In this document: one piece after another, positions 1 through 64,000 of the stretch
Layout: each line of letters opens with the position of its first letter
How positions within the stretch are numbered: position 1 is the stretch's first letter
Sequence record: PZ452579.1
Source: a phage
Direction: 5' to 3' (one strand)
Length of the DNA: 64,000 bases
Notes under the pieces: generated by a model
The model's database searches: none
The model's input: only the letters and a program-made list of their open reading frames with translations
Told to the model about the DNA's origin: nothing
Program-made: the position numbers and the translations under genes

Positions 1-631
1 CAAGGCCAAGCGCATAACGCTGAGCATATTTTAACATCAAAATATCTTTAGCACAATCATGAATACTATCATGGGCAACGAATCCTTTTAGCGTACCCAT
101 CGGTAATGGACACATACTTAATCCTCGTGTCAACGAGTAAGCTTCGATTGCCGTACGAATATCGCGTTGAGCCCAGAATTTAACCGGTTCTAATTTATCA
201 GTATCAATCTCTGGTTCAAGAACACCTTCATCACGATAGAGGTCACGAATCAAATCGACCAATATCGGGAAGTCAAAGCTCATACCACGGCACCACATCT
301 GTGATTTCCATTGGTCAACTTTATTAGCTCGACAATAATCTAAAAAGATTTTAATGCCTTCAAGCGTAGTGACATCGTCTTCAGACGGAGCCAAGTTTTT
401 ACGCGCTTCAGTCGATTGTTCTTTCCACCATTTCATAGTGGATTTAGCGAAAACTCGCTTCCCTTTCTGAGAAGCTAAATTAAATTTAATTCGCTTACCT
501 CGTTGAACAAGTTCTTCAAATGATTCAACAACTTCAGGGTCAGAATTATATGCAATAACCGCAAGGTCGATAACAGCCGCTTTTGATGTATTGCCGAATG
601 TTTCAAAATCTATAATAACATCAGTGCTCAT
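1..631 (-). CDS. dexA: Exonuclease A (DexA), partial; N-terminus at 631, C-terminus runs past window start
   Basis: Manual minus-strand translation from ATG at 631..629 gives MSTDVIIDFETFGNTSKAAVIDLAVIAYNSDPEVVESFEEL..., closely matching remembered T4 DexA; not in ORF track because no stop lies in window. Confidence 0.8.
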   Translation of the reverse strand, partial: MSTDVIIDFETFGNTSKAAVIDLAVIAYNSDPEVVESFEELVQRGKRIKFNLASQKGKRVFAKSTMKWWKEQSTEARKNLAPSEDDVTTLEGIKIFLDYCRANKVDQWKSQMWCRGMSFDFPILVDLIRDLYRDEGVLEPEIDTDKLEPVKFWAQRDIRTAIEAYSLTRGLSMCPLPMGTLKGFVAHDSIHDCAKDILMLKYAQRYALGL

Positions 632-640
632 AATTTTCTC

Positions 641-1954
641 TCAAATAAAATGGACGTCAAAACGACCACGAGTCGTGCCGACATACAATAACTGTTTAGC
701 TAATTCTGAATCAGCATAATGGATACACGGTGTATAAACAAAGGCCGTGTCAACAGACATACCCTGGGCCTTATGGAAGGTTGATACCGGTAGTGCCTTC
801 ACCTTAGTGAACATACGTTTAGCATCCCAGAATTCGCTCCATGGGGCTTTACCACCTTTATTCCAGAATTTGTATGTTTCTGCGGTCTTAGCCAAAAACA
901 AATTGAATTTATAAAGCTCTTCTTCAGAAGAAATAACCTTTATATCTTCGCGGATGTATTCTTCATCATCGCCATATGTTTCTACTGTAAGATTCCAGTA
1001 TCGTATCATATACTCGCCTGAAACACCACGTGCTTTAACGAATGTAGACGTTTCTACAGCATCTCGAATACGAACGAATTGCCCGTTATTGAAAAGCATT
1101 TCGGTCATATTTTTACCATCTAGCTTATATGTCTTAGTAAATGGCTCTTGTAGAACAATGACTTCGTCTTTAATAAATGGTTTTTCTGTTTCAAAAAGTT
1201 TTCGTCGAATAATTGAATTTAACTTGTCCACCGACTTATTTGTGAATGCCATCATTCGATTTTCGAAAAGGTCTTCAGGAGTTTTAACGACGTTAAAATA
1301 GTTCATCATATACGATTTAAGGTCTGTATATCCATGAACACCGTGCCCATCAACTACTTTATCGTAAATCCATTTGCCATTACGAATATCAGTCGCAACA
1401 TCAATAATTGGTGCATTGCTACGTTTAACTTCTGTAAGGTCGCATTGCACGAAGTCTTTGTGAGTGAAGAAAGGACTTAGATACGCAGTTGATTCGCCTG
1501 GGTCTACCGGTCGAATCTGGCATCGGTCACCAATTCCAATTACTGTGCACCATTTAGGGATACTAGCTAACATTATTTTAAACAGAGAACGGTCGCACAT
1601 TGACGCTTCATCAAATAACAGTACACGACACAAGGCTAAGTCGGGAACCTTTTTCTGTTCAAACAATACGTTTTCTTCGTATGTAGTTGGGTTGATTTTA
1701 AGAATGCTATGAATAGTCGATGCTTCTTGACCCGCAAGTTTGCTTAGAACCTTTTTAGCAGCATGTGTAGGGGCTGCTAAAATAATACCTGATTCTCCAG
1801 AAGAAATAAGGGCTTCAACGATGAATCTAGTAAGGGTTGTTTTACCTGTACCAGCGGGACCATTAATAGTTACGTGATGTTTCTTTTCTTTAATAGCGTT
1901 CATAACAACGTTGAAGGCGTTTTTCTGGCCTTCAGTCAAATCATCAAATGTCAT
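641..1954 (-). CDS. dda: Dda DNA helicase (SF1)
   Basis: 437 aa; MTFDDLTEGQKNAFN... and Walker A GPAGTGKTT; near-identical N-terminus to T4 Dda. Confidence 0.93.
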   Translation of the reverse strand: MTFDDLTEGQKNAFNVVMNAIKEKKHHVTINGPAGTGKTTLTRFIVEALISSGESGIILAAPTHAAKKVLSKLAGQEASTIHSILKINPTTYEENVLFEQKKVPDLALCRVLLFDEASMCDRSLFKIMLASIPKWCTVIGIGDRCQIRPVDPGESTAYLSPFFTHKDFVQCDLTEVKRSNAPIIDVATDIRNGKWIYDKVVDGHGVHGYTDLKSYMMNYFNVVKTPEDLFENRMMAFTNKSVDKLNSIIRRKLFETEKPFIKDEVIVLQEPFTKTYKLDGKNMTEMLFNNGQFVRIRDAVETSTFVKARGVSGEYMIRYWNLTVETYGDDEEYIREDIKVISSEEELYKFNLFLAKTAETYKFWNKGGKAPWSEFWDAKRMFTKVKALPVSTFHKAQGMSVDTAFVYTPCIHYADSELAKQLLYVGTTRGRFDVHFI

Positions 1955-2262
1955 CGTAAAGTCCCTGCAATTGGAATACTAACAATACGGCCTGTGTCCA
2001 GAATTCGTTGATACAATCTTTGCGTCTCCGCATCTAGTTTAACGTGTTTCATTTCAAGCTTATTAAACCAGAACTTACGCGGAGTTTCGACCATTCTTAG
2101 AACTCCCATTTTTAAATCTGTTTTATACTGTGTTTTCAAAGTATCGAAAACTTTATCTGCAATATCCTTTCTAAAAAATACTGCAGGACGATGCTCATCA
2201 AGTGGAACCGGGACAGTAAATCCTTCCATATCTCGATAAACTATTGCATATACATAAACCAT
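1951..2262 (-). CDS. Hypothetical protein (dda.1 position)
   Basis: 103-aa ORF in T4 dda.1 syntenic slot; 4-nt stop/start overlap with dda. Confidence 0.5.
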   Translation of the reverse strand: MVYVYAIVYRDMEGFTVPVPLDEHRPAVFFRKDIADKVFDTLKTQYKTDLKMGVLRMVETPRKFWFNKLEMKHVKLDAETQRLYQRILDTGRIVSIPIAGTLR

Positions 2263-2264
2263 AA

Positions 2265-3011
2265 TTAACCTTTAATCAGTTGGAATAATGATGCGCTAAG
2301 TGGTAAGCCACGTTTCAATTTTAATTTACCAATGAAACCAATCTTTTCAAAACGTTGCAGACCTTGGATAACTTTATCATATGTATCGAAAAGCGATTCA
2401 GCGTCAGTTAATTTAGTTTTAGTTTTCCAGTCAGAGCCTTTAAGAAGAACGTTGAGTTTAGTAAGTTCATGGCCTTCTGCTTGATGTGAGCCATTAATGC
2501 GTGCTTTCAAAGCAACAATTCTAAGTTTAGATTCGTTAGATAAAGGTTGATTTTTCATCATGTTCGCCATATGCTTAACACGATTTTCACGTTTTGCTCG
2601 GATTTTTAAAATAGTGTCATAAACCTTTTTAATTTGGGCCCATTTCTTCTCGTCGAGATTAAGTTTCTCTACTTTACGGGCAGAAGGATTAGCGATACGT
2701 CTTGCAATGGCATCACGTTTCCTAATAAGTTCTTCTAATGTTAAATCAGAACGAGCCGTGTTATATTTTTTCTTAACTGGGATAACATTACCTTTAATGT
2801 AGCCTATATCATTATTAAAACGTTCTAAGGATAATTTCTCACCTTCAACAGAGTTATTAAAAGATTCACCTGAGTAAGCGCAGACCTTTTGATCAAGAAT
2901 GTTTTTAAGGTAATTAAAGTCTAAGTTAAAATCCTTAGAGCGTCTCTTCGCAGAAGCTCTGGTGTGGTCAAGACGACGATTGATTTTGTTAATTTTATTA
3001 TTTGATAACAT
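2265..3011 (-). CDS. Srd-like protein (assigned by synteny and size)
   Basis: 248 aa, basic, between dda.1 and modA as T4 srd (about 250 aa); no motif check possible. Confidence 0.45.
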   Translation of the reverse strand: MLSNNKINKINRRLDHTRASAKRRSKDFNLDFNYLKNILDQKVCAYSGESFNNSVEGEKLSLERFNNDIGYIKGNVIPVKKKYNTARSDLTLEELIRKRDAIARRIANPSARKVEKLNLDEKKWAQIKKVYDTILKIRAKRENRVKHMANMMKNQPLSNESKLRIVALKARINGSHQAEGHELTKLNVLLKGSDWKTKTKLTDAESLFDTYDKVIQGLQRFEKIGFIGKLKLKRGLPLSASLFQLIKG

Positions 3012-3164
3012 AATATTTTCCTCTGTCTTATGGACGTTAGGTCATTTAGCTGATAAGCTTTATAATATCATGCCCTCAGGTAGTGTACACTCTTTTTTCG
3101 TAAAATGCTTTAATTTTTTATGTGTTATAATGGTTCTGAGTTCCATCCGGTTATTCCAATTCAG

Positions 3165-3773
3165 TCAGTAACTGACAATAGACAGATTCCAGATTGTATA
3201 ACGCCCATCTTGAATAATAGAATCTACACGCAGTGTAGTCCCTATAGGGAGCATAAATTCACATTCGTCAGATATAAGTCTAGCATTAGACCGTCTTGTC
3301 GCTTCAGGGAAAGCTCCATTGAACTCACAAGATGGCGCAGCCAGAATCATGTTAAGCATATGTTCACGGAAGTTGAAAGCAAATGGTGCATCTTTGATGC
3401 AGAACATATTAAATGTTCCGTAAAAATTATACGAAGCAAAGTTACGTGCTACACCGAACACTGGACTGAAGCTCATTACTCTGTCAAATTTAATAATACT
3501 ACCAATGCCTTTATCATCGAGTGTGGCCATAGTTTTCTTAGAGATTCCACGATACATTGTCTCAGGAACAGAAGACGACCAATTTCTACGAACAATTGCA
3601 CTTAAATCTTGTTGGATGCTATCAGGCTTGTTTTCCATACACTGCCACAGTACACTTTGTTCAATGTCGCTGAATTGCTCATCGATTTTGTACTGAAGCA
3701 TATCTTGATAATCTGGACATTGAGCACGACGAACCATTTCTTCAATTTCACACTCGTTATACGGCATAAACAT
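3165..3773 (-). CDS. modA: ADP-ribosyltransferase, ModA-like
   Basis: 202 aa; R-S-E ART signature (YRG ... SFS ... DECEF); T4 modA position. Confidence 0.7.
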   Translation of the reverse strand: MFMPYNECEIEEMVRRAQCPDYQDMLQYKIDEQFSDIEQSVLWQCMENKPDSIQQDLSAIVRRNWSSSVPETMYRGISKKTMATLDDKGIGSIIKFDRVMSFSPVFGVARNFASYNFYGTFNMFCIKDAPFAFNFREHMLNMILAAPSCEFNGAFPEATRRSNARLISDECEFMLPIGTTLRVDSIIQDGRYTIWNLSIVSY

Positions 3774-3830
3774 TTAGGTTTCTCCTGTGGTTGATAAAGG
3801 TATAGTATCATCGTCTGTAGAGTTTGTACA

Positions 3831-4412
3831 CTAAAAATTCAACATTTTCAAATGAATGATTTTGTATAATCGAGATAAAGGGTCATATTCTAAGTCTTCA
3901 ATTTCCACAATCTCAAATCGAGAGATGCCTGAGACCATGTACTCTTGTTCAGATTCAATCATATCTAGGACGTCAACACGCGTTTCTTCCATAACATGCT
4001 TAGGGTTCTTTCCGGCAAGTACAATGTTAATCATGTTTTGGTAGTAATCAAAAATGAATGGAGCATTCCTGAGACTAAGAATAGTGTACGTCTGATATTC
4101 CCATCTCCCGGAGAATTGACGAGCTGTACTGAAATCAGTTGTGAACGATGTTACTCGTCCAGGAGACCAATGGCATCCAACAGAAAGAAGGGAAAGACGT
4201 TCTACTTCTTCTGGAGTTACACCACGGTAGAGTTCTACTGGTACTGTAGAAGTCATATGCTTACGAACAAGATGGTCTAATTCATAGTGGAAATCCGGGT
4301 CTTCCTTAGAATCGGTGCAAGCCCAGAGAATGTTTTGTTCTTGGCGGGTGAATTTGCTATCAATCAGATTTGTTAGGTATTCGCGTTCTTGAAGTTCAGA
4401 TTGACATGTCAT
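3831..4412 (-). CDS. modB: ADP-ribosyltransferase, ModB-like
   Basis: 193 aa; paralogous to preceding ORF with LYRG, SFTTDFS and ExE-type motifs. Confidence 0.7.
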   Translation of the reverse strand: MTCQSELQEREYLTNLIDSKFTRQEQNILWACTDSKEDPDFHYELDHLVRKHMTSTVPVELYRGVTPEEVERLSLLSVGCHWSPGRVTSFTTDFSTARQFSGRWEYQTYTILSLRNAPFIFDYYQNMINIVLAGKNPKHVMEETRVDVLDMIESEQEYMVSGISRFEIVEIEDLEYDPLSRLYKIIHLKMLNF

Positions 4413-4809
4413 GATAGACCTCCATTTAAAGATAAGCCTATCATAACATGAGAGGAGGGAATGTAAACTACTTTTTAAGCTTTCCTACTAAAGGTCCATC
4501 AGGGCCAGGTTGTTCTAACATGAATAAGGACGCTTTAAAAAGCAATGTCAACCCTTTCACCATTCGATACCATGTCTCAAAGTCTTTTTCCTTGATTTCT
4601 AGTAAGAATTTCTCTTTAAATTTCTCTTTCATTTCCAAGGACTCCATGGTGGAGGGTCGTCATAATAAGAGGCAAGGTCTTTCAGGGCTTCAACAGGTAA
4701 ACTAAAGCCGTGTCGTTGTATAATACTATCTAGTTCATCAACAAGTTCACTACGATGCACTTTAGGAGCCTCAACTTCAGGCTCGTCAAACATACTCATA
4801 AGGTCCATA

Positions 4810-5274
4810 TTATTCACCTAAATAAAAACTAGGCTGCTCGGAGAATGTTTCTAGCGCTACACCTTTTGTCTTAAAAAATTTCCAAATAGCTCGTTGCAAA
4901 TGGATTAAATCTGCTAATGATGTAATAAAGTATTTTTTGGCAAAATACTTGTGGTCTCGCTTTTCAAACAAGTCTAAACGCTTTTCAGGATTCGCATAAA
5001 CGGCATTTTCCGTAGATTCATAACCTAAGTCCTTTATGCCTTCTTCAAGACTAAACGGAGAATTTTTAGAATGAGTAATAGCTCCAACTCGCTCTACACG
5101 AATTTTGTAACCTTTAGGAATCTGCAATTTGCAGAATTCTTCTACGATATATTGCGGATTATTTAGACTTTTGTTAATGAGAATAGCTATTTCTAGTGGA
5201 GTCTTATCTTCCACTGGTATATGTTTAAATGACTTGGCTTCAAGCAAATACATTTTAAATAACATAGCATCCAT
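4810..5274 (-). CDS. Hypothetical protein (mrh locus)
   Basis: 154-aa ORF between modB-like and soc. Confidence 0.45.
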   Translation of the reverse strand: MDAMLFKMYLLEAKSFKHIPVEDKTPLEIAILINKSLNNPQYIVEEFCKLQIPKGYKIRVERVGAITHSKNSPFSLEEGIKDLGYESTENAVYANPEKRLDLFEKRDHKYFAKKYFITSLADLIHLQRAIWKFFKTKGVALETFSEQPSFYLGE

Positions 5275-5957
5275 TATAATTTCCTCGATGGTTCACCCAT
5301 ATAAAGTTTTACAATACGTTCGCCTTCATCTTCGACGAGCTTTTCTTCATGTTTCTGGAATTCTTTAGCCATATTCTCTTCAAGAACATCCAGCCAATCT
5401 TCTGGACCGACACCATCGTCCCAGCTTTTAAACCATTTAACTATCTTGTTCATTCGCAGCTCCCTGAGCTTGAACCACAATCAGAATAACTTGACCCAGA
5501 ATCACCAGGCCAAGACGATACGTATGAATGATTATAACTTGAAGAGCTTGAAGCATTAACATGTTTTGTTTTTGGACGAACAACTTCTTCCATCATTCCG
5601 TCACCGATATATTCCCAACTTTTTTCGTGTGTATCAGGAATAGGCATCATACCTTCGCCTGGCTTAACAGCAAACAACTTCTTCAGTATCGTAAGCATTA
5701 ATTGTTCCTCGAACAAAACGAACACCACCATCATCCCAACGGATTTCGGCATTAAATTTGACGTCTTCACCATCCATCATGAATGAGTGTACGACTACAT
5801 CATCATAATATCCAAGACCGTATTTCAACGAAACTTCTTGAGCAATCAAAGCACCTAATGTGTTATTAGGTTTAATCCAACGATTTACCATATTGTTCTC
5901 CTCTTGAGTAAGTAAGAATATCTTAACACAGTTTTTAGTGGTTGTAAACTATAGAAA

Positions 5958-5987
5958 CAAAAAAAAAAAGGAATCCCGAAGGATTCC
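5958..5987 (-). terminator. Intrinsic terminator after soc; C(UUCG)G tetraloop hairpin plus U-run
   Basis: Plus strand A12 then GGAATCC-CGAA-GGATTCC; on minus strand a 7-bp stem, UUCG loop and T-run just 3' of soc stop. Confidence 0.7.
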
Positions 5988-5996
5988 TTAAATTAT

Positions 5997-6233
5997 TTAA
6001 CCACTTACTGGTGTAGGGGTAAACATTGCAGCGTTCTTAGTTTTCCAGTCAGCTGCATCAGAAACTACAGTAGAATATGCCGCCTTTTCAGAAGGAAAGG
6101 TCTGATAATGAGAATCTGCAATCCGATGTTCGTTTGAATAAATTTCAAACGGTACAGAAACTTCCATACCTTTAACTTCTTTGCCTTCACCAGCCGGACG
6201 TGTAAAGGTTTTGATATTAACGTAACCACCCAT
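5997..6233 (-). CDS. soc: Small outer capsid protein Soc
   Basis: 78 aa; GYVNIKTF...HYQTFPSEKAAYSTV matches remembered T4 Soc. Confidence 0.9.
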   Translation of the reverse strand: MGGYVNIKTFTRPAGEGKEVKGMEVSVPFEIYSNEHRIADSHYQTFPSEKAAYSTVVSDAADWKTKNAAMFTPTPVSG

Positions 6234-6264
6234 AATTAACTCCTTTGTTGTTTAATTACAGGTG

Positions 6265-6272
6265 TATTTATA
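6265..6272 (-). promoter_or_regulatory. T4-type late promoter TATAAATA upstream of soc
   Basis: Plus-strand tatttata = minus TATAAATA, about 32 nt upstream of soc ATG. Confidence 0.6.
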
Positions 6273-6278
6273 ACTCAA

Positions 6279-6800
6279 TCAGTAACCATTATCCTGACGT
6301 TCAAAGTTGTGTTGGTTTTTCAAGTAGTAAAGTTTAAAGATTTCTTCAGCAGAAAGACCCAGACCTTGGAACATATTCAGAACAAAGTGGAGGATATCAA
6401 TCATTTCAAATTTAATTTCAAGCTGGTCTTCAGGAGACAGTTCATCGATACGACGATTTCGATATTCAGTATGTTGTGCTTTCCAAGGCTTCCATACAGA
6501 GCTAGCGGCTTTTTCACCATTGCTCATACCGCCGAGAGAAGTCAGCAGTTCACGGAATTCATCATCAATATAATCTTTCTGATTACGCAGCCAATCAACA
6601 ACATCACCGGCAGTAGCCAATTCATCAGGATGTTTGTTATGTTCAGGCTTGTCATTTGCCAGACGAACCTGTAAAGATTTCTGCATATCAAGCATTACCT
6701 GCAGTGGGTCTTTATCTTCGTGAATAAGAGCATTAAAATAAGCTTCTTCTGCTTTATCAACACCAGAAATAAGTTGTGAACATTCGTTAAAGTGCGCCAT
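6279..6800 (-). CDS. 56: dCTPase/dUTPase gp56 (dCTP pyrophosphatase)
   Basis: MAHFNECSQLISGV... matches T4 gp56 start; track start at 6815 is upstream of the homologous Met. Confidence 0.85.
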   Translation of the reverse strand: MAHFNECSQLISGVDKAEEAYFNALIHEDKDPLQVMLDMQKSLQVRLANDKPEHNKHPDELATAGDVVDWLRNQKDYIDDEFRELLTSLGGMSNGEKAASSVWKPWKAQHTEYRNRRIDELSPEDQLEIKFEMIDILHFVLNMFQGLGLSAEEIFKLYYLKNQHNFERQDNGY

Positions 6801-6888
6801 TATTTTTCCTTTCAATTCAGTATAAGAGAGTTAATTCTAACATTAATTTTATAAAGCGTAATAAATAATAGGTAACTAAGGAGATATT

Positions 6889-7086
6889 ATGTTTAAACTT
6901 CCATCGTTAATCAACGCTATTAAAGGCAATAAAAAGAAAACTGCTATCGCTGCAATAGTTGTAGGTGGCATTATTTCATGGAACTTCGGGATTGCACCAT
7001 TGTTAGTTGCCCATGGTATTATAGTTCCTTCTGTTCCATTGGATACTGTAGTTGATTTGGCCTTTGCTATTATAGGGCTTGTTTAA
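6889..7086 (+). CDS. Small hydrophobic (two-TM) protein, plus strand
   Basis: 65 aa with strong SD AAGGAG 5 nt before ATG; intergenic between 56 and 61; 4-nt overlap with gene 61 3' end. Confidence 0.45.
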   Translation: MFKLPSLINAIKGNKKKTAIAAIVVGGIISWNFGIAPLLVAHGIIVPSVPLDTVVDLAFAIIGLV

Positions 7087-8105
7087 ATCTTCGAATAACG
7101 AGATAATCTCATTTTAGCATGCAACCCACTTGAAATATTCTGTTTCATATATTCTAAAATTTCTTGTGGTGTTGCATTTTCTTTCATTACCATATCATTC
7201 ACATCCTTTGATCTCCATGGAGCTCGATCCCAGAACATGACACGTTCGCCTGCATCAACTAATCGCTTCATACGAGCTATAGTATCCGGATGCCTAGGTT
7301 CATTATCCATTACCCATACCCGACGTTCTTTAAATGGTACCACATCTAAATCTATTGAGCCGCCTGTAATAGCGATTGCATTGGGTATGAATAAACTATC
7401 AATAGGACCTTCCATTACCCAGACGTCTCCTTCCTTAACACGTTCAACACCATAAATTTTTGTTGCAGACTCAAACGCTTTAATAGTGATATATTTCTGA
7501 GGAGCATCTTTACGAAGTGCACGTCCTTGGAATGACTCGGCCTTCCCATCTTTATTAAAAATAGGAATCACTAAACGCGGTTCAGGAATCTCTTTCTTAT
7601 ACGTACCCGGTTGAATCTTGTTGACCAATTTAGGCCATTCTAATGTGAACCATAATCTGTTCCATGATTCTTTAGGAATACACCGAGACTTAACATATTT
7701 CACAATAGGATGCTCTTCAGGCAGCTTGTCCAGACGAGAACAAGACGGCAAAGAATTTATAGTCTTTTTCTCCGGTTCTGGTTTATGTTCAGGAACCTTT
7801 TCAATCTTTGGTTCCATTCTAGCTTTTTCTTTACGAACTTCCATTAGATATTCGCGATAAAGCTCTTCATCATACTCTTTTAAGTATCCGGAAATTGTAT
7901 TGTGGTATTGACAATTATAGCAATGTACATTACCAGGAGTACCACCGTAATACCATCCGCGGGCTTTCATTGCATCTGTCTGAGAGTCGCCACAAACTGG
8001 ACAACGAAACGTTAATTTAAATGTGCTTGAATTATTGATTTGTCTAAAACGAGGGAGGTGAGAAAACGCACGATAAGCAAATTCATTATCTATCCATTCA
8101 GCCAT
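7083..8105 (-). CDS. 61: DNA primase gp61
   Basis: 340 aa; zinc ribbon CPVCGDS...CYNCQYH and TOPRIM-like core; T4 gp61 length and position. Confidence 0.9.
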   Translation of the reverse strand: MAEWIDNEFAYRAFSHLPRFRQINNSSTFKLTFRCPVCGDSQTDAMKARGWYYGGTPGNVHCYNCQYHNTISGYLKEYDEELYREYLMEVRKEKARMEPKIEKVPEHKPEPEKKTINSLPSCSRLDKLPEEHPIVKYVKSRCIPKESWNRLWFTLEWPKLVNKIQPGTYKKEIPEPRLVIPIFNKDGKAESFQGRALRKDAPQKYITIKAFESATKIYGVERVKEGDVWVMEGPIDSLFIPNAIAITGGSIDLDVVPFKERRVWVMDNEPRHPDTIARMKRLVDAGERVMFWDRAPWRSKDVNDMVMKENATPQEILEYMKQNISSGLHAKMRLSRYSKI

Positions 8106-8144
8106 AGTATTCTCCAGAGGCCTTAAATTAATAAGGCCATCATA

Positions 8145-8639
8145 TCACAACTTATTAATATTTACTTTAATTCGCTTTCTTTTCTTGGAAGGAATTTGTT
8201 CTGGACCTTTATTTACGACTGCACCTGTAGTTGTTCCTGATGCAATAGCTTGAGGACTACCGCCTGAATCACCAGCAACCATATCCTCAAATAAAGGGAG
8301 TTCTTTAAATATTTCTTTCTGTTGTTCTTCCGTAATGTTATAGCGTGAAGCTACAGCACTCCAGGCAGACATCATTGAGGCCATTCCATTAAGACCTGGA
8401 ACAGTGCTCATCATTCGCTTCATTGAACGAACTGAAGCATGAAAAGGTGTATACGCCGCTTTTTCTTCGGGAGTAGAAGGACGTTTAAGAACACTTCCAC
8501 GTTCATCGATGATTTTGGCTTCGTATGCTTTCCATTCGGTAAAAGGTTTTTGCATTAGTCGAATAAACTTATATGCATAAACAGAATCTATTGCAGTGTT
8601 AATAATACCCATAGGTACCTCCTGAGTATATTTAATCAA
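8145..8639 (-). CDS. Hypothetical protein (61.1 region)
   Basis: 164-aa ORF; synteny only. Confidence 0.5.
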   Translation of the reverse strand: MIKYTQEVPMGIINTAIDSVYAYKFIRLMQKPFTEWKAYEAKIIDERGSVLKRPSTPEEKAAYTPFHASVRSMKRMMSTVPGLNGMASMMSAWSAVASRYNITEEQQKEIFKELPLFEDMVAGDSGGSPQAIASGTTTGAVVNKGPEQIPSKKRKRIKVNINKL

Positions 8640-8829
8640 TTACAAAGATTGCTTTGTCACCATTTATATCTGTGACTTCATATGTAGTGCCTTCATACTG
8701 TGGAATATTCCAAATTACACCATCATTAGCTTTTACACTAATATGGTATTGGTGTTTTGAAACAACTTCATAATCTTCAAAACTTGTAAAAACACTAATT
8801 TTAGAACCAGTGCAAATTGCAGTAGTCAT
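8632..8829 (-). CDS. Hypothetical small protein
   Basis: 65-aa ORF tightly packed between neighbours. Confidence 0.4.
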   Translation of the reverse strand: MTTAICTGSKISVFTSFEDYEVVSKHQYHISVKANDGVIWNIPQYEGTTYEVTDINGDKAIFVID

Positions 8830-8830
8830 T

Positions 8831-9490
8831 TTAACCTCGATTCATAAATGCATTAAATATTTGGTCATCAACAGAAATTTCTAATTCGACTTCAATTGCT
8901 TCAGCCTTTTCTTCAGGTGGTAATTCGTATCCACACACTACAATTTTTTCATCGATATCAAAATATACAGAAGCAATACGATTAATGTTATTTTCAGTTA
9001 AGTCTAAATCAACATCAACATCTTTTTGACCTACACTTAAAGGATAACTAATACGGGTTATTTTATTATCTTTAACAAAGAGACCACCAACATACTCTGT
9101 ACTACGTTTGAAGTTTACACGTTTCCGAATCGAAAGATATGATGCATCTTTACCGTGAGCTCGGCTCATAGGACATAATGAATAGCTAGAATAAGAGATG
9201 TCAAATCCTACACCTTCAATATGAGCCAACGTGTCATGATTAAACCAATTATAGTCATATGCCAAATCCATTATATTGTAATATGTGAAAGGCACAGGAT
9301 TAACATCATATGTTGTACCTTTAAAATCTGCCCAGGCAACGATTTCGTTATCTTTAACAATTACAAAAATTACACCGAGATGGTATCCGTTATTATTTTC
9401 ATTCGGCGTTATATTATAACATTGTGCATTAGGAAATTTACCATATTTAAATGGCGCATTTTTGTGCATATAATAAATCATATTATTCAC
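8831..9490 (-). CDS. Hypothetical protein
   Basis: 219-aa ORF; no recognisable motif. Confidence 0.5.
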   Translation of the reverse strand: MNNMIYYMHKNAPFKYGKFPNAQCYNITPNENNNGYHLGVIFVIVKDNEIVAWADFKGTTYDVNPVPFTYYNIMDLAYDYNWFNHDTLAHIEGVGFDISYSSYSLCPMSRAHGKDASYLSIRKRVNFKRSTEYVGGLFVKDNKITRISYPLSVGQKDVDVDLDLTENNINRIASVYFDIDEKIVVCGYELPPEEKAEAIEVELEISVDDQIFNAFMNRG

Positions 9491-9776
9491 CTGTGATTTC
9501 GGTTACGATATCTTTGTTATCGAAATTAGGGTCACAATACAAAACATAGTTGTACTGCATGATACCGCCAGACTTAAGTTGTTCAACAACTTTATTAACC
9601 ATATTAGGACGGTCTCGTTTAGTGATGTTCATGATATCAGAGAAGATTTGTTGTTCAACATCTTCTTGATTTGCAGTCATTGACCACTCACAGAGGTCTT
9701 TATCATAACCTGCCGTAACTGGAGCCGGTGCACATGATACTGCAAGTAAGATTGCTGCCAATGATAACTTTTTCAT
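9483..9776 (-). CDS. sp: Spackle periplasmic protein Sp
   Basis: 97 aa with N-terminal signal peptide MKKLSLAAILLAVSCAPAP; T4 Sp is 97 aa in this position. Confidence 0.75.
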   Translation of the reverse strand: MKKLSLAAILLAVSCAPAPVTAGYDKDLCEWSMTANQEDVEQQIFSDIMNITKRDRPNMVNKVVEQLKSGGIMQYNYVLYCDPNFDNKDIVTEITGE

Positions 9777-9839
9777 TTTAACTCCTTAGTTGATTTGATA
9801 GGACTACTATACTATAGTCCATCTATAATGTAAACAAGT

Positions 9840-10088
9840 TTATTCTTTTTCGCGAATAATAATTACTTGTTGAGGCTGCTGAGCAGATTTCTTTTCGGCA
9901 ACGATAGACCAAATTAAAGTTCCAATCCAACCAATCATCGTCCAGTTAAAGAGTAAAGATACAAAGAAGATTGCTGTTGTGCTTTTTGTGCCACGAATAA
10001 GTGCGATTACCCAAGGCAACATGTAAATGATGATTGAACCAATACCTGCGATTAAAACTGCTACTGAACTAGCTACGAATAATTCCAT
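9840..10088 (-). CDS. Small membrane protein (two TM)
   Basis: 82 aa, hydrophobic. Confidence 0.5.
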   Translation of the reverse strand: MELFVASSVAVLIAGIGSIIIYMLPWVIALIRGTKSTTAIFFVSLLFNWTMIGWIGTLIWSIVAEKKSAQQPQQVIIIREKE

Positions 10089-10149
10089 GTTAATTTCCTC
10101 TTGATTTGTTATGTTTATAGTATCTTGTTTTAACTTTGGTGTAAACCAA

Positions 10150-10518
10150 TTAATTAAATTTGTTTAAACGTTCAATACGCTGGACGTAGTTATTCGCGAT
10201 TTGTTTCTGGGTAGGCTCTTTACCAGTTGTTTCAACATAGCGAATGAATGCGATTTCAGTAGCCTGTAAGCAATGTTCTTTAACGCGCTGTTCTTTTGAC
10301 ATAGCTACAGTATCAGAATCACGATAACGTTGAGCATGAGCATCAGCTTGAATCATTCGATTACCTACAGTAACCGGGTCTTCCACTTCAACTTTAGGTT
10401 GTTCATATTGTTTAACATTCGGATTGTAAATCAGTTGGCCAACGTTATTAGGAATAAAGCCATGGGCACCACATCCGGTTAATCCAAATACCATTGCTAA
10501 AGCGATTAATTTTTTCAT
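10150..10518 (-). CDS. Putative lipoprotein
   Basis: 122 aa; signal peptide with lipobox LTGC. Confidence 0.55.
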   Translation of the reverse strand: MKKLIALAMVFGLTGCGAHGFIPNNVGQLIYNPNVKQYEQPKVEVEDPVTVGNRMIQADAHAQRYRDSDTVAMSKEQRVKEHCLQATEIAFIRYVETTGKEPTQKQIANNYVQRIERLNKFN

Positions 10519-10589
10519 TTCAATTTCCTCTGTAGTTGATAGAAAGATAGTAACACAGTATGCGGTGCTTGTAAACAGTTATTTTAAAA

Positions 10590-10778
10590 TTATCGAAAAT
10601 CTGCTTCGAAAACTTTCTCGTCATTAACAAATGCTTTAACTAATGCGTTGTTCACTTCAGCAAGTTGTACCGCAACCCACTCGATTTCTTCGCGATCACC
10701 TGATAACATGATATCTTTAGTGAACATATTATCATTTTTAAACCAGCCAATAAAAGTAACTTTAGTTAATTTGCTCAT
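10590..10778 (-). CDS. dmd: Dmd, discriminator of mRNA degradation (antitoxin against RnlA/LsoA)
   Basis: MSKLTKVTFIGWFKNDNMFTKDIM... resembles T4 Dmd (60 aa); start moved to homologous Met. Confidence 0.8.
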   Translation of the reverse strand: MSKLTKVTFIGWFKNDNMFTKDIMLSGDREEIEWVAVQLAEVNNALVKAFVNDEKVFEADFR

Positions 10779-11092
10779 ATTTCCTCGCAAAATGCCCATT
10801 CAGCGTGATAAACTGTAGCGCCTTTAGTATCATTCATTTGAACTACGTCTACCGGAGAAATTACTCGATAGAGACGTGGTTCACCTCCATAAGAGCGTGC
10901 TGCTCGTCCTGCATAAATCTTTGCTAAACCGATATCTTCAGTAAAGAATACACGATCCAAGTTTTTCTTACGTCCAGTTTCAGACAGAACTCCTGTTTCC
11001 TCAGGAGGACAAAGCATGTTTTCGATGTTAGCTGAACTACTTGAACCGTGATAAAAAATCTTAAATTCTGCTTTACAATCGATGGTTTTCAT
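10775..11092 (-). CDS. Hypothetical protein
   Basis: 105-aa ORF; early-promoter cassette immediately upstream. Confidence 0.5.
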   Translation of the reverse strand: MKTIDCKAEFKIFYHGSSSSANIENMLCPPEETGVLSETGRKKNLDRVFFTEDIGLAKIYAGRAARSYGGEPRLYRVISPVDVVQMNDTKGATVYHAEWAFCEEI

Positions 11093-11098
11093 TTTGTT

Positions 11099-11147
11099 CT
11101 CCAGTAGTTGATAGGTCTATAATAACACAACTACTGGAGAAGTAAAC
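11099..11147 (-). promoter_or_regulatory. Early-promoter/inverted-repeat cassette (PeSL-like)
   Basis: Minus strand GTTTAC (-35), 12-bp perfect inverted repeat CTCCAGTAGTTG / CAACTACTGGAG around TGTTATTATAGACCTAT; 36 bp identical to 52932..52968. Confidence 0.6.
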
Positions 11148-11522
11148 TTAAAAACGTAATTTAGATATATCTGCGTTGATTTCGTTTTGGTTTGCATCGT
11201 ATGCAATTAAACGAACCGCTTTAGATGGGTCATTCAATGCATAGAAATGATGGAACATTGCTCGAACGATATCACCATTTACGAGTTCTACTTGGATAGG
11301 AGAACCTTTTTCGAGTTGGAAATGTTCATAAGCTTTGATGGTTCGTAGATAATCAAGTTTTTGATTTCCGGCTCCAACTATTTGTACGATACGTTTGCCC
11401 ATGTTTTCCATACGAGATACAATAGTTTTAGGAGCAAGAATAACGTAGGTTGCCAGTGGAGAAACTACTTCAACAGTTGTGTTTTCGGTGATTGCAGTAA
11501 AAATTGCTTGAGACATATTCAT
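11148..11522 (-). CDS. Hypothetical protein
   Basis: 124-aa ORF. Confidence 0.5.
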   Translation of the reverse strand: MNMSQAIFTAITENTTVEVVSPLATYVILAPKTIVSRMENMGKRIVQIVGAGNQKLDYLRTIKAYEHFQLEKGSPIQVELVNGDIVRAMFHHFYALNDPSKAVRLIAYDANQNEINADISKLRF

Positions 11523-11588
11523 AATGTTTTCCTCTTGGTTGGTGTAAGTTCATCATATCATGCCTAGAGGAAGATGTAAACACCGAAA

Positions 11589-11610
11589 GGAGACCGAAGT
11601 CTCCTTTTTA
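11589..11610 (-). terminator. C(UUCG)G hairpin immediately 3' of gene 41 (possibly bidirectional)
   Basis: GGAGAC-CGAA-GTCTCC palindrome followed by T5 on plus strand; abuts gene 41 stop. Confidence 0.5.
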
Positions 11611-13053
11611 TTAAAATTTTAACTCATTGGCTAAGCTATCTAGGTCAGCACGTGTTGCTTTGGCTTTACCTACGCGTTCCGTACGATTCACCTCTGCCTG
11701 ACGCATCTGAGCACCTGCGTTTTCATTTACTGTGTTAGGTGTGTTCATGCCTTCTTGCTCAATCTCAATCCATTTCTGGTTGCCTTTACGTACACCCATC
11801 AGGAATTTATTCCACTTATTCTTATCGCCGTATCGTGATTTGATTTGTTTGATAAGTTGTTGTTCAGCTTGTGCAAGTTCTTCGGTTTCAATTACGGCCA
11901 ACATGAAATCTGCCGTTGCTGGTAAACCTGCTGATTCTGCAATATCACTCATGTTCATATCCGAAGCATCCCATGCTGCACGTCCTACTTGAGCTGCAGT
12001 CCATAGAACTGTTTCAGATTCTACTGCTAATGCACGAAGTTCTTCTGCGATAGCTTTAACTAATGTGTAGCTATTTTCAGTGTAAACTCTGATACGACAA
12101 GACCCACAAATACCTAAGTAATCAACCATGATTACAGATGGCACAAAGTTCTTCTTAAGTTTTAACTCATTAAGCAATGCACGAAATGTATTAGCATTAG
12201 CTCCACCAGTAGGATACTGTTTAACTACTAAACGTCCTAATGTTGTTTTTGAACGCCATTTTTCCATCTTGGCTTTATATTCAGCATAAGATACGTTACC
12301 ATCATCGATATCATCGAGCGATACGTCAAGCATGTTTGCATCTATACGCTTAGCACAAACTTCTTCAGCCATTTCCATAGAAATATAAAGAACGTTATGA
12401 CCTGTTTGAAGATAATCTGCAGCAAGTGAACAAAGGCCTAAAGATTTACCAACGTTAACACCGGCCATTAAAACATTCAGTGTACCGGTTTCAGCACCAC
12501 CTTTAGTGATTTTATTTAGAATGTTTAATTTGAACGGGACCTTACGTGCTTTGTTCAGATAAGAAAGCCAGCGTGCTTCATAGTCTTCCATCCAGTCGTG
12601 TCCAACATAACTATCGAACGAAATTGAAAGTGCTTGACGCATAATATCAGGAATAGCTCCTACATCAGGCATTTTCTTGTTACGTTGTTCTGGAGGTAGT
12701 TCAGCATTAGACTGAATCTCAATGATTTTGGATGTAGCATTATACATCGCTTTTTGCTGGACATATTTCTCAGTTTCTTTAACCAACCATTCGTGGTCTT
12801 CAGGAGTATCAGCCAATTTTTCAATTAGGTCTGAAGTTCCTTTATATTCGGCTTCAGTTAAAGAACTGTTATCTAAAGCCACCTTTAATGCATTGATAGA
12901 TGGCATTGCATTATATTCGTTAACGTGGCTCTTTATAATTTTAAAGACATTTTTTGCCGGTCCACGCTCAAAATACTCAGAATCCATATAAGGCCAGACC
13001 TTAGAAAAATAAGCCTGGTCATATACTAGATGAGACAAAATAATTTCTACCAC
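11611..13053 (-). CDS. 41: Replicative DNA helicase gp41
   Basis: 480 aa; MVEIILSHLVYDQAYFSKVWPYMDSEYFE... and Walker A GVNVGKS; matches T4 gp41. Confidence 0.95.
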   Translation of the reverse strand: MVEIILSHLVYDQAYFSKVWPYMDSEYFERGPAKNVFKIIKSHVNEYNAMPSINALKVALDNSSLTEAEYKGTSDLIEKLADTPEDHEWLVKETEKYVQQKAMYNATSKIIEIQSNAELPPEQRNKKMPDVGAIPDIMRQALSISFDSYVGHDWMEDYEARWLSYLNKARKVPFKLNILNKITKGGAETGTLNVLMAGVNVGKSLGLCSLAADYLQTGHNVLYISMEMAEEVCAKRIDANMLDVSLDDIDDGNVSYAEYKAKMEKWRSKTTLGRLVVKQYPTGGANANTFRALLNELKLKKNFVPSVIMVDYLGICGSCRIRVYTENSYTLVKAIAEELRALAVESETVLWTAAQVGRAAWDASDMNMSDIAESAGLPATADFMLAVIETEELAQAEQQLIKQIKSRYGDKNKWNKFLMGVRKGNQKWIEIEQEGMNTPNTVNENAGAQMRQAEVNRTERVGKAKATRADLDSLANELKF

Positions 13054-13062
13054 GATAACTCC

Positions 13063-13404
13063 TTAAAAGAATTTAAATTTTTTCTTGGTTCGTTCATTAA
13101 AAGCTTGTTGTACTTGCATTGTAACACATTTTTCAACATGTGGTGCAAGTTCTGCTTTTCTGTCCTGGTCAAGAACTGCAAAGTCCATTACGATTTTACC
13201 ATCAACCCAGTCTAGTTTTGTAATATAGACTATATGATGGGAACCGTCTTCAAGTGTAATCAGAATCTCTTGAATGACATTTTCCATTGCTGAACGGATA
13301 ATTTTAAGAGATTCATTAAACACTCGTTCTTTGCGAATGTCTTCCCCTTCCGAAGAAGGGGATTCATCAACGATTTCTAGATTTAAATCATCGAGATTAT
13401 TCAT
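13063..13404 (-). CDS. 40: gp40 head vertex assembly protein (by synteny)
   Basis: ORF between 41 and uvsX; track start is TTG at 13425, first ATG at 13404. Confidence 0.6.
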   Translation of the reverse strand: MNNLDDLNLEIVDESPSSEGEDIRKERVFNESLKIIRSAMENVIQEILITLEDGSHHIVYITKLDWVDGKIVMDFAVLDQDRKAELAPHVEKCVTMQVQQAFNERTKKKFKFF

Positions 13405-14569
13405 CGAAATCTTCCATTTCGTCAAGGTCGTTTTCTATATCTGCTGCAGACGGAGCATCAGAAGTTTTAACCGGAACTTTAGTTGTTGCTTTGCAATTAA
13501 TAAGGTCGTTAACAGCGTCATCAACTTCTTTAATAGAAGAGATAGCACCTAGTTTATATTTAGTTTCAATTGCATCTCGGAAAGGTTTGTGTTTAAACAA
13601 AGGTCCCCAGAATTCTACACAATCAGTAGCTTTAGCACGCCATGATTTTTCTTCACGAATCATTTCACCTGTTTCTTCGTCAAGGAATTCGCGAGCATAC
13701 CAACCGGCTTTAGGCTTAACTACAAAACCAATTTCAGTTGCCATTTCTAACAAGCCACTGAATGGGTCAATACCGCCATCAAAATTAACCGTGATCGGGA
13801 AAGTAGATTTCTCTTTAACTGTGCGAGATTTTTCTGCTTTCAACGTGAAGTCATAACCGGTCAATTCTGTACCTTCTTTAACCTGACGTTTAGAGATAAA
13901 AAATACCGTGTTGGCAGAATAAAGAATACCTGTACCACCGCCCATAATCTCTTTAGGATACAATCCGCCGATTTCCATTGCTGTATGGTTAATTGCAACA
14001 CACGGAATATCTTTAATAGTCAAATACGGGGTCACAATACGGAAAAGAGATTTAAGTGCCTTAGCACGAGACATATCACCTACGACTTTCTCGTTCAATG
14101 CATCTTCGGTTTCTTTCTTAGATGCAGTATTACCAATCGAGTCAATAAAGATAATAACTTTATCACCGCGTTCAATAGCGTCAAGCTGATTAGTCATATC
14201 AACTTTAAGTTGTTCGACAGATTGAATCGGAGTATGAACTACACGGTCTAAATCAACACCCATTGAACGAAAATAAGATTCTGAAGCACCGAATTCTGAG
14301 TCATAAAACAAACAGATTGCATCTTTATATTTCTTCATATACGCTGCAACCATAGTTAGTCCAAACAACGTTTTAAAGTGTTTAGAAGGAGCAGCAAAAA
14401 TAGTTAAGCCTGATTGCAACCCTGCATTCAGAGCACCACCTAGTGCAATATTCAACATCGGAATACGAGTAGGGACTTCATCACGATTATTAAACAGCTT
14501 AGACTTAGTCAAGTCTGCAGTCATTTTAGAAGTAGAAGCTTTAATCAGACGAGATTTTAAATCAGACAT
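13397..14569 (-). CDS. uvsX: UvsX recombinase (RecA-like)
   Basis: 390 aa; MSDLKSRLIKASTSKMTA... and RecA fold motifs; matches T4 UvsX. Confidence 0.95.
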   Translation of the reverse strand: MSDLKSRLIKASTSKMTADLTKSKLFNNRDEVPTRIPMLNIALGGALNAGLQSGLTIFAAPSKHFKTLFGLTMVAAYMKKYKDAICLFYDSEFGASESYFRSMGVDLDRVVHTPIQSVEQLKVDMTNQLDAIERGDKVIIFIDSIGNTASKKETEDALNEKVVGDMSRAKALKSLFRIVTPYLTIKDIPCVAINHTAMEIGGLYPKEIMGGGTGILYSANTVFFISKRQVKEGTELTGYDFTLKAEKSRTVKEKSTFPITVNFDGGIDPFSGLLEMATEIGFVVKPKAGWYAREFLDEETGEMIREEKSWRAKATDCVEFWGPLFKHKPFRDAIETKYKLGAISSIKEVDDAVNDLINCKATTKVPVKTSDAPSAADIENDLDEMEDFDE

Positions 14570-14667
14570 TGTATTTTTCCATAGGCATCATTATATTTTA
14601 CTCATGTTTAAAAGATAAGATGATTATATACTAAGGGTTATACAGCATTTAAAACTTTAAATGGCTC

Positions 14668-15216
14668 TTAACGAGCCCATTTGATGATTTCTGTAATCAA
14701 ATCATTACGTTCGCTTGCATTAAATCCTATAACTTTGTTAGCACCATCATGATTAAGTAATTGATACGTTTGGATTTTGTTATGAATTGCAAACTCTTCA
14801 AAATGTGAAATGACTGTATTAAAACCGAATGAAGACAAAGTAATAAGGTCGTCTTCAAAACTTTCAGTCATTTCGTTACGTGTTAAAATAATTGTGAACA
14901 CATCATGGTTTTGGCAAAGACGAATATAATCCTGTTCATAAACGTCAAGAACCGAGTCCGCATCTTGTCGAATACGTCCATAAACCCAGTTACTAATATA
15001 TCCACGGTCTAACAGATAAATCTTAGTAGGGTCTAAATAATTCAACATCGTTTCGAAACAGCCAACTTCGTTTCGAGACTTAACATCGAAACGTCCATCA
15101 ACTGTTCGTTTAGGGAAATCAATCTTTACATATCTTTCACTAATTTCCATTATGTCATTAATGAAAGTTGTTTTACCAGCATTATCCGGGCCATCTACTA
15201 AAATAATTTTAGCCAT
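14668..15216 (-). CDS. P-loop kinase (dNK/dNMP-kinase or small sugar-kinase-like)
   Basis: 182 aa; Walker A GPDNAGKTT and LLDRGY (DR motif); occupies part of T4 beta-glucosyltransferase slot. Confidence 0.6.
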   Translation of the reverse strand: MAKIILVDGPDNAGKTTFINDIMEISERYVKIDFPKRTVDGRFDVKSRNEVGCFETMLNYLDPTKIYLLDRGYISNWVYGRIRQDADSVLDVYEQDYIRLCQNHDVFTIILTRNEMTESFEDDLITLSSFGFNTVISHFEEFAIHNKIQTYQLLNHDGANKVIGFNASERNDLITEIIKWAR

Positions 15217-15217
15217 T

Positions 15218-16117
15218 TTATTCCTCGATTACGACATCTTCGTATTTAGGTATATTATACGGCGAAGAAATTAAAGCATTAAAGTAGATGAACTCACCAA
15301 GACCTGGATGGAATACTTCTTCAGGATTTTCGAAATATTGAATCTTCGGACGTCCTTTAAGAATTTGATAGTACTCAGTTTTAGTCGGTTTAAAAATTCG
15401 AATCAGCGCTTCTTCAGGATACTTATTTCTGTCGAAGCTATTATTTGGATCGGTTATATAAAGCGGTTGACCTAATTGAATTGCACATTCAACCACTTGT
15501 TCAAAACGATAGCATGGGTCACTAATTCGAAATGGATGAAAAATACCATCTAGATGAATAGGAGCCAAATCACCTACAAGACGCTGCATGATGGAAGGAC
15601 GTATAACTTTCTGGGTTATGATAATCTTATTACCATCGGCACCAGCGTTAACCAGCACTTCCTTTTGACGTTTATTCAACACAGTTGTTTGGATTGAACG
15701 ATTAACCGACAACATGTCGGTTTTTAAGAATTCGTCAATATAAAAACGTGGTTTATTAGGGTCTGCGGTGATATTGAAATTGAATTCTACATCAAAAGCG
15801 CCGTCATATCCAGTGATATCTGTGATTAGAAAATCACAATCATAATAAGCAATTAATGAATCAACCACAAATTCATTTTCAGACCAGAAATATTTACGAG
15901 TGTTATACGCGTTATCTTTATACCATAATGGAACAAACTTAAATTCTGGGAAAAGACGTTCACATTCTTTAATATCAGATGCATTACGTGGATATGTAAT
16001 CACATCACCTGGATTAGCACGGTGCAAATGAAGTTGGAAGTTGCCATCCTTAAGGATAGCATACTGTCCAGTTTCATAAGACCGCATACTCAAGATAGGT
16101 ACGCGGAAAATAGCCAT
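15218..16117 (-). CDS. Hypothetical protein at bgt locus (candidate hmC sugar transferase)
   Basis: 299-aa ORF, tightly coupled to flanking genes; no recognisable motif; function inferred only from position. Confidence 0.5.
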   Translation of the reverse strand: MAIFRVPILSMRSYETGQYAILKDGNFQLHLHRANPGDVITYPRNASDIKECERLFPEFKFVPLWYKDNAYNTRKYFWSENEFVVDSLIAYYDCDFLITDITGYDGAFDVEFNFNITADPNKPRFYIDEFLKTDMLSVNRSIQTTVLNKRQKEVLVNAGADGNKIIITQKVIRPSIMQRLVGDLAPIHLDGIFHPFRISDPCYRFEQVVECAIQLGQPLYITDPNNSFDRNKYPEEALIRIFKPTKTEYYQILKGRPKIQYFENPEEVFHPGLGEFIYFNALISSPYNIPKYEDVVIEE

Positions 16118-16833
16118 TAGTCAAGGAATCCTTTAACATAATCAAAATCACGTTCAAACACATGGGCACTTACCATGGTATGAGTATAATCACCAACTTC
16201 TACACCACATTCGTTAGCGATATAATGAAGTAATTTTCCTTGGAGATAAAAATCCAACTGCATAACAACAGCACAGTTCTGAGAACGCATATGACAGTGG
16301 GTATAAAGCTTACCATCGCGAATATAATAAGTCACTGAGTCAGTACATGGATATTCAAGTGTTTCGTCCGAATCAAGCAAAGCCTGATCAGAACTTTCTA
16401 GAATTTGGAACACAACTCTTCGAGAGTTAGGCTTCTCTTTAAGTTCTTTTAGAAGAGCTGGTAATTGGGCTGCAATGCGAGGACCATAGAAAGTGTTGAA
16501 GTTCGCAGGCAAAGCATCTGATTTTGGTTTAGAAATAAATTTAGCGACATTAGGATATGCCTTAAACGCTTCTTCTGCATCAGTACCACCAGAAATCATA
16601 AATTTCCAGAAGTCTTCGGCATATTCATAAGAGATGCGGTTAATACGTGGGTCGGTCATTTTGAATGATGATGGAGTGTCAACAACTACTGTCATAGACC
16701 CAATTTCATTACAACGTCCAATACGAGAATCAGTTACGAATTCCGGGTTTTCTAAAATTTCACGATTGACTGCTTTAAATGCGGCTTGAAAATCTGCGGC
16801 TTTGATATATTTCATTGTGTTATGTTTTCCCAT
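16117..16833 (-). CDS. 42: Thymidylate-synthase-fold pyrimidine hydroxymethylase (gene 42-like dCMP hydroxymethylase)
   Basis: 238 aa; catalytic Cys in YPCTDS, RSQN...QLDFY segment alignable to T4 gp42 RSND...FRNDYA with Asp retained at the cytosine-specificity position; divergent from T4. Confidence 0.75.
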   Translation of the reverse strand: MGKHNTMKYIKAADFQAAFKAVNREILENPEFVTDSRIGRCNEIGSMTVVVDTPSSFKMTDPRINRISYEYAEDFWKFMISGGTDAEEAFKAYPNVAKFISKPKSDALPANFNTFYGPRIAAQLPALLKELKEKPNSRRVVFQILESSDQALLDSDETLEYPCTDSVTYYIRDGKLYTHCHMRSQNCAVVMQLDFYLQGKLLHYIANECGVEVGDYTHTMVSAHVFERDFDYVKGFLD

Positions 16834-16874
16834 GTTTACCTCAATACAGTTATTATATACTCAATTCATAAAGC

Positions 16875-17114
16875 TTATTTGAATTTCTTGGCAATGTTGA
16901 TATAACGTAAAGCTTCAGCATCGATACTTCCAAGAACACTATGAAGAAATGCATCAGCGTAATATTCTAGTTGAACAGGTTCTTTAATCACTTTAGCCGC
17001 TTTGGTTTCAAACAGGCCCATAAGGGCCTTTTTAAGAATTTGTTCGTTAGTGTTCAGTTTCATAGTCAAAATCTCTTCATTAAGTTGGTGGTTAAAAGTT
17101 TTTCTAGAAATCAT
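16875..17114 (-). CDS. Hypothetical soluble protein (imm position, not Imm-like)
   Basis: 79 aa, no TM segment. Confidence 0.45.
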   Translation of the reverse strand: MISRKTFNHQLNEEILTMKLNTNEQILKKALMGLFETKAAKVIKEPVQLEYYADAFLHSVLGSIDAEALRYINIAKKFK

Positions 17115-18271
17115 TCTGGGTACCTCAAAGCGTCGTCAGAGTTAGTTATATCAATAATAGATATAGAATTTTCTGATAACCCGTTTTTAGATAACTGACG
17201 TTTATAATATCTTTCACAATATGTACACGTCGTCCCGCAGATTTCATTAGCACAATCGAAATCTGGATGTCTGAACCACCTTTTTTCTAAAAAGCCATCT
17301 AACAAAGAGGTTTCAATATTTACTGTATGTGAAAACTCGGTCTCATTTTCAAGAGTGAAAATAGTCTCTAAAGGCTTCCACAGTTCTAACAAATTACCTT
17401 CAAACTTTTCAGAAGCGTATGCTTCAAGAACTTTCAAAATGTAGTCTGTGCTACCTGTACGTCCTGAAACTTTGAATTGAGTGATACCGATATCATTATA
17501 AAGTTTCAAATCTTGAGGACGAACAAAACGAGTTCTCAACCAGTTAAATGGGTCTGTATCACGAGCTTTAATACAGTGCTGCATTGGATATCCGTTTAAG
17601 GATTTAGCATCATCAGCTGTAACATCAGTACTATGGAAAATATAGCAAGAGTCACGATAGCTACAATGTGTTGTATACCCTTTACCAGCATTAGAACAGA
17701 ACTCATTTACAAGAACTTCAAATATTATATTGTTCTTATTGCAAAACTCTGCTGCACGCTTCAGGAAAGAAACTGAACGGTTCTTATGAATTCCGCAACA
17801 GACCTTTTTGATATTATATTGGTCATGCAAGTATTTGATTTGAGTTACAGCATCGACATGTAGAATTGTTGAAACTTCAATCTCAATGTCTTTATTGACT
17901 TCACGAACAATTTCCATAACAACAGGGTTAGCGATAGTAATACGCCATACGCCTATTGACCAAAGATACTGAACATAATCCTGAATAGCTTTCTTCTTCC
18001 ACTCAACTAGTTCTCTTTTTGAACCAGGATTTATCGTGTTGAGCGTATAGTTAAAGCAAATACCTAATTCGTTACAACGTTTAACGTAATCTTCTAACAT
18101 CTTTTTGTCAACGTCAGGAAGCCTAAAATCAGGTCTGGCTGCTACAAAAGCCATTTCTCTTGTAGAGCCGTATACTTCGTTTATCAAGCTATTAGGATAA
18201 GTTTTATTGAGCTCTACGATTTTATCAAGAAGAGCTAAATCAAAATTCGTTCCGATTTTAAAAGTATTCAT
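17111..18271 (-). CDS. Hypothetical Cys-rich protein within sugar cassette (candidate transferase)
   Basis: About 386 aa from MNTFKIG...; C-terminal CANEICGTTCTYC cluster; no confident family. Confidence 0.5.
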   Translation of the reverse strand: MNTFKIGTNFDLALLDKIVELNKTYPNSLINEVYGSTREMAFVAARPDFRLPDVDKKMLEDYVKRCNELGICFNYTLNTINPGSKRELVEWKKKAIQDYVQYLWSIGVWRITIANPVVMEIVREVNKDIEIEVSTILHVDAVTQIKYLHDQYNIKKVCCGIHKNRSVSFLKRAAEFCNKNNIIFEVLVNEFCSNAGKGYTTHCSYRDSCYIFHSTDVTADDAKSLNGYPMQHCIKARDTDPFNWLRTRFVRPQDLKLYNDIGITQFKVSGRTGSTDYILKVLEAYASEKFEGNLLELWKPLETIFTLENETEFSHTVNIETSLLDGFLEKRWFRHPDFDCANEICGTTCTYCERYYKRQLSKNGLSENSISIIDITNSDDALRYPE

Positions 18272-18327
18272 TTTTTTGCATCTCACGTTAATTGATGCGA
18301 TGGTTTTTGCAGGTCTTACTTAAATTA

Positions 18328-18714
18328 TTATAGATTCGGTTTATATGATTTAAATGTTTCGAATTCGCCTTTATTCATAAGAGCTTTGAATTCGTCAGGA
18401 CGCATAGCTTTGTCGTCGATAATCCAATCATATACTGGTTTATGTGTTAGCAAATTATGGTACTTTAAGCCAATGTTTGCCAAGTTCTGGATCAGACTTG
18501 GGAGAATGTCAATTGCTATACGACCAGGACCTACTGACTTCATACCGCGAGCAGTGTAAAGCGTTATGGTATGCCCTGCATCATACAGGGCATTAATGGC
18601 AGACACCATTTCGACGTCTGGTTTGAAGTTCACGTAATCACGATTGTTATTCCACTCTGTTATACAATCATCGACATCAAAACAAAGATTAAGCATGTTT
18701 TCTACACGGTGCAT
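18328..18714 (-). CDS. HAD-superfamily phosphatase (small, C0-type)
   Basis: FDVDDCIT (motif I), YTARG (motif II), KP...IIDDK (motifs III/IV); start ATG shares a base with upstream stop (TAATG). Confidence 0.7.
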   Translation of the reverse strand: MHRVENMLNLCFDVDDCITEWNNNRDYVNFKPDVEMVSAINALYDAGHTITLYTARGMKSVGPGRIAIDILPSLIQNLANIGLKYHNLLTHKPVYDWIIDDKAMRPDEFKALMNKGEFETFKSYKPNL

Positions 18715-20399
18715 TAGATTCGTTCCCATTGATGAGTGATATCGCCACCGATTGGACGATAGGAAACACCAGTTTCTTTATCAGTTAGTACCCATTTACC
18801 AGGATTTTTTGTAATCAGAGTAGCCGTTACAGGTTCTGCTACGTCATAACTAATAGAGCCGTCTTGAAGTACACGGCCCATATTACGTAATTGCTTAGTC
18901 AGAAGTTCCATACCTTTATAATATGCGGCTACCGCTTTAAGTGGATTATTCTTGAAATAACCACCTAATGCAATCCAGATAATTGCCACTGCCAAATGAT
19001 GATACTCGTTAAACGAACTCATCTTTCCATATTTGTAAACTAATGGATTGATGTTAATAGTCACATTACAAGTTGTTTCATCAATAGTAAACTGTCCCCA
19101 GGTCGGATTAGCGTTGAATTCATCATAACCTGAAACAGCATAAAGCACTTTAGCTTCATCGTACAATTTTGGCCCGTAAATCTTGGTTTCGCCAAAATAT
19201 CCACGAGGGTCGATAAACTTGACTTCGCCGTTATCAGTAATCATAGTATTACTGAAGTTCGGGTCACCATGAATAACAGAGTACTGTCCCTGAGAACGGT
19301 TATGATAACGAATAAGGTGTTCTAAAGCTTGTTTCAGCATTGGCTTCAGACGTCCAATCTTAGTGTAGTTCACATGTGTGATTTTACCAAATGAATCAAT
19401 CAATGGTTGAATGCTTTCACAACGATCAATAACTTTCGTATAGAATTCTTTAGTGAAATCACGACGAACAGTTTCAGGACTTACAAAATAAGTGTCTGTG
19501 CTGAATTTCAGTGCATCTAAAATTGCATCAACAATTTGTGGACGAGCAAGACTTGATTTGGATTTAATATATTCAAATGCCGGCTTACCTTTAATGCGTT
19601 CCATTTCAAAGTTATTTTCATTAACAGAAACTAACTGAGGAACTGAATCTGATTTCACTTTAAGATACCATGAAATCTCATCTTTCTGAAGAGCTCGGCC
19701 CTGTTCGGTTAATGCGAATTTAGTTACAGTTTCTTCACCAATTTCAACTGCATTAAAACTACGATTAAGTTCACGAACTTCATGAGCTTTTTCAAGTTTA
19801 GGCATATCACCTAAATCAATTAGATTCATAAGCTCTGATTTATTGAATGCACTGCCGTAAAGGAATTCTACGAAATCACGTCCTTTGCAGTATTCGTGAA
19901 TTTCCTCATCAGTAGAACCCATGTAGAATTCCCAGTCTTTGAACTGATAAATTCCTACAACATTACCACCTGTTGAACCTACGTTAGTGATATTTTCACC
20001 GTCGAAATTATATCGACATTCGTCACCCTTAACATAGATTGCGTTAACATTCCAAGACCATGAACCAAAATCAGGAATAATATCACACCAGTTAACAATT
20101 ACATTATGGCCGTCTAAATCTTTGTGTAATTTAGCAAGAGCATAAGCAGAACCATACGCTTCATCAACTGTACGAATAGTCACATTGAACCCTTCTTGCT
20201 CACAATAAGCTCGAACAGTTTCAGCAAATTTTGAATGAACTACTACAATAATTTCATCTGCGCCAAGGTCAGAATAAATTGTATACAAATTGCTCAGAAT
20301 AGTGTCTTGTTTATAGTTCACAAGAACTTTTGGAATATGGTGAGTAATTGGATATAAACGAGTTGCCAGTCCAGCACCAAGAATAACAGCTTTTTTCAT
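18714..20399 (-). CDS. Bifunctional sugar-1-phosphate nucleotidyltransferase / sugar kinase
   Basis: 561 aa; N-terminal ILGAGLATRL (GxGxR NTase motif), C-terminal IHGDPNFSNTMITDNGEVKFIDPRGYFG (APH/choline-kinase-like catalytic loop). Confidence 0.75.
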   Translation of the reverse strand: MKKAVILGAGLATRLYPITHHIPKVLVNYKQDTILSNLYTIYSDLGADEIIVVVHSKFAETVRAYCEQEGFNVTIRTVDEAYGSAYALAKLHKDLDGHNVIVNWCDIIPDFGSWSWNVNAIYVKGDECRYNFDGENITNVGSTGGNVVGIYQFKDWEFYMGSTDEEIHEYCKGRDFVEFLYGSAFNKSELMNLIDLGDMPKLEKAHEVRELNRSFNAVEIGEETVTKFALTEQGRALQKDEISWYLKVKSDSVPQLVSVNENNFEMERIKGKPAFEYIKSKSSLARPQIVDAILDALKFSTDTYFVSPETVRRDFTKEFYTKVIDRCESIQPLIDSFGKITHVNYTKIGRLKPMLKQALEHLIRYHNRSQGQYSVIHGDPNFSNTMITDNGEVKFIDPRGYFGETKIYGPKLYDEAKVLYAVSGYDEFNANPTWGQFTIDETTCNVTININPLVYKYGKMSSFNEYHHLAVAIIWIALGGYFKNNPLKAVAAYYKGMELLTKQLRNMGRVLQDGSISYDVAEPVTATLITKNPGKWVLTDKETGVSYRPIGGDITHQWERI

Positions 20400-20426
20400 G
20401 TTGAAGTCCTCATTGGTAAGTAGGAG

Positions 20427-20453
20427 TATTGTACACTATTCTAGTTAAAGCAT
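20427..20453 (-). promoter_or_regulatory. Candidate T4 middle promoter (MotA box + -10) upstream of the NTase/kinase gene
   Basis: Minus strand aATGCTTTAa then 11 nt then TACAAT, about 20 nt before RBS GAGGA and ATG at 20399. Confidence 0.4.
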
Positions 20454-20584
20454 TCATACTTTGCTTGTAGTCCAATCATAATCCATCCAATTACAAGTGT
20501 TGGAATCATTACTGGAGCCGTTAAGCTCCAGTAGATAGTCATGACAAGCATCAATAGTAAAAGTCCTATTGTTATTGCTTTCAT
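20441..20584 (-). CDS. 47-aa hydrophobic peptide (single TM)
   Basis: Manual translation MKAITIGLLLLMLVMTIYWSLTAPVMIPTLVIGWIMIGLQAKYECFN; ATG overlaps SIS gene stop (ATGA); below track size cut-off. Confidence 0.35.
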   Translation of the reverse strand: MKAITIGLLLLMLVMTIYWSLTAPVMIPTLVIGWIMIGLQAKYECFN

Positions 20585-21216
20585 TGTTCGCCTCGTAACA
20601 TGGCACCTAGTGCACCGCCTGGATGGAACTTAAGGAAATCATTAGAGGTAAATCCGCGTTCAGACGAAAGGTTGATAGCGAACGTATCGATAAGCGCTAA
20701 CAACAATGTAGTAGACATTGTCGGAGCTAAAGAGTTCTCGTCAACTTCTACCGCGATACCGGTACAGAACGTATAATCAAAAAGAGCTTCGTATTCTTGT
20801 GGAATGTCAGGGTTACAATGTAACAGAATCTGTTTAACCTGAGGACGAATCATACGAAGATGTTTAGCAACACCTATCATTTCTTCAGTCTTACCAGAAC
20901 GACTGATGTGAATCAACACATCATTAGGTGCAATAAATCCTGCGTCACCATGAGAATAATGCCCAGTGTTCAAATACATGCTAGGAATACCTAGTGAAGC
21001 AAAAGTCTCGGAAGCTTTAGTTGCGATATTAGCATTCTTACCAACACCTGTAATAATTACACGACTTTCATAATTACTCAGTCCAGGGCGACGAAGAGTT
21101 TCAAGAATAGCATTATATCGGGCAGGGTTTTGACTAATTACTTTAGCCATAGTGGCAAGAGATGAAGCTTGTTTTACGATTGCGTCAATAGCGATAGTGA
21201 TTGGTGTAGTTTTCAT
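20581..21216 (-). CDS. SIS-domain phosphosugar isomerase (KdsD/GutQ-like arabinose-5-phosphate isomerase, SIS domain only)
   Basis: 211 aa; ITGVGKNANIATK ... HGDAG ... SRSGKTEE pattern matching KdsD SIS domain rather than GmhA. Confidence 0.75.
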   Translation of the reverse strand: MKTTPITIAIDAIVKQASSLATMAKVISQNPARYNAILETLRRPGLSNYESRVIITGVGKNANIATKASETFASLGIPSMYLNTGHYSHGDAGFIAPNDVLIHISRSGKTEEMIGVAKHLRMIRPQVKQILLHCNPDIPQEYEALFDYTFCTGIAVEVDENSLAPTMSTTLLLALIDTFAINLSSERGFTSNDFLKFHPGGALGAMLRGEQ

Positions 21217-21256
21217 ATTTCTCTCATTTAATTAGTTGGCCGTCCTTGGCATTATA

Positions 21257-23968
21257 TCAAAAATCAAACATATCGAACAGAGATGCTTTCTTCTCGTAAT
21301 CGAGTTTCGCTGCTGATGTGAATCCTTCAAGCGGTTTAATAAATGTCTTCTCAAGGAGAACAGTGTAGTCCATCCAATGAAGTACATCATCTTTGATTAA
21401 ATCAGTGATTTCCGTACCAGAAGGCCATGCGATACATTTATCACCGAATGGGTTTCCTTCACGTAAAGGCAGAACATATACTTTTTCACCTTCTACAACT
21501 TGTGGAGCATCAATATTACCTTTGATAGCCCGGTTATATGTCAGAATTCCACGAATATGGAACGGGCATTTAGGTCCTGGATATCCACCTACATCATATT
21601 TAGCAATGTTATTCGCAGAAGATACCGACGCGATGCTAATATAATTCAATTGACGGAATTCTTTTTCAAACTCTTTAAAATATTCTTGTAATGATTCTTC
21701 ACCTTCTTGAAGCATACGACGAATACATTCTTTAAGAGCTTTCTGTACTGCTTTAGGAGTCGAAGATTTCTGAGTCTCTAGACCCATGATTTTGAGTTTA
21801 GGCTCAGCGTATCTGGTTCCTTCCATATCCCACACGTTTAATGCATAACGTTTCTTACCAGTCCAGAATCCACCAATACCTTTAGAACCGAGCGGAGGAC
21901 CAGCGATAGCTTCTCGGTCCATGAACATTAAGTGTTGTTTATTGTTCATGTATTCACACATTTCACGGAAACCTTTATCAATAGCTGGTTCCATACGTTC
22001 ACGTGCAAACTTATCTAAGAAGTCTACCCAATGGTTGGTATCACGGAATTTAGATTCACCAACCTTATCGATAATTTTATCAGCAGATACGTAAATAGAG
22101 TCTGTATCACCATAAAGAACGAAAGCTTCACCTTCTGTACCACAAACTTCATTCAGATATTCATTAACTTTACGTTCAATCCACTGTAAAGCCATTTGAC
22201 CAAATGTTGTGATTGCAGTAGCATTACGCAAATCATAATAACGGAACCAAACGTTGCCAAGTGCACCATAAAGTGAGTTGATAAGCAATTTACGGTTAAT
22301 CTGTGCAGTCATACCTGCAACTTCAGTACGTTGAGCTCTAAACAACATTTCATTAAGAGATTTAGCAGACAACTTTTTAATCTTTTCTTTAATCTCATCA
22401 CTGAAGTCGAAACGATAATCAACATCTAATGGTTCGTCAACAGAAAGATTAGGATTATGTAAGGCCTCTTTAATTATTTCACCATTACGTTGAGCCGCAA
22501 GCATATAACCTTTATGTTCTTTACGTTGATTAAAGACTTTAGTGATTTCAGTTGGAACAACACCGTCACGGTCTTTATAATACATCATGCCGTTAGGAGA
22601 ACAACTGTACACATCAGAAGGACGTTCAGCAACAGCGTTAATATAATCATGTAATGGAGCTACTTTAAACGTTCCTGCTATTGTTTCTGGGCTAATATTC
22701 ACTTGGCGAATGATGCTTGGATACAGAGATGTTAGGTCGAAGCTCATCACATATTTGTATCGATTTGGAATAGGTTCCTTAACAAAAGCACCCGGGTAAG
22801 GTTGAACTGGATGCGAACGACCTTGTGGAATCACCTTGTTTTGTTCTTTAAGGCTATTAAAAATAATAGCGTCCCACGTTTTAATTGGGCTAAACACAGA
22901 TTGAATCTGTATCTTAGCATAATAACCCATGTCCAAGCTCAAGTTAATGAACTGACGCTTAGCATCAATTTGCAATACACGATACACGTCGATAATGTTA
23001 TAAGAAATATATCGTTGGTGATTGCTTTCACGAAGCTTAGAAATAGGGCCATCATATTTCAGTTTACCAACGTTCAATTCAAATTCTGAAATGTAATCCA
23101 GAGAATACGACGGTTGATTGGTAAAAGAGAATTTTTTGTAAAGGTCGATGTAATCAAGAACAGAGATACCGAACAATGTAATGATTTCTCGTGAACCATA
23201 CATGTTTTCAATAACTTTAACACGAGTCTTGCGATGTGGTGACAACCGTTTTGCTGTGGATTCGCCAAAAATATTCTTGATTCGGTTATACACATATGGA
23301 ATATCAAATGACTCAACGTTCCATCCAGTCAAAATGACAGGAGTTTTCTGTTGCCAGAAGTTGAGATATTCCATCAACAATTCTTTTTCGTTATCGAACG
23401 GCATATAAATGATTTTATCGATAATTTCAGATGGAACTTCATCACCGCCTTGTTCTTGAAGCTTAGCAGCGATTTCAATAGACCATTCTTCTACATTACC
23501 ATATGGAGAATTCAATAGATCAAATACGTAGAACCTGTCGTCAATTGAGTCATAATGGGTGATAGCATCAATCGGATGTTTTGCTTGTGACGGCTCAGGG
23601 AACCCGTCCGGAGATGTTACTTCGATGTCGAAGTTAGCCACACGAATTTTTGTATGGTCGTATTTGATTTCATAGTTATAAGTGTCAGACAAATACGCCA
23701 ATTTGAAATCGTCCATGCCAAGTGCTTCAAGTCCGATATCTTCCATGCGTTTAATCCATTGTGAGGCATCACGCATATTAGCGAACAACTTACGAGTACA
23801 CGGCTTACCGTAGATATCGAAATATTTCGTAGCCTGACTTTCTGGACAATGAGCAAACAGTGATGGTTTATATTCTACTTCACGAGTACGTTCACGGCCG
23901 TTAGAATCGATGTAACGTTCAAAAATTGAATCACCGATCTGTTCAACCGTTAAGTAAAATTCTTTCAT
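21257..23968 (-). CDS. 43: DNA polymerase gp43 (family B)
   Basis: 903 aa; exonuclease and polymerase motifs including YGDTDS; T4 gp43 size and position. Confidence 0.95.
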   Translation of the reverse strand: MKEFYLTVEQIGDSIFERYIDSNGRERTREVEYKPSLFAHCPESQATKYFDIYGKPCTRKLFANMRDASQWIKRMEDIGLEALGMDDFKLAYLSDTYNYEIKYDHTKIRVANFDIEVTSPDGFPEPSQAKHPIDAITHYDSIDDRFYVFDLLNSPYGNVEEWSIEIAAKLQEQGGDEVPSEIIDKIIYMPFDNEKELLMEYLNFWQQKTPVILTGWNVESFDIPYVYNRIKNIFGESTAKRLSPHRKTRVKVIENMYGSREIITLFGISVLDYIDLYKKFSFTNQPSYSLDYISEFELNVGKLKYDGPISKLRESNHQRYISYNIIDVYRVLQIDAKRQFINLSLDMGYYAKIQIQSVFSPIKTWDAIIFNSLKEQNKVIPQGRSHPVQPYPGAFVKEPIPNRYKYVMSFDLTSLYPSIIRQVNISPETIAGTFKVAPLHDYINAVAERPSDVYSCSPNGMMYYKDRDGVVPTEITKVFNQRKEHKGYMLAAQRNGEIIKEALHNPNLSVDEPLDVDYRFDFSDEIKEKIKKLSAKSLNEMLFRAQRTEVAGMTAQINRKLLINSLYGALGNVWFRYYDLRNATAITTFGQMALQWIERKVNEYLNEVCGTEGEAFVLYGDTDSIYVSADKIIDKVGESKFRDTNHWVDFLDKFARERMEPAIDKGFREMCEYMNNKQHLMFMDREAIAGPPLGSKGIGGFWTGKKRYALNVWDMEGTRYAEPKLKIMGLETQKSSTPKAVQKALKECIRRMLQEGEESLQEYFKEFEKEFRQLNYISIASVSSANNIAKYDVGGYPGPKCPFHIRGILTYNRAIKGNIDAPQVVEGEKVYVLPLREGNPFGDKCIAWPSGTEITDLIKDDVLHWMDYTVLLEKTFIKPLEGFTSAAKLDYEKKASLFDMFDF

Positions 23969-24023
23969 TTAATTTCCTTTAGACGAGTTATTGTCTTTTG
24001 TTTGTTGATGAACTTATTATACT

Positions 24024-24046
24024 CCAAATGGGACCGAAGTCCCATT
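24024..24046 (-). terminator. C(UUCG)G hairpin between regA and 43
   Basis: AATGGGAC-CGAA-GTCCCATT 8-bp stem; immediately 3' of regA stop. Confidence 0.5.
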
Positions 24047-24049
24047 GCT

Positions 24050-24418
24050 TTAATTACCAATTGTATATTTTGCTTTCAAAGTCCAGTCATCTTTCTGTTT
24101 AAAAGAGATAACTCGGAAGTTATTAGTCAGGCTAAATAGATCTTCACGAGCAGAGTCTTCAATAACAATCAATCCCCAGTCTTCAAGCAACTGGGCAATC
24201 GAATCACGTCGCTGATAGTCTTCACCGTCAATATCAACCTGACGTCCATCCATACGCAACATTTCTTTAAAGTGGACGATATAGTACTTACCTTGCTTTT
24301 GGAGGATATGACAAGACTGGTAAAGGACTTTATCCTTGTTATTAGCGATGCCCATACGGGTCAAAGTCTCTTTGACTTTCAGAAAATCTTCAGGGTTCTT
24401 CAATTTAATTTCAATCAT
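24050..24418 (-). CDS. regA: Translational repressor RegA
   Basis: MIEIKLKNPEDFLKVKETLTRMGIANNKDKVLYQSCHILQK... near-identical to T4 RegA; start at homologous Met. Confidence 0.9.
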   Translation of the reverse strand: MIEIKLKNPEDFLKVKETLTRMGIANNKDKVLYQSCHILQKQGKYYIVHFKEMLRMDGRQVDIDGEDYQRRDSIAQLLEDWGLIVIEDSAREDLFSLTNNFRVISFKQKDDWTLKAKYTIGN

Positions 24419-24420
24419 TT

Positions 24421-24984
24421 TTACCATTCCAATGCTATTTTTTTAAATTGTTTTTGTTCTTTCACATTTTTTGTAACTTCTTTGAGAAACTCATCAGTGA
24501 CCATGGCCTTCAGTTCTTTAAGGACTATTGGCAACTTGTTATTTTTTTCAAGGAGCCGCTTATACTCGGTAGCATCATTCATGTTGATTGTGTAATGTTT
24601 CATCAACAGTTTGATAACTAGTAACTCTGAAGTGTCTTCGACTAGTTTAGCCCATTTAGAGAATCGACGACCACGCGGAATTGCCGCCATCATATAGTTG
24701 AAGTGCGCTTCATCACTTAATTCAGAACCGACTAAGTTCATCATGTAAACAGCTGGCATACATTCTGGGAACTGTGATAATGAGTTCTCAACCATAAATT
24801 TTGAGTAGTCGACCTGAGCAATTGACATAGATTTCTTTTCATTAATAGCATTAATGATTTTAAAGAATTCATTCTCAGGTTTTTCTTTAAACATATCAGC
24901 ACATTTTTGAATCGCATCAGCGTCATTAGACTTCCATGCAATTTGGTGCTCGTTAAGCCGGACGTCATCATCAAATAAGTTCAT
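24421..24984 (-). CDS. 62: Clamp loader subunit gp62
   Basis: 187 aa; matches T4 gp62 along its length. Confidence 0.88.
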
Positions 24985-24985
24985 A

Positions 24986-25948
24986 TTATTTCCAAGTCAG
25001 TTCGCAGGTCAGTTGAAGAAGCATATACATAACATGTAATTCAATATTACTTGCTAATCCATGAAACTTATTGTTTTCGCCTGCAATTTCATAAAGCGAA
25101 ATAATACTTTTACCAGGTGCAACTTGGTCATAACATTCTGAAACTAATTTATCGATGAACCATGAATAATCTGCAGCGTATTTTGGAGCTAATGCACGAA
25201 GCTGTTTGATATCTTTGTTCTTCATTGCTTCGATAACATCAGAGACTGTGCCACGGTCATTAGTTACGATAGACAAAATACCCGCATCAAGAACACCTTT
25301 AGACGAGTACTGGTCTAATTGACCAATTGTACGACGAAAGTCCGGGAAGTTCTTTTTAACCAGAGCTGCAACAACTTTCATATCGGCGATTTCGATATTT
25401 TCATTCTTACAGATTTCAACCATACGATGAATCATTTTCTTCATCATCGAGATTTTATCTTCTTCGGTTGGACGACCGAATTCGATAACTCGACAACGAC
25501 TACGTAATGGTTCAATAATTCCATCGATGTTGTTAGCAGTAATAACAATAGAGCAGTTACTAGAGAATTCTTCCATAAACGTACGAAGGTGTCGTTGTGA
25601 TTCGGCGAGGCCACTACGGTCAAATTCATCGATAACGATAACTTTAGGCTTGCCTTCCATTGAGACCGAACGAGCGAATGCAGTTAACGGACCACGCACA
25701 AAATCAATCTTACAATCAGAACCGTTGACGAACATCATTTCGGCATTGATATCATTACATAATGCTTTTGCTACGGTTGTTTTACCTGTACCAGGAGAAG
25801 GAGAGTGCAAAATAATATGAGGAAGTTTTCCTTTAGATACTAAAGACTTGAATGTTTCATGGTCATACTCAGGCAGAATACATTCGTCAATGGAAGAAGG
25901 ACGATATTTCTGTTCTAGAATGTGTTCTTTGGAATTGATAGTAATCAT
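24986..25948 (-). CDS. 44: Clamp loader ATPase gp44
   Basis: 320 aa; Walker [14 protein letters not shown]+ motifs. Confidence 0.92.
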
Positions 25949-26023
25949 GTAATTTTCCTCATTATCATTAAACTGGAGGATTTCTCCTCCATAATCGTAT
26001 CACAATAAACGTAAAGCTTTGAC

Positions 26024-26710
26024 TTAGAAGTCGTGAGTAGAATCGGCTTCCATCGCAATAACATAACTTACTTGAGAGCTTTCAAACTTGGCTGCAACTT
26101 TATCACCAGCTCCCCACAACATTACTTTATAGTTACCTGGCTGGATTTTCATATTAGCCATATTGATTACGAAGTTAAAGTTGTTAGAACCATCATAATC
26201 GGTAAGAGTCAAAGAATACTTAGGACGAGTTAGTCCAGAATCTTCAACTTTATTATAGCCATTGATAACAATTTTACCATCTTTATTTGTAATAGCAATT
26301 GTATCAATCTGAAGACCACGTGAAACTCGAAGTAATTGTTGAAGGTCTTCAGCTTTAATTTCAGTAATCACAGAAGCCACTGGGAATTGAATTGGCTTAT
26401 TAGGAAAAACAATGGTGCTCTTGTCAGCGGCAGGCCAATAAACTGTGGAACGTGTATCTGCAATTTTAATATTGCCATCAGTGTGCATTGAAATTTCAGC
26501 ATCGTCAGACACTAGACTCAAAATGCTTAAGAAGCTATTCAAATCATAAAGTGCTACGTCAAAATCAATTTCATCGGAGATATTTGCTTCCGCATAAGTG
26601 GTGCCATTAACTGCACGAGTCATAATAAATTTACCTTGACTCAGCAGAATGCCGGAGTTAATAGAGGCAAAGTTTTTCAGAATAGCGATAGTATCTTTAG
26701 ACAGTTTCAT
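26024..26710 (-). CDS. 45: Sliding clamp gp45
   Basis: MKLSKDTIAILKNFASINSGILL... matches T4 gp45; start at homologous Met. Confidence 0.92.
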   Translation of the reverse strand: MKLSKDTIAILKNFASINSGILLSQGKFIMTRAVNGTTYAEANISDEIDFDVALYDLNSFLSILSLVSDDAEISMHTDGNIKIADTRSTVYWPAADKSTIVFPNKPIQFPVASVITEIKAEDLQQLLRVSRGLQIDTIAITNKDGKIVINGYNKVEDSGLTRPKYSLTLTDYDGSNNFNFVINMANMKIQPGNYKVMLWGAGDKVAAKFESSQVSYVIAMEADSTHDF

Positions 26711-26752
26711 TTTATTTCCTTTCAAGACAATTCAAAGTTTATAACAAATTTA

Positions 26753-27169
26753 TTATGCAGCAACCATCTGCTTTTTAATAGCTTCAGGCAGTGATTCAAT
26801 ATATTCTGGAATTTTAGAAGCAACAATTTCGCCAGCTGCAATTAGTTGTTCGTCGGCATCAACACAGTAGAAATCTTCTAGACGCTCAGAACCGTCTTTA
26901 TCAAGAACGATTTTTCCGCCAGCTTCAATAGAATCTTTATAGTGCTTACGCATTAGATGAATCCACATATCAGATACATCGTTATCAATAAAACCATAAA
27001 TCATAAAACGAGTTTCTTGTGGCAAAGATTGGAGTTTTTTAGCACTTGCGTCATCACAATGCAGGACCCATGCTTTACGAACACGATTATGGTTATGTGG
27101 GTTAGAGTCAGTACGGATAGAAGTAACTTTCAGATCAGCAGCAGTGAAACCTTTAGCAGTAGTAAACAT
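26753..27169 (-). CDS. rpbA: RNA polymerase binding protein RpbA (by synteny and similarity)
   Basis: 138-aa ORF directly downstream of gene 45. Confidence 0.65.
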   Translation of the reverse strand: MFTTAKGFTAADLKVTSIRTDSNPHNHNRVRKAWVLHCDDASAKKLQSLPQETRFMIYGFIDNDVSDMWIHLMRKHYKDSIEAGGKIVLDKDGSERLEDFYCVDADEQLIAAGEIVASKIPEYIESLPEAIKKQMVAA

Positions 27170-27181
27170 ATTATTTCTCTC

Positions 27182-27373
27182 TTATTCGTAGAAGTCGGTA
27201 ACTGTCCATGCGGTATTGCGATTAGACATTATTTTATTATACTCGTCTTTAAAAGCAGATTTGAGCATTTGTTCAGTAACAATATGTTCTTCACCTGAAA
27301 ACGTATTGGTCAAAACATATTTTTTAATTTCAGGGACAACGAGAAGATGTTGGCCGGTTGAATACTCCGCCAT
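27182..27373 (-). CDS. Hypothetical protein (45.2 position)
   Basis: 63-aa ORF. Confidence 0.45.
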   Translation of the reverse strand: MAEYSTGQHLLVVPEIKKYVLTNTFSGEEHIVTEQMLKSAFKDEYNKIMSNRNTAWTVTDFYE

Positions 27374-27393
27374 TATAAATCTCCGAGATTAAA

Positions 27394-27401
27394 GCAATAT
27401 A
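27394..27401 (+). promoter_or_regulatory. Plus-strand late promoter TATAAATA upstream of the HNH endonuclease gene
   Basis: Exact tataaata about 50 nt upstream of ATG at 27451. Confidence 0.5.
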
Positions 27402-27450
27402 AATAGGTTTATCAATTTATCTGTTGCTGTATCAAATAAGGATTTAGTAA

Positions 27451-28167
27451 ATGAATTATAACTCAATATACGAAAAGCTTATCACCAATGCTAAATCAAG
27501 AAGTTTAGATGGTTATACAGAACGTCATCACATTATACCACAATGTTTAGGTGGAAGTGATGATGCTTTAAACTTAGTAGACTTAACACCGGAAGAACAT
27601 TATTTGGCACATCAACTGTTGGTAAAAATCCATCCAGATAATGCCTCTTTAATATATGCCGCTCGTATGATGACCATATCATCTCCTAAAGCAGATAGAA
27701 GCAAAAACAAATTATTTGGATGGCTTCGACGTAAGAATCAAGAAGTTCAAAAGAACAAAGAATTCACTGCTGAAACCCGTAAGAAAATGTCTGAGTCTGC
27801 AAAAAATAAACCAAAGATTACATGTCCACACTGCGGTTTAACCGGCACTGAAGGAAACATGAGACGTTGGCATTTTGATAACTGTAAACAAGGCCCTACG
27901 CCTAAAATAGTAAAACTTGATCAAGAAACAAAAGATAAAATAATTAAAACCATGGCCACGAAAATTTGGAAAGAAGATTCTTGCCCGTTTTGTGGCTTAA
28001 CTACTAAGTTATCGGCGTTAAAGCCACATATAAAATTCTGTAAATCAAATCCTAACAGAAAGAAAAAAGAGGACAAGAAAATTAAATGTCCTCATTGCGA
28101 TAAAATAGGGATCCCTGCTAATATGCATCGTTGGCATTTTGATAACTGTAAACATAAGCCTCATTAA
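27451..28167 (+). mobile_element. Free-standing HNH homing endonuclease with three C-terminal zinc-binding repeats
   Basis: 238 aa; ERHHIIPQCLGGSDDALNLVDLTPEEHYLAHQ (HNH); three CxxC...RWHFDNCK-type modules; only sizeable plus-strand gene in this block. Confidence 0.8.
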
Positions 28168-29852
28168 GAGGCTTTCATTACAGTAAATCGTCCAACTTTG
28201 CTCATTTGCAAATGTTGTCCATAAGCTTGTGGGTCATGGTCTCTGTGACTAATTATAAACACGTTTGCATCGGTTAGAGAGTTAAGAATTGTTGAAATAG
28301 CTTTAATACCTTCAGAATCAGTCGCGGAATCCATGACTTCGTCCATAATTAATGTATTGATTCTAACACCAGAGACCTTTTCAGCAATATCTCGCCATGT
28401 AAACAACAATGCGATATCGATACGTGCCTTTTCACCTTGACTAAACGAAGCATAACTGAATTCTTCACGACCACGTGATTTTATAGATTCATTGAATTCT
28501 TCGTCAATAGAAAACACGTAATCAGCTTCCATGATTTTAAGATAATGGTTAATCTGCTTATTGAACAAAGGCACATATTTTTTAATGATAGCACCTTTAA
28601 TACCAGAATCTTTTAACATATCTGTGATAATACCACGATGGTATTTTTCAAGAACGATATCCGATTTTGTTTTAATGATTTTATCAAGTTCTTTTTGAAG
28701 CAAAGCTATCTCATCGGCATGGTCGATAAATTCCGCCGAGGCTTGTTCTATTGCCGCTTTAACTTTCTTAGCTTTATCAATAGTGGCAATCATTGCTTGT
28801 TTCTTGGTACGAATATCAGATGCAAGGTCCTGTTTAGTCTTAACATTAGCTCTATATTCGTCCACTAGGACACTCAGATTATCTCTGTGACATGTAAGTT
28901 GCTCGAATGAGTGATTACATTCGTGAAGCTTATCGGTAATCTTAGAGACAATAGGATCACCCTGGTGTAACTGTGATGCACAAGTAGGACATGTACCGCC
29001 ATCATGATACATCTTAATAACTTTGTTATATGAGTCAATTTTAGATTTAATCAAGAATGCTTCTTGTCCTATCTTGTTGAATGCCTCAGTAGGGTCTTCA
29101 TCAAGAACGATATTAAGTAGTCGCTCATTAGCTTCTTCGATTTCTGCTTTTAATGAACGAGCTTCTTTGGCTAGGTCGTCATACATATTCTGTAGACGCG
29201 CTACATTATCACCAGATAATTTCTTTTGACGTTCGATATTCTCGTTATAAATCTTAATTTGTTGGATAACACCATCTTTCTTGGCATCAAGAACTTGTCC
29301 CTGAGAATTAAGTTCGCGAACTTGAGACTTATTGATTTTATCCATTTCAGCGAGTGTGCCGACTTCTAAAAGGTCTTCGACAAGTTTTCTACGAGCAGGG
29401 GTGCTAAGAGCCATGAAAGGGGTATACCCTGCCGTCCCAAGCACAACGATTTGTTTAAAAGACGCGTATGACATTCCGATGCTACGTTCAAATTCTTCTT
29501 GGAAGTCACGACTGCTGGCAGATTCATCAAGACGAACGCCGTCAACGGAGATTTCGAAAATATTGGGCTTTTGACCACGTCTAATGAAGTATTTTTTATC
29601 ATCGAATTCCATCCAAAGCTCAACTAAGAGCTCTTTCTTGTTCGTGCTATTAATGATTTGCCCTTTCTTAACATCACGAAATGGTTTACCGAAAAGTCCG
29701 AAAGTAATGGCTTCTAACATCGTAGATTTACCGCCGCCATTTTTACCGGTGATTAATGTCTTTTGGACTTTATCTAATTGGATATCAATAGGATTCCCAC
29801 CTACCGACATGATGTTTTGATAACGAACACGATTTAATTTAAATGATTTCAT
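28164..29852 (-). CDS. 46: Recombination nuclease subunit gp46 (Rad50/SbcC-like)
   Basis: 562 aa; Walker A GKNGGGKSTMLEAI, coiled-coil middle, signature/Walker B at C-terminus. Confidence 0.92.
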   Translation of the reverse strand: MKSFKLNRVRYQNIMSVGGNPIDIQLDKVQKTLITGKNGGGKSTMLEAITFGLFGKPFRDVKKGQIINSTNKKELLVELWMEFDDKKYFIRRGQKPNIFEISVDGVRLDESASSRDFQEEFERSIGMSYASFKQIVVLGTAGYTPFMALSTPARRKLVEDLLEVGTLAEMDKINKSQVRELNSQGQVLDAKKDGVIQQIKIYNENIERQKKLSGDNVARLQNMYDDLAKEARSLKAEIEEANERLLNIVLDEDPTEAFNKIGQEAFLIKSKIDSYNKVIKMYHDGGTCPTCASQLHQGDPIVSKITDKLHECNHSFEQLTCHRDNLSVLVDEYRANVKTKQDLASDIRTKKQAMIATIDKAKKVKAAIEQASAEFIDHADEIALLQKELDKIIKTKSDIVLEKYHRGIITDMLKDSGIKGAIIKKYVPLFNKQINHYLKIMEADYVFSIDEEFNESIKSRGREEFSYASFSQGEKARIDIALLFTWRDIAEKVSGVRINTLIMDEVMDSATDSEGIKAISTILNSLTDANVFIISHRDHDPQAYGQHLQMSKVGRFTVMKAS

Positions 29853-30103
29853 ATGTATTCTCTTCGAATGAAGTCCTCTACATATTTTAACATGTCATCC
29901 CTATCAGCAAAATATTCATCTAGTTCTGCATACATAACAACACCTGGTGCGTACTCACAGGTAACATACATTGTTCCAAAGAAACGAGGAGTTGATTCCT
30001 CGTAATTCTCAGTCCATTCAACGATACCAATATAACCGTCACCAATACTAAATTCATGACGATGGATTTCATAATCAGTCTTCGTCATTATACGCATCCT
30101 CAA
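29849..30103 (-). CDS. Hypothetical protein (46.1 position)
   Basis: 84-aa ORF. Confidence 0.45.
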   Translation of the reverse strand: MRMRIMTKTDYEIHRHEFSIGDGYIGIVEWTENYEESTPRFFGTMYVTCEYAPGVVMYAELDEYFADRDDMLKYVEDFIRREYI

Positions 30104-30332
30104 TACACGCTTCAGCCATTTTAAGAATAGAGCCAGGAGTATCGTTGTCCATTATATTAAAGCTAAATTCAATAGCCCAGTCGGTGCAGACATGAACTGC
30201 TTTAACTTCATTGCCTTCAACGCGTAATGGCTCAATCCAATACTTGATAGTGTTCTCGAATCCATCATCATCTTTAACGTCCATTTCAACTTCAAGCCTG
30301 AGTCCAGCATTGTTAAATTCATCTAAAGTCAT
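30075..30332 (-). CDS. Hypothetical acidic protein (46.2 position)
   Basis: 85-aa ORF. Confidence 0.45.
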   Translation of the reverse strand: MTLDEFNNAGLRLEVEMDVKDDDGFENTIKYWIEPLRVEGNEVKAVHVCTDWAIEFSFNIMDNDTPGSILKMAEACIEDAYNDED

Positions 30333-31348
30333 TGTGTTGCCTCAATATAAAGTTCGTTGGAATATTTGACCAGCGCTTCTCTGTCTTCGTCTGAGATATC
30401 TGGAATCGCGTCAATATATTCTTTAATGATATCTTGAAGTGATTTAATCTCGATTTCCTGGTCGTCATCAGATTCAACACTGTTATCAACTTTAGAAACC
30501 ATACGAAGAGAGTGAACTACTTTTTCAAGTTCAGATTCAAACTTAGTCAACTCTGAATCAATTTCTGATACTATAACACGTACGGCTAGATTGGTATAAT
30601 CAGAATAATTGATTTTGCCTTTAAATGGATAAGTGATTCGTCGATGCCATGTTGTTTCATTAGGAATAAATTCCATACGTTCAACATCAGTGTCAAATAC
30701 CCAGAATCCGCGCGGGTCGTTCTCATCACCTGCAGTAAGGGTCCATGGTGTCCCAATATATTTGACGTTAGCAGCTTCAGAGATTGTGTGGAAGTGGCCG
30801 GACCAGACTTGTTTATAGGTCTTTAAGAAATCAGGTTCAAGCCCATGAGACTTCATTCCTTTATAGAAATAAAAGCCATTCAGTTCCCAGTGACCAACAC
30901 AATACGCAGCAGAAGAAGTCTTGATGTGCTCTAAGATTTCACCTGTATTTTCTTCACACATCCATGGAACGATATCAATCAGACATCCATCAAAATCTAC
31001 AGTAGTTGGATGCTCGTAAATAGTAAAGTTTTCAAATTGAGTTAACAATTCAGAAACAGTGTTAGGTGTTATTGTATTCTTAAACGCCATGTCATGGTTT
31101 CCTATCGTGACATGAACGTGAATGCCTGCTTTAGAAATCATATCAACGATTTCACGATTGAATTCCATTGTACGATGTGTTATTGCTTTACGGACGTCAA
31201 ACCAATCACCGTACTGAATCCAAGTTTTAATCCCGTGTTTCTTAGAGTATTCAATTGCTTGTCGAATACCATCACGTTGAATATCTTGAACCCATGGGTC
31301 GTCTTGTTTGACTCCGATATGGAAGTCGCCTAAGTGCAAAATTTTCAT
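30329..31348 (-). CDS. 47: Recombination nuclease subunit gp47 (Mre11/SbcD-like)
   Basis: 339 aa; phosphoesterase motifs MKILHLGDFH, GNHD. Confidence 0.92.
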   Translation of the reverse strand: MKILHLGDFHIGVKQDDPWVQDIQRDGIRQAIEYSKKHGIKTWIQYGDWFDVRKAITHRTMEFNREIVDMISKAGIHVHVTIGNHDMAFKNTITPNTVSELLTQFENFTIYEHPTTVDFDGCLIDIVPWMCEENTGEILEHIKTSSAAYCVGHWELNGFYFYKGMKSHGLEPDFLKTYKQVWSGHFHTISEAANVKYIGTPWTLTAGDENDPRGFWVFDTDVERMEFIPNETTWHRRITYPFKGKINYSDYTNLAVRVIVSEIDSELTKFESELEKVVHSLRMVSKVDNSVESDDDQEIEIKSLQDIIKEYIDAIPDISDEDREALVKYSNELYIEATQ

Positions 31349-31394
31349 ATTATTTCCTCATTAGTTAATTCATTCTATCATCCGTTTATAAAGC

Positions 31395-31422
31395 AAAAAA
31401 AAAAGGAACTCCGAAGAGTTCC
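31395..31422 (-). terminator. Intrinsic terminator, C(UUCG)G hairpin plus U-run
   Basis: A10 then GGAACTC-CGAA-GAGTTCC on plus strand; sits between a small upstream ORF and gene 47. Confidence 0.65.
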
Positions 31423-31815
31423 TATCCACATAGTACACCGTACAGAGGCTCATTTGAACTTTTAAATCGAATGGGCTTGTATGTAATAGTTCCTTCGGCT
31501 TTAGCTTTATCATAAGACTCTTTAAAACGTCTCATTCTTTCTGCTTTGCCTTTACGGATTTTATCGAAATTTTCAGAAGTCGGGATGTTCGTCATGCATA
31601 AGCACCTCTCAGAAAATGCCTAAATCAATTTCTCTCATCGTTTCCACCATTTCTTAACTTGAAACGAATCAACCCACACGAGTTGTTTTGGGTCTGCCTT
31701 TACAATAGGCGGACAAATTTCTGTAATAGAACCGTCGTGATATTCCTTTTCAGAAATTTTAACACAAAGAGGACCTCCCAATTTAAGGGTGAACCCTGCG
31801 TTCAGCTTCAGACGT

Positions 31816-32139
31816 TTAAACTTTGTTTGAACTAGCGCCATTAATGATGTCCTCAATAGCCTGACGAGTAGTAACCCACTGGATTTTAATTAACTTGTCA
31901 TTATATGGTTGTCGTAGAATATCCCGAGATTTCTTAATAGCATATTCGTAAGCTTCGAAGTTGTTTTGAATTGCTGCTTCTTGAGCATGAGCATAAAGAC
32001 GGTTTAGTTCAAAACGATTCTTTTTAAGAATCTTTTCGGATTTTTTACGTGCTTCAGCTTCATTTTTCTTTTGGATTTCTTGTAGCATTTTAGCTACTGC
32101 ATCTTCTGCTTCTTTATTTTCAATAATCTCGGTAGTCAT
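31816..32139 (-). CDS. Hypothetical protein
   Basis: 107-aa ORF in the T4 alpha-glucosyltransferase interval. Confidence 0.45.
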   Translation of the reverse strand: MTTEIIENKEAEDAVAKMLQEIQKKNEAEARKKSEKILKKNRFELNRLYAHAQEAAIQNNFEAYEYAIKKSRDILRQPYNDKLIKIQWVTTRQAIEDIINGASSNKV

Positions 32140-32140
32140 A

Positions 32141-32350
32141 TTATCTCATTAAATTAAAATAAAAACGTCCATCCTCTTCAATACAGAACTCGTACTCAAC
32201 CGGAGTCCCATTTATTGAAAATGACACGTCATGTGGGTTCAAAGGGTCGATGTCAAAATTAATTTTAAATTCTCGACCCAACAGTTTTACCAAATAAGGG
32301 ATTGCTTCGTCAAAAGGTTCTTCTAAGTAGTTAGAGATGTCAATTGTCAT
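32141..32350 (-). CDS. Hypothetical protein
   Basis: ORF upstream of gene 55; start moved to an internal Met near the gp55 stop. Confidence 0.4.
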
Positions 32351-32897
32351 CCTCATATAAAAAATCCAAACTAGGCGAATCGCTAACAACTTCCTTCTTT
32401 TCAGCCCCAGGAGCTTTATAAGCGGATTCTTCATAATGCGTCATTTTATCGTAGATGTCTTGAATAAACGTTTCATCTACCAACGCTACCATATCATCGT
32501 CATGACTGTCGTAGACATTATGAACGAAGTAACTATATTTCTTTGCAACTTCCTTACGTTCTTTTTTGATACGTTGGACAAAAGCATTAAAACAAGCTCG
32601 AGTTATGTATGCATGTGGGTTATTGTACTTAGTTTCGTCGAAATTATGAAGTCCCTTAATAGAGGCTTCAATCCCATCTGCAATCATCTCCTGCTTCCAA
32701 GACTGGGTATATCCTGAAAAGTTGAAACGTTTGGACAGGCCTTCGGCGATAAGCATAATTGCTAAACCGATGGTATCATTCTGACGAATAATTTTGTTTG
32801 GGTCTTTATTATTTAAGAGCTCCTTTTTCCACTCGATTATAGCGGCGAGAAGCTCTTTATTATTCACATAGTTATTTTTAGGTTTTTGTTCAGTCAT
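32340..32897 (-). CDS. 55: Late sigma factor gp55
   Basis: [27 protein letters not shown]... matches T4 gp55; track start appears non-ATG so start set at 32897. Confidence 0.9.
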
Positions 32898-33459
32898 AAG
32901 TACCTCTTGGCTCAATTCATAGGTCTATTATATCATAATATTTAGAGACCTATCTTAAAGCACGAGATACTATCGGAGCAAACAATAAGCCTGAAACACT
33001 TTTTCCATTAAACGTTTGAACTCATGGATATCGATATAAAGATCAGTAAGACCGGCATTATAAAGAAAATCTAAAAAGTTCTCATGTGTTTCGTTATAGT
33101 CGCCTTCGTTTAATTGAGATACATGAGTTTCCCAAAAACCAACACCTTTAACGAATGGAAAATACGTGACTTTCATGTATTCGTCAACATAAAATTCGCC
33201 CAGCTTTTCTTCAGTTATACTGATTCGAGTTAATTTCATTCTAGTTCCTTTGCTGCTTCAAGAGCAGCATCCAGCGAATCAAATTGGTCAACGAAATCAA
33301 TATTCAACGCATCGTCAACCGTAGCATATAACCACCATTGTTTGAATTCATATTCTAGGATAAATCCAGGCCCTTCAATCTGAGGAAGACCTAGGCTATT
33401 TGTACCAACTTCGTAACCAGCTAGACGCAGGTCATTAATCAAAGTTTCTGTTAATACGC

Positions 33460-33792
33460 TCATTTTACCGCCTTAACAATTTTCAGGTCAACGAATTTTT
33501 TCTTACGTTGATTTTTCATACGACGGATAGTCTTTTCAGAGATTTCATGTTTCTGATAAGCTTTAGATTCAACACCAAATGCAGCAACGTCAAATTCAGA
33601 AAGAATATATTGTACTAGAATTTCACGAATAGAATTACGTCCAATTTTCTGGTCGTGTTTTTGCATGATTTCATAAAGACGGAATTCCCACGCGTCAAGA
33701 ACTTGAGGAGTAACAATATTGCCGGATTCCAGAAGAGCAACAACTTTATCGAAAGCGAAAGAATTAACTACGTTTTTGATTTTAGTAGACAT
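33460..33792 (-). CDS. Hypothetical protein
   Basis: ORF with ATG at 33792 and GAGG RBS; promoter cassette at 33813..33855 upstream. Confidence 0.45.
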   Translation of the reverse strand: MSTKIKNVVNSFAFDKVVALLESGNIVTPQVLDAWEFRLYEIMQKHDQKIGRNSIREILVQYILSEFDVAAFGVESKAYQKHEISEKTIRRMKNQRKKKFVDLKIVKAVK

Positions 33793-33812
33793 ATTATTTT
33801 CCTCGGTTATTT

Positions 33813-33855
33813 TATTATCCAACGAGAGAATTATACTCATCTCTCAAGAGTTTGT
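33813..33855 (-). promoter_or_regulatory. Early-promoter/inverted-repeat cassette (GAGAGA/TCTCTC type)
   Basis: Near-identical to 63361..63405 except a compensatory arm change; minus strand TTTACA ... TATAAT. Confidence 0.5.
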
Positions 33856-35395
33856 ATACTATTTTTTAAGCATGAAAAGTAAGTAATTTGTATCACGTGG
33901 AGTAATATCAACACCCATATCAAAGATGCCTTTATAGATTGGGTATTTGTTTTCGGTTGTATCGAAGCTGAAACTATTTCCATCACAACTAACAGTAATA
34001 GCATCTGTTAAAATGTCATACTCAATCCTAACAATTGAATCCCCAATTTTAACGTCGAGGTGTTTTTTGAATTTGATAAAATCTAATTCTTGGGCCATGA
34101 TATTTTCCTCATTTTAAGACGATAGGAAGATAATAACATGTCTTCCTATCGTTGTACATTATTAACCGAACTTTTTAGCGCCTTTCCAGCCTTCATACAT
34201 AACTGCGCAAGTCAATAGCACAGCATGTTGGCATTCTTTGTATTTGTAAATCCAGAACCAGCGTAAGAAGTCTTCGTCCTCAACACCGTTGAGTTTCATA
34301 TTGGCAAAGAATTCGGCACGTTCTTCACGAAGCTTTTGCGATAACATAGATTCAGGATTCATTTTGTGTTCCACGCCCCATTTTCATCGATGAACTTAAT
34401 CCAGTCATTTACAGACCATTTAGTTGTATCACCCTTTGGATTAACATTTAAAGTATATAATCCCTGCTTAAAAAGCATTCGTTTGATATTCATAATTTCC
34501 TCAACTGTAACGATAACATTCGTTAGCTTTACGTTTGGCTTCAGTATGAGAAGTATTATAATCATAATCTTCTTTACTGTAAACATCTTTTTTCAACTTA
34601 CGAACTTCTTTGCGGAGTTGTCGATTCATTTCATTCTTGACTTCAGAATCAACGCCTTTCATACGTTTCCATTTATCTGAGCGGAAAATGTTTTCAACCA
34701 TGTCTTTGTGGCTAACACCGTCAGGAGCTTTACGCTTACCAAAATAGTCGTAATCGCGAACTTTCAAATCTTTACGACGATATGTTTTACCCATAAGTAC
34801 CTCAGAGGTTGATTGATACAATGCGTTTGATAAAATTCACTTCACTTACTGAAAGGTCTTTAAGACCGATTGATTCTAAACGCTGAGTAAGCGTCAACAT
34901 CGGGATATAGTCCCAATGTGTTTTAGACGTTTGATAAGTACGGACGCCATTAGCAATTTCAACATGCAAATCGGAAATGGTAACGAATACCGGTCGCTCG
35001 TCATTAACTTTAAGGGTTAGAACAACTTTCTTTGAATCTAAACTAATCATGACTTAATTTCCTTCGCAATTGAACAGAAGATACCACGGTCACAAAGCAT
35101 TTCGCCAATTTCTGGATATTTGATTGAACGGTACCAAACATCCAGGCTTGAAACTCTGGTTATCTGTACTGCATTACCGTTGACAGAATAGTACTGGTCA
35201 ACCTTAATTTCTTTATCTTCAATTGTCATTTTTATTTTCCTCTATAGTAGATGGTTTAATCTTAACACATCTATTGAGGATGTAAACTGTTTTATGAAAA
35301 TATTTTTGATTTGAGAGTGGCACAAGGAGATAGTGAAGTGAAGATTCCAATGGATTATATTAGAAATGGGATAAAGAAGACCAGGCGGCACCTGG

Positions 35396-35716
35396 TCAAT
35401 CTTCTATGATATCAGAGTCATATCCTAATGAAATCAAGGACTTTTTAAACTCTGCAATATTCTTTTGTTTCTTATCATTTAAAAATATGACAGGATAACG
35501 AATATTAAGTGAAGTGAATCCTGCACGTTTAGCAAGAGATACGATTAAAGGACGGTCATATTCAATCTTACCATTATTAGTGAGGACTTTATAAAATGTA
35601 TAAGGAGCGTTGAGCTCCTTTAAAAGTTTTGTAACAGTATAACATCCTGGACAACGTCCAACTTCTTCAGGGATGCCATAGATTTCAATCTTGTTCTTTA
35701 AGTTCGAGTTTTGTTC
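35396..35716 (-). CDS. Glutaredoxin-like NrdH-type redoxin (start uncertain)
   Basis: IEIYGIPEEVGRCPGCY redox CxxC motif; no in-frame ATG near the domain start, GTG at 35716 proposed. Confidence 0.5.
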   Translation of the reverse strand, partial: EQNSNLKNKIEIYGIPEEVGRCPGCYTVTKLLKELNAPYTFYKVLTNNGKIEYDRPLIVSLAKRAGFTSLNIRYPVIFLNDKKQKNIAEFKKSLISLGYDSDIIED

Positions 35717-36002
35717 CACGAGAAATAATTCCTTGGTAAGCCCAATAAGGAGGATTAACAGAATCCTCACCAGAGTTTTCTTCAGGAAAATAAACCTGGA
35801 TAACAAATCCAGATGCATCAAAGGTAAAATAAACCGTAGGTAGTTCACCTAACAATTCGGCACGAGCATTAATTTCTTCGAGATCTCGTTCACGTCCAGC
35901 CCAAAAACTAGGATTTAGATTACATTCGTAAAAATAATAGTCATTACCGAACATATCAAAACCCTTCCAACTCTCTACCACATACCGCTCAAAACTAATC
36001 AT
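35685..36002 (-). CDS. Hypothetical protein
   Basis: 105-aa ORF overlapping the nrdH-like upstream region. Confidence 0.4.
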   Translation of the reverse strand: MISFERYVVESWKGFDMFGNDYYFYECNLNPSFWAGRERDLEEINARAELLGELPTVYFTFDASGFVIQVYFPEENSGEDSVNPPYWAYQGIISRGTKLELKEQD

Positions 36003-36004
36003 AA

Positions 36005-36220
36005 TTAAGCCTTTTTATCAAGAACAGAATTCAGCTTGTTAGTAATTTTATCCAAACGTTCATTGAATTCGCTGGAGGATAAACCCTTTTCCGGAGAAAT
36101 TAAACTAATCACGAAAAATACACCAGTAAAAGGAATAAGAAAAATAACTCCAACTGCCATAAACAAAAAGAACGTTACAGTTGTAAGAAAATCAGCTAAA
36201 CCTTTACGAAATTTATACAT
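36005..36220 (-). CDS. Small membrane protein
   Basis: 71 aa with one long hydrophobic stretch. Confidence 0.45.
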   Translation of the reverse strand: MYKFRKGLADFLTTVTFFLFMAVGVIFLIPFTGVFFVISLISPEKGLSSSEFNERLDKITNKLNSVLDKKA

Positions 36221-36330
36221 ATTTACCCTTAATTAACTAAGCATTGATAAGCACTAAACTATATTGCGAATAAAATTCTGGACCAAAATGAAAAATCATA
36301 TCATTTATAGTATCCATAATGTAATTCAAT

Positions 36331-36801
36331 TTAATCATGTTTCCACACCCCATCGGTATTTGACCAAAGTCTCTGATTATCTGATCCTCGCCACAGTTTT
36401 TTGGTCGGAAGATTTTTCTCATACTTCCCATCAATAATAACATCAACATATTTAAGCATTTCTAGTTGTTTAATATCTTCAAACTTATATCCTGTCCACA
36501 ACCAAATGCTTTTATTGGGATAAAGATTTTTTACTGTTTGAACAATGCAATGAATGACGTCTCGATTGTCAGGATAGAGAGGGTCTCCTCCGGTTATAGT
36601 CAATCCTTCTATATAATCATTATTCAAATATTCAATCAATTGTTCTAGTGTTTCACCGGTGAATGGAATACCATTTCTAGCATTCCATGTTGATTTATTA
36701 TAACACCCTTCGCATTTATGCAAACAACCTGTAACGAAAAGAACGACCCTGCAACCAGGGCCATTCACAAAATCGCAAGGATAAAATCTATCATAATTCA
36801 T
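36331..36801 (-). CDS. nrdG: Anaerobic ribonucleotide reductase activating protein NrdG (radical SAM)
   Basis: 156 aa; CDFVNGPGCRVVLFVTGCLHKCEGC cluster; T4 NrdG size. Confidence 0.9.
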   Translation of the reverse strand: MNYDRFYPCDFVNGPGCRVVLFVTGCLHKCEGCYNKSTWNARNGIPFTGETLEQLIEYLNNDYIEGLTITGGDPLYPDNRDVIHCIVQTVKNLYPNKSIWLWTGYKFEDIKQLEMLKYVDVIIDGKYEKNLPTKKLWRGSDNQRLWSNTDGVWKHD

Positions 36802-38615
36802 TGATGCTTAACCCTATGCATGATTTCTTTATTTTTACCGAGATTAAATCCGCGTTCGTTCGGATTTCCCAAATAACCGCATGTTCTTCTTATGGTGTTC
36901 ATCTTTTTAGGATCAGTTTCTCCGCAAACTGAACAAACAAATCCGTTTTCAGTAGGAGTCATTTCATGGGTACTTCCACATGTAAAACATTTATCTACCG
37001 GCATGTTAACACCAAAATAATCTAAATGTTGTGCAGCATAATCCCATACGGCCTCAAGACCTTTTAAGTTATTTTTCATATCGGGAAGTTCAACATAAGA
37101 AATGTGACCGCCGGTCGCAATGAAATGATATGGTGCTTCACGAGAAATCTTTTCAAACGGAGTAATATTTTCTTCTACTGAAACATGGAAACTGTTAGTG
37201 TACCAGCCTTTATCGGTAACATCCTTTACACTTCCATATTTTTCTGTATCGAGTTTACAGAAGCGATAACAAAGGTTTTCAGCAGGAGTCGAATATAAAC
37301 TAAAAGCAAATCCAGTTCTTTCAGTCCACTGTTTAAGATGAGCATTCATTTTAGTTAAAATTTCTCGTCCAATATCACGTCCGACAAGAATATTCAATTC
37401 GTGAATACCAATGTATCCCAAAGACACTGAACTTCTACCGTTTTTAAATAACTCAATTATGTCGTCATCAGGTTTAAGACGGACCCCGAATGCACCTTCT
37501 TGGTAAAGAATAGGAGCAACAGTAGCTTTAACTCCTTTTAGGGAACTAATTCTACACATCAAAGCTTCAAAACACAAATCCATTCGTTCATTGAATAATT
37601 CAACAAATTTCTGTTCATTGAACTGTGTTCCAATATAAGAATCTAACGCGATGCGAGGAAGATTCAGTGTTACAACACCAAGATTATTACGTCCATCAAG
37701 AATTTCATTACCAGTCGAATCTTTCCATACGCTCAAGAAACTACGGCAACCCATTGGAGAAACAGGAACAGATGAACCAGTGATAGCTTTATTGTTCTTA
37801 GCTGAAATAATATCAGGATACATTCTTTTGCTTGCGCACTCTAGAGCAAGCTGTTTAATATCATAGTTCGGATCATCTTTATAAAGATTAACACCTTCTT
37901 CAACAAACATAACAAGTTTAGGAAAAATAGGAGTTATTCCATCACGACCAAGACCTTTAACACGATTTTTCAGAATTGCTTTCTGAATCATTCGTTCAGT
38001 CCAGTCAGTTCCCGTACCAAATGTAATTGTTACAAAAGGAGTCTGTCCGTTTGAACTAAAGAGAGTATTTACTTCATATTCATAAGCTTGGAATGCATCG
38101 TATACGTCTTTTTCTGTTTTAGATTGAGCATAATTCAACGTATCAGCGATTTGCCATTTTTCTGCATCCTCAATATGTTTTGCATAGGTGCGTTTAACAT
38201 AAGGAGAAAGTACTTTATCTACATTAGCAAAAGTCGTTCCGCCGTATTGGTGAGAAGCAACCTGTGCAGTAATTTGTGCCATAATTGCAGTAGCAACACC
38301 AATCGATTTAGGCGTTTCAATCTGCGCATTACCTAGCTTAAATCCGTTTTCAAGCATTCCTTTTAAATCTACTAAACAGCAATTAGTAAATGGAAGAGCA
38401 GGGGAATAATCAATATCATGGAAATGGATAATTCCGCTTTCATGCGCTTTCATAATAAAAGACGGGACCATATTTTTGGCAATGTGTTTAGACACAATAC
38501 CAGCCATAAGGTCCCGTTGAGTTGGAAAAACACGAGAATCTTTATTAGCATTCTCGTTTAAAAGGTCTTTATTAGTTTTATGAATCAATCCTTCAATTTC
38601 TTTTTCAATTGTCAT
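36798..38615 (-). CDS. nrdD: Anaerobic ribonucleoside-triphosphate reductase NrdD (glycyl radical)
   Basis: 605 aa, continuous ORF; C-terminal zinc ribbon CFTCGSTHE...CSVCGETD and glycyl-radical motif RTCGYLG. Confidence 0.95.
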   Translation of the reverse strand: MTIEKEIEGLIHKTNKDLLNENANKDSRVFPTQRDLMAGIVSKHIAKNMVPSFIMKAHESGIIHFHDIDYSPALPFTNCCLVDLKGMLENGFKLGNAQIETPKSIGVATAIMAQITAQVASHQYGGTTFANVDKVLSPYVKRTYAKHIEDAEKWQIADTLNYAQSKTEKDVYDAFQAYEYEVNTLFSSNGQTPFVTITFGTGTDWTERMIQKAILKNRVKGLGRDGITPIFPKLVMFVEEGVNLYKDDPNYDIKQLALECASKRMYPDIISAKNNKAITGSSVPVSPMGCRSFLSVWKDSTGNEILDGRNNLGVVTLNLPRIALDSYIGTQFNEQKFVELFNERMDLCFEALMCRISSLKGVKATVAPILYQEGAFGVRLKPDDDIIELFKNGRSSVSLGYIGIHELNILVGRDIGREILTKMNAHLKQWTERTGFAFSLYSTPAENLCYRFCKLDTEKYGSVKDVTDKGWYTNSFHVSVEENITPFEKISREAPYHFIATGGHISYVELPDMKNNLKGLEAVWDYAAQHLDYFGVNMPVDKCFTCGSTHEMTPTENGFVCSVCGETDPKKMNTIRRTCGYLGNPNERGFNLGKNKEIMHRVKHQ

Positions 38616-39085
38616 TTTAAACTCTTTCTAAGCTGCTTCTTAAATGAAGCTATTAACTGTGTTTTTGTGTCAGATTCATTATATTCAAATCCTCTTTGAA
38701 GCATCTCAGCCATCATTTCCTCTTTACCTAGTCTTGAGAACTCTTTAGTTTTGTCTGGAACAAAATTAGGATGGATATTATTATCAGAATAATCTTGTTT
38801 CAAATAAGCAAGAAGAGCTTCAAGCCATTCTAGGTAGTCGACATCACGTCCTTTAAGACCGGAACGATTGAACTTATGCTTCATTTGGCCTTCTGCTGCG
38901 TTGCACAGATTACAGAGTAATCCACGAACTCTACCGGCTTTTAGCCCGTTTAATTCATGGTCGTGGTCAAGATGGTTACCTTGAACGTCAGGGTCTAATT
39001 CACGGTGGCAAATAGGACACTTACCATTCTGTGCATCATAAAATTTTTGTTTTTCTTCTTTATATTTTGCGCCTGATAATAACAT
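38612..39085 (-). CDS. 49: Endonuclease VII gp49 (Holliday junction resolvase)
   Basis: 157 aa; zinc motif CPICHRELD...HLDHDHE...CNLCN; T4 gp49 is 157 aa. Confidence 0.9.
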   Translation of the reverse strand: MLLSGAKYKEEKQKFYDAQNGKCPICHRELDPDVQGNHLDHDHELNGLKAGRVRGLLCNLCNAAEGQMKHKFNRSGLKGRDVDYLEWLEALLAYLKQDYSDNNIHPNFVPDKTKEFSRLGKEEMMAEMLQRGFEYNESDTKTQLIASFKKQLRKSLK

Positions 39086-39114
39086 GATAAACCCTTACCT
39101 TAAATAGATAAGGG

Positions 39115-39122
39115 TATTTATA
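39115..39122 (-). promoter_or_regulatory. Late promoter TATAAATA upstream of gene 49, followed by a 5' UTR hairpin
   Basis: Plus tatttata; hairpin CCCTTA...TAAGGG at 39092..39116 lies between promoter and the gene 49 start. Confidence 0.55.
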
Positions 39123-39755
39123 ATTTAGTAAACGTTATAAAAGTTACGATGAGAACGTTTAGCTTTGCGAAGCTGACGTTTAGTAGGACGAACTGTAAAT
39201 GGTTGTCCAGAGAAAAAATTCGGATCGGTTTTAATAAGCAAATACCAATCATGTTTGCCATTTTTTAATAAACGGTACAATAATTTAACTTGCATAATAA
39301 TCTCTTCCCATTTCCATATCAATTAATTCATTTATTGAAGGTTCATCATAACACGTTTCTTCGTCGTTGTAAACTGTTTCGACGTCTGGCTCGACTGTCT
39401 CCCATCGAGCCGAATACCATGGTTTAACCGCGGAGCTTATTGAGCTCTTCATAATCAACCCAGGATTCTAGCCCAGATGGCAAATCAGATTCAACATTCC
39501 ACAGAAGCTCTTCGATGGCTTGTAGGCGATTATATTCTTCAACAGTAATAGTAACCATTGTTTCAGGCTTTTTAACCATCATGTCATTCATCAGAATGTA
39601 CAGGTCTTCACAAACAGCTGGGTCGTCCCATGTCCATATTTCAGCATCTCTAACCAATGAAGTCGGAATCGAATTTAAAACTTCAAGCTTAGTAGGAGCG
39701 TCAGGGCCGAGAAGAGTTGCTACAAATTTATATGCTTTGGCGAAATCAATATTGT

Positions 39756-40019
39756 TCATTTAAAATATTCTCGCAGTTGGTCAAATCCACCAATGTGACT
39801 TCCGTCAGGAGCAAACACTTGAGGCATAGTCAATCCGACTTGTGATTCACGTCCAAGCTTAACCAGAAGCTCAGCAATTTTCTCATCATCAAAAACACCT
39901 TTTTCTGGCATAACATTAATGAATTCGAATGGCTGTTTCTTAACAGTCAGCAATCGTTTCGCATTATCACAGAAAACGCAACGGTGAATAGTAGAGTCAT
40001 ACCCGTACACTTTAAACAT
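39756..40019 (-). CDS. nrdC: Thioredoxin/glutaredoxin NrdC
   Basis: MFKVYGYDSTIHRCVFCDNAKRLLTVKKQPFEFINVMPEKG... near-identical to remembered T4 NrdC; start at homologous Met. Confidence 0.88.
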   Translation of the reverse strand: MFKVYGYDSTIHRCVFCDNAKRLLTVKKQPFEFINVMPEKGVFDDEKIAELLVKLGRESQVGLTMPQVFAPDGSHIGGFDQLREYFK

Positions 40020-40425
40020 TATTTTTCCTTTCATCGATTAAATATGCAACACCAAATACAATACATGTAATAAAACCTGTTATACAGATAGAAACCAACA
40101 ACACTGTACCAAAGAACCAAATCAGGTTATCTTTAGTAGTTTGTTTGATATCCATCTCACGAATTTCTATAGCTATCGTATCACCTTTATTCAGAAGCGT
40201 ATAAAACGACGGTGATACATGCCTGTCAAAAACACGACCTTGTTCATCTTTATAAACTGCAATAAATTCTAATTTAGAATATTTTCCTGTAGATTGACCT
40301 GAAATTAATTCCACCACCTCCACAGGAATTACTTTAGTTTCCATGTAAGTATTCTGGCTGTTCCAAATGAATGGAATGATGGCAAAAACTAAAGCTGCAA
40401 TAAAACAACGAAGGCTATATCTCAT
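40012..40425 (-). CDS. Membrane protein (two TM)
   Basis: 137-aa ORF with N- and C-terminal hydrophobic segments. Confidence 0.5.
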   Translation of the reverse strand: MRYSLRCFIAALVFAIIPFIWNSQNTYMETKVIPVEVVELISGQSTGKYSKLEFIAVYKDEQGRVFDRHVSPSFYTLLNKGDTIAIEIREMDIKQTTKDNLIWFFGTVLLVSICITGFITCIVFGVAYLIDERKNNV

Positions 40426-40730
40426 TATAATGTTCTCTCAAATTTGTGGAAGCATTTACGGCATTTCAATTTCAAGTTATCAGTGGTCCAGTTAACCAGT
40501 TGGACTTGGATAGTTCCACATTCCGGGCATGGATGTTTTGCTGCCGATTTGGCAGCATTTTCACGTCGTTCAACCATTTTCATGATTTCGTTCCATGCCG
40601 GAGGAACGAACTCTTCTTCACCGTGGATTTTATCTCGCTGAACAAATTCAATCTTTGAACTATCGTCAATAAACTTAACCAAGCGGTGATTAGTGCTCAT
40701 ATCAATATCCTCTAAAAGACGTAGTTTCAT
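40425..40730 (-). CDS. Zinc-ribbon protein
   Basis: 101 aa; CPECG...CRKC. Confidence 0.5.
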   Translation of the reverse strand: MKLRLLEDIDMSTNHRLVKFIDDSSKIEFVQRDKIHGEEEFVPPAWNEIMKMVERRENAAKSAAKHPCPECGTIQVQLVNWTTDNLKLKCRKCFHKFERTL

Positions 40731-41680
40731 TATAACACCTCAATGGCATTTCGTAAACCATCCGCTTTCGCATTCAGAGCTTTTAACGATTTAGTCTGTT
40801 CTGCAATCTGGGCTTCGACTTCTTTCAGACGAGATTTGAGATATTCGCGTTCTTCTCTTAAGTTATCAACTTTTTCTACTTTAGGTTCTTTAATAGGCTT
40901 AGGCTTAAACACATTAGGGTTCTTCAGTTTAATTTGAATTCGAGAACTGAATAACATTGAACCGTTATCTTCGATTTCGTCAAACATTTCAACAACATCC
41001 ATAGTCTGTAACATCATGCGAAGTTTATAAGACAACGAACGAACGGTTTTGTTGCGCTTATTAATTTCTTCGGCTTTCATGGTACCGAGATTACGTGAGT
41101 AGTAATAAGGAACCTGGATATCAATTGATAATGATGCGTTACCATTACCGGTTGGTTTGAATACTGCAGTAACCCAATCTTTAACATGAACTTTATTTGT
41201 ACGACCATCACCGCCTGTGAATAATTTACGAGAATGTTTAAAAAGCATATTCACTTGGTTATTGAATTCACAAGCAAATTTATCAGCAAATTTAGTTTCA
41301 GGAATGGTAGAGAACCAATCAGCCAAATGAGTCTTTTTAACATCATTAACAATAGTGAATTCAACCAAATCGGTTTTAGATGTCACAGATTTAATAAAGT
41401 TCGGCTTCATAAAGTTTTTGATGTTATCACGAGCCACAGTAGAAGATAATAAACGAGAACGTTTGAACCATTGAAGCAGTGTCCCTAATGAATGAGAATA
41501 CGCATTTTGAGTATCTTTACAGATATGATTTTCTTGACCTGTGTATGTACCAAAATCACGAAGAATACCACTTACTACATCTCGGTGTTGAACATCAAAT
41601 CCTAGTGCACCAGCAGCGCGCTGAGCATGAACGTTAGCGATAAGACCGGCAAAGTATTCAATGTAATGTGAACGTGTCAT
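40730..41680 (-). CDS. Hypothetical protein with C-terminal coiled coil
   Basis: 316-aa ORF, own promoter cassette upstream. Confidence 0.55.
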   Translation of the reverse strand: MTRSHYIEYFAGLIANVHAQRAAGALGFDVQHRDVVSGILRDFGTYTGQENHICKDTQNAYSHSLGTLLQWFKRSRLLSSTVARDNIKNFMKPNFIKSVTSKTDLVEFTIVNDVKKTHLADWFSTIPETKFADKFACEFNNQVNMLFKHSRKLFTGGDGRTNKVHVKDWVTAVFKPTGNGNASLSIDIQVPYYYSRNLGTMKAEEINKRNKTVRSLSYKLRMMLQTMDVVEMFDEIEDNGSMLFSSRIQIKLKNPNVFKPKPIKEPKVEKVDNLREEREYLKSRLKEVEAQIAEQTKSLKALNAKADGLRNAIEVL

Positions 41681-41708
41681 AATATTTTCCTCTCGTTAAG
41701 ATAGAAAG

Positions 41709-41738
41709 ATTATACTCCAACCATCCTTGGTTGTAAAC
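41709..41738 (-). promoter_or_regulatory. Early promoter with spacer hairpin (CCATCCTTGG family)
   Basis: Minus strand GTTTAC-AACCAAGGATGGTTGGAG-TATAAT; same palindrome at 42713..42730 and 63875..63890. Confidence 0.6.
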
Positions 41739-41742
41739 TGAT

Positions 41743-42678
41743 TTATGATTTTAATGCATTCATTGCGTTAAAAAGTTTAGAGTACTGCAACTGGAGCTTG
41801 GTAACTACTTGTTGAGCATCACGAAGCTTAGCTTGTGCTTTGTCAAGTTCAACAGACAGTTGGTCCATAGTGGCCTTGATTTGATTATAATAGTAATCTT
41901 CAGCAGGAAGAAGACCGTTAGAGATTTCCAATTTAGTCGACGGTGAAGTGTATATAGATGGAGCAGTAGAATATGCACCTAGAACTTCAGCATTGCCAAT
42001 TGGGGTTGCAGTAATTGATGCTTCGAACGTTGCATTTTCCTTTTTAAGATTTTGATAGTATTCAGAGTCTTTGTGCCACCATGGCGCAGGAACCTTTTTA
42101 CCAATAGATACACGAGCCTGGATAGCGATATGGCCCTTATTCTTGATAGGGTCGATAATATTAAGCTCACGAGAATAAATTGCTTTAATCTGGTGGATAT
42201 TATCACCTAAAACTTCCAACGCTTGGTGGAATACACGAGCAACGTTATCATTCTTAGGTTTATACGTAAGAGTGAACTCGTTCTCACTGATAACCATGAT
42301 TTCTAACTTATCGTAAGTATATTTCAAATGTTTCATGTTAATTGCTTGAGGACGAATACGAGAAGCAATGGCCATCAGATTGTTAAGGTTATTTCTGAAC
42401 TGTTTAGCAAAATATTGTCCGTAACCGCCAATACAAAAATTACGAAGTTTCTGCTTGGCTAATAAACGGCTGAACTCACCATTTTTAATGAACTCTTTAA
42501 CGGGTGTGTTAGTAACGCATTCAAATTGAGTAAACTTACGAGAAGTAATCCCATAATATGAACAGATTTCCTCAATCTCTTCAGGAGTCTTTACAGGCAT
42601 ACGGATGGGATTAGGTCCTGGGGTATATGCATTCGAGGTAAATTCTTTGATAAGTTCTCTACGTGTAATAGAAGCCAT
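41743..42678 (-). CDS. Hypothetical protein with C-terminal coiled coil
   Basis: 311-aa ORF. Confidence 0.55.
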   Translation of the reverse strand: MASITRRELIKEFTSNAYTPGPNPIRMPVKTPEEIEEICSYYGITSRKFTQFECVTNTPVKEFIKNGEFSRLLAKQKLRNFCIGGYGQYFAKQFRNNLNNLMAIASRIRPQAINMKHLKYTYDKLEIMVISENEFTLTYKPKNDNVARVFHQALEVLGDNIHQIKAIYSRELNIIDPIKNKGHIAIQARVSIGKKVPAPWWHKDSEYYQNLKKENATFEASITATPIGNAEVLGAYSTAPSIYTSPSTKLEISNGLLPAEDYYYNQIKATMDQLSVELDKAQAKLRDAQQVVTKLQLQYSKLFNAMNALKS

Positions 42679-42704
42679 TTTATATTCCTCATGTTGAAAA
42701 ATTT

Positions 42705-42733
42705 ATTATACTACAACCATCCTTGGTTGTACA
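42705..42733 (-). promoter_or_regulatory. Early promoter with spacer hairpin (CCATCCTTGG family)
   Basis: Minus strand TGTACA-ACCAAGGATGGTTG-TAGTATAAT. Confidence 0.55.
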
Positions 42734-43729
42734 TCATTCCTTAAGAAGTTTTACTACTTGAATAAGATTAGCTCGTTCTGTTTTATTTTTACCGTTTAAG
42801 CCTGCTAATCGTGAGATTTCATCGTCAGTCTGTTGAATAGTTACATTAAGTTCGTTAATCAAAGCTTCAAAGTATTTGATTTGCTCAGCATGTTTTGATT
42901 CAAATTTCTGAACCGGAATAACGTCTTGGTTCAGTTCATCAATAAGGTCTTTAAGAGCATCTTCTTGGTTGATATCATATTCAACTTCTTTTATTTCTTC
43001 AGCGAGCTCGTCTTTATATCTAACATCTTTTAGTCCTGGAGCTGGACCTAAAATCTCTTCTTTAAGAGTACAAACATATCCAATACGATATCCAATGCCG
43101 TCTCGCTTGATATCAACTTCGTCGATAAATCCACAATGTTTAAGCCCGGAGCCAATTAGGTCAAAATATCCTTGACGACGTCCTTCAAACGTTACACGAA
43201 CTACTAAGACGGTTTTGCCACCGACCTTTTGAAGCTCACATTTATAAAAGTCTGTTGAACCTGAATAACGTGGATGAGTTTTAAAGTTCATCTGACGATC
43301 TAGGCCCATTTGTAAGCGTGCTGATACGGCCAGAAAACGTGTTTGGTTCTCGTTAAGATGAGCAACAATCCATTTCAAAGGCATTTTACCATGTTCACGA
43401 CCGAACAAATCAGTACGTCCTAAATTACGCAGGATATTGTTAGAGTTAATCATCGACAGAACGTTAAGTTTATTCAGCGCGCTGAAGATTCCATCGGCCA
43501 TTGATTTTCCGTAACCTTTACATGCTTTAATAAGCGCTCGCGGTAGATTAGTATAGATTTCAGACGGCATATGAAAATCAAATTTACTAACCAGTAATTG
43601 ATGAACTTGGATAGCAATTTGTTCATAATTAAGTGCTCTGCGATCATTATGGTCTTTAAACCACACTTTAATCTGTGAAGCACATAAACCGTTAATTTCA
43701 TGTTTTACCGCATCAGATGTAATGCTCAT
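42734..43729 (-). CDS. Hypothetical protein with C-terminal coiled coil
   Basis: 331-aa ORF. Confidence 0.55.
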   Translation of the reverse strand: MSITSDAVKHEINGLCASQIKVWFKDHNDRRALNYEQIAIQVHQLLVSKFDFHMPSEIYTNLPRALIKACKGYGKSMADGIFSALNKLNVLSMINSNNILRNLGRTDLFGREHGKMPLKWIVAHLNENQTRFLAVSARLQMGLDRQMNFKTHPRYSGSTDFYKCELQKVGGKTVLVVRVTFEGRRQGYFDLIGSGLKHCGFIDEVDIKRDGIGYRIGYVCTLKEEILGPAPGLKDVRYKDELAEEIKEVEYDINQEDALKDLIDELNQDVIPVQKFESKHAEQIKYFEALINELNVTIQQTDDEISRLAGLNGKNKTERANLIQVVKLLKE

Positions 43730-43791
43730 AACTATTTCCTCAGATTGAATTGGAACTCAAAACCATTATAACCCGTCCTTGGGTAAAGCGT

Positions 43792-44319
43792 TTATGCGTG
43801 AACCGTCTTTAAACGTTCTTCAAATTTCCGAAGAGTACTAATACGTTCTGCTTTCTGTTTTGTATAGTTTGCAATACGTTCTGAAGTGAGAGCGTATCGT
43901 TCGTTTACTGTTTCTTTCATGAAGTCAGGGATTTCACGAGAAGCTTTAATTTCATCAAACTTATCGAGTACTGCCTGGTCTTCAGCGATTAAATTTTCGT
44001 ACATCTCGATATCTTTCTTAATGAAGTCGATATCTTCCTGGGTTACTTTGGATAAACGAGATGCTTTATCCTTTTTGTACTGCTCGTTAGTTTCGCGAGA
44101 CCAGAATAACGTACGTTTTTTGTTAGTGTTTTTGTAGACTTCCACAATTCCAACTGAATCGATGATAACAATCCAATTCCAGCGAGATTTGAAAATCTGA
44201 CCTCCGTCCACGGTAATCTCGTTACCATAAGCAACGTCGTTAAAGAACTTGCTTTGTGCTTCAGATTTAAATTTACCGTCGTTATAATTTACCAGGTTGA
44301 AAATATCTTTAGCGTTCAT
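43792..44319 (-). CDS. Hypothetical protein
   Basis: 175-aa ORF. Confidence 0.5.
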   Translation of the reverse strand: MNAKDIFNLVNYNDGKFKSEAQSKFFNDVAYGNEITVDGGQIFKSRWNWIVIIDSVGIVEVYKNTNKKRTLFWSRETNEQYKKDKASRLSKVTQEDIDFIKKDIEMYENLIAEDQAVLDKFDEIKASREIPDFMKETVNERYALTSERIANYTKQKAERISTLRKFEERLKTVHA

Positions 44320-44922
44320 GTTTTACCTCCAGTAGTTGATAGGTCTATAATAACATAACCATAGACCTTGTAAACAACTAAAAGAAACTTTTTTCGGTAT
44401 TTTTTCCACTGAACCAAACCGACTTCGGTATTTTCTGTAATTTTTCAGATTTAAGTTTCTCTTCCTGTTCTTTCTTATATACACCCTTGTCGTACTGGAG
44501 CATCTCTATGGCATTCTTTTGCAAACGATCTAAGGTAATTAAGGCTTTAGTTTTTCCTTTCAAGGAAGAGTCCTGGCGAACCTCCTCGCTATATTGCATC
44601 GTAGAACTAACCATACGATGAGCATAGAGTTCGACTGCGGCTTTAATTTTTTGCATAAAATCCATAACATATCCTCTTTGATTTGTACATCATTATTTTT
44701 AAATATTTCTATGCCCTCAGTAGGTTCCTGGTGTCCTTCTTTGAGGTAAGCCATATGATTATTCATCTTTATGGCTTTTGTTACCTCAGAACTTCCTATA
44801 AGCTTATTTCAGTAAAGTAACTTCCGAGATTTCTTCCCAACCATCTTTATCAGTTGAAATAAAATCTGCTACATAAAGAGCCGTACGTAATGATACATTG
44901 CGAAGACGAGATACGTTAGCCT

Positions 44923-45774
44923 TCATCCAGGACAATGCTTTATACGTTTCTGCATCATGTCAGTAGATAATATTACATCTTCAACTCGAACCATAATCTC
45001 TTCATTAGAGTGTACTCCAAGGTCCAAATACACTGAACGAGATACTAAAGCTTGAAGGTGGGGAGCAAGTTTCGAACCGCGTTCTAACTCTTTATCGATA
45101 TCAACGTTTGTAATGAAAACAATAGTACCTTCAAACTCAAATTCTTTATCAATACCCTTATCATCGAGATAAGATGACGCAGTGCTCCAACAAACTTTGC
45201 GTTTATCTCCGGTATCTAATGCTGCTTTAAGAAGGTTCAAGATGTCCATATCTGAGAATACGTCAACGTCGTCGATTAAGAGAACGCTGTCTGCATCACG
45301 GTTGAGCCAAAGTTGTTCGTAAAGGCCAATACCAGAGATTTTACCATTAATACTTTTGTATTTGATGAAACCATTATCATTAGCATTATTAAGTGCTTTA
45401 TCCAGAGAATACGTCTTACCAATACCGGCTGCACCTGAAATAATGAGTGAACGAATTTTGCCATCGATAATACCATTCGTCATCATGTTCATTACTTTAA
45501 AGCGTTTGTTGATACGAGTTTTCATATCTTCAGTGCTTTCAACAACTGCAACTGGTGATGTCTCAACTCCTTCCATTACGATGTCTGATTTGAAGACCCA
45601 TACTCCACGTTCAGAACCATCAATCATAACGAAAATTTTACCGTCACCTAAGTGGGAACATTCAGGATTAAGCTTTGCCGGGAACCATGTCTTTGTGGCA
45701 ACATAAGAACCAGAGATTTCGTTATTACGATAGATACCTTTTTTGATTTGAACGTTGAACATTTTATTCTCCAA
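44923..45774 (-). CDS. P-loop ATPase
   Basis: 283 aa; Walker A SGAAGIGKTYS and Walker B-like LLIDDVD. Confidence 0.6.
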   Translation of the reverse strand: MENKMFNVQIKKGIYRNNEISGSYVATKTWFPAKLNPECSHLGDGKIFVMIDGSERGVWVFKSDIVMEGVETSPVAVVESTEDMKTRINKRFKVMNMMTNGIIDGKIRSLIISGAAGIGKTYSLDKALNNANDNGFIKYKSINGKISGIGLYEQLWLNRDADSVLLIDDVDVFSDMDILNLLKAALDTGDKRKVCWSTASSYLDDKGIDKEFEFEGTIVFITNVDIDKELERGSKLAPHLQALVSRSVYLDLGVHSNEEIMVRVEDVILSTDMMQKRIKHCPG

Positions 45775-45832
45775 ATTTACTCATTTCGTTTCGATAGGTC
45801 TATAATAACATGTTTAAAGCAAAAGTAAACAA

Positions 45833-46051
45833 TTATTTGCGACGAGATTTTTTGGTAAGAGGTTGAAAGAACACTGCTTTACCAGCAGGAGTCAAAGTGA
45901 CTCGTAATGCATTACCGATTCCCAAGGATGCTTTAACAAGACCTTTAGATTTCAGTTCACCGAATGCTTGACGTTGGTCTGCATCACGAGTGTTAACCAT
46001 AAGACCTTTATCACCAGCTTCACGAATCATTTCTAACATTTTGGTTTTCAT
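45833..46051 (-). CDS. Small basic protein
   Basis: 72-aa ORF. Confidence 0.45.
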   Translation of the reverse strand: MKTKMLEMIREAGDKGLMVNTRDADQRQAFGELKSKGLVKASLGIGNALRVTLTPAGKAVFFQPLTKKSRRK

Positions 46052-46138
46052 TTTGTTTTCTCCTCTTGTTTTGATAGGTCTATAATAACATATCCTAAAA
46101 GCATGTACACTACTTTTTAAAAATATTTTGACCCCCTA

Positions 46139-46156
46139 AAGGGCCCGAAGGCCCTT
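46139..46156 (-). terminator. C(UUCG)G hairpin 3' of the nucleotidyltransferase gene
   Basis: AAGGGCC-CGAA-GGCCCTT; directly after stop at 46158. Confidence 0.5.
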
Positions 46157-46157
46157 A

Positions 46158-47156
46158 TCATTTATAATACGAATTGTGGTTTTCTAAGTAGACTTGCTCA
46201 AGGAAATCATCCCAGAAACTCATATCTACTTTTTGTTGCATACCGTTCTTAGCGGCTTGTTCTGATGCTTGTTCAACTTGTTCAACTTGTTCAACGATAT
46301 CTTCTAGGAATTCTTGCACAGTTTTAAACGTATGTTTACCAAGCTTAACATCGAGAATAAATGGAGCATCCTGAAGTGGGTAAACCAGGTCGCCGGTTTT
46401 GTAAATTTCCAATAGTTGAAGTCCACCACGGCATGCATGACTCAATGCTTTCCAATCAATACCTTCATTGGCTTCTGCCTTACGAGCACGTTCACCGTAG
46501 TTCTCTTCAAGTTTAACCAGGATGGCATTGAACTCTTTGTTAGTTAACGTATCTTGGAATTTACGGTCCAACAGACTATAGAATGTTTGCTTACCTGTTT
46601 TCTCGTTTTCAGTTTCAACCCATGAAGCAAATTCACCTATAGGCAGAACATTCTTCATATGTGATAAACGAATTACTGCACCGTTATCAAAGTATTGTCC
46701 CCATTCATTAGAACGTTTAAGGGCTTGACGAAGAACAGCCAGTCGAGAACCCTTGACACCGTATTTAGAAGCTTGCTTACGGACATACCCTAAATAAGAT
46801 TTCATGTTAGTGGTATAGAAACGAGACCTGTTATCTTGAATATACTTCCATACATCAGGCAAATCAGATTTAACTACTAGACTTTGTGGAGTGTGAAGCA
46901 TATCTAATGCGACGGTTTCACCATCCGCAGCTAGTTTAAAGAAATATTTGAGACTATACAACTCATGGTCTACGTCGTCTTTTGTGTTCTTAGAAGATGT
47001 GTTATTCGTGTTCTTGCTCATGTGTTCTTTAACGTTACCGGTCAAGATATCACGAGCATGAGGGACATAAATTTCTTTAAAATCGACGTCAGATTCAGGA
47101 GTAGACGTTCCATAAAGGTGGCTACCAAAGTAGCCTTTCATAATTGTTTTCATCAT
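46158..47156 (-). CDS. Pol-beta-superfamily nucleotidyltransferase-like protein
   Basis: 332 aa; N-terminal GSHLYGTSTPESDVDF (GS-x10-DxD) minimal NTase motif. Confidence 0.55.
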   Translation of the reverse strand: MMKTIMKGYFGSHLYGTSTPESDVDFKEIYVPHARDILTGNVKEHMSKNTNNTSSKNTKDDVDHELYSLKYFFKLAADGETVALDMLHTPQSLVVKSDLPDVWKYIQDNRSRFYTTNMKSYLGYVRKQASKYGVKGSRLAVLRQALKRSNEWGQYFDNGAVIRLSHMKNVLPIGEFASWVETENEKTGKQTFYSLLDRKFQDTLTNKEFNAILVKLEENYGERARKAEANEGIDWKALSHACRGGLQLLEIYKTGDLVYPLQDAPFILDVKLGKHTFKTVQEFLEDIVEQVEQVEQASEQAAKNGMQQKVDMSFWDDFLEQVYLENHNSYYK

Positions 47157-47626
47157 TTAGCCTTATATTCAATAACAGGACACACTTTAGCTTTACGAGC
47201 TTTTAAAAATTCAACGATAATCGATTTCTTGGGTTGAATAGGCTCAAGTCCATTTTTGATTCGTTCTTCGTTTTGTACAATGATCTCAATTTCTTTATTG
47301 AGCTTTCGGTCGTTATATTTGTCTAACAACCAGGAAGGACCAATTACCGCCCCGACAGCAATAAGAACCATTACTGATAATGTTAAAATGCCTATACCAA
47401 TTGAAGCCGGAACTAATGTCCATAGACTACTAAAGACAAAGAATTTAATTAAAATTTCTTGGCCAATGATTGCGGCACCTGCTAAAGTTGCAAATCCAAC
47501 AATTGAAACAGCTAATACCGGGAGAAACGTTTTCCAAAAATAAGCACACAACGTTTTCGGACGATTCCATGTACTATTGAACGCGGCATAAATTTTAAAG
47601 TGCCAAGAGTTTTCATTGATAATCAT
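47153..47626 (-). CDS. Membrane protein (multi-TM)
   Basis: 157-aa ORF. Confidence 0.5.
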   Translation of the reverse strand: MIINENSWHFKIYAAFNSTWNRPKTLCAYFWKTFLPVLAVSIVGFATLAGAAIIGQEILIKFFVFSSLWTLVPASIGIGILTLSVMVLIAVGAVIGPSWLLDKYNDRKLNKEIEIIVQNEERIKNGLEPIQPKKSIIVEFLKARKAKVCPVIEYKAK

Positions 47627-47635
47627 AATAATTCC

Positions 47636-48178
47636 TTATTTCAAAGTTGGGATAATAGAATCAAGATAAGCTTTAAGAGCAACTGCTTCATCTTTGTCTA
47701 ATGTAATGATATGTTGACGAAGGTCATCAATTTGGCGAATAACTACGACATCACCGTCTTCATAAGAAGGATTAACTCCCAGGACTGTTGTATAGTCAGG
47801 GCGGTCCTGATTTGTAATAAAAGCATTACGGCATTTAGCCCATTGAAGTTTGGCCTTTTTGGCTGTTTCAGATTCCATGAATTCTTTCACCTTAGCGACA
47901 AATGTTTTCCAATTATTAATAGAAAAACATTCATCTTCGGTTTCGATATTAACCCCACTATAAAGTCCGTGATAAAAACGAACTTGAAGGTCTTCATCAA
48001 TGTTAATTACAGATGCATGACCGGGTGGATTGAGTTTCAAAATCTTGTCTAGTTCCATAGGAAGAATAGTAACAACATCATCTTCTTGCGTCAGAACGTA
48101 CGCATAACCACGTTTTTCGATACATAAATCACCAAACAACTCAGTCGTTTCAATTACAGTTTTCATATTATTCACCAA
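47636..48178 (-). CDS. Hypothetical protein
   Basis: 180-aa ORF. Confidence 0.5.
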   Translation of the reverse strand: MVNNMKTVIETTELFGDLCIEKRGYAYVLTQEDDVVTILPMELDKILKLNPPGHASVINIDEDLQVRFYHGLYSGVNIETEDECFSINNWKTFVAKVKEFMESETAKKAKLQWAKCRNAFITNQDRPDYTTVLGVNPSYEDGDVVVIRQIDDLRQHIITLDKDEAVALKAYLDSIIPTLK

Positions 48179-48402
48179 TTAAAGTTTCAACAAAATTCAC
48201 CAAATCATTCTGACGAGCATCAATCTGATTTCTATAAAAATTAAATAAGATCCATCAATTTATTAGCTTGTTCACAGGTCATTTTACCATACTCGCTTCA
48301 ATAAGATTCATTACACCATTTACCATGTTATACGTAAACATCGGATAATTGTATTGTACTACAACATAAGCAATAAGCAAAAGTTTCATTTTGTTCTCCG
48401 TT

Positions 48403-48445
48403 TGTTTTGGTAGGACTACTATAACATAGTCCTACCAAGATGTAA
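48403..48445 (-). promoter_or_regulatory. Early-promoter/inverted-repeat cassette
   Basis: Minus strand GTTTAC, inverted repeat TTGGTAGGACTA / TAGTCCTACCAA bracketing GTTATAG. Confidence 0.55.
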
Positions 48446-48910
48446 ACTACCGATTGTGTTTTAAATGTTGATAAAGTTCTTCAACTTGTTTAGGGTCCAA
48501 AACAATTAAGTCATTTTCTTGGCGAAGATAAATCCATCCCTTATCCCCAGGGCCATTTTTACAAAACATCACTGCCGCCATATCATCATCTTCAGCGCTT
48601 TCAGGTAAAAGTTCAAGTACACCGTCTTCAGATTTTCCAGTATAATCGTAAAGCATAATATCCTCACATAATCTCGTTAACATACATTTGCAATTCAGTG
48701 TGCGTATCAGCCATCTTTTTCATTGCCTTATTGATATCGATATCACCGTCTTCACACCCGTGGGCATTTTCCCAATCGGATACAGCGTTAGCGTACTCTT
48801 CAATCAAAAACATTAACTTAGAAATTTTTTCTTTACGTGACATAACGTTCTCCTCTAGTAAGTAAGGTCTACTATAACACAACCTGAGGAGAAGTAAACT
48901 GCTAAATGCA

Positions 48911-48940
48911 AAAAAGCCCCAACCTTTCGGAAGGGGCTTT
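48911..48940 (-). terminator. Intrinsic terminator (GAAA-loop hairpin plus U-run), repeat copy A
   Basis: AAAAAAGCCCCAACCTTTCGGAAGGGGC; 28 bp identical to copy at 49533..49562. Confidence 0.65.
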
Positions 48941-48942
48941 GA

Positions 48943-49500
48943 TTAGTTTTTGTAATATCGTAAAGGGTTGATATGGAATGAAAGCATTGCGCGTGGAATA
49001 GGACGACTCAAAAGACTCTTAAGTTTCCAACCACAGTAAACACGCAGATAAAATGTAATACCACCAACCTTAAGATAAGGTATAGCAGCGAATAATCCCC
49101 ATGCAGACTCGTTCCAAACTAAAAGATATCCATGATGTGCCGGATCAGGAGATCCAGATTTAGTTTCGGCGTTGCCTTTATAGTGCCATTCTGATGAAGC
49201 TTCGCGACCTAAAACATGATACGAAAAATTATATGCTTTGTTGCGCCATAGCCAAGCTACGCGTTGAGCATATTTACCTATAACAGGAATTTTACGTATT
49301 TTAGACCAACGTTCAACATGGCCGTGGTCACCATCGATAGGATTATCGTAAGTCATCATCCAGTCAAAGCCATAAGGTAGTTTACCGGTTTTTTCACTAT
49401 GGAATGGAACTACAAATGGTGCTAGAATAATTGCTAAAATCGCTGCGATCCAATCTATAGGAACAAGAACAACCCAACTTATGTATTTTAAAAATTTCAT
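48943..49500 (-). CDS. Membrane protein
   Basis: 185-aa ORF with N-terminal TM segments; flanked by identical terminator repeats. Confidence 0.55.
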   Translation of the reverse strand: MKFLKYISWVVLVPIDWIAAILAIILAPFVVPFHSEKTGKLPYGFDWMMTYDNPIDGDHGHVERWSKIRKIPVIGKYAQRVAWLWRNKAYNFSYHVLGREASSEWHYKGNAETKSGSPDPAHHGYLLVWNESAWGLFAAIPYLKVGGITFYLRVYCGWKLKSLLSRPIPRAMLSFHINPLRYYKN

Positions 49501-49525
49501 ATATCCTCTCTTAGTTTACAAGGAT

Positions 49526-49533
49526 ATTTATAC
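49526..49533 (-). promoter_or_regulatory. Late promoter TATAAATA
   Basis: Plus tatttata about 26 nt upstream of ATG at 49500, immediately after terminator copy B. Confidence 0.55.
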
Positions 49534-49562
49534 AAAAAGCCCCAACCTTTCGGAAGGGGCAG
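49533..49562 (-). terminator. Intrinsic terminator (GAAA-loop hairpin plus U-run), repeat copy B
   Basis: CAAAAAGCCCCAACCTTTCGGAAGGGGC directly 3' of the ORF ending at 49568. Confidence 0.65.
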
Positions 49563-49567
49563 GTAAA

Positions 49568-49870
49568 TTAGATAGATGTAGGCTCTAATTTTATTTTCAT
49601 GAACTCGGCAAATTGTCTGGCAGTTTTTATGCCTTGTTCATGACATTCAAATGCATCATCACAGGGGCTATTTTTGTAATGCTTTGCCATATACTTATAA
49701 AATTTTTCAGAATTCTCAACATTTTGAATTTCGAACAAAGTATATACGTTTTTAATCCCTGATTCCATAAAGTTGTCAAAGTACGGGTCGACATATGCAG
49801 TGCCAACGATAGGAGTTGTTGCTGCAAAAAACCCCAGCATCGCCACAATGGCTATCGCTCTTAAGGCCAT
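49568..49870 (-). CDS. Secreted small protein
   Basis: 100 aa with signal-peptide-like N-terminus. Confidence 0.5.
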   Translation of the reverse strand: MALRAIAIVAMLGFFAATTPIVGTAYVDPYFDNFMESGIKNVYTLFEIQNVENSEKFYKYMAKHYKNSPCDDAFECHEQGIKTARQFAEFMKIKLEPTSI

Positions 49871-50119
49871 ATAGGCCTCCTGTTAATTTTGGCCAGTATT
49901 TATTTTTCGCCTTTGGACGGCCTTAACATCTGCGAGGTATTTTTCCAGCTTACGCTTACGAGTATAATCTGCTTTAGAACCAGTTTGACGGATATCCTCA
50001 TTTAAATGAGAAATAGAATGTCCTAATTCTCTTCGGATTTCATCCAATTGGGTTACAGTAAGATTACGAAGTTGTCTTTCGTTTAATTGCTGCATATATA
50101 CCTCTTGGTTAGATATTAG

Positions 50120-50127
50120 TATTTATA
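50120..50127 (-). promoter_or_regulatory. Late promoter TATAAATA
   Basis: Plus tatttata about 25 nt upstream of ATG at 50095. Confidence 0.5.
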
Positions 50128-50704
50128 ACAACCCTGTCAAATCATTCCAATGCTTCCGGCATAATGACACATATTTATCGGTATCACCAATTTCAATTTG
50201 TCCGCCATCTATAATTGGAAGTCCATCTTCCGTGACTCTAGCTACCATTGTGGCTTTTTTACCGCAATGACAGACACCTTTAAGTTCAACAAGCTTATCG
50301 GCGATAGCCATTAATGCTTGAGAACCTTCAAATAGATTACCTTTAAAATCTGTTCGTAGCCCATATGCCATTACCGGCACATTGTATACGTCAACAATGC
50401 GACTAAGTTGATACACCTTTTCAGTAGTTAAGAACTGAGCTTCGTCAACAAATACACAGTGAATATCCTTTTGTGCTGCGGCCCATTTATAGAATTCAAA
50501 GATATCCATGTCTTTTGTAATTATATTGGCATCCTGACGAATACCAATACGAGAGACTATTTCACCTTTTGAATCACGAGTATCAATAGCCGGTTTAAGA
50601 ACTAATACACCCATGCCACGTTCTTTATAGTTATGTGCGGCGGTAAGTAATGAAGCAGACTTACCAGCGTTCATAGCGGCATAGGTAAAAATTAAACTAG
50701 CCAT
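50123..50704 (-). CDS. tk: Thymidine kinase
   Basis: 193 aa; MASLIFTYAAMNAGKSASLL P-loop and C-terminal zinc motif CHCGKKA; T4 Tk is 193 aa. Confidence 0.92.
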   Translation of the reverse strand: MASLIFTYAAMNAGKSASLLTAAHNYKERGMGVLVLKPAIDTRDSKGEIVSRIGIRQDANIITKDMDIFEFYKWAAAQKDIHCVFVDEAQFLTTEKVYQLSRIVDVYNVPVMAYGLRTDFKGNLFEGSQALMAIADKLVELKGVCHCGKKATMVARVTEDGLPIIDGGQIEIGDTDKYVSLCRKHWNDLTGLL

Positions 50705-51095
50705 AAGAGCCCCTTATAGTGAATTCACATAGTCAATGAGTTCTTGTTCTTTCCTGTCAAATGATTCCATCAATGCTTGATATTCTTCATCTGTTAAAGG
50801 AGCATATTCATCGTACGCATTGGTGGCTGTTTGCTCATCCAATAGGTCATGGATAAGTTCGAACAGTTTAGTTTTCTCTTCTTTAGTCAATTTCATTTAG
50901 GTTCACCTTCTTTAACGAAATCTGGGTAAGGGTAAAATCCTGAGTAAAACCCTTCACCTTTATGATTGCTACAACCTTTGTTCGAACAGTAACACCAATA
51001 ATCAAAATCACAAGCCATTTCGTCATTGCATAAAGCAAAAACTACAGGCCATTCGCATTTTTCGCATTTAGCACCTGTAAGAATTTTTGTTTGGC

Positions 51096-51593
51096 TCATA
51101 ACAATGGTTCCCAATCAACAATCACAATTTCTAGTTTAGTGGAATATGTATCTAAAATCTCTTCGATGACATCCCAATTTCCACCACCGATACCTGCACC
51201 AATTCTTGGCATATAAATTACAGGCTTTGTTATCTTATTCTTTCCGAATTCATTTAATTCTATTATACAATTCATTAAAGCAGAGTACTCAAAATTAGGT
51301 CCCGGCTCAAACTGTGTATAAAGATTAAAGCAATAAGCTTTATGGGTCTTAAAATATTTTTCATAAACCGAATAAGTCCCGAGTTTAGACTCGTCTCCGA
51401 ATTCGGTTTGAAGTTTATCGGCTTCCAGAATTTTTGGATAAGCCTTTGCTAATTGTCCTGCCACACCGGCGCCCATTGTATGAAAACAATTACACCCATG
51501 AGCAATATTATTACCTTTAGAAAACAGGGCGACAATATCGCCCTTGATATAGTTTTTAATCACTTGCTGCAAGTCCTCTAGTATAAGAGTCAA
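51096..51593 (-). CDS. Macro-domain protein (ADP-ribose binding/hydrolase)
   Basis: 165 aa; NCFHTMGAGVAG and RIGAGIGGG glycine-rich loops typical of macro domains. Confidence 0.7.
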   Translation of the reverse strand: MTLILEDLQQVIKNYIKGDIVALFSKGNNIAHGCNCFHTMGAGVAGQLAKAYPKILEADKLQTEFGDESKLGTYSVYEKYFKTHKAYCFNLYTQFEPGPNFEYSALMNCIIELNEFGKNKITKPVIYMPRIGAGIGGGNWDVIEEILDTYSTKLEIVIVDWEPLL

Positions 51594-51903
51594 CTAGACG
51601 GTCCACCATAGAATTGCATGCTGCCTTATCTTTAGGTTCCGCCACCGAGCATTCTAATATTTGCCATTTTTTATAGTATCTTTTAATTAAGGTAGACGCC
51701 TTGAACCTACTAGACGCCCCATCTTTTTCTCCGTCTTTATATGCGTATAACAATTTTTGTGAAAAATCTACTTTACACTCTTGACTTTTACCACAATAAT
51801 CAGACGCCGTTCTGTTTGTATACTCCGTTACATCAGTATATGTAGTATTAGCAAGAGCGTTAAATGAAACCAAGCCAACTATTAAAGCCAACATTTTGGT
51901 CAT
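51556..51903 (-). CDS. Secreted Cys-containing small protein
   Basis: 115 aa with signal peptide MTKMLALIVGLVSFNALA. Confidence 0.5.
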   Translation of the reverse strand: MTKMLALIVGLVSFNALANTTYTDVTEYTNRTASDYCGKSQECKVDFSQKLLYAYKDGEKDGASSRFKASTLIKRYYKKWQILECSVAEPKDKAACNSMVDRLVDSYTRGLAASD

Positions 51904-52442
51904 TCTTTTATTTCCAGTAGTTTATTTGATTTAAGGTAATTAGCCTTTTCTAGGACTTCAGAAGCATATTTACTTCCAGCACTTGTCTTCCATCCCGCAT
52001 TATATGAGGATATAGCTTTTCTTATATCCCCATTATGTATATTTAACCAATAAGAAAATTCGATATAAGCCCATCTGGCTGAATTAGACCGCTTAGATAG
52101 CATTTTCTTAATTTGGGCATCAGTCATATTATAACCAAGCTGGTTAATTCTTTCCCTCATTGTTGGTAGATAGTTTTGGAACATTCCATACGCATGGTGA
52201 CCTTTCTTATCTTTAAGATTAATACCGGCAGATGATTCCTGCCATAGTATTGCGGCCATTATGTATCCAAGTCCTTTCTTATGCATATTTTCATGCGTTT
52301 TAAATTTTCCATCCTTAGAAAACTGTTCCCCAAACTGATAAGCATAATTCAAGTTATCGAGTTGGACATTACTAAAAGTATGCTCGGAGCCATGTGCTGA
52401 TAACGAAAGAGCAAATAGACCAGCGAGTAGTGCTTTTCTCAT
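51900..52442 (-). CDS. Secreted lytic-transglycosylase-like protein (SLT domain)
   Basis: 180 aa; signal peptide, then WQESS, AYGMFQ, YNAG motifs. Confidence 0.6.
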   Translation of the reverse strand: MRKALLAGLFALSLSAHGSEHTFSNVQLDNLNYAYQFGEQFSKDGKFKTHENMHKKGLGYIMAAILWQESSAGINLKDKKGHHAYGMFQNYLPTMRERINQLGYNMTDAQIKKMLSKRSNSARWAYIEFSYWLNIHNGDIRKAISSYNAGWKTSAGSKYASEVLEKANYLKSNKLLEIKE

Positions 52443-52450
52443 GTTTACCT

Positions 52451-52909
52451 CTAGATTTTAATCACTGCTTTAGAAGCTTTTCCTGGTAGTCGTTTACTGT
52501 TAATAATAGCCATTCTGCATTGAAGAGTCTTCATTTTGAATGCTGGATTTTCGCGACAAACTGTAAGTCCTAACCAAAGATTTCCATCAGTTATTTCTAA
52601 ACGGCCTGGGCGATATTCGACACCTTCGACAAAATCTTCATCAACATCTGGACGTGCCGGCATTGATAAAAATTCTGCAACTTCTTTAACATGATTTTTT
52701 ACTTTACGAAATAATTCAAAAACGTAATTCTCATCTATTTCTCTCTGGATGGCACGATCTAAGAGATGTTGAGAATACTTGATATGAAAGCCTGGTAGTC
52801 CAAGAGACTTTGCAGCATCTTTTATACAGGCATTGATTTGACGAAACTCCGTTTCAAAGATTCGACGGAGTTTATTGCGACGGATAAAAACTTCCGAATT
52901 GATAGTCAT
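52451..52909 (-). CDS. regB: Endoribonuclease RegB
   Basis: 152 aa; MTINSEVFIRRNKLRR... consistent with T4 RegB size and sequence as remembered. Confidence 0.75.
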   Translation of the reverse strand: MTINSEVFIRRNKLRRIFETEFRQINACIKDAAKSLGLPGFHIKYSQHLLDRAIQREIDENYVFELFRKVKNHVKEVAEFLSMPARPDVDEDFVEGVEYRPGRLEITDGNLWLGLTVCRENPAFKMKTLQCRMAIINSKRLPGKASKAVIKI

Positions 52910-52918
52910 TTTTATTTC

Positions 52919-52968
52919 TCCTCTAGTTGACAGGTCTATAATAACACAACTACTGGAGAAGTAAACTA
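52919..52968 (-). promoter_or_regulatory. Early-promoter/inverted-repeat cassette, second copy of the 11099..11147 element
   Basis: AGGTCTATAATAACACAACTACTGGAGAAGTAAACT identical to 11113..11148. Confidence 0.6.
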
Positions 52969-53185
52969 CTTTATTGATAAAATGGAGTTAAAGCCCAAGA
53001 TTCTTTAGATACCATATCGGCGAAATGCCTCATCTCTTCGATTTGGCGACGACGCTGGTCAGCATAGTCTTCTTCGCCTTCTTCCTTACAGTCTTCAAGG
53101 TCTTCTTCAAGATACTTTAAGTATTCACTACAAATTTTGTTGACCTTTTCTTGAAAGTCCAATAACCCAGTAATAGTAGAAGCCA

Positions 53186-53620
53186 TTAGTATTTTTCCTC
53201 AGGTCGAAATACTGCACGACACGCCCACATGCTGGCTTCTTTTAGATGTTGCTTAGCATACTTAAGAGCCTGCACTGCATCCATATCTTCTTTGGTTTGT
53301 TGCTCTGTTTCATTTTCTTTCAAGATATATGCTTCTTCAATCAGAGCATCAAACATCAATCCAAGACGGACTTCTGCATCTTTAATAGCGTTCACTTTAC
53401 CGATTTTATCGTCGGTATGTGGCTTGTAGCCTTTAATATCTTCAATCGACATAAGGAATTTCCTCATCTGTGGCAAGGTCATATTCGACCAATTGGATAG
53501 GCTCATTAATACCATATCCACGTACAGTGATATCAGTTGTCGGATAGTTTCCAGTAATATCACCCGTTCTAAATGCTTCAATGAATGATTGCTCGCCTGA
53601 GCAACTAAACCAGGCGGCAA
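53186..53620 (-). CDS. Hypothetical protein
   Basis: 144-aa ORF. Confidence 0.5.
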   Translation of the reverse strand: MPPGLVAQASNHSLKHLERVILLETIRQLISLYVDMVLMSLSNWSNMTLPQMRKFLMSIEDIKGYKPHTDDKIGKVNAIKDAEVRLGLMFDALIEEAYILKENETEQQTKEDMDAVQALKYAKQHLKEASMWACRAVFRPEEKY

Positions 53621-53665
53621 AACATTTTAAAACATCTTCAGACCCTTCTATAATCAATTTAGACA

Positions 53666-54028
53666 TTATAGACTCTCAGTAAAGGTACGAGCGATAACGT
53701 CGCGCTGCTGTTCTGGAGTCAGAGAGTTAAAGCGAACTGCATAACCGGATACACGGATGGTCAGCTGCGGATATTTTTCCGGATGCTTAACTGCATCTTC
53801 CAGAGTTTCACGACGCAGAACGTTAACGTTCAGATGTTGACCACCTTCAATTTTAACTTTAGGTTGATGTTCAATTTCAATTTCACGGGCATTCAAACCG
53901 TAGAAAATTTCCGGGTCTACAATAGCGTCTTCTTTAAAAGTCTTAGAGACAATAATCCGGGCTTGAGTGCCGTCTTCAAAATAAATAGTGCCTTTATGTG
54001 CACCTTCAAGAATTTGATATGCTTTCAT
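53666..54028 (-). CDS. Autonomous glycyl-radical cofactor (GrcA/YfiD-like)
   Basis: 120 aa; C-terminal half ...[59 protein letters not shown] matches remembered E. coli GrcA; glycyl-radical motif RVSGYAV. Confidence 0.85.
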
Positions 54029-54339
54029 ATAACCTCAATTAGAAAATAAATTTATCCAAGTTTTTTCTTTAATCAAAAATGGGTCGGAATTAAACGCCAT
54101 TAAACTTTGAGTGATTAATCCCTTAAATGGCCCATCAATAAATTCCATTTTGAAATGCGGAATACTAGTCATCAACCGTGCATTAGGAGCAGTACAAAGA
54201 ACTTGCTGCCCTGCGAACGGACCTTTAGTCAAACGATATCGTTTAGGTTTAAAATGGTAAATCTCATAATTTTCTACAAGGGCCCTTTTATTGCATACTG
54301 GGCTGTTATATCAATACTCAAAAACTTCAATAGTGGTCA

Positions 54340-54879
54340 TCATTGCATTCCAATCACAAAAAATTGAGGACGAGCATTACCGCCGATGCAATATTTGCTT
54401 TTGCAGCAGTGCTGTAATGTTTTAATGTGGACGTTGTAAATCTTATCCATATCAGGAGCTTTAATAGGCTCGTCAATTATATACAGAATACGAGAAAGCG
54501 TTAATCCACGGAATTTAGAACCTTCATTGCCAATAAAACTACGAACAGAATCAGTAAATAAACGGAATCGAATATCATCGCTAGAATAACGAGAAAATTC
54601 TTTTTCAATGTTGCCAGCAGAAATTTTAGCATAAGCTGAAGTATTAGAAAGAACAATAACTGTTCCGCCATCATACAACCAATTAGCAGCAAAGTTAGTC
54701 ACAGCAATTGATTTACCGGATTGACGTCCACCGTCTAAACGAAGTGTACAGTACTGTTTGAGTACGTCTTCAAACGGTGGGATATAACCATTCTTACAAA
54801 TTTCTTCTACTCTAGCATCAGAATGGTGTGTAAAAGCATTCATCAGGGATAGATAAGGACCAGTTAAAAATGTTCTCAT
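54340..54879 (-). CDS. Small P-loop NTPase
   Basis: 179 aa; Walker A GGRQSGKS, Walker B-like LYIIDEP. Confidence 0.55.
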   Translation of the reverse strand: MRTFLTGPYLSLMNAFTHHSDARVEEICKNGYIPPFEDVLKQYCTLRLDGGRQSGKSIAVTNFAANWLYDGGTVIVLSNTSAYAKISAGNIEKEFSRYSSDDIRFRLFTDSVRSFIGNEGSKFRGLTLSRILYIIDEPIKAPDMDKIYNVHIKTLQHCCKSKYCIGGNARPQFFVIGMQ

Positions 54880-55052
54880 TTAGTTTCTCTTTTAGGTTGG
54901 GGCCATTCCGTGGCACATGTTAGGTCCTTCGACTCGCTATGTAAACCCATTACCGCATTGCGCTCGACCTTATTACAGGTTGGAAAAGGTACATCACTCA
55001 GAGGACTCGACGTTCATGAGGAGAGGTTGCGTTTCCCTTTATTAGGCAAGAA

Positions 55053-55382
55053 TTATACTCTAGGCTTTTGAGCTTGTTTGGTATTGGATTCCCATGCGGC
55101 TTTGGTAATTTTGTTAGCGGCATAACCAAAGGCATTAGATAGAACACCTTTAGAGTTGAATACATCCAATCCAATAAGTACACCGGCTGTGTTAAATTTA
55201 GGAGCAAAGTACGCATTAGTTTTAGAAAGAGCTTTTTTCAATTCAGGGTCTTGAACCAAGCCATCAAAAACGCCTTTACTATTTACTTTATATGTTACTT
55301 TGGGATTTTTACCTTCTTCGATAGCAGCTTTCTGTTCCGCAGATAATGTAACTTCAGTGATAAACTCTTGATACGTTTTCAT
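55053..55382 (-). CDS. Internal head protein (IP) with capsid targeting sequence
   Basis: N-terminus MKTYQEFITE matches T4 IP CTS (MKTYQEFIAE). Confidence 0.7.
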   Translation of the reverse strand: MKTYQEFITEVTLSAEQKAAIEEGKNPKVTYKVNSKGVFDGLVQDPELKKALSKTNAYFAPKFNTAGVLIGLDVFNSKGVLSNAFGYAANKITKAAWESNTKQAQKPRV

Positions 55383-55407
55383 TTTGTTCCTATTGTTTTA
55401 ATTTATG

Positions 55408-55722
55408 TTATTCTTTAGGGAAGTTTTTAGAGTATGCGTCATAAAGTTTATTACCGATGCGACGGAAGACTTTAGCTGCAAAACGGTTTTCAGGGTTTTT
55501 AATCATGATTTGCATCATGTAAGTTCCTGCATCCGAAAGAGCTTCTTCGTAGTACCCATTAATTTCTTTAAGAGTCCTACGTTTACCACCAGGACCATCA
55601 ACAGTAATTTTCCATTTACCTGTAGAAGTGCGGCTCGGTGGCTCAACTTGTTCAATCCAAATATAACCACCTTCAACGCGTTGGTTGGCGGATTCTGCAA
55701 TAAATTCTTTATATGTTTTCAT
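55408..55722 (-). CDS. Internal head protein (IP) with capsid targeting sequence
   Basis: N-terminus MKTYKEFIAE. Confidence 0.7.
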   Translation of the reverse strand: MKTYKEFIAESANQRVEGGYIWIEQVEPPSRTSTGKWKITVDGPGGKRRTLKEINGYYEEALSDAGTYMMQIMIKNPENRFAAKVFRRIGNKLYDAYSKNFPKE

Positions 55723-55786
55723 TTTTTGTTTCCTTGTTTGTTTTGATAGAGTAATTATACCATATTAATACTTAAGCGTAAACAAT

Positions 55787-56047
55787 TTAAGCTTTACCGC
55801 CAGAAATAATTCCGAAGTTGTTAAAATCGTATCCAATATCGTCAACATCTACTTTAGGACTTACTACAACATAAGCAATTTCACTACGTTTTGCATAGGT
55901 GTTGATTTCTTTACCATCGCCACCTAAGAAAGAATACCCATTACGTTTTAATGAGCCAAAGTCTTCCGCATCACCAATGAAAGCTTTAACTTTAAATTTG
56001 GGGTCTTTGGCATCTGCTTCAGCTATAAATTCTTGATACATTTTCAT
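55787..56047 (-). CDS. Internal head protein (IP) with capsid targeting sequence
   Basis: N-terminus MKMYQEFIAEA. Confidence 0.7.
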   Translation of the reverse strand: MKMYQEFIAEADAKDPKFKVKAFIGDAEDFGSLKRNGYSFLGGDGKEINTYAKRSEIAYVVVSPKVDVDDIGYDFNNFGIISGGKA

Positions 56048-56053
56048 TTTTCC

Positions 56054-56467
56054 TTAGTAAATTGATTTACCATAGTATTTGTACCAAGTCGGACGTTGAG
56101 CAATTTTTTCATCTAAGCGTGCTTGACTTATCGCAATGGACGCTTCGGACGGGACGTAATTATTACGAAATTCTACAGGGATGTCGGAAATATCCTGGAC
56201 AGTCGTGTCCTTGATTTTGAAACCACGTTTCAAACATTCGGCGATTAGCTCGATTTGTCGTAAACGTAAAAATTCAAGTTTGTCGTAAAAGAATGTTACG
56301 TGACCTGTGCCTAAGATAAATGTTGGAGAGATTTTAAAATCCTTTACACGTTTACCGTTTTGAACATGTTTACGGACTGCACCAAATACGCGTGGTAATT
56401 CACGATACTCAGCCATAAGATGTTGGTCGGTCAGTTCAGAAACAAGTGTTAAATTGATACGGGTCAT
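56054..56467 (-). CDS. denV: Endonuclease V (pyrimidine dimer DNA glycosylase) DenV
   Basis: [35 protein letters not shown]... near-identical to T4 DenV; start at homologous Met. Confidence 0.92.
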
Positions 56468-56477
56468 AATTTCCTCC

Positions 56478-56525
56478 AAGTAGTTGATGAATGTATAGTA
56501 TCAAAACCCTTGGAGGAAGTAAACA
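56478..56525 (-). promoter_or_regulatory. Early-promoter/inverted-repeat cassette upstream of denV
   Basis: Minus strand GTTTAC, inverted repeat CCTCCAAG / CTTGGAGG around TACTATACA. Confidence 0.55.
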
Positions 56526-56807
56526 CTATTTTTCTGAAGCGCCTGAAATATATTTTTCAAGTCGTTGCTTCATTAGCGAGCCGTTCTTAGCGATTTCTTC
56601 CGGTTTATCGCACATACGTAACAAGGCTTCAAGCTTAGCGATATCGCTGGTACGTTCAAATTTGCGAGTATCTATCTTACTAGCAAGTTCAGAAATACGT
56701 GCTAATAGACTTTCGGCTTCAACCAAAGCTGCACCTAGCTTAGTTGCAAATGTGTCAGTAGCTTCGTTAAGAATAGATTCTGATAAAAATTCACTATATG
56801 TTTTCAT
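56526..56807 (-). CDS. Internal head protein (IP) with capsid targeting sequence
   Basis: [10 protein letters not shown] from ATG at 56807; its ATG overlaps the e stop codon (ATGA). Confidence 0.65.
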
Positions 56808-57292
56808 ATATACGCTTTCCAAGTTCCTGTTTTAAATGTTGAGATTACGCGTTTCGCGCGATTAGGTGTCTGACGATACCATTTAGATTGGGCTAGATTT
56901 ACTGCCGCCTCGTCCCAACGTTTCTGTTGAAGCATACGAAGAGAATTAGTAAAACCGGCGACGCCTGCTACACCCATTTGGAAGACCATATTGACCAATG
57001 CACATCGACGAACCGCATCTAAAGAATCATATACCGGTTTAAGTTTAGCATTACCCAAGATTCCGCGAACGGCTTTATCAACGTCTTCATTAAATAGCTT
57101 TTCAGCCTCATCAAGGGTAATTGTACCGTTGCATTTACGTCCGATCATTCTGTCAAGTTCAGCTTTAGCTACGGCTAAAGACGGGTTCTTTGTTACTAAA
57201 TGGCCTATGCCAATCGTCCAAAAGCCTTCAGTGTCTTTGTATAAAGTCAGTCTAAGACCTTCGTCATTACGAAGCATTTCAAATATATTCAT
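56804..57292 (-). CDS. e: Lysozyme (endolysin) e
   Basis: [32 protein letters not shown]... near-identical to T4 lysozyme; start at homologous Met. Confidence 0.95.
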
Positions 57293-57296
57293 AATA

Positions 57297-57316
57297 CCTC
57301 CCACGTTTATAGGAGG
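57297..57316 (-). promoter_or_regulatory. RBS-sequestering hairpin in the lysozyme 5' UTR
   Basis: CCTCC...GGAGG inverted repeat where the GGAGG arm is the SD 4 nt before the e ATG; matches the known T4 e regulatory arrangement. Confidence 0.5.
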
Positions 57317-57326
57317 TATTTATTAC

Positions 57327-57785
57327 TTATAGGAGGGTAGTGAGCACCTTATATAATGATTTGCCCATTACATATTCCCATTGAGAAGGTTTAATTAAAG
57401 CGAATGCATCAAATTCAGGAATCTGTCGTCCGTCTGGGAATGTATGATAGGAATTACAAACACTGTTTCTGAATTGCTCGTGCTCTACAGGGATGGTATA
57501 TTGGAACAGATGAATATTCTTATTGTCTGAGTAATGATGTTCACCTAGGTCTTTCAGGAAGGCAGGGTCATATTGTGTAAACCCAGTTTCTTCTTCGCAT
57601 TCACGAATAGCGGCTTCAATAGGAGATTCGCCAGGTTCGACACGGCCTTTAGGAATATCCCACCGATGAGCTAATGCACCTTTAGGACGAGAACCAGTTA
57701 CACGCCCCATGAATAATTCTTTATCTTCGGTAAGGAAAATAATACCGGCTGATAGTTCTTTCACTTTATTTTTCTTACTCATCAT
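57327..57785 (-). CDS. nudE: Nudix hydrolase NudE
   Basis: 152 aa; Nudix box GRVEPGESPIEAAIRECEEETGF. Confidence 0.8.
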   Translation of the reverse strand: MMSKKNKVKELSAGIIFLTEDKELFMGRVTGSRPKGALAHRWDIPKGRVEPGESPIEAAIRECEEETGFTQYDPAFLKDLGEHHYSDNKNIHLFQYTIPVEHEQFRNSVCNSYHTFPDGRQIPEFDAFALIKPSQWEYVMGKSLYKVLTTLL

Positions 57786-58026
57786 CTCGGTCCCATGATT
57801 TGGCCATTAATTCGGACATAAATTCTTCAATACGCGTTTCTTTAGATGGACTTTCACTATTAGAGACCGCAAGTTTGTAATCTGCAATAGGACAGAACAT
57901 ATCAAGGTCCATATTAAGGTCGTCTTTGATTTTTTCTTCTGACACATCTTTATCGTATGTGTACAGATAACTATCACATGATTCTGATTTAATGTAAATT
58001 GCTATACTCATCTCAAATTCCTGCAT
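57775..58026 (-). CDS. Hypothetical acidic protein
   Basis: 83-aa ORF. Confidence 0.45.
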   Translation of the reverse strand: MQEFEMSIAIYIKSESCDSYLYTYDKDVSEEKIKDDLNMDLDMFCPIADYKLAVSNSESPSKETRIEEFMSELMAKSWDRDDE

Positions 58027-58487
58027 TCGGTAATAAAACGTTCAACTTCATTATTCTTGGCTTTTATCTTGTCTTTATGTTCTTGTAAACTACTTTTAAC
58101 AAGATTAATAATGATGCCTACAGCACCTCCACCAATAATACCACCAATAATACTTACGATAGTAGATGCTAATACGATAGCGATAATATCTAGTACAGCA
58201 AAGGCACTTACTTTAGTACTAAAAAACCATACCGACGGTACAAATATAATCCATCCTGTTATCCATTGACACTTATTGAAAAACTTTTCAAGCTCAGCTT
58301 GAGTTGTTCGTATTACTTCATCGATAGGTTGATATCCATTAATGTATCTGTTCACGATAATACCTGCTGGCTGGTCGATTTTAAATTCTTGGCAAATATG
58401 TTTCACTAAGTAGGATGGACATCCTGTCCAATCTACTGAATAATACGAAATACCTTCGTTGCCATCATCTATATTATTGTTAATCAT
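58008..58487 (-). CDS. Membrane protein
   Basis: 159 aa; central hydrophobic segments with glycine-zipper-like IIGGIIGGGAVGII. Confidence 0.5.
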   Translation of the reverse strand: MINNNIDDGNEGISYYSVDWTGCPSYLVKHICQEFKIDQPAGIIVNRYINGYQPIDEVIRTTQAELEKFFNKCQWITGWIIFVPSVWFFSTKVSAFAVLDIIAIVLASTIVSIIGGIIGGGAVGIIINLVKSSLQEHKDKIKAKNNEVERFITECRNLR

Positions 58488-59173
58488 TACCAGCCTTCCA
58501 TAGGGAATTCCAGATAAACTTGAGCGTTGACACGAATTTCATTGGTAATCTTTTTAACTCGGTCTGTATTACGAGATACACGCCCGAACCAACGCCATCC
58601 ATTACTAATTGCACGAGAACCAGTGTGCCATGTTTGCCAATCAAACTGAAGAAGAGTACGGTCTGGAGCTTCCCATTTCTCTAGTTCGCCTTTTTCGATT
58701 TTTTCGAGGACTTCTTTGTGCCACTGACGATAGATAAGTTCGCCATCAGGAATCTGACTGAACTCTGCAGTTCCTGTTGCAAAATGAGTAGGACACACAT
58801 CAGCGTTAACAAGACCAAGAATATGTTCAGAATGGTAACGAGGGTTGTCATAATCAGGTTGTCCTGCAGTAATAAAGTGTTGACCAACCGGAATATCCGG
58901 GCGTGGTACATCGTCATGGTGATATCCAGGAATAGCAGGGTACCAACCAGGCATCAGCATGTGGACTCGTGAATCAAATACAACCTGGTCGGTGTTCCAA
59001 TCATCCGGCAAGTTCATGATAAAGCTACGAGTAATTGGGCCGCCATTATCAAAAGCAAAATTCAAATCGCAGTTAAAGAACATAGGCTCGTTTTTAATCT
59101 GGTCGTTTTTAATCGCATGAGCAAAACCACCTACTGCACGAGCTTGACTATTAAACACTTTAGAACTATTCAT
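58487..59173 (-). CDS. Hypothetical protein
   Basis: 228-aa ORF. Confidence 0.5.
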   Translation of the reverse strand: MNSSKVFNSQARAVGGFAHAIKNDQIKNEPMFFNCDLNFAFDNGGPITRSFIMNLPDDWNTDQVVFDSRVHMLMPGWYPAIPGYHHDDVPRPDIPVGQHFITAGQPDYDNPRYHSEHILGLVNADVCPTHFATGTAEFSQIPDGELIYRQWHKEVLEKIEKGELEKWEAPDRTLLQFDWQTWHTGSRAISNGWRWFGRVSRNTDRVKKITNEIRVNAQVYLEFPMEGW

Positions 59174-59174
59174 A

Positions 59175-59480
59175 TTATTTTCCTCGACATTCTTTAATGA
59201 AATTTTCTAGATTGGTAGATTCAATAGCTTTTTTACGAGCTTCTGCGTGTTCTTCTTCAGACAATTTACGTTTATAATTGACCCAGACATTATGGTCGAA
59301 ACTAGTCGTGGCATATAATAACAAAGCTCCGACGAATAATAAAAACGGTGATAAGAATACAAAACCAGGAACACCATCCATACTGTAAGCCTTTTGTAAT
59401 ACTGCAACAGAAAGAGTTGCGTAAAAAAGTGATGCAAATATTGTTAAAAGACCAATTCGGTTGGTTTCGCCTAATTTCAT
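59175..59480 (-). CDS. Membrane protein
   Basis: 101 aa, two TM. Confidence 0.5.
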   Translation of the reverse strand: MKLGETNRIGLLTIFASLFYATLSVAVLQKAYSMDGVPGFVFLSPFLLFVGALLLYATTSFDHNVWVNYKRKLSEEEHAEARKKAIESTNLENFIKECRGK

Positions 59481-59550
59481 AATATTCTCCTCATGTTTTA
59501 ATAGGACTACTATAACATAATCCTATAATTGTGTAAACAGTTTTGCGAAA

Positions 59551-60507
59551 TTATTTGAAAGGTTTTACCATATGGAAATTTTGTTTGAAACGTTTGACGT
59601 AATCGTCATGTCCTAAGCTTTGGTACATACTTACTACTTTGCTGTAGTTTTCCCAGGCATACTCACGGAACCAACCGGAGGTGATGCTTGTACAGACTTT
59701 TTCCAATGCCATCATGAAACTGGCTTCAGGGTTAATTTTAAAGTCATTAGGAATTTGAGAACGTTCTAATGCTAGTACACATGATTCTTCGTATACACCA
59801 GCCAGTTTAATCATTTCCGGTAACGATTCGAACTTCTCGCGTGAGGTCATGACTTCAGAACCGTCTTTCATATAAAATGTATACGCTGGACGGTCTGTTA
59901 GTGCAATGGCTTCGTGAATAGTATCATGGTCATATGTATAGATGTCATCTTTAAAGAACGCACTTTTAGAAGTGTCAAGAACTGGGTGAGCATAGTTCAA
60001 GGTTTCTTTCTGGCGTTTCAGCATAATTTCAGTAAGTTCATCGTTCAGTGTAACACCTTTACCACGAAGATACTGAATATGGTTCATAGTCTTTAAAAAG
60101 AATGGATTATTTTTCTTGAAACGATGAGACATCTTAATTGCAAGACATATCTCAGGAGTTGCCCAGTAAAACCCGTTCAAACGGTCTTTAGTCAAATTTT
60201 TCTTGGCGTATTTTAAAAGGTCATAAGAAGACGTGAAATCTTCGGGAGTGAGTTCACCAACTAATTCACGGACATTAGTGATTGCCGGAACAATATATGC
60301 TTCAAAATGAGTTTCGCGTCCATTATGGAAGCATTTGAAAACTTGGACATCAGGGTTATCTTGGTGGACATATACACCCATCATTTGATTTTTGAATGCA
60401 TTCCAAGAACATTGGTCCGCAATAAAGTCCCAGTCACTATTTTTGATAGCGCTAGAATCAATAAGACCATGATAGTGAAGTGCACGAGAACCAATAACTA
60501 ACATCAT
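59551..60507 (-). CDS. Hypothetical protein
   Basis: 318-aa ORF. Confidence 0.5.
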   Translation of the reverse strand: MMLVIGSRALHYHGLIDSSAIKNSDWDFIADQCSWNAFKNQMMGVYVHQDNPDVQVFKCFHNGRETHFEAYIVPAITNVRELVGELTPEDFTSSYDLLKYAKKNLTKDRLNGFYWATPEICLAIKMSHRFKKNNPFFLKTMNHIQYLRGKGVTLNDELTEIMLKRQKETLNYAHPVLDTSKSAFFKDDIYTYDHDTIHEAIALTDRPAYTFYMKDGSEVMTSREKFESLPEMIKLAGVYEESCVLALERSQIPNDFKINPEASFMMALEKVCTSITSGWFREYAWENYSKVVSMYQSLGHDDYVKRFKQNFHMVKPFK

Positions 60508-60535
60508 AATATTTTCCTCGGATTAATTCATTAAC

Positions 60536-60787
60536 TTAAATTTCACGACATGCGATATTATATTCATCCCAGAGGTCATCATGTGAAGCCTCTACCAATG
60601 GAACGATTGTACCGTTTATGTCTTCATTATAAGGGCAAATTGTACAGTGCGCATCTTCGAATCGGATGCCTTTGTGTTCAGATTTTTTATAACGCATATC
60701 GAATATCTTTGCAAACTTTTCACGAGTAATGGTTTTAGCAACCACTTCGGTTCCAATACTTTCGTAATAAATCATTGTGGACTCCAT
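60536..60787 (-). CDS. Hypothetical Cys/His-containing small protein
   Basis: 83-aa ORF. Confidence 0.45.
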   Translation of the reverse strand: MESTMIYYESIGTEVVAKTITREKFAKIFDMRYKKSEHKGIRFEDAHCTICPYNEDINGTIVPLVEASHDDLWDEYNIACREI

Positions 60788-60837
60788 TTAATTTGATAGG
60801 ACTACTATAACATAGCCCTATCTTGTTGTAAACTGTT

Positions 60838-61035
60838 TTAGCAAGAATAACTAGATGATACCCAGCCTTGAACAGTAATACTATTATTTGATAACGAGAT
60901 TGCGTCCTGGAGATTCAGACCTGCGTTATCTTCAATCCATAATGTAACTTCTTCGCGTTCTTCTGTTGCAATTTGGAACAGGTTTTCCAGAGCAGCTACT
61001 GCCGTACGTACAGCACAATCTAATTCACGAGACAT
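60838..61035 (-). CDS. Small protein, WVSSSxxC C-terminal family (paralog 1)
   Basis: 65 aa ending QGWVSSSYSC. Confidence 0.5.
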   Translation of the reverse strand: MSRELDCAVRTAVAALENLFQIATEEREEVTLWIEDNAGLNLQDAISLSNNSITVQGWVSSSYSC

Positions 61036-61044
61036 ATGGTTTCC

Positions 61045-61317
61045 TTAGCAAGTGTGAGAAGATGCAACCCAACCGCCATCTTCAAGGCTCAAGTTGTAGT
61101 CGTATTGGTAAACGTCAGCCCATTCAGCATAGCCGTTTTTTGTACAACGTTCAAGATCGGCTTTAAGATGTCCGGGTGAATGATAGGTTCCACCCATACC
61201 ATAAGCTGGATACAAGTCGAATGTTGTGTTTTGTTTATCAGCAATTTCTTTGGCGGCCTCAATAGCTGCATAGATTTTTGCTACAGCTTCAGCCAGTTCG
61301 GTTTGTTCTTTAGACAT
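61045..61317 (-). CDS. Small protein, WVSSSxxC C-terminal family (paralog 2)
   Basis: 90 aa ending GGWVASSHTC. Confidence 0.5.
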   Translation of the reverse strand: MSKEQTELAEAVAKIYAAIEAAKEIADKQNTTFDLYPAYGMGGTYHSPGHLKADLERCTKNGYAEWADVYQYDYNLSLEDGGWVASSHTC

Positions 61318-61326
61318 AATAATTCC

Positions 61327-61632
61327 TTAGCACAACGCAGAAGACGAAACCCAAGCACCTTCAGTAATAACGTAACCATTACCTTCACGCTTAACATCGC
61401 CACCATTATTTTCAATTTCATCTTTCATCCACTGGGATACGATTTCACCCTTAGGATAATAAGTACGACCGCTACCATAATCACCTACAGAAAATGATAC
61501 GGCATATTGGTCTGCGATCTTTGTTGCTTCTTCTTCGATACGTTCAGCTTGATTCAGAAGTTTATAAATTGCATCTGAAGCGGATTTGGCATCATTAAAC
61601 TCTGGCACTTTAATTTCAATAATCTTACTCAT
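61327..61632 (-). CDS. Small protein, WVSSSxxC C-terminal family (paralog 3)
   Basis: 101 aa ending GAWVSSSALC. Confidence 0.5.
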   Translation of the reverse strand: MSKIIEIKVPEFNDAKSASDAIYKLLNQAERIEEEATKIADQYAVSFSVGDYGSGRTYYPKGEIVSQWMKDEIENNGGDVKREGNGYVITEGAWVSSSALC

Positions 61633-61730
61633 TTTCTACATTCCTTAATAAAGTTTTCGATTGTTTCATTTTCACGTTTAGCTAGGAGTTCATTATAACT
61701 AATCATTTGAGAAGCGTAAACAGCATAAAT

Positions 61731-62153
61731 TCAGTTCAGGCTTTTGCATCTTATCTCCTTAACGAATTCCATGGCTTCGTCATATTCATACTTTTTAACA
61801 GCTTCATCATACTGAGCTTGGGCTTTTGCACATTGAATTTTCCATTCGCGTACTCGAGCTCTATAATGACGTCCTTGGTACCAATATCCCACCCAATTAA
61901 TAGGCATTAATAAAAATGGCACAATAAACGACCCGGCTATAATAAGTAAAAACACTGCATCAGACGATATAACTTCACTAGAATCTAAAACAGCTCCTAT
62001 AATCATAAGGATTAAAAATGCTAAAGCTAAAATAGGGCCAAATAGTACTTCGTTTGGGATTAATTTACGTTTGTATTCGTATGCCCAGGGCTTAATTGGC
62101 ATGTACAGGGTTGGCTTTGACATATTCTCTACATTCCATAATAAATTGCTCAA
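61731..62153 (-). CDS. Membrane protein
   Basis: 140 aa, two TM. Confidence 0.5.
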   Translation of the reverse strand: MSNLLWNVENMSKPTLYMPIKPWAYEYKRKLIPNEVLFGPILALAFLILMIIGAVLDSSEVISSDAVFLLIIAGSFIVPFLLMPINWVGYWYQGRHYRARVREWKIQCAKAQAQYDEAVKKYEYDEAMEFVKEIRCKSLN

Positions 62154-62715
62154 GGATTAAATTGTTAGTGAAATTAGGACTAACAACCATAGTTTCATAA
62201 AGCGCATCAATAGCACTTAAAGCATCAACTCTTTTAAGCAAAGGCTTGCCTTCATACATAGTTTCAGAATCGATGATTAACGTAAAGTAATATTTTTTAT
62301 TATCGACTAGAACTTCTGTATCAATATAAAACATATTAGACCTCAGAAGCTTATCTCTAAAACCATAATAATCTTTAGAGCGTTCGCTGATATATTCCCA
62401 TTCAGTGTTTAAACAACAAACAGACCATGTAGGAGCAACGAAATCGGTGAATCTAATATCATGGTCTGCAACTAGTTTAGCAATAGCTCCGATATCATGA
62501 ATCATAATACCTGGGGCTAATAAAGATTTTCTGCTATGGCTAGCCGTTTTCTCAGTAGTCTCATAAGAAGACGACCAGTACCATTTACGTCCAGTTGCAA
62601 CATATCGTAATGAATCAACTAAAGACGTAGGTGGATTTACCTTATCTCGGAACTCTTCGAACATTGAGTCAATATCATTATTTTGGTTTCGCATGTTAAC
62701 TCCTTTATTATCCAA
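62092..62715 (-). CDS. Hypothetical protein
   Basis: 207-aa ORF; true start probably internal. Confidence 0.45.
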   Translation of the reverse strand: MDNKGVNMRNQNNDIDSMFEEFRDKVNPPTSLVDSLRYVATGRKWYWSSSYETTEKTASHSRKSLLAPGIMIHDIGAIAKLVADHDIRFTDFVAPTWSVCCLNTEWEYISERSKDYYGFRDKLLRSNMFYIDTEVLVDNKKYYFTLIIDSETMYEGKPLLKRVDALSAIDALYETMVVSPNFTNNLILEQFIMECREYVKANPVHAN

Positions 62716-62743
62716 AAGGAGGACCGGAGTCCTCCGTATTATT

Positions 62744-63337
62744 TTATTTCAAAGAGTTAATATATTCTTGTACATCAGCAGAAGTGGTTTCGACACCGGC
62801 TGGAGTGCCATTGAACGTTTCAACACGAGTCAGAGTGTCTTCGATATCAACCTTAGTCAGTGCAGCGATTTCAATTACATCATCAGCCGTAGAGATACCA
62901 AGGGCATTGGCTGCTCGAGTTTCACGAATGTATTCGAGTTTGATTGCCAGGTTCTGACGAGCATCGTCAAGTTCAACCACCTTACGAGCAATTTCAATTC
63001 GCATAGCGGCATACCCGTCAGCTTTTGTATTAAGTTGTTCGGCAGTTCGACGATACAGAAGACCAAGCTTAGCATGCATGGTAACATCTTGTCCTTCGGC
63101 CAGGAGCTTACGAATTTCACGTTCCTTAGAAGCGGCTTGCTTGTTCTTTTCATTAACAAGTTCGCGAATACGTTTTTCTTCATTAATAGATTTAACAGAA
63201 GCCGTTTTTAGTTCTTTGATTTGGGTAATCAACTTATCTGCAGCTGCGTTATACTGTTCTTCGACAGTCAGATTTTTAGCCATAGCAGTACCCAGTTTAG
63301 TGCGGATGAATTCAACAAGTTTCTTCAGTGTGTTCAT
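62744..63337 (-). CDS. Coiled-coil protein (possibly PspA/IM30-like)
   Basis: About 197 aa, predominantly heptad-like helical sequence; promoter cassette 63361..63405 upstream. Confidence 0.5.
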
Positions 63338-63360
63338 ATTATTACCTTTCAATTGGTGGT

Positions 63361-63405
63361 TTATTATCCAACGAGAGCATTATACTCTGCTCTCAAGAGT
63401 TTGTA
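63361..63405 (-). promoter_or_regulatory. Early-promoter/inverted-repeat cassette (GAGAGC/GCTCTC type)
   Basis: Copy of 33813..33855 with compensatory arm substitution. Confidence 0.5.
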
Positions 63406-63407
63406 AA

Positions 63408-63635
63408 TTATTTTTTAATCAAATTGACATAAAACTTGGCGTCTTCGGGGTGCATGCCTTCGCAGTATTCTTCAACCATGAACTTCTTAATAGCTTCATA
63501 AGGACCACTCAGATTAAGCTCAGTTGTCCAGAACTTGGAATCTTGGGCTGAATCGATACGAACTTCAGGGTGGCGGTTGCGAATAACTTCTTCAGTGTAT
63601 TCATAATCAACGACATCAATACTAACTTTAGCCAT
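63408..63635 (-). CDS. Hypothetical small protein
   Basis: 75-aa ORF. Confidence 0.45.
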   Translation of the reverse strand: MAKVSIDVVDYEYTEEVIRNRHPEVRIDSAQDSKFWTTELNLSGPYEAIKKFMVEEYCEGMHPEDAKFYVNLIKK

Positions 63636-64000
63636 TTTGTTTTCCTCTTGATTTGATGTGATTACTATAACATAAACTTACTTAGATGTAAATTATTTCA
63701 ACGTCACCTTTAGCTGCTTTATAACCTTCAGCCCAAGATACAACAGAGTTTTTATCTGAGGATTCAAATTCAGGCATTGGACTTTCACCAATATTCACAC
63801 AATATGTTTCTTCATTTTCATCGAACCAAATAATTAAAGTAGTCATTTTGTTTACTCCTCTGTAGTTGATAAGTCTATAGTATCACCATCCTTGGTGCTT
63901 GTACATCATTATTTTTAATTTTTCCAACTTAACAACTTGTAGTGTCCTTCATTCATACGTGGTTTATCCCAAGAAATACTAATATATGATTCGCTGTCAA

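Follow-up and report, generated by a model that had tools for sequence, protein, structure and literature searches.

What does a large cysteine-rich protein do in the middle of a phage cassette for DNA modification? The question is raised by a gene on the minus strand, at positions 17111..18271 of the window, by which we mean the whole stretch of 64,000 nucleotides of phage DNA analysed here (PZ452579.1). A preliminary description had reported at these coordinates a 391-aa protein of unknown fold. The ORF is real, but the coordinates correspond to 386 aa, read from the ATG at 18271 to the stop at 17111-17113, and the 391-aa form requires an in-frame GTG at 18286. The ATG (MNTFK...) is the start in the homologues, and the Bas46 annotation of the gene is the 1161-nt version. 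The gene, a homologue of RB69 gp50 and bas46_0144, has the lowest dN in the cassette (0.09-0.15), with saturated synonymous sites, showing that it is under strong purifying selection.

The neighbouring genes, all on the minus strand, outline a pathway known from RB69. At lower coordinates lie a Tmk-like nucleotide kinase (14668..15216; RB69 gp45 homologue, PHROG 761; PMC13326640 Table 1), a candidate for DNA arabinosyltransferase 1 of 299 aa (15218..16117; RB69 gp46:47 homologue; PMC13326640 Table 1), and a thymidylate-synthase (TS) homologue, the 5-hydroxy-dCMP (5hodCMP) synthase (16117..16833; RB69 gp48 homologue), which matches Pfam Thymidylat_synt and carries the RSQN (D169N) signature. 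At higher coordinates are a HAD phosphatase (18328..18729; RB69 gp51/AfhF analogue, PHROG 1238; PMC13326640), a bifunctional sugar kinase/nucleotidyltransferase (18714..20399; RB69 gp52:53/AfhE analogue, with Pfam NTP_transferase and weak kinase matches; PMC13326640), and an arabinose-5-phosphate isomerase (20581..21216; RB69 gp55 homologue, Pfam SIS, PHROG 5670; PMC13326640). Although our gene had been placed between a gene-42-like gene and the HAD phosphatase, the former is not directly adjacent: a conserved 79-aa ORF (16875..17114; PHROG 8601) intervenes, its start overlapping the stop of our gene by 4 nt. In RB69-type DNA the modified base is arabinosyl-5-hydroxycytosine, gp48 is a flavin- and O2-dependent 5hodCMP synthase whose oxygen comes from 18O2, the route from ribulose-5-P to UDP-arabinofuranose has been published, and T4-type phages also encode a dCTPase (RB69p028; Table 1), all according to PMC13326640.

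The fold of the protein turned out to be a known one. Residues 94-286 of the 386 aa (99-291 of the 391-aa form; 17414..17992, minus strand) match Pfam Peptidase_U32 (PF01136) with a score of 42.2 bits where the cutoff is 22.4 (E 7.5e-11, spanning 2-192 of the 233 profile positions), and this stretch forms the core of a TIM barrel. A direct sequence search of the PDB with the protein returned nothing relevant; the U32-type TIM barrel was established from the secondary structure of a predicted model and a fold search with it, in which U32 was the best structural match. The structure prediction that had been suggested as a check thus refutes the unknown fold. The earlier remark that no glycosyltransferase motif is obvious agrees with our finding of no glycosyltransferase family match in Pfam, and the proposal that the protein might itself be the transferase falls with it. 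We rejected a DNA glycosyltransferase because neither a GT-A/GT-B fold nor a glycosyltransferase profile was found, a TIM barrel was present instead, and the glycosyltransferase of the cassette is the ORF at 15218-16117; the similarity in size to T4 alpha-gt (about 400 aa), noted previously, is irrelevant. The remaining suggestion, a metal-dependent epimerase or oxidoreductase or something new, went in the right direction as regards an oxidoreductase or a new enzyme, while its sugar-modifying part is improbable. The protein is a virus-specific member of the U32 family, a putative Fe-S enzyme within a DNA-modification cassette. Outside phage collections, a search of 185,579 species genomes found its clade in no more than 11, mostly MAG bins, and the named taxa among them belong mainly to gut or other anaerobe-associated groups.

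The cysteines support a metal-binding role. The protein contains 13 Cys and 8 His, and 10 of the Cys are invariant in 37 homologues (47-87% identity), far more than expected by chance at a mean column identity of 53%. Four of them form a core cluster, C192-X10-C203-X5-C209-X23-C233 (17573..17698, minus strand), which is a predicted [4Fe-4S] site. The canonical U32 [4Fe-4S] motif is CX6CX15CX3/4C, or CX6CX16CX38C in UbiU (PMC6747719), and its ligands 1-3 in RlhA, TrhP and UbiU correspond to C192, C209 and C233 when aligned by MAFFT with bridging sequences. This alignment, in which the NEFC motif pairs with the GALC motif of the family, replaced one by hhalign that had matched C203 to canonical ligand 1. 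No Cys of the protein aligns with the fourth canonical ligand; C203, which is invariant and lies inside a family-specific insertion of 11 residues, could substitute for it. The C-terminal Cys cluster noticed previously (CANEICGTTCTYC) is indeed present, at residues 340-352 (17216..17254, minus strand), and reads CX4CX3CX2C (C340, C345, C349 and C352). This motif occurs in 118 of 120 close homologues and in 56 of 129 distant representatives, and the E. coli U32 paralogues have no Cys at the aligned positions. We predict a second metal or Fe-S site here.

What these genes accompany in other viruses proved informative. Neighbours were counted by lineage, in flanks of 6-8 kb around the U32 gene of 32 non-T4 viral lineages, and two glycosyltransferase families bridged by GT-kinase fusion proteins were counted separately. 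The most constant partners of U32 were gp46:47-like glycosyltransferases (20/32), followed by Tmk-like kinases (16/32), with sugar-activation genes in 7-8 of the 32 lineages and DAHP-synthase genes, with or without a fused chorismate mutase (CM), in six; the fusion matches DAHP_synth_1 at 2.5e-36 and CM_2 at 7.9e-18. Other neighbours included dUTPase, dUTPase_2, dCMP deaminase, NT5C and dNK. About nine lineages combine U32 with a glycosyltransferase and mostly a kinase or a dUTPase-type enzyme, in flanks that lack SIS, NTP-transferase and HAD genes, and in another five lineages U32 is accompanied by a methyltransferase and by no sugar genes. Single loci add an NMP-kinase-methyltransferase fusion one gene upstream of U32 and, at L010, a U32 gene directly before a TAGT-type DNA glycosyltransferase; radical-SAM/SPASM genes lie near U32 at three metagenomic loci. 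A TS homologue of the 5hodCMP-synthase type was found within these flanks in none of the 32 lineages. The single TS-like match near a non-T4 U32 gene, at locus L030, was rejected as a 5hodCMP synthase, since it carries the ThyA-type QRSGD...FN signature and not the N169 signature.

The converse combination also exists. Phage records with the TS homologue include 57 from Acinetobacter and 20 from Rhizobium. The U32 matches, 222 records that all share at least 80% identity with the window protein, include neither genus among their listed names, and seven names outside that list contribute at most three U32 records each. Acinetobacter and Rhizobium phages therefore appear to keep the 5hodCMP synthase without U32, and Acinetobacter phage DLP1 has the cassette minus exactly the U32 module. 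JS98, a Dhakavirus with an E. coli host, is without U32 as well. Since Dhakaviruses infect E. coli without it, U32 is not required in every facultatively anaerobic host.

A link to prephenate comes from the sister genera. In LC53 and Entb_45 the start of a genuine CM gene, which matches Pfam CM_2 at E 1.7e-11 and 2.4e-10 respectively, lies 4 nt inside the U32 stop, so that CM is translationally coupled to the U32 gene in these genera, whose CMs score 40.9-44.6 bits against a CM_2 cutoff of 27. Among 50,697 phage records we found 51 CM matches, all in T4-like phages that infect Enterobacterales or Shewanella; under most of them is a gene annotated as thymidylate synthase/dCMP hydroxymethylase or peptidase, and under about ten only hypothetical proteins. 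The mapped loci have the order U32, CM, TS homologue, and a by-eye reading of the alignment gave no equivalent of E. coli CM Arg51 in the phage proteins. An HMM search of all six frames of the 64 kb found no CM in the window, so the strongest contextual clue is missing from this phage. The slot held by CM in the sister genera is filled here by the 79-aa ORF, which we rejected as a CM, even a degenerate one: no CM_2 match appears even at an E threshold of 10, its hhalign probability with the profile of the phage CMs is 8%, and in Tegunavirus-type loci U32, the 79-aa ORF and CM are consecutive, so both genes stand side by side. Because this Mosigvirus lacks a phage CM, it would depend on the host enzymes PheA and TyrA for prephenate.

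Taken together, the neighbours of U32 genes in unrelated phages suggest cytosine hydroxylation without oxygen. U32 proteins have been linked to hydroxylations that need no O2 and take the oxygen from prephenate, and direct hydroxylase activity has been reconstituted in vitro for none of them (PMC10990095). For the window protein we infer Fe-S binding, prephenate use, a substrate and an anaerobic role, and we lean, by no wide measure, towards an O2-independent pyrimidine C5 hydroxylase. Specifically, the enzyme would hydroxylate C5 of a pyrimidine in a prephenate-dependent reaction that needs no O2; the pyrimidine would here be cytosine, with dCMP the likeliest form and cytosine already in DNA a less likely one, and the adjacent glycosyltransferase would transfer arabinose to the resulting 5-hydroxycytosine. 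RB69-type phages would then use the U32 enzyme alongside the flavin/O2-dependent 5hodCMP synthase, and modified DNA could be made over the whole oxygen range that an enterobacterial host meets. A wider proposal, which we put forward tentatively and with less confidence, is that the large and essentially virus-specific U32 clade as a whole consists of O2-independent, prephenate-driven C5 hydroxylases of deoxypyrimidine nucleotides, on which a class of O-glycosylated, and possibly O-methylated, hydroxypyrimidine DNA in phages of anaerobes would be founded, with CM or the DAHP-synthase-CM fusion supplying the donor in some of them. U32 as a phage DNA hydroxylase has not been proposed in the accessible literature, which does not include He et al. 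2026 and Mahler et al. 2025. Literature searches for U32 together with phage DNA modification, and for the 'Afh' gene names, gave nothing relevant, and the family of the U32 gene goes unmentioned in the Thanatos, RB69-2018 and Durham-collection papers.

Other explanations keep the chemistry and change the substrate. The U32 enzyme might hydroxylate cytosines already incorporated in phage DNA, which we consider unlikely. Both of the nucleic-acid U32 enzymes that have been characterised have polynucleotide substrates (PMC5727448, PMC6599085); moreover RlhA, one of the two, gives the best profile alignment, and the glycosyltransferase that follows U32 at L010 belongs to a family named after its association with TET dioxygenases (PMC13390438). 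However the U32 neighbours are mostly nucleotide-pool enzymes, and the window protein has no recognisable nucleic-acid-binding domain. As in T4, the dCTPase of T4-type phages degrades dCTP, and with this nucleotide destroyed, replication without a pre-made pool of 5hodCTP would be difficult. If RNA were the target, as it is for the characterised nucleic-acid relatives including the best E. coli match, RlhA, the protein would form ho5U34 in tRNA or ho5C in rRNA, of the host or the phage, and retune translation with no relation to DNA modification; T4-like phages do encode tRNAs. This seems distinctly improbable, since the U32 gene sits in DNA-modification or nucleotide cassettes in the T4-like loci and in most of the 32 lineages, the window protein lacks the C-terminal domains of TrhP (453 aa) and RlhA (653 aa), and E. 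coli already has both enzymes.

A role in sugar metabolism, with the U32 protein modifying a pentose or a nucleotide sugar, would suit the position of the gene, with the HAD phosphatase on one side and the base-modifying genes on the other, the frequency of TIM barrels among sugar-phosphate enzymes, and the existing labels 'sugar or heterocycle reductase' (NAR 2026 Table 1) and 'putative enzyme involved in UDP-arabinose biosynthesis' (Bas46). Yet the published route from ribulose-5-P to UDP-arabinofuranose has no step left for U32, the sugar genes are present and U32 is absent in JS98 and in Acinetobacter phages of the DLP1 type, the nine or so glycosyltransferase-paired lineages without SIS, NTP-transferase and HAD genes and the five methyltransferase-paired ones show the reverse, and the CM link has no sugar logic. 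We therefore regard this role as improbable, and the protein is probably not a sugar-modifying enzyme. The C-terminal motif had been said not to fit the radical-SAM CxxxCxxC signature; CGTTCTYC is literally CX3CX2C, and it even fits CX3CX(aromatic)C exactly, which, with the radical-SAM/SPASM genes near U32 at the three metagenomic loci, would favour a radical-SAM-type enzyme. Such an enzyme is nevertheless highly improbable, as a search up to E 0.1 gave no PF04055 match, the structure resembles U32 most closely and not a radical-SAM barrel, and the motif lies at the extreme C-terminus, outside the barrel, with the invariant C340 four residues upstream of C345 (counting the residues between them), a fourth Cys that would leave no free iron for SAM. 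A collagenase-like 'peptidase U32' is what the Pfam and PHROG families, many GenBank annotations and most database records would have us expect, but this is a historical label: those members studied in E. coli are Fe-S proteins that hydroxylations require (PMC6747719, PMC10990095), and neither the 10 invariant Cys nor the gene context suggests proteolysis, so that a protease is barely credible.

If the preferred reading, an O2-independent hydroxylase, is correct, gut coliphages and many uncultivated phages, mainly from anaerobe-associated samples, could make hydroxypyrimidine-based hypermodified DNA without O2, where the only characterised hydroxylase, which needs O2, cannot work. The results suggest that the phage could disguise its DNA in the oxygen-free gut by adding a hydroxyl group to cytosine independently of O2, which would bear on phage therapy and on the evasion of restriction and CRISPR in the anoxic gut. 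Prephenate-dependent U32 hydroxylation would extend from RNA and quinones to DNA precursors, and viruses would be hijacking the shikimate pathway, through CM and DAHP synthase, for an oxygen-atom donor. A single-subunit U32 enzyme acting on dCMP would also be a much easier in vitro system than UbiU/V, RlhA or TrhP, because its substrate would be small and soluble rather than a lipid (UbiU/V) or a large RNA (RlhA, TrhP).

Among known systems the closest is RlhA (YdcP), which depends on prephenate and iron and makes 5-hydroxycytidine at C2501 of E. coli 23S rRNA (PMC5727448). The two proteins have the U32 TIM-barrel domain in common (best of the E. coli paralogues in profile alignment, probability 81%, with hhalign covering RlhA residues 46-258 only), cluster ligands 1-3 are conserved in the window protein, and the product base, 5-hydroxycytosine, would be the same. 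However RlhA has 653 aa, a second U32-like region, C-terminal domains and a CX6CX15CX3C motif, and acts on one rRNA residue, whereas the window protein has 386 aa, one U32 domain, CX10CX5CX23C plus the C-terminal CX4CX3CX2C, and a context pointing towards deoxynucleotides or DNA; the NCBIfam RlhA model gave no match to it at E up to 1. Mk0906, a U32 'peptidase' of Methanopyrus kandleri (PDB 5D88), is 14% identical, with 247 residues and no C-terminal Cys module. The 5hodCMP synthases RB69 gp48, DLP3 gp80 and HY126 share the cassette and the product proposed for U32, but their fold is unrelated and they depend on flavin and O2 (PMC13326640); they occur in phages of obligate aerobes, apparently without U32, and are absent from the flanks of the 32 other U32 lineages.

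The proposed phage pair resembles the E. coli pairs UbiI/H/F versus UbiU/V and TrhO versus TrhP. In tRNA, ho5U34 is made by the O2-dependent TrhO and by the prephenate-dependent U32 protein TrhP (PMC6599085), so that two non-homologous enzymes serve one pyrimidine C5 hydroxylation, as proposed for the phage. In the phage a flavin-binding TS homologue takes the place of the rhodanese-type TrhO as the O2-dependent partner, tRNA is not the substrate, and the profile alignment to TrhP (YegQ) is weak (hhalign probability 9%), PF01136 being the only family found in the window protein. A UbiU/UbiV equivalog was rejected: the protein reaches 18.5 bits with the NCBIfam UbiU model against a cutoff of 440, hhalign gives probabilities of 4.5% for UbiU and 0.4% for UbiV, and no second U32 or SCP2 gene was found in the window cassette. 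Still, UbiU-UbiV are U32 Fe-S proteins for which 18O labelling identified prephenate as the oxygen donor, with a flavin/O2 system as their aerobic counterpart (PMC6747719, PMC10990095). They form a heterodimer with one cluster per subunit and act on a lipid, whereas the phage has only one such gene, whose product might hold a second cluster in the same chain through the extra four-Cys motif.

The phage from which the window comes is T4-like and belongs to the genus Mosigvirus (RB69 group). Over the 6.7 kb around the gene studied here, identity is 98.4% with Escherichia phage ChristianSchoenbein/Bas46 and with some 150 further Mosigvirus records. The cassette reads Tmk-like kinase, 299-aa ORF, thymidylate-synthase (TS) homologue (16117-16833, minus strand), 79-aa ORF (16875-17114, minus strand; PHROG 8601), the U32 gene, HAD phosphatase, nucleotidyltransferase/kinase, SIS isomerase and DNA polymerase, and since this is the order of RB69 genes 45 to 55, the U32 ORF is the homologue of RB69p050 (gp50). 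Its stop codon (17111-17113, minus strand) overlaps the ATG of the 79-aa ORF (ATGA). The preliminary description combined a length of 391 aa with coordinates 17111-18271: that length needs the GTG at 18286, the first possible start, whereas the coordinates fit the ATG at 18271 and a protein of 386 aa. Because all homologues start at the ATG-equivalent position and Bas46 annotates a 1161-nt form, residues are numbered from the ATG. A 50-aa ORF (20454-20606, minus strand) between the kinase/nucleotidyltransferase and SIS isomerase genes has as counterparts the small annotated gene bas46_0147 in Bas46 and a transmembrane-segment ORF in phage LC53. Several genera, but not the window, have a 212-aa ORF labelled 'putative endonuclease' inserted between their HAD and U32 genes (L001:4352-4990, also L017, L022, L023 and L025), which looks like a mobile homing-endonuclease insertion.

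The fold, at first taken to be unknown, is a familiar one: the protein matches Pfam Peptidase_U32 (PF01136) with 42.2 bits (gathering score 22.4), belongs to PHROGs family 5757 ('peptidase'), and is modelled by AlphaFold2 (37 homologues as input, mean pLDDT 90.2) as a beta/alpha barrel of eight strands, after which comes a helical C-terminal region. Neither a glycosyltransferase nor a radical-SAM profile matched it in the Pfam search. Among profile alignments of the E. coli U32 paralogues to the phage family, RlhA was far the best, at 81% probability across 203 columns; the other three reached 9%, 4.5% and 0.4%. The phage-type clade is large and uncharacterised, with 465 clusters at E up to 1e-30 in a search of 1.84 billion representatives.

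Four canonical cysteines bind a [4Fe-4S] cluster in UbiU, and their CX6CX15CX3/4C pattern recurs among U32 subfamilies (Pelosi et al., PMC6747719). The phage protein has 13 cysteines, ten of them (C158, C177, C192, C203, C209, C233, C340, C345, C349 and C352) invariant across 37 homologues that are 47-87% identical to it (mean column identity 53%). When the family was aligned to E. coli RlhA, TrhP and UbiU via bridging sequences, C192 fell on canonical ligand 1 (RlhA C169, TrhP C170, UbiU C169), C209 on ligand 2 and C233 on ligand 3, the fourth canonical cysteine had no counterpart in this alignment, and the invariant C203 lay between ligands 1 and 2, within an insertion of 11 residues. The spacing in the phage clade is therefore a variant, CX10CX5CX23C in place of the canonical pattern. 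The C-terminal cluster noticed previously, CANEICGTTCTYC, is confirmed at residues 340-352; this CX4CX3CX2C motif is an added feature that nearly all close homologues share (118 of 120), as do 56 of the 129 representatives that are more distant.

The U32 proteins studied so far are required for O2-independent hydroxylations (PMC10990095; PMC5727448; PMC6599085) in which prephenate donates the oxygen, as 18O labelling showed for ubiquinone (PMC10990095): UbiU/V act on ubiquinone precursors, while TrhP and RlhA are needed for tRNA ho5U34 and 23S rRNA 5-hydroxycytidine 2501, respectively (PMC5727448; PMC6599085). The RB69 base was revised in 2026 from hydroxymethylcytosine to arabinosylated 5-hydroxycytosine, and gp48, the TS homologue, makes 5-hydroxy-dCMP with flavin and with oxygen from O2, as established by 18O2 labelling (PMC13326640). 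That study proposes a D169N signature as diagnostic of such 5hodCMP synthases and calls the RlhA and TrhP pathways unrelated in its discussion. The TS homologue in the window carries this signature (HMRSQN), although many GenBank records still say dCMP hydroxymethylase. The cassette thus pairs an O2-dependent maker of 5-hydroxycytosine with a gene, two genes off, of a family whose E. coli members serve O2-independent hydroxylation and, in the case of RlhA, the formation of 5-hydroxycytosine in RNA. No published link between U32 proteins and phage DNA modification was found in the literature open to searching, and priority may lie elsewhere.

The two genes are distributed differently. TS-type synthases occur in 374 phage records, including 57 from Acinetobacter and 20 from Rhizobium phages, and U32 in 222, with 80% or higher identity to the window protein in every case. 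Enterobacterales account for all ten host names listed for U32, seven unlisted names have at most three records each, and Shewanella and Pectobacterium phages are among the sampled rows. Acinetobacter phage DLP1 has SIS, kinase/transferase, HAD, TS, glycosyltransferase and kinase genes and lacks exactly the U32 module. Both of these host genera, Acinetobacter and Rhizobium, consist of obligate aerobes, in which the O2-dependent enzyme would be enough. Dhakaviruses such as JS98, which infect E. coli yet have no U32, are an exception. The events behind this pattern are few and phylogenetically clustered, hence no P value is given. In the JS98 locus (L061, 6073-7699) the Tmk-like kinase gene has shifted to a place between the HAD and TS-homologue genes, and U32, CM and the SIS isomerase are absent. 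Beyond phage collections, a search of 185,579 species genomes turned up the clade in only 11, mostly metagenome-assembled bins and one isolate scaffold, including Erysipelotrichales, Oscillospiraceae, Romboutsia, Tannerella, Phocaeicola and Gastranaerophilaceae. These named taxa are mainly gut or other anaerobe-associated groups. Against ten T4-like genera, with synonymous sites saturated (pS 0.72-0.83), dN was lowest in the cassette for U32 (0.09-0.15; TS homologue 0.14-0.25, glycosyltransferase 0.25-0.48), which indicates a constrained, functional enzyme.

Chorismate mutase (CM) produces prephenate. Both Serratia phage LC53 (Winklervirus) and Enterobacter phage Entb_45 (Kanagawavirus) have a genuine AroQ CM gene whose start lies 4 nt inside the stop codon of U32 (CM_2 E 1.7e-11 and 2.4e-10, both above threshold). 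Searching 50,697 phage records with this CM by tblastn returned 51, all from T4-like phages with Enterobacterales or Shewanella as hosts; for most rows the gene listed at the match is a thymidylate-synthase/dCMP-hydroxymethylase or a peptidase, and for about ten only hypothetical proteins are listed. In mapped loci CM lies between U32 and the TS homologue, and Tegunavirus-type loci have U32, an orf79 homologue and CM in a row. The phage CM genes placed between U32 and the TS homologue include L001:6158-6502 and L002:6158-6397, with 49 other phage records and none from Mosigvirus; in the nine phage CMs that were aligned, the residue corresponding to Arg51 of E. coli CM is always I, V or L, a difference that bears on catalytic competence. 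No CM was detectable anywhere in the 64-kb window, so prephenate would depend on host PheA and TyrA, which weakens the case for this phage, not for the family. The 79-aa ORF, which fills the CM slot in the window, was rejected as a CM (no CM_2 hit; hhalign probability 8%). Across four homologues (46-55% identity) 30 of its positions are invariant, and its N-terminal M..INH.LNE motif also opens the N-terminal extension of the LC53 CM, suggesting an old orf79-CM fusion or deletion.

We gathered U32 homologues of 40-58% identity from a protein homologue search, IMG/VR viral contigs (47 loci), eight metagenomic contigs and species genomes (11 loci), and then predicted and clustered the ORFs lying up to 6-8 kb from each U32 gene; the counts that follow refer to these flanks. 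Among the 32 non-T4 lineages (U32 less than 75% identical to other lineages), 20 have a glycosyltransferase like RB69 gp46:47, sharing the N-terminal motif IPI.S.R.YETG.Y....DGN, 16 a Tmk-like kinase, sometimes fused to the glycosyltransferase, 8 an AfhE-like kinase/nucleotidyltransferase, 8 a HAD-like phosphatase, 7 a SIS isomerase, 6 a DAHP synthase, alone or fused to CM (DAHP_synth_1 E 2.5e-36, CM_2 E 7.9e-18), 5 a methyltransferase-GP88-unknown cassette, and 3-7 each a dUTPase, dUTPase_2 or dCMP deaminase. A 5hodCMP synthase homologue was absent from the flanks of all 32. The RB69 cassette has been repeatedly rebuilt around U32 without a TS-type hydroxylase, and this pattern speaks most strongly for U32 as the supplier of the hydroxyl group.

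These loci vary in several ways. The only TS-like neighbour, in L030 (24% identity), is of the ThyA type (QRSGD...FN, not RSQN) and was rejected as a 5hodCMP synthase. Glycosyltransferase and kinase, separate adjacent genes in RB69, form one polypeptide in L037:1243-3060 (605 aa), L046, L052 and L058. DAHP-synthase-CM fusions with CM at the C-terminus (L042:4321-5376, L053:7079-8197, L039, L041, L043, L066), like DAHP synthase alone (L009, L028), stand beside U32 in contigs of uncultivated phages; the fusions look like viral capture of shikimate entry and prephenate formation. The recurring cassette of a GP88-family protein, class I SAM methyltransferase, ~267-aa protein and U32 (L007/L008/L064, L070-L073; for example L073:2996-7089, where methyltransferase and a guanylate-kinase-like NMP kinase, E 8e-20, form one fusion protein) suggests, by analogy with tRNA mo5U/cmo5U, O-methylated hydroxypyrimidine nucleotides. 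L007, a phage-like contig, has two U32 paralogues (365 and 377 aa) 4 kb apart (L007:8001-9098 and L007:13227-14360), which could form a heterodimer like UbiU/UbiV, with radical-SAM/SPASM, NT5C, dNK and nucleoside deoxyribosyltransferase genes between or beside them.

Other roles were considered. A place in sugar synthesis is what existing labels imply, the Bas46 record giving 'putative enzyme involved in UDP-arabinose biosynthesis' and a table in PMC13326640, where alone gp50 appears, 'sugar or heterocycle reductase'; about nine lineages speak against it, since their flanks hold a glycosyltransferase and, in most, also a kinase or dUTPase-type enzyme, but none of the genes for sugar activation. 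Hydroxylation could also act after replication, on DNA instead of dCMP, but the nucleotide-pool neighbours and the L073 kinase-methyltransferase fusion, one gene upstream of U32 in the same cassette, favour a mononucleotide. RNA hydroxylation and proteolysis were likewise weighed. Radical-SAM chemistry, for which the preliminary description saw no signature, does have one in its favour, since CGTTCTYC fits CX3CX2C; because the motif is C-terminal, a fourth cysteine lies upstream and no radical-SAM profile matches, an auxiliary metal or Fe-S site is more probable here than a cluster that binds SAM.

For the proposed hydroxylation of dCMP by U32 we infer a mechanism modelled on the one that Pelosi, Pierrel and colleagues put forward (PMC10990095). 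Two-electron oxidation of the pyrimidine ring would come first, with electrons leaving via the Fe-S cluster(s), and prephenate decarboxylation would then deliver hydroxide to C5, yielding 5-hydroxy-dCMP, phenylpyruvate and CO2. Phage dNMP kinase and host NDP kinase would produce the triphosphate, the polymerase would incorporate it, and glycosyltransferases would then arabinosylate the 5-hydroxycytosine. If true, the proposal, which is directly testable, could give the U32 field a soluble-substrate enzyme. The C-terminal four-cysteine module may provide a second cluster, as UbiV does for UbiU.

Follow-up and report, generated by a model that had tools for sequence, protein, structure and literature searches.

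The phage DNA analyzed here (sequence record PZ452579.1; "the window" denotes the whole stretch of 64,000 nucleotides) carries a minus-strand open reading frame at positions 18714 to 20399 that joins two sugar-activating domains in one chain. The question raised by this locus is which reactions the two domains catalyze, on which sugar, and in what order. The original prediction described a sugar-1-phosphate nucleotidyltransferase fused to an APH/choline-kinase-like sugar kinase, which together would take a free sugar straight to an NDP-sugar. Our analysis bears out the fusion and points to a different route, wherein the protein (hereafter NT-kinase) is very probably the bifunctional enzyme of the phage's own UDP-D-arabinofuranose pathway, which provides the donor for 5-hydroxycytosine arabinosylation. 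The present analysis shows both folds, the invariance of their catalytic residues, the surrounding genes, and the orthology with phage RB69; the identity of the kinase substrate as arabinose-5-phosphate, the identity of the nucleotide as UDP, and the order of steps are taken second-hand from PMC13326640.

A Mosigvirus gene with a known RB69 counterpart

The NT-kinase reading frame runs from ATG to TAA, encodes 561 amino acids plus the stop, and is preceded by a GAGGA Shine–Dalgarno sequence ~7 nt upstream. The source phage is a Mosigvirus, and several Mosigvirus phages encode a 100% identical protein. Comparison with phage AlbertHofmann reveals 21 synonymous and only three nonsynonymous codon differences. 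Given this identity, the excess of synonymous changes, and the invariance of the motif residues described below, the reading frame and its motifs lie far beyond chance. PHROG 4098 covers the full length of the protein (E 3.7e-295), and the gene is present in 374 phage records from many Straboviridae genera. Hence, the view that such a gene is unusual for a T4-like phage is not supported. Annotations of homologs as "GlmU," "phosphoheptose isomerase," "polynucleotide kinase," or "capsule biosynthesis protein" are over-propagated; the matches behind them fall far short of the family cut-offs.

Over its 561 amino acids, the protein shares 99.6% identity with RB69 ORF53_52c (gp52:53). This identity falls in two pieces (ORF052c and ORF053c) because a known sequencing error (a frameshift) splits the gene in the RB69 GenBank record (PMC6024577, section 3.4). 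Thomas et al. (2018, PMC6024577) put the RB69 gene forward as one for UDP-arabinose, and so the observation of a two-domain protein is correct but already known. Positions 18714 to 20399 encode the Mosigvirus ortholog of RB69 ORF53_52c/gp52:53 and, very probably, of AfhE of Escherichia phage HY126. Judged by RB69 orthology and by the neighboring genes, through which AfhE was compared, NT-kinase and AfhE are almost certainly the same protein. The nucleotidyltransferase-plus-kinase architecture of AfhE/RB69 gp52:53 is the same, as are the neighbors (isomerase, AfhF, and 5hodCMP synthase), and we see no difference of substance. No solved AfhE structure was found in the PDB.

Two domains and their conserved residues

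The N-terminal sugar-1-phosphate nucleotidyltransferase (NDP-sugar pyrophosphorylase) domain spans residues ~1 to 207 (19779–20399, minus strand), and the C-terminal kinase domain, which has a choline-kinase/APH/fructosamine-kinase (ePK-like) fold, spans residues ~216 to 508 (18876–19754, minus strand). In the AF2 model (pLDDT 93.1, pTM 0.89), the two are separated by a linker formed by residues 208 to 215. The original prediction of ~230 and ~300 amino acids thus had two domains right, but their limits shift slightly and a C-terminal tail of residues 509 to 561 (18717–18875, minus strand), ending ATLITKNPGKWVLTDKETGVSYRPIGGDITHQWERI, had gone unnoticed.

The predicted ILGAGLATRL signature of the transferase is present at residues 6 to 15. 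Its core, GAGLATR (residues 8–14; 20358–20378, minus strand), conforms to the G-x-G-x-R nucleotide-binding signature and is followed by K24 within IPK. In an alignment of 38 family sequences with identities down to 28%, this combination of G-x-G-x-R, lysine, and acidic residues is retained, wherein G10, R14, K24, D106, D195, G197, and D198 are invariant. By analogy, the conserved Asp residues would bind metal. The Pfam family PF00483 (NTP_transferase) scores 39.1 bits over residues 3 to 99, above its curated threshold of 21.2 bits, and is also matched by 34 of the 38 family members. Moreover, the fold agrees with solved nucleotidyltransferases over the whole domain, and the best PDB profile match is HddC.

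The kinase loop HGDxxxxN, quoted in the original prediction as part of the string IHGDPNFSNTMITDNGEVKFIDPRGYFG, is likewise found (residues 376–403). The loop itself, HGDPNFSN (H-x-D-x4-N; residues 377–384; 19248–19271, minus strand), is followed by IDPRG (residues 396–400), which carries the metal-binding Asp397. The catalytic loop, the downstream Asp, the N-lobe Lys, and the helix-C Glu are all invariant in the alignment, as seen for K227, E241, H377, G378, D379, N384, D397, P398, R399, and G400. Profile searches with the C-terminal domain gave a divided answer. NT-kinase itself does not reach any kinase Pfam threshold (Fructosamin_kin scores 17.1 versus 22.4 bits, and EcKL and RIO1 are also sub-threshold), but APH is matched in 19 of 38 homologs (best 6.1e-10), which lends the protein transitive support. 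A PDB search with the protein and the family profile returned nucleotidyltransferases only, except for a marginal match of the kinase half to RIO2 (E 0.05). Because this sequence search gave no kinase assignment, the assignment is drawn from the AF2 model, fold searches, and the transitive Pfam matches. The model and fold searches agree on a bilobal kinase fold that matches solved members of the APH/choline-kinase type, and the closest structural analogs of the two domains are LicC with LicA and MurU with APH-type kinases. The fusion as originally proposed is therefore borne out by Pfam, the AF2 model, and fold searching.

The arabinose cassette and the proposed order of its steps

The isomerase, AfhF-type HAD phosphatase, 5hodCMP synthase, and putative DNA glycosyltransferase of the AfhE cassette are all present in the window. 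Downstream of NT-kinase lies a HAD-superfamily phosphatase (18328–18729, minus strand; NCBIfam TIGR01689, 4.3e-13), the ortholog of RB69 gp51 and AfhF, which is 100% identical to PDB 9iqw over residues 5 to 133. An ATG at 18714, which is likely the true phosphatase start, overlaps the NT-kinase stop as TAATG, and the phosphatase is translationally coupled to NT-kinase; the 9iqw construct begins MHRVENML. On the other side is a SIS-domain arabinose-5-phosphate isomerase of the KpsF/GutQ/KdsD type (20581–21216, minus strand; Pfam SIS 4.1e-10), the ortholog of RB69 gp55, with profile matches to NCBIfam kpsF (5.1e-32) and KdsD (2e-30) and PDB matches to 3etn (6.8e-25) and 2xhz (1.4e-18). Between the isomerase and NT-kinase genes, a small hydrophobic ORF of 47 amino acids (20441–20584, minus strand) has a start that overlaps the isomerase stop (ATGA); both AlbertHofmann and KLB31 have it annotated at the same place, the latter as a transmembrane protein.

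Farther along the cassette, a thymidylate-synthase homolog (16117–16833, minus strand; Pfam Thymidylat_synt 2.4e-15; E 4.5e-162 versus PDB 9iqc/9ir2) is the ortholog of RB69 gp48, whose function as 5-hydroxy-dCMP synthase is taken from PMC13326640. This protein and the HAD phosphatase are essentially identical to PDB 9iqc/9ir2/9iqu and 9iqw, respectively, which belong to one deposition series and are consistent with the HY126 work. The NDP-arabinose would be used by the ortholog of RB69 gp46:47 (299 amino acids; 15218–16117, minus strand; PHROG 3891), the putative first DNA arabinosyltransferase according to Table 1 of PMC13326640; searches for Pfam and PDB sequence matches to this protein returned none. 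The same table includes the RB69 gp45 ortholog, a P-loop thymidylate-kinase-like nucleotide kinase (14668–15216, minus strand; PHROG 761 "thymidylate kinase," 1.9e-45). The synteny of the cassette is kept in five other phage lineages, and the order of NT-kinase first and HAD second holds at Acinetobacter, Dhakavirus, Klebsiella, and jumbo-phage loci. A promoter and terminator scan of positions 13300 to 24100 yielded fewer sites than shuffled controls.

In the pathway we propose, the SIS isomerase would turn host ribulose-5-phosphate into D-arabinose-5-phosphate, and the APH/choline-kinase-fold domain would use ATP to phosphorylate the anomeric C1 hydroxyl, yielding arabinose-1,5-bisphosphate. 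The HAD phosphatase would then remove the 5-phosphate, permitting the N-terminal domain to join arabinose-1-phosphate and UTP to form UDP-arabinofuranose and PPi. Finally, the glycosyltransferase encoded at 15218 to 16117 and a second one encoded elsewhere in the genome would move the sugar to 5-hydroxycytosine in DNA. Section 27 of PMC13326640, citing He et al. (Nat Chem Biol 2026), states in summary that HY126 AfhE phosphorylates arabinose-5-phosphate and that Araf1,5P is the substrate of the phosphatase AfhF, which acts between the two AfhE reactions; UDP-arabinofuranose is reported there as the AfhE product. D-Arabinose is the sugar reported for the RB69-like phage group (PMC6024577, PMC13326640). 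With the isomerase and the coupled HAD gene flanking NT-kinase, the single-chain fusions described below, and this report on AfhE, the route is likely de novo from ribulose-5-phosphate via arabinose-1,5-bisphosphate, and the two NT-kinase domains likely catalyze nonconsecutive steps. Of the salvage module first envisaged, an NDP-sugar product and D-arabinose as a candidate sugar are retained, but salvage itself is not.

The same logic operates in the ADP- and GDP-heptose pathways, where GmhA is followed by the HldE kinase or HddA, then by GmhB, and then by the HldE transferase or HddC. Both schemes use a ketose-phosphate isomerase, an anomeric kinase that forms a bisphosphate, a HAD enzyme that takes off the distal phosphate, and a nucleotidyltransferase, and HldE resembles the phage protein in fusing two nonconsecutive activities. 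The kinase and transferase domains of HldE have PfkB/ribokinase and cytidylyltransferase folds, respectively, and HddA belongs to the GHMP kinases. Pfam and fold searches found neither the PfkB nor the cytidylyltransferase fold in NT-kinase, which differs further from the heptose enzymes in the APH/choline-kinase fold of its kinase, in its pentofuranose sugar, and in a product destined for DNA modification rather than LPS or capsule. LicA and LicC are a choline kinase and a CTP:phosphocholine cytidylyltransferase, and AmgK and MurU are a MurNAc kinase and a MurNAc-1-phosphate uridylyltransferase. In both pairs, the enzymes are separate proteins whose role is salvage or recycling, not de novo synthesis; their substrates are not sugar phosphates, and the kinase product is the direct transferase substrate with no phosphatase step. 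An N-terminal nucleotidyltransferase followed by a C-terminal anomeric sugar kinase is likewise seen in FKP (the Bacteroides L-fucokinase/GDP-fucose pyrophosphorylase) and Leishmania AFKP80. The latter, a D-arabinose-1-kinase/GDP-D-arabinopyranose pyrophosphorylase, activates D-arabinose, and in both enzymes a GHMP-type kinase acts on the free sugar to give a GDP-pyranose product. NT-kinase has no GHMP-family kinase domain; its kinase is APH-type, and PMC13326640 reports arabinose-5-phosphate as the kinase substrate and UDP-arabinofuranose as the product of the homolog AfhE.

A competing order of steps would have the HAD phosphatase strip arabinose-5-phosphate to free D-arabinose (or a pentose be scavenged), after which C1 phosphorylation would feed the N-terminal domain directly, so that the two domains act consecutively as in FKP, AmgK/MurU, and LicA/LicC. 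The structural analogs closest to the phage domains do serve consecutive kinase-transferase pathways with unphosphorylated substrates, and a gene context of isomerase, phosphatase, kinase, and transferase fits either order. Table 1 of PMC13326640 indeed gives this opposite order: its entry for gp51 reads "dephosphorylates Araf5p to Ara," and its entry for the C-terminal domain reads "phosphorylates Ara to Araf1p," whereas section 27 of the same source, drawing on HY126 AfhE/AfhF enzymology, names the phosphorylated substrates given above. Two resemblances also lead to bisphosphate-intermediate pathways, namely that of the transferase domain to HddC and that of the phage DLP3 HAD homolog to the heptose-1,7-bisphosphate phosphatase family (PMC13326640). 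Furthermore, a dedicated arabinose-5-phosphate isomerase in the adjoining gene argues against free-sugar scavenging, and the basic kinase-domain residues that are invariant besides the ATP lysine (R213, R326, R399, K417, and K488) hint at an anionic substrate. We therefore regard the free-sugar route as unlikely.

It is very improbable that this phage uses another sugar, such as the 1-phosphate of a heptose, ribose, or hexosamine, or another carrier, such as CDP, GDP, or dTDP. Specificity is not readable from sequence, GenBank labels of close homologs include "GlmU," "mannose-1-phosphate guanyltransferase," and "capsular polysaccharide," and the variety of contexts across the family makes a single substrate throughout improbable. 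However, the GlmU-type labels derive from a match to the N-terminal 100 residues only, far under family cut-offs; the adjoining isomerase is of the arabinose-5-phosphate type; and the near-identical protein of RB69 belongs to a phage whose DNA, like that of the Mosigvirus NP, carries arabinosylated cytosine as established by MS and NMR (PMC13326640; PMC13390438). It is even harder to credit that the C-terminal domain is a noncatalytic regulatory or scaffolding module and that the transferase alone is active. The sub-threshold Pfam scores and the marginal RIO2 match would be consistent with such a pseudo-kinase, but the fold match is clear, all five canonical ePK-like catalytic positions (Lys227, Glu241, Asp379, Asn384, and Asp397) are invariant across the alignment, and AfhE kinase activity is reported in PMC13326640.

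Family breadth, a U32-family neighbor, and implications

Beyond the UDP-D-arabinofuranose pathway proposed for this phage, the NT-kinase family comprises 536 cluster representatives in varied contexts, some with a cupin extension. Giant-virus-like contigs encode HAD-SIS-NT-kinase single chains of ~900 amino acids, which contain all four activities, next to glycosyltransferases and epimerases. When a single genome was scanned for each bacterial and archaeal species, only three loci emerged, and at least one of these lies on a mis-binned contig from a T4-like phage. The tail of residues 509 to 561 (pLDDT 75–85) is absent from P0082–P0120 in the alignment, and profile positions 547 to 552 are reached by only ~8 of the best 150 family representatives; within the family, the tail is confined to the T4-like phages. 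Tentatively, the family may be a general core for converting ribulose-5-phosphate to NDP-D-arabinofuranose beyond phage DNA modification, and the T4-like tail may be a docking element. Such a tail may tether either the isomerase or the coupled phosphatase within a channeling complex, which would explain the fusion of two nonconsecutive activities.

The same cassette encodes a U32-family protein (17111–18286, minus strand; Pfam Peptidase_U32 7.5e-11), the ortholog of RB69 gp50. Its gene occurs in 222 phage records, each with at least 80% identity, and the protein has ten invariant cysteines. Forty-eight other phage records pair the U32-family gene with one for a chorismate mutase, and Acinetobacter phages lack the U32-family gene. 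An ORF of 79 amino acids in the window (16875–17114) was considered as a diverged chorismate mutase and rejected: it has no Pfam CM_2 match at E values up to 10, aligns poorly with chorismate mutases (15–21% identity), and has an hhalign probability of 0.2% versus eight phage chorismate mutases. The U32-family protein may be an O2-independent cytosine-5 hydroxylase, a role for which no proposal was found in the literature searched. If true, it would be an oxygen-independent source of 5-hydroxycytosine for phages in the anaerobic gut. Of the leads from this analysis, the one on this neighboring gene has the greatest potential value.

The significance of NT-kinase belongs to published work, namely the prediction of 2018 and the chemistry and enzymology of 2025 to 2026. 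To this we add independent confirmation of both folds and of where the domains begin and end, a revision of the original interpretation as free-sugar salvage, the explicit parallel with heptose pathways, and a view of the size of the family and the variety of its fusions. NT-kinase would supply the activated arabinose with which RB69-like phages cover every cytosine. Because cytosine arabinosylation blocks restriction enzymes and alters sensitivity to anti-phage defenses, the enzyme is relevant to phage therapy, as it is to the enzymatic synthesis of UDP-arabinofuranose.

A nucleotidyltransferase–kinase fusion in an RB69-like phage

The NT-kinase, a fusion of a nucleotidyltransferase with a kinase of the APH/choline-kinase fold, is encoded by an open reading frame of 561 amino acids on the minus strand (18714–20399), exactly as in the original prediction, and the sequence GAGGA stands upstream of its ATG start. 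Both strings quoted in that prediction are present in the protein, with ILGAGLATRL at residues 6 to 15 and the kinase loop, as IHGDPNFSN...FIDPRGYFG, at residues 376 to 403. Because the flanks of the window carry T4-type genes (UvsX, DNA polymerase, and clamp loader) and the NT-kinase gene shares 98 to 99% nucleotide identity with more than 150 Mosigvirus genomes, we assign the window to an RB69-like phage. The RB69 counterpart is 99.6% identical at the protein level, several other phages encode a protein that is 100% identical, and the gene differs from that of phage AlbertHofmann by 21 synonymous and 3 non-synonymous codons. By sequence comparison, the gene is under purifying selection.

Thomas et al. 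(2018; PMC6024577) showed that RB69 ORF053c and ORF052c are one 561-amino acid gene, ORF53_52c, which they expressed; in their proposal, this gene and ORF055c are candidates for the synthesis of UDP-arabinose. Mono- and poly-arabinosylated 5-hydroxycytosine (5hoC) has since been described in RB69 DNA, and gp52:53 was modelled as an N-terminal nucleotidyltransferase followed by a C-terminal kinase (Lee et al. 2026; PMC13326640). In the BASEL phage AlbertHofmann, the gene is annotated as a “putative enzyme involved in UDP-arabinose biosynthesis.” Given the identity to the RB69 protein, the earlier papers, and this annotation, the NT-kinase is orthologous to an enzyme whose biochemistry has been published, and the finding was already known.

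The assignment of the two domains stands, and the C-terminal domain lies within the kinase fold. Pfam NTP_transferase matches residues 3 to 99 above threshold. For the C-terminal half, the window sequence itself yields only sub-threshold matches to kinase families; Pfam APH is reached independently by 19 of 38 aligned relatives (best 6.1e-10), which extend down to 28% identity. An AlphaFold2 model built from this alignment is confident (pLDDT 93.1, pTM 0.89). Residues that are invariant in the alignment include G10, R14, K24, D106, D195, G197, and D198 of the transferase half, as well as K227, E241, H377-G378-D379, N384, and D397 of the kinase half, the latter constituting the full ePK-like kinase catalytic set. 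Residues 509 to 561 (18717–18875, minus strand; pLDDT 75–85) form a C-terminal tail with the motif TKNPGKWxLxDxETGxxYRP..., which is conserved in T4-like phage members of the family only. Jumbo-phage, giant-virus, and other homologues lack this tail of ~50 amino acids, and among the 150 highest-ranking family representatives only ~8 possess it. It may be a docking or oligomerization element.

The gene cassette and a probable route to UDP-arabinofuranose

The NT-kinase gene lies in a cassette of closely packed genes, all on the minus strand. In transcription order, these encode a KpsF/KdsD-type arabinose-5-phosphate isomerase (20581–21216; NCBIfam 5e-32; PDB 3etn, 2xhz), a 47-amino acid hydrophobic product (20441–20584), the NT-kinase, a HAD phosphatase (18328–18729; PDB 9iqw), a U32-family protein (17111–18286), a 79-amino acid product (16875–17114), a thymidylate-synthase homologue (16117–16833; PDB 9iqc/9ir2/9iqu, E 4.5e-162), a 299-amino acid putative glycosyltransferase (15218–16117; PMC13326640), and a P-loop nucleotide kinase (14668–15216). 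The likely start of the phosphatase gene overlaps the NT-kinase stop codon as TAATG. From its second ATG, the phosphatase is 100% identical to PDB 9iqw (“Capsule biosynthesis protein”), and the construct of that entry favours the ATG at 18714 as the genuine start. The thymidylate-synthase homologue is likewise identical or near-identical to 9iqc/9ir2/9iqu (“Thymidylate synthase”). The structurally studied phage must therefore be a very close relative, and is presumably HY126.

The best-supported reading of this cassette is a route to UDP-arabinofuranose in the order isomerase, kinase, phosphatase, and transferase. The SIS isomerase would convert ribulose-5-phosphate to D-arabinose-5-phosphate, from which the kinase domain of the NT-kinase, using ATP, would form arabinose-1,5-bisphosphate. 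The HAD phosphatase would then release arabinose-1-phosphate, the transferase domain would use UTP to produce UDP-arabinofuranose, and glycosyltransferases would transfer the sugar so that the DNA carries arabinosyl-5hoC. Of this scheme, the present analysis shows the folds, the catalytic residues, and the linkage of the genes; what the kinase acts on, which nucleotide is used, and how the steps are ordered are taken second-hand from He et al., as cited in PMC13326640. According to that citation, AfhF, the HY126 counterpart of the HAD phosphatase, is Mg2+-dependent and acts on arabinose-1,5-bisphosphate. An order in which the phosphatase acts first and the kinase then phosphorylates the free sugar is still worded in Table 1 of PMC13326640, and we consider it improbable.

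The isomerase-to-transferase order shares its logic with the ADP/GDP-heptose pathway (GmhA, HldE or HddA, GmhB, HldE or HddC), and HddC is the best PDB match of the NT-kinase family profile (5.7e-13). The kinase folds differ, wherein the heptose-pathway enzymes are of the PfkB or GHMP type and the phage NT-kinase is of the APH/choline-kinase type. Strong evidence that the four activities act in one pathway comes from single chains of ~890 to 1010 amino acids with the arrangement HAD-SIS-NTP_transferase-kinase (P0084, P0088, P0089, P0091, P0092, P0097, and P0118; loci L005, L024, and L025), since isomerase, kinase, phosphatase, and transferase are there joined in one protein. The original observation was confirmed and its interpretation partly supported. 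The module is not a salvage device for the direct conversion of a free sugar to an NDP-sugar: its domains would catalyze two steps of a de novo pathway that do not follow one another.

Two small genes of the cassette merit separate mention. The very hydrophobic 47-amino acid product, MKAITIGLLLLMLVMTIYWSLTAPVMIPTLVIGWIMIGLQAKYECFN, is encoded between the isomerase and the NT-kinase, and its start overlaps the isomerase stop codon as ATGA. AlbertHofmann has it in the same position, as does Klebsiella phage KLB31, whose annotation calls it transmembrane. It would thus be a small membrane protein encoded within a cytosolic sugar-nucleotide cassette. The 79-amino acid frame occupies the chorismate mutase slot of related phages, has no Pfam match, and was rejected as a chorismate mutase for want of profile similarity to the phage enzymes (hhalign probability 0.2%). 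It is found only in Mosigvirus, at 84% identity or more, with truncated forms of 47 to 58 amino acids in several genomes, and may be evolving rapidly or undergoing decay.

Distribution of the family

The fusion had been thought unusual for a T4-like phage, a view at odds with its occurrence in 374 phage records (364 full length) that include Mosigvirus, Kanagawavirus, Acinetobacter, Klebsiella, and Dhakavirus phages. Protein identity is ~70% in Kanagawavirus and relatives, ~56% in Acinetobacter phages, 54% in Shewanella Thanatos, ~43% in Klebsiella and Dhakavirus phages, and 28% in Vibrio jumbo phages, and an exhaustive profile search (E up to 1e-30) gave 536 cluster representatives. The NT-kinase gene is followed by the HAD gene in Acinetobacter phage DLP2, Dhakavirus Bp7, two Klebsiella phage genera, and a 350-kb jumbo-phage contig; the contig, whose NT-kinase is only 35% identical, carries SIS, GT2, NT-kinase, HAD, and ThyA-like genes together.

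Several whole-pathway fusion proteins reside on giant-virus-like contigs, and one member derives from a eukaryotic transcriptome. The L005 contig also encodes an HNH-containing MutS, RNA polymerase Rpb2, and Rpb10, and L025 encodes GT2, epimerases, and a second, 805-amino acid NT-HAD-kinase fusion. These settings suggest that the fusion proteins make NDP-arabinose or a related sugar for viral glycans, not DNA. Relatives of ~786 to 790 amino acids (P0106, P0108, P0111, P0112, and P0116) carry an extension after the NT-kinase, which in P0106 weakly matches the cupin-type C-terminal domain of mannose-6-phosphate isomerase, and may represent a variant pathway with another isomerase or another sugar.

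Public annotation of the cassette is widely wrong or empty. GenBank labels for the NT-kinase include “GlmU,” “mannose-1-phosphate guanyltransferase,” “capsular polysaccharide,” “dCMP deaminase,” and hypothetical protein; the phosphatase appears as “polynucleotide kinase” or, as in PHROG 1238, “phosphoheptose isomerase,” and the 5-hydroxy-dCMP (5hodCMP) synthase is mislabelled “dCMP hydroxymethylase.”

The U32-family gene and its possible role in cytosine hydroxylation

The U32 gene (17111–18286, minus strand) was found in 222 phage records. Its amino acid identity is 80% or more in every one of them, including those in which NT-kinase identity has dropped to 43 to 54%, and ten cysteines are invariant across the family. 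Hosts of the phages that carry it are all facultative anaerobes (Enterobacterales and Shewanella), a correlation confounded by phylogeny. The gene is absent from all 57 Acinetobacter phage records carrying the NT-kinase and from Dhakavirus phages of E. coli. More distant relatives (48–58% identity) lie among deoxynucleotide-metabolism genes on megaphage and other metagenomic contigs, where the adjoining genes include dCMP deaminase, dNK, and NT5C. In 48 phage records, among them Serratia phage LC53, the U32 gene is separated from that of the ThyA-like 5hodCMP synthase by an AroQ chorismate mutase gene (Pfam-significant), which encodes the enzyme that makes prephenate and retains the active-site motifs. 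Loci related to the U32 locus of the window are L008 (6004–7406), L009 (5983–7394), L010, L011, L012, and L018–L023. In the window itself, the Mosigvirus-only 79-amino acid frame takes the place of the chorismate mutase.

The U32 protein RlhA is required for 5-hydroxycytidine at C2501 of 23S rRNA, whose formation depends on Fe-S clusters and prephenate (PMC5727448). TrhP carries out prephenate-dependent 5-hydroxyuridine formation beside the O2-dependent TrhO (PMC6599085), and for UbiU/V prephenate is the oxygen donor (PMC10990095). The phage ThyA-like hydroxylase uses O2, and gp50, the RB69 orthologue of the U32 protein, is listed only as a “sugar or heterocycle reductase,” with U32, RlhA, and TrhP unmentioned (PMC13326640). 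None of the papers searched here links the phage U32 gene to 5hoC. Through guilt by association only, we tentatively propose, at just under even likelihood, that the U32 protein hydroxylates cytosine at C5 in a prephenate-dependent reaction that needs no O2, and so serves growth in anoxic hosts. Under this hypothesis, the chorismate mutase would boost the prephenate supply for the U32 route.

Follow-up and report, generated by a model that had tools for sequence, protein, structure and literature searches.

Genes of a probable UDP-D-arabinofuranose pathway in the DNA-hypermodification module of an RB69-like coliphage

Described pathways and the phage module

The synthesis of UDP-arabinose by two phage proteins, ORF055c and ORF53_52c, was proposed by Thomas 2018, and the pathway was characterised in 2025-2026, including a crystal structure of exactly the phosphatase which is encoded by the genome studied here. 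It provides the sugar for arabinosyl-5-hydroxycytosine, the DNA hypermodification of a large group of coliphages that are candidates for therapeutic use. The modified base is a shield against restriction enzymes and shapes the sensitivity of these phages to type IV and glycosylase defences. The closest described system is the Afh pathway of phage HY126 with the kinase/pyrophosphorylase AfhE and the phosphatase AfhF. According to Lee et al. 2026, who relay the results of He et al. 2026, the route leads from D-ribulose-5-phosphate (Ru5P) via D-arabinose-5-phosphate (A5P), arabinose-1,5-bisphosphate and arabinose-1-phosphate to UDP-arabinofuranose. In RB69 the counterparts of the three proteins discussed below, a HAD phosphatase, a kinase/nucleotidyltransferase fusion and a SIS-domain isomerase, are gp51, gp52:53 and gp55 (Thomas 2018; Lee 2026).

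The same logic is known from the ADP-heptose pathway (GmhA/HldE/GmhB), in which a SIS isomerase is followed by a kinase that phosphorylates a sugar phosphate at its anomeric carbon, a HAD phosphatase acting on the bisphosphate and a nucleotidyltransferase. Kinase and nucleotidyltransferase are fused in HldE as well as in the phage protein, and both GmhB and the phage HAD protein cut the distal phosphate of a bisphosphate. However, the substrate is a pentose instead of a heptose, the SIS protein is of the KdsD type and not of the GmhA type, the phage kinase has an APH/choline-kinase fold whereas that of HldE belongs to PfkB, and between GmhB and the phage HAD protein no sequence similarity exists. 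The two pathways are therefore analogous and not orthologous.

The window, which is the whole stretch of 64,000 nucleotides that was analysed, originates from a Mosigvirus, an RB69-like coliphage of the T-even kind. It is about 98% identical to the BASEL phage Bas46, also across the whole module, and the counterpart region of Bas46 already bears UDP-arabinose annotations. With HY126 the source phage shares the genus, the gene order, an identical HAD protein and a near-identical homolog of ThyA; apart from three substitutions of the latter relative to the HY126 structure there is essentially no difference. The source phage is thus another isolate of the HY126/RB69 group. Positions 18328-21216 lie inside the DNA-hypermodification module, which is flanked by the genes for the DNA polymerase gp43 and UvsX. 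The open reading frames for the SIS protein, the fusion and the HAD protein, with all features given in the initial annotation, are located on the minus strand. Their homology at E-values between 1e-25 and 1e-88 and their conservation across hundreds of phage genomes far exceed what would be expected by chance.

We consider it very likely that these three proteins constitute the phage-encoded UDP-D-arabinofuranose pathway of the Mosigvirus (RB69-like) phages. What is added here to the published work is the confirmation of the genes as those enzymes, a corrected order of the steps, a misnaming in RefSeq and PHROG which we flag as widespread, and a gene of the U32 family to which we draw attention.

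The SIS-domain isomerase

The first gene of the trio (20581..21216, minus strand) is equivalent to RB69 ORF055c/gp55 and encodes a protein of 211 aa. Pfam assigns to it a SIS domain alone (residues 51-181, E 4e-10) and no CBS domain. Its C-terminus (HPGGALGAML) coincides in the alignment with the point at which the CBS pair of E. coli KdsD starts. The motifs GVGKN, HGDAG, SRSGKTEE and HPGG are found at residues 57, 89, 105 and 198, and the GmhA-type motif CGNGGS does not occur within the 211 aa. The top NCBIfam matches are kpsF (KpsF/GutQ) with 111 bits and KdsD with 106 bits, both short of the full-length cut-offs, as the match extends over no more than the SIS half of either profile. The protein falls into PHROG 5670, named 'arabinose 5-phosphate isomerase' (E 1.5e-116). 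BLASTP aligns it with E. coli KdsD at 36% identity (E 2e-32); all four catalytic residues are kept, K60/H89/E112/H198 being aligned with K59/H88/E111/H193 of KdsD. E. coli GmhA gave no BLASTP match at E<=10. The initial annotation had read the loops as KdsD/GutQ-type rather than GmhA-type and had stated that tandem CBS domains are lacking; both statements agree with these results.

Matches in the PDB are 3etn, 5uqi, 2xhz and 3fxa, with E-values from 7e-25 to 6e-13. The best of them, 3etn, is a chain of 220 aa described as an arabinose-5-phosphate isomerase of B. fragilis. Like the phage protein, 3etn, 5uqi and 3fxa comprise about 200-220 aa without a CBS pair, and they share with it the SIS fold, the Lys/His/Glu/His set and the C-terminal motif HPGGALG. 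E. coli KdsD and GutQ have the fold, the catalytic set and the HPGGALG motif in common with the phage protein, while the two C-terminal CBS domains are present only in KdsD and GutQ. Judged by its sequence, the phage protein is a KdsD/GutQ-type arabinose-5-phosphate isomerase without CBS domains, and since its best PDB match is a single-domain enzyme it fits the CBS-less subgroup. A literature search for CBS-less isomerases of this kind found only work on canonical KdsD. The novelty which the initial annotation had implied for the gene pair is not supported, as CBS-less enzymes are known from PDB 3etn and the UDP-arabinose module was proposed in 2018.

The KdsD/GutQ-type relatives serve Kdo synthesis, whereas the phage enzyme would serve a nucleotide-sugar pathway. 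It could be partly redundant with host enzymes, since E. coli provides KdsD and GutQ of its own. As a lesser possibility, the phage protein may be no redundant copy of KdsD but a deregulated enzyme that draws Ru5P and A5P off the Kdo synthesis of the host.

A small hydrophobic open reading frame of 47 aa, MKAITIGLLLLMLVMTIYWSLTAPVMIPTLVIGWIMIGLQAKYECFN, follows at 20441..20584 on the minus strand, its start overlapping the stop codon of the isomerase gene as ATGA. It belongs to PHROG 3610 (E 7e-27), which is labelled as of unknown function, and is annotated in Bas46 as the hypothetical bas46_0147.

The fusion protein, the HAD phosphatase and the order of the steps

The fusion of 561 aa (18714..20399, minus strand) corresponds to RB69 ORF53_52c (gp52:53) and is the counterpart of HY126 AfhE. 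Pfam recognises NTP_transferase at residues 3-99 and gives weak matches to kinase families at residues 308-409. The protein contains the motifs GAGLATR at residue 8, HGDPNFSN (HxDxxxxN) at 377 and IDPRG at 396. LicC (1jyk) is the best sequence match in the PDB, and PHROG 4098 covers the full length. These features predict an N-terminal sugar-1-phosphate nucleotidyltransferase and a C-terminal kinase resembling APH and choline kinases. From synteny, the identical AfhF and the statement of Lee et al. 2026 that RB69 gp52:53 is an analog of HY126 AfhE, we infer that the fusion is the AfhE ortholog. For AfhE itself a D-arabinose-5-phosphate kinase activity is given by Lee et al. 2026 in their summary of He et al. 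2026. TH1_060, the homolog of the fusion in phage Thanatos, is essential for phage propagation.

The open reading frame of the HAD protein (18328-18729) offers two starts, a first ATG at 18729 resulting in 133 aa and a second one at 18714 resulting in 128 aa. The latter overlaps the TAA stop codon of the upstream gene as TAATG, and the crystallised construct begins with it. The gene at 18328..18714 (minus strand; RB69 gp51) accordingly encodes AfhF of 128 aa, which is 100% identical over 128 residues to PDB 9iqw, entitled 'phage HY126 encoded D-arabinose 1,5-diphosphate phosphatase AfhF'. The HAD motifs are, numbered for 133 aa, D18-V-D20 (I), T59 in YTAR (II), K97 in HKP (III) and D105-D106 in IDDK (IV); the corresponding residues of the 128-aa form (D13, D15, T54, K92, D100 and D101) are invariant in 24 homologs. 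An AlphaFold model (pLDDT 80.7) consists of a compact alpha/beta core without a cap insertion, and its Foldseek neighbours are HAD phosphatases. AfhF is thus a capless (C0) phosphatase of the HAD superfamily with four motifs, which is what the initial annotation had proposed for a protein of about 128 aa.

The nearest relative of known fold is V. cholerae 1xpj (31% identity, Foldseek E 2e-7), which together with TIGR01689 ('EcbF-BcbF capsule biosynthesis phosphatase') represents the same subfamily of small capless HAD proteins. Its bacterial members are located in polysaccharide and nucleotide-sugar loci and lack the linkage to SIS or kinase genes which the phage protein has. Next to 1xpj, the GmhB heptose-1,7-bisphosphate phosphatases are the nearest characterised fold neighbours. 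The similarity to GmhB (3l8h, E 3e-3, TM 0.47) and to KdsC (1k1e, E 9e-3) is a remote one of fold only, and neither E. coli KdsC nor E. coli GmhB gave a significant BLASTP match. In a cyanophage the HAD homolog adjoins genes for an HldE-like kinase and an adenylyltransferase.

In RefSeq and in PHROG the HAD gene is labelled 'phosphoheptose isomerase'. This name, together with GmhB as a fold neighbour, could suggest a heptose-type pathway in which GmhA would be represented by the SIS protein and GmhB by the HAD protein. We give this hardly any credence, because the SIS protein has neither similarity to GmhA nor its CGNGGS loop, and the HAD protein has the fold of a phosphatase and not of an isomerase and no GmhB-like sequence. 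The label looks like a propagated annotation error. A pathway of the Kdo or capsule type, with KpsF/KdsD as isomerase and a KdsC-like Kdo-8-P phosphatase, might be considered for similar reasons: the best family matches of the SIS protein are KpsF/GutQ/KdsD, the HAD protein matches the NCBIfam model 'capsule biosynthesis phosphatase' (under cut-off), and KdsC is among its remote fold neighbours. It is nevertheless extremely improbable. Homologs of KdsA and KdsC are absent from the 64-kb window, E. coli KdsA giving no tblastn match at E<=1 anywhere in it, and the HAD protein is without significant sequence similarity to KdsC. The nucleotidyltransferase is of the sugar-1-phosphate type and not a KdsB-type CTP_transf_3 protein, and the pentose in the virion DNA of these phages, which is of the arabose type, is identified in the literature as arabinose. 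That no KdsA-like aldolase is present, and that this speaks against a Kdo pathway, had already been stated in the initial annotation. Both the heptose-type and the Kdo-type reading were dropped after the direct sequence tests.

Salvage pathways that combine an anomeric sugar kinase with a nucleotidyltransferase, e.g. AmgK/MurU, act on free sugars, and the N-terminal domain of the fusion has MurU among its fold neighbours. Both would suit an order in which the HAD protein first frees D-arabinose from A5P, the kinase then makes the C1-phosphate and the nucleotidyltransferase activates it. This order of the initial annotation also appears in Table 1 of Lee et al. 2026, which keeps the older labels, with the phosphatase acting on Ara-5-P ('dephosphorylates Araf5p to Ara') and the kinase on free arabinose ('phosphorylates Ara to Araf1p'). 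The table conflicts, however, with the text of the same paper, which in relaying He et al. 2026 describes AfhE as an A5P kinase and lets AfhF turn Araf1,5P into Araf1P in a Mg2+-dependent reaction that takes the 5-phosphate off Ara-1,5-P2. The deposition of the identical protein 9iqw as a D-arabinose 1,5-diphosphate phosphatase, the bisphosphate phosphatases of the GmhB type as fold neighbours and the genes beside the cyanophage homolog argue against free arabinose as well, and we regard that order as improbable. The 9iqw deposition and the activities given for AfhE and AfhF imply that the kinase acts first and that the free pentose is not an intermediate; the bisphosphate order is thus a reported one, resting on the summary of Lee et al. 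and the title of 9iqw. From the earlier proposal that an intermediate of the pentose phosphate pathway is converted into a free pentose which feeds the fusion, the origin and the activated pentose are retained in agreement with the literature. The free pentose is not, as AfhF is a bisphosphate phosphatase that follows the kinase.

In the UDP-D-arabinofuranose pathway the CBS-less isomerase would accordingly form A5P from Ru5P of the host, as homology and the conserved catalytic residues suggest. The C-terminal kinase domain of the fusion would phosphorylate C1 of A5P to give D-arabinose-1,5-bisphosphate, AfhF would take off the 5-phosphate to leave arabinose-1-phosphate, and the N-terminal domain of the fusion would join the latter with UTP to UDP-arabinofuranose. 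For these three steps the activities are those which the summary by Lee et al. 2026 reports for HY126 AfhE and for the identical, crystallised HY126 phosphatase. Neighbouring glycosyltransferases would finally arabinosylate the 5-hydroxycytosine of the phage DNA, for which the adjacent ThyA homolog would make 5-hydroxy-dCMP, and the arabinosylated DNA would be protected against restriction enzymes.

The order of the genes for SIS protein, fusion, HAD protein, ThyA-like protein, glycosyltransferase and kinase is kept in Acinetobacter phage Konradin (46-70% identity) and in one misbinned phage contig. Among 34 loci on genome contigs which encode relatives of the HAD protein, one is a misbinned phage; in the remaining 33 the surrounding 8 kb contain no homolog of the SIS protein or the kinase (E<=1e-3), so that no evidence was found for a bacterial SIS/kinase/HAD operon. 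Fusions of nucleotidyltransferase, kinase and SIS domains in Butyrivibrio were reported by Thomas 2018.

The remaining genes of the module and the U32-family protein

Three further genes of the module lie on the minus strand at the far side of the trio. The thymidylate-synthase homolog (16117..16833), equivalent to RB69 gp48, is a 5-hydroxy-dCMP synthase according to the literature; all 238 residues are matched to PDB 9iqc/9ir2 with three substitutions visible in the alignment. A candidate DNA arabinosyltransferase 1 (15218..16117) is equivalent to RB69 gp46:47 (PHROG 3891, E 6e-156; Lee et al. Table 1) and 47% identical to the syntenic gene of Konradin. The gene at 14668..15216 is equivalent to RB69 gp45 and encodes a thymidylate-kinase-like nucleotide kinase, as indicated by the Bas46 annotation, a weak dTMP-kinase match and Lee et al. 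Table 1. The second arabinosyltransferase, RB69 ORF003c, has no homolog in the 64-kb window and is located elsewhere in the genome.

Of all genes in the module the one explained least is that for a U32-family protein at 17111..18286 on the minus strand, which is RB69 gp50 (Pfam Peptidase_U32, E 7.5e-11). The protein is found in 222 phage records, all with at least 80% identity. Its gene is absent from Acinetobacter phage Konradin, and its sequence has no match in the PDB. Identity to E. coli UbiU, UbiV, RlhA and TrhP amounts to 13-23%, with a common FK(I/V)xGR motif and an unreliable register of the cysteines. It is conceivable, though rather doubtful, that the U32 protein is an O2-independent pyrimidine C5 hydroxylase and thus functionally akin to RlhA, TrhP and UbiU/UbiV. 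If so, it would allow phages of facultative anaerobes to make 5-hydroxycytosine when the flavin-/O2-dependent ThyA-type synthase fails, and this 5-hydroxycytosine would be the acceptor for the arabinose which the three enzymes of the trio supply.

Scans of positions 14500-21400 gave 21 promoter-like sites (24.8 expected) and four terminator-like sites (3.4 expected).

A published pathway for UDP-arabinofuranose

Arabinose was found in RB69 DNA by Thomas et al. (2018), who proposed that UDP-arabinose is the product of the SIS protein ORF055c and the 561-aa kinase/nucleotidyltransferase fusion ORF53_52c, both encoded in a module flanked by the polymerase and uvsX genes. The modified base was later shown to be arabinosylated 5-hydroxycytosine, and 5-hydroxy-dCMP is made by a ThyA homolog (Lee et al. 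2026). Phage Thanatos of Shewanella requires its fusion homolog, TH1_060, to propagate. The finding is already known: the proposal of the module dates from 2018, and characterisation of its chemistry and enzymes followed in 2025-2026.

We are highly confident that this published pathway is the best explanation for the SIS, fusion and HAD genes. The route described in the text of Lee et al. (2026), which the proteins of the window would follow, begins with the isomerisation of ribulose-5-phosphate (Ru5P) to arabinose-5-phosphate (Araf5P) by the SIS enzyme. The kinase domain of the fusion then forms Araf-1,5-P2, from which the HAD enzyme cleaves the 5-phosphate, and the N-terminal domain of the fusion yields UDP-Araf. 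For the last three steps these authors relay the biochemistry of AfhE and AfhF, the fusion counterpart and HAD phosphatase of phage HY126, from He et al. (2026). These steps are shown elsewhere for identical or orthologous proteins; the isomerase step we infer from homology.

The GmhA/HldE/GmhB ADP-heptose pathway works alike, but the components are not homologous one by one. Direct sequence tests identified no KdsA, KdsC, GmhA or GmhB homolog in the window. A heptose-type reading was rejected for want of the two Gmh proteins and a Kdo-type reading for want of the two Kds proteins; the argument of the initial annotation, that the absence of a KdsA-like aldolase speaks against a Kdo pathway, stands.

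The SIS isomerase

The 211-aa SIS ORF (20581-21216, minus strand) had been described as having KdsD/GutQ-type instead of GmhA-type loops and as lacking tandem CBS domains, and both points are borne out. It contains the motifs GVGKN, HGDAG, SRSGKTEE and HPGG, and a motif scan of the protein found no GmhA-type CGNGGS. SIS is its only Pfam domain. The top NCBIfam ranks are KpsF/GutQ, KdsD and GutQ, with alignments limited to the SIS half of these profiles. E. coli KdsD matches with 36% identity (E 2e-32), E. coli GmhA does not match, and KdsD residues K59/H88/E111/H193 align with K60/H89/E112/H198. The protein ends at HPGGALGAML, exactly where the CBS pair of KdsD starts. Arabinose-5-phosphate isomerases without CBS domains have a precedent in the 220-aa chain of 3etn.

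Between the SIS and fusion genes lies a strongly hydrophobic 47-aa ORF (20441-20584, minus strand), apparently with two membrane-spanning segments, which shares the sequence ATGA, its start overlapping the stop, with the SIS gene and is conserved as PHROG 3610.

The HAD phosphatase and the order of steps

Translated from its first ATG, the HAD gene (18328-18729, minus strand) gives 133 aa; the second ATG, which overlaps the stop of the upstream gene as TAATG, gives 128 aa. All four HAD motifs are present and invariant across 24 homologs, and the AlphaFold model (pLDDT 80.7) is a compact, capless core, in agreement with the initial description of about 128 aa, four motifs and no cap. A crystal structure exists of exactly this phosphatase. 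In a PDB sequence search 9iqw (released 2025-07-16), entitled 'phage HY126 encoded D-arabinose 1,5-diphosphate phosphatase AfhF', is 100% identical over residues 5-133, and it is also first in Foldseek. The second Foldseek neighbour is 1xpj, an uncharacterised V. cholerae protein (31% identity), followed at much greater distance by GmhB heptose-1,7-bisphosphate phosphatases and, beyond these, by T4 PNKP phosphatase, KdsC and HisB-N.

The initial annotation had the phosphatase act first, releasing a free pentose for the kinase. The same older order, via free arabinose, is kept in Table 1 of Lee et al. (2026), inconsistent with their own text. It is contradicted by the 1,5-diphosphate phosphatase function deposited for the identical protein, by the AfhE/AfhF biochemistry as relayed in that paper, and by the GmhB-like fold neighbourhood.

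The HAD gene is widely misnamed 'phosphoheptose isomerase' (RefSeq phage records, PHROG 1238), elsewhere 'polynucleotide kinase' or 'capsule biosynthesis protein', and the fusion is often labelled 'bifunctional protein GlmU'. These names look like propagated annotation errors.

Genomic setting and distribution

Between 11.6 and 27 kb every ORF lies on the minus strand, in a T4-type replication module with a gp41-like helicase, UvsX, a 903-aa family-B DNA polymerase, RegA, clamp loader and clamp. A 238-aa ORF (27451-28167, plus strand), opposite to all its neighbours, has an HNH-like motif ERHHIIPQCLGG...EEHYLAH and repeated zinc-finger-like units CPHCG...RWHFDNCK; it probably encodes a homing endonuclease that has inserted into the replication module.

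By megablast, region 14600-21300 matched 237 phage records, 155 of them at 95-99% identity. The close matches are all RB69-like, and the top records are classed as Mosigvirus. BASEL phage Bas46 (ChristianSchoenbein, 98.4%) ranks first; its record annotates the SIS counterpart as 'putative phosphosugar isomerase involved in UDP-arabinose biosynthesis', the fusion as 'putative enzyme involved in UDP-arabinose biosynthesis' and the HAD protein as 'putative phosphatase'. Along its full length the ThyA homolog (16117-16833) aligns with PDB 9iqc/9ir2, differing by three substitutions. Judged by these proteins the phage is a very close relative of HY126, yet not identical to it, since AfhF is identical and the ThyA homolog is not. 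Identical proteins are already public on 35 (SIS), 65 (fusion) and 343 (HAD) contigs.

The U32-family gene (RB69 gp50; 17111-18286, minus strand), between the HAD and 5-hydroxy-dCMP synthase genes, is labelled only 'sugar or heterocycle reductase' by Lee et al. (2026). In 222 records of phages with Escherichia, Klebsiella, Proteus, Serratia or Shewanella hosts its product keeps at least 82% identity, and the searched collection contains no match below 80%; the gene is absent from Acinetobacter phage Konradin, although the rest of the module is present. The U32 proteins characterised in E. coli, namely RlhA, TrhP and UbiU/UbiV, are all known from hydroxylations that need no O2, two of them at pyrimidine C5, and by analogy this product may provide an anaerobic route to 5-hydroxycytosine. 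A 79-aa ORF (16875-17114, minus strand; hypothetical bas46_0143 in Bas46) separates the U32 gene from the ThyA homolog; its stop overlaps the end region of the U32 ORF.

The HAD family is present in 375 phage records. Konradin has the order SIS, fusion, HAD, ThyA-like, GT, kinase, GT, GT (46-70% protein identity). In cyanophage S-SSM7 (locus L003, 4941-7336) the homolog SSSM7_130 (38% identity) lies two genes downstream of genes annotated as heptose 7-phosphate kinase/adenylyltransferase (HldE-like) and carbohydrate kinase. Such surroundings suit a bisphosphate phosphatase, and the locus may represent a different phage nucleotide-sugar pathway with the same small phosphatase. 2OG-Fe(II) oxygenases and carbamoyltransferases are encoded nearby.

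True bacterial relatives (27-39% identity) have no linked SIS or kinase genes. In Runella zeae DSM 19591 (locus L021, 7260-8309) the relative is the C-terminal part of a fusion with a KdsB/NeuA-type cytidylyltransferase (CTP_transf_3), in a capsule export locus (Wza-like, CpsB, Wzc-like); a PfkB kinase gene lies two genes downstream. In a Rhodoplanes MAG it adjoins a GT4 glycosyltransferase. From these settings the small-HAD family would generally serve nucleotide-sugar and polysaccharide pathways. A 167-kb contig filed as 'bacterium isolate ... cleanbin' (L005, CAVJPU010000002.1) contains the module in full, from SIS through fusion and HAD to ThyA-like, at 51-69% identity; as its length is that of a T4-like phage genome, it probably belongs to a phage that was misbinned as bacterial.
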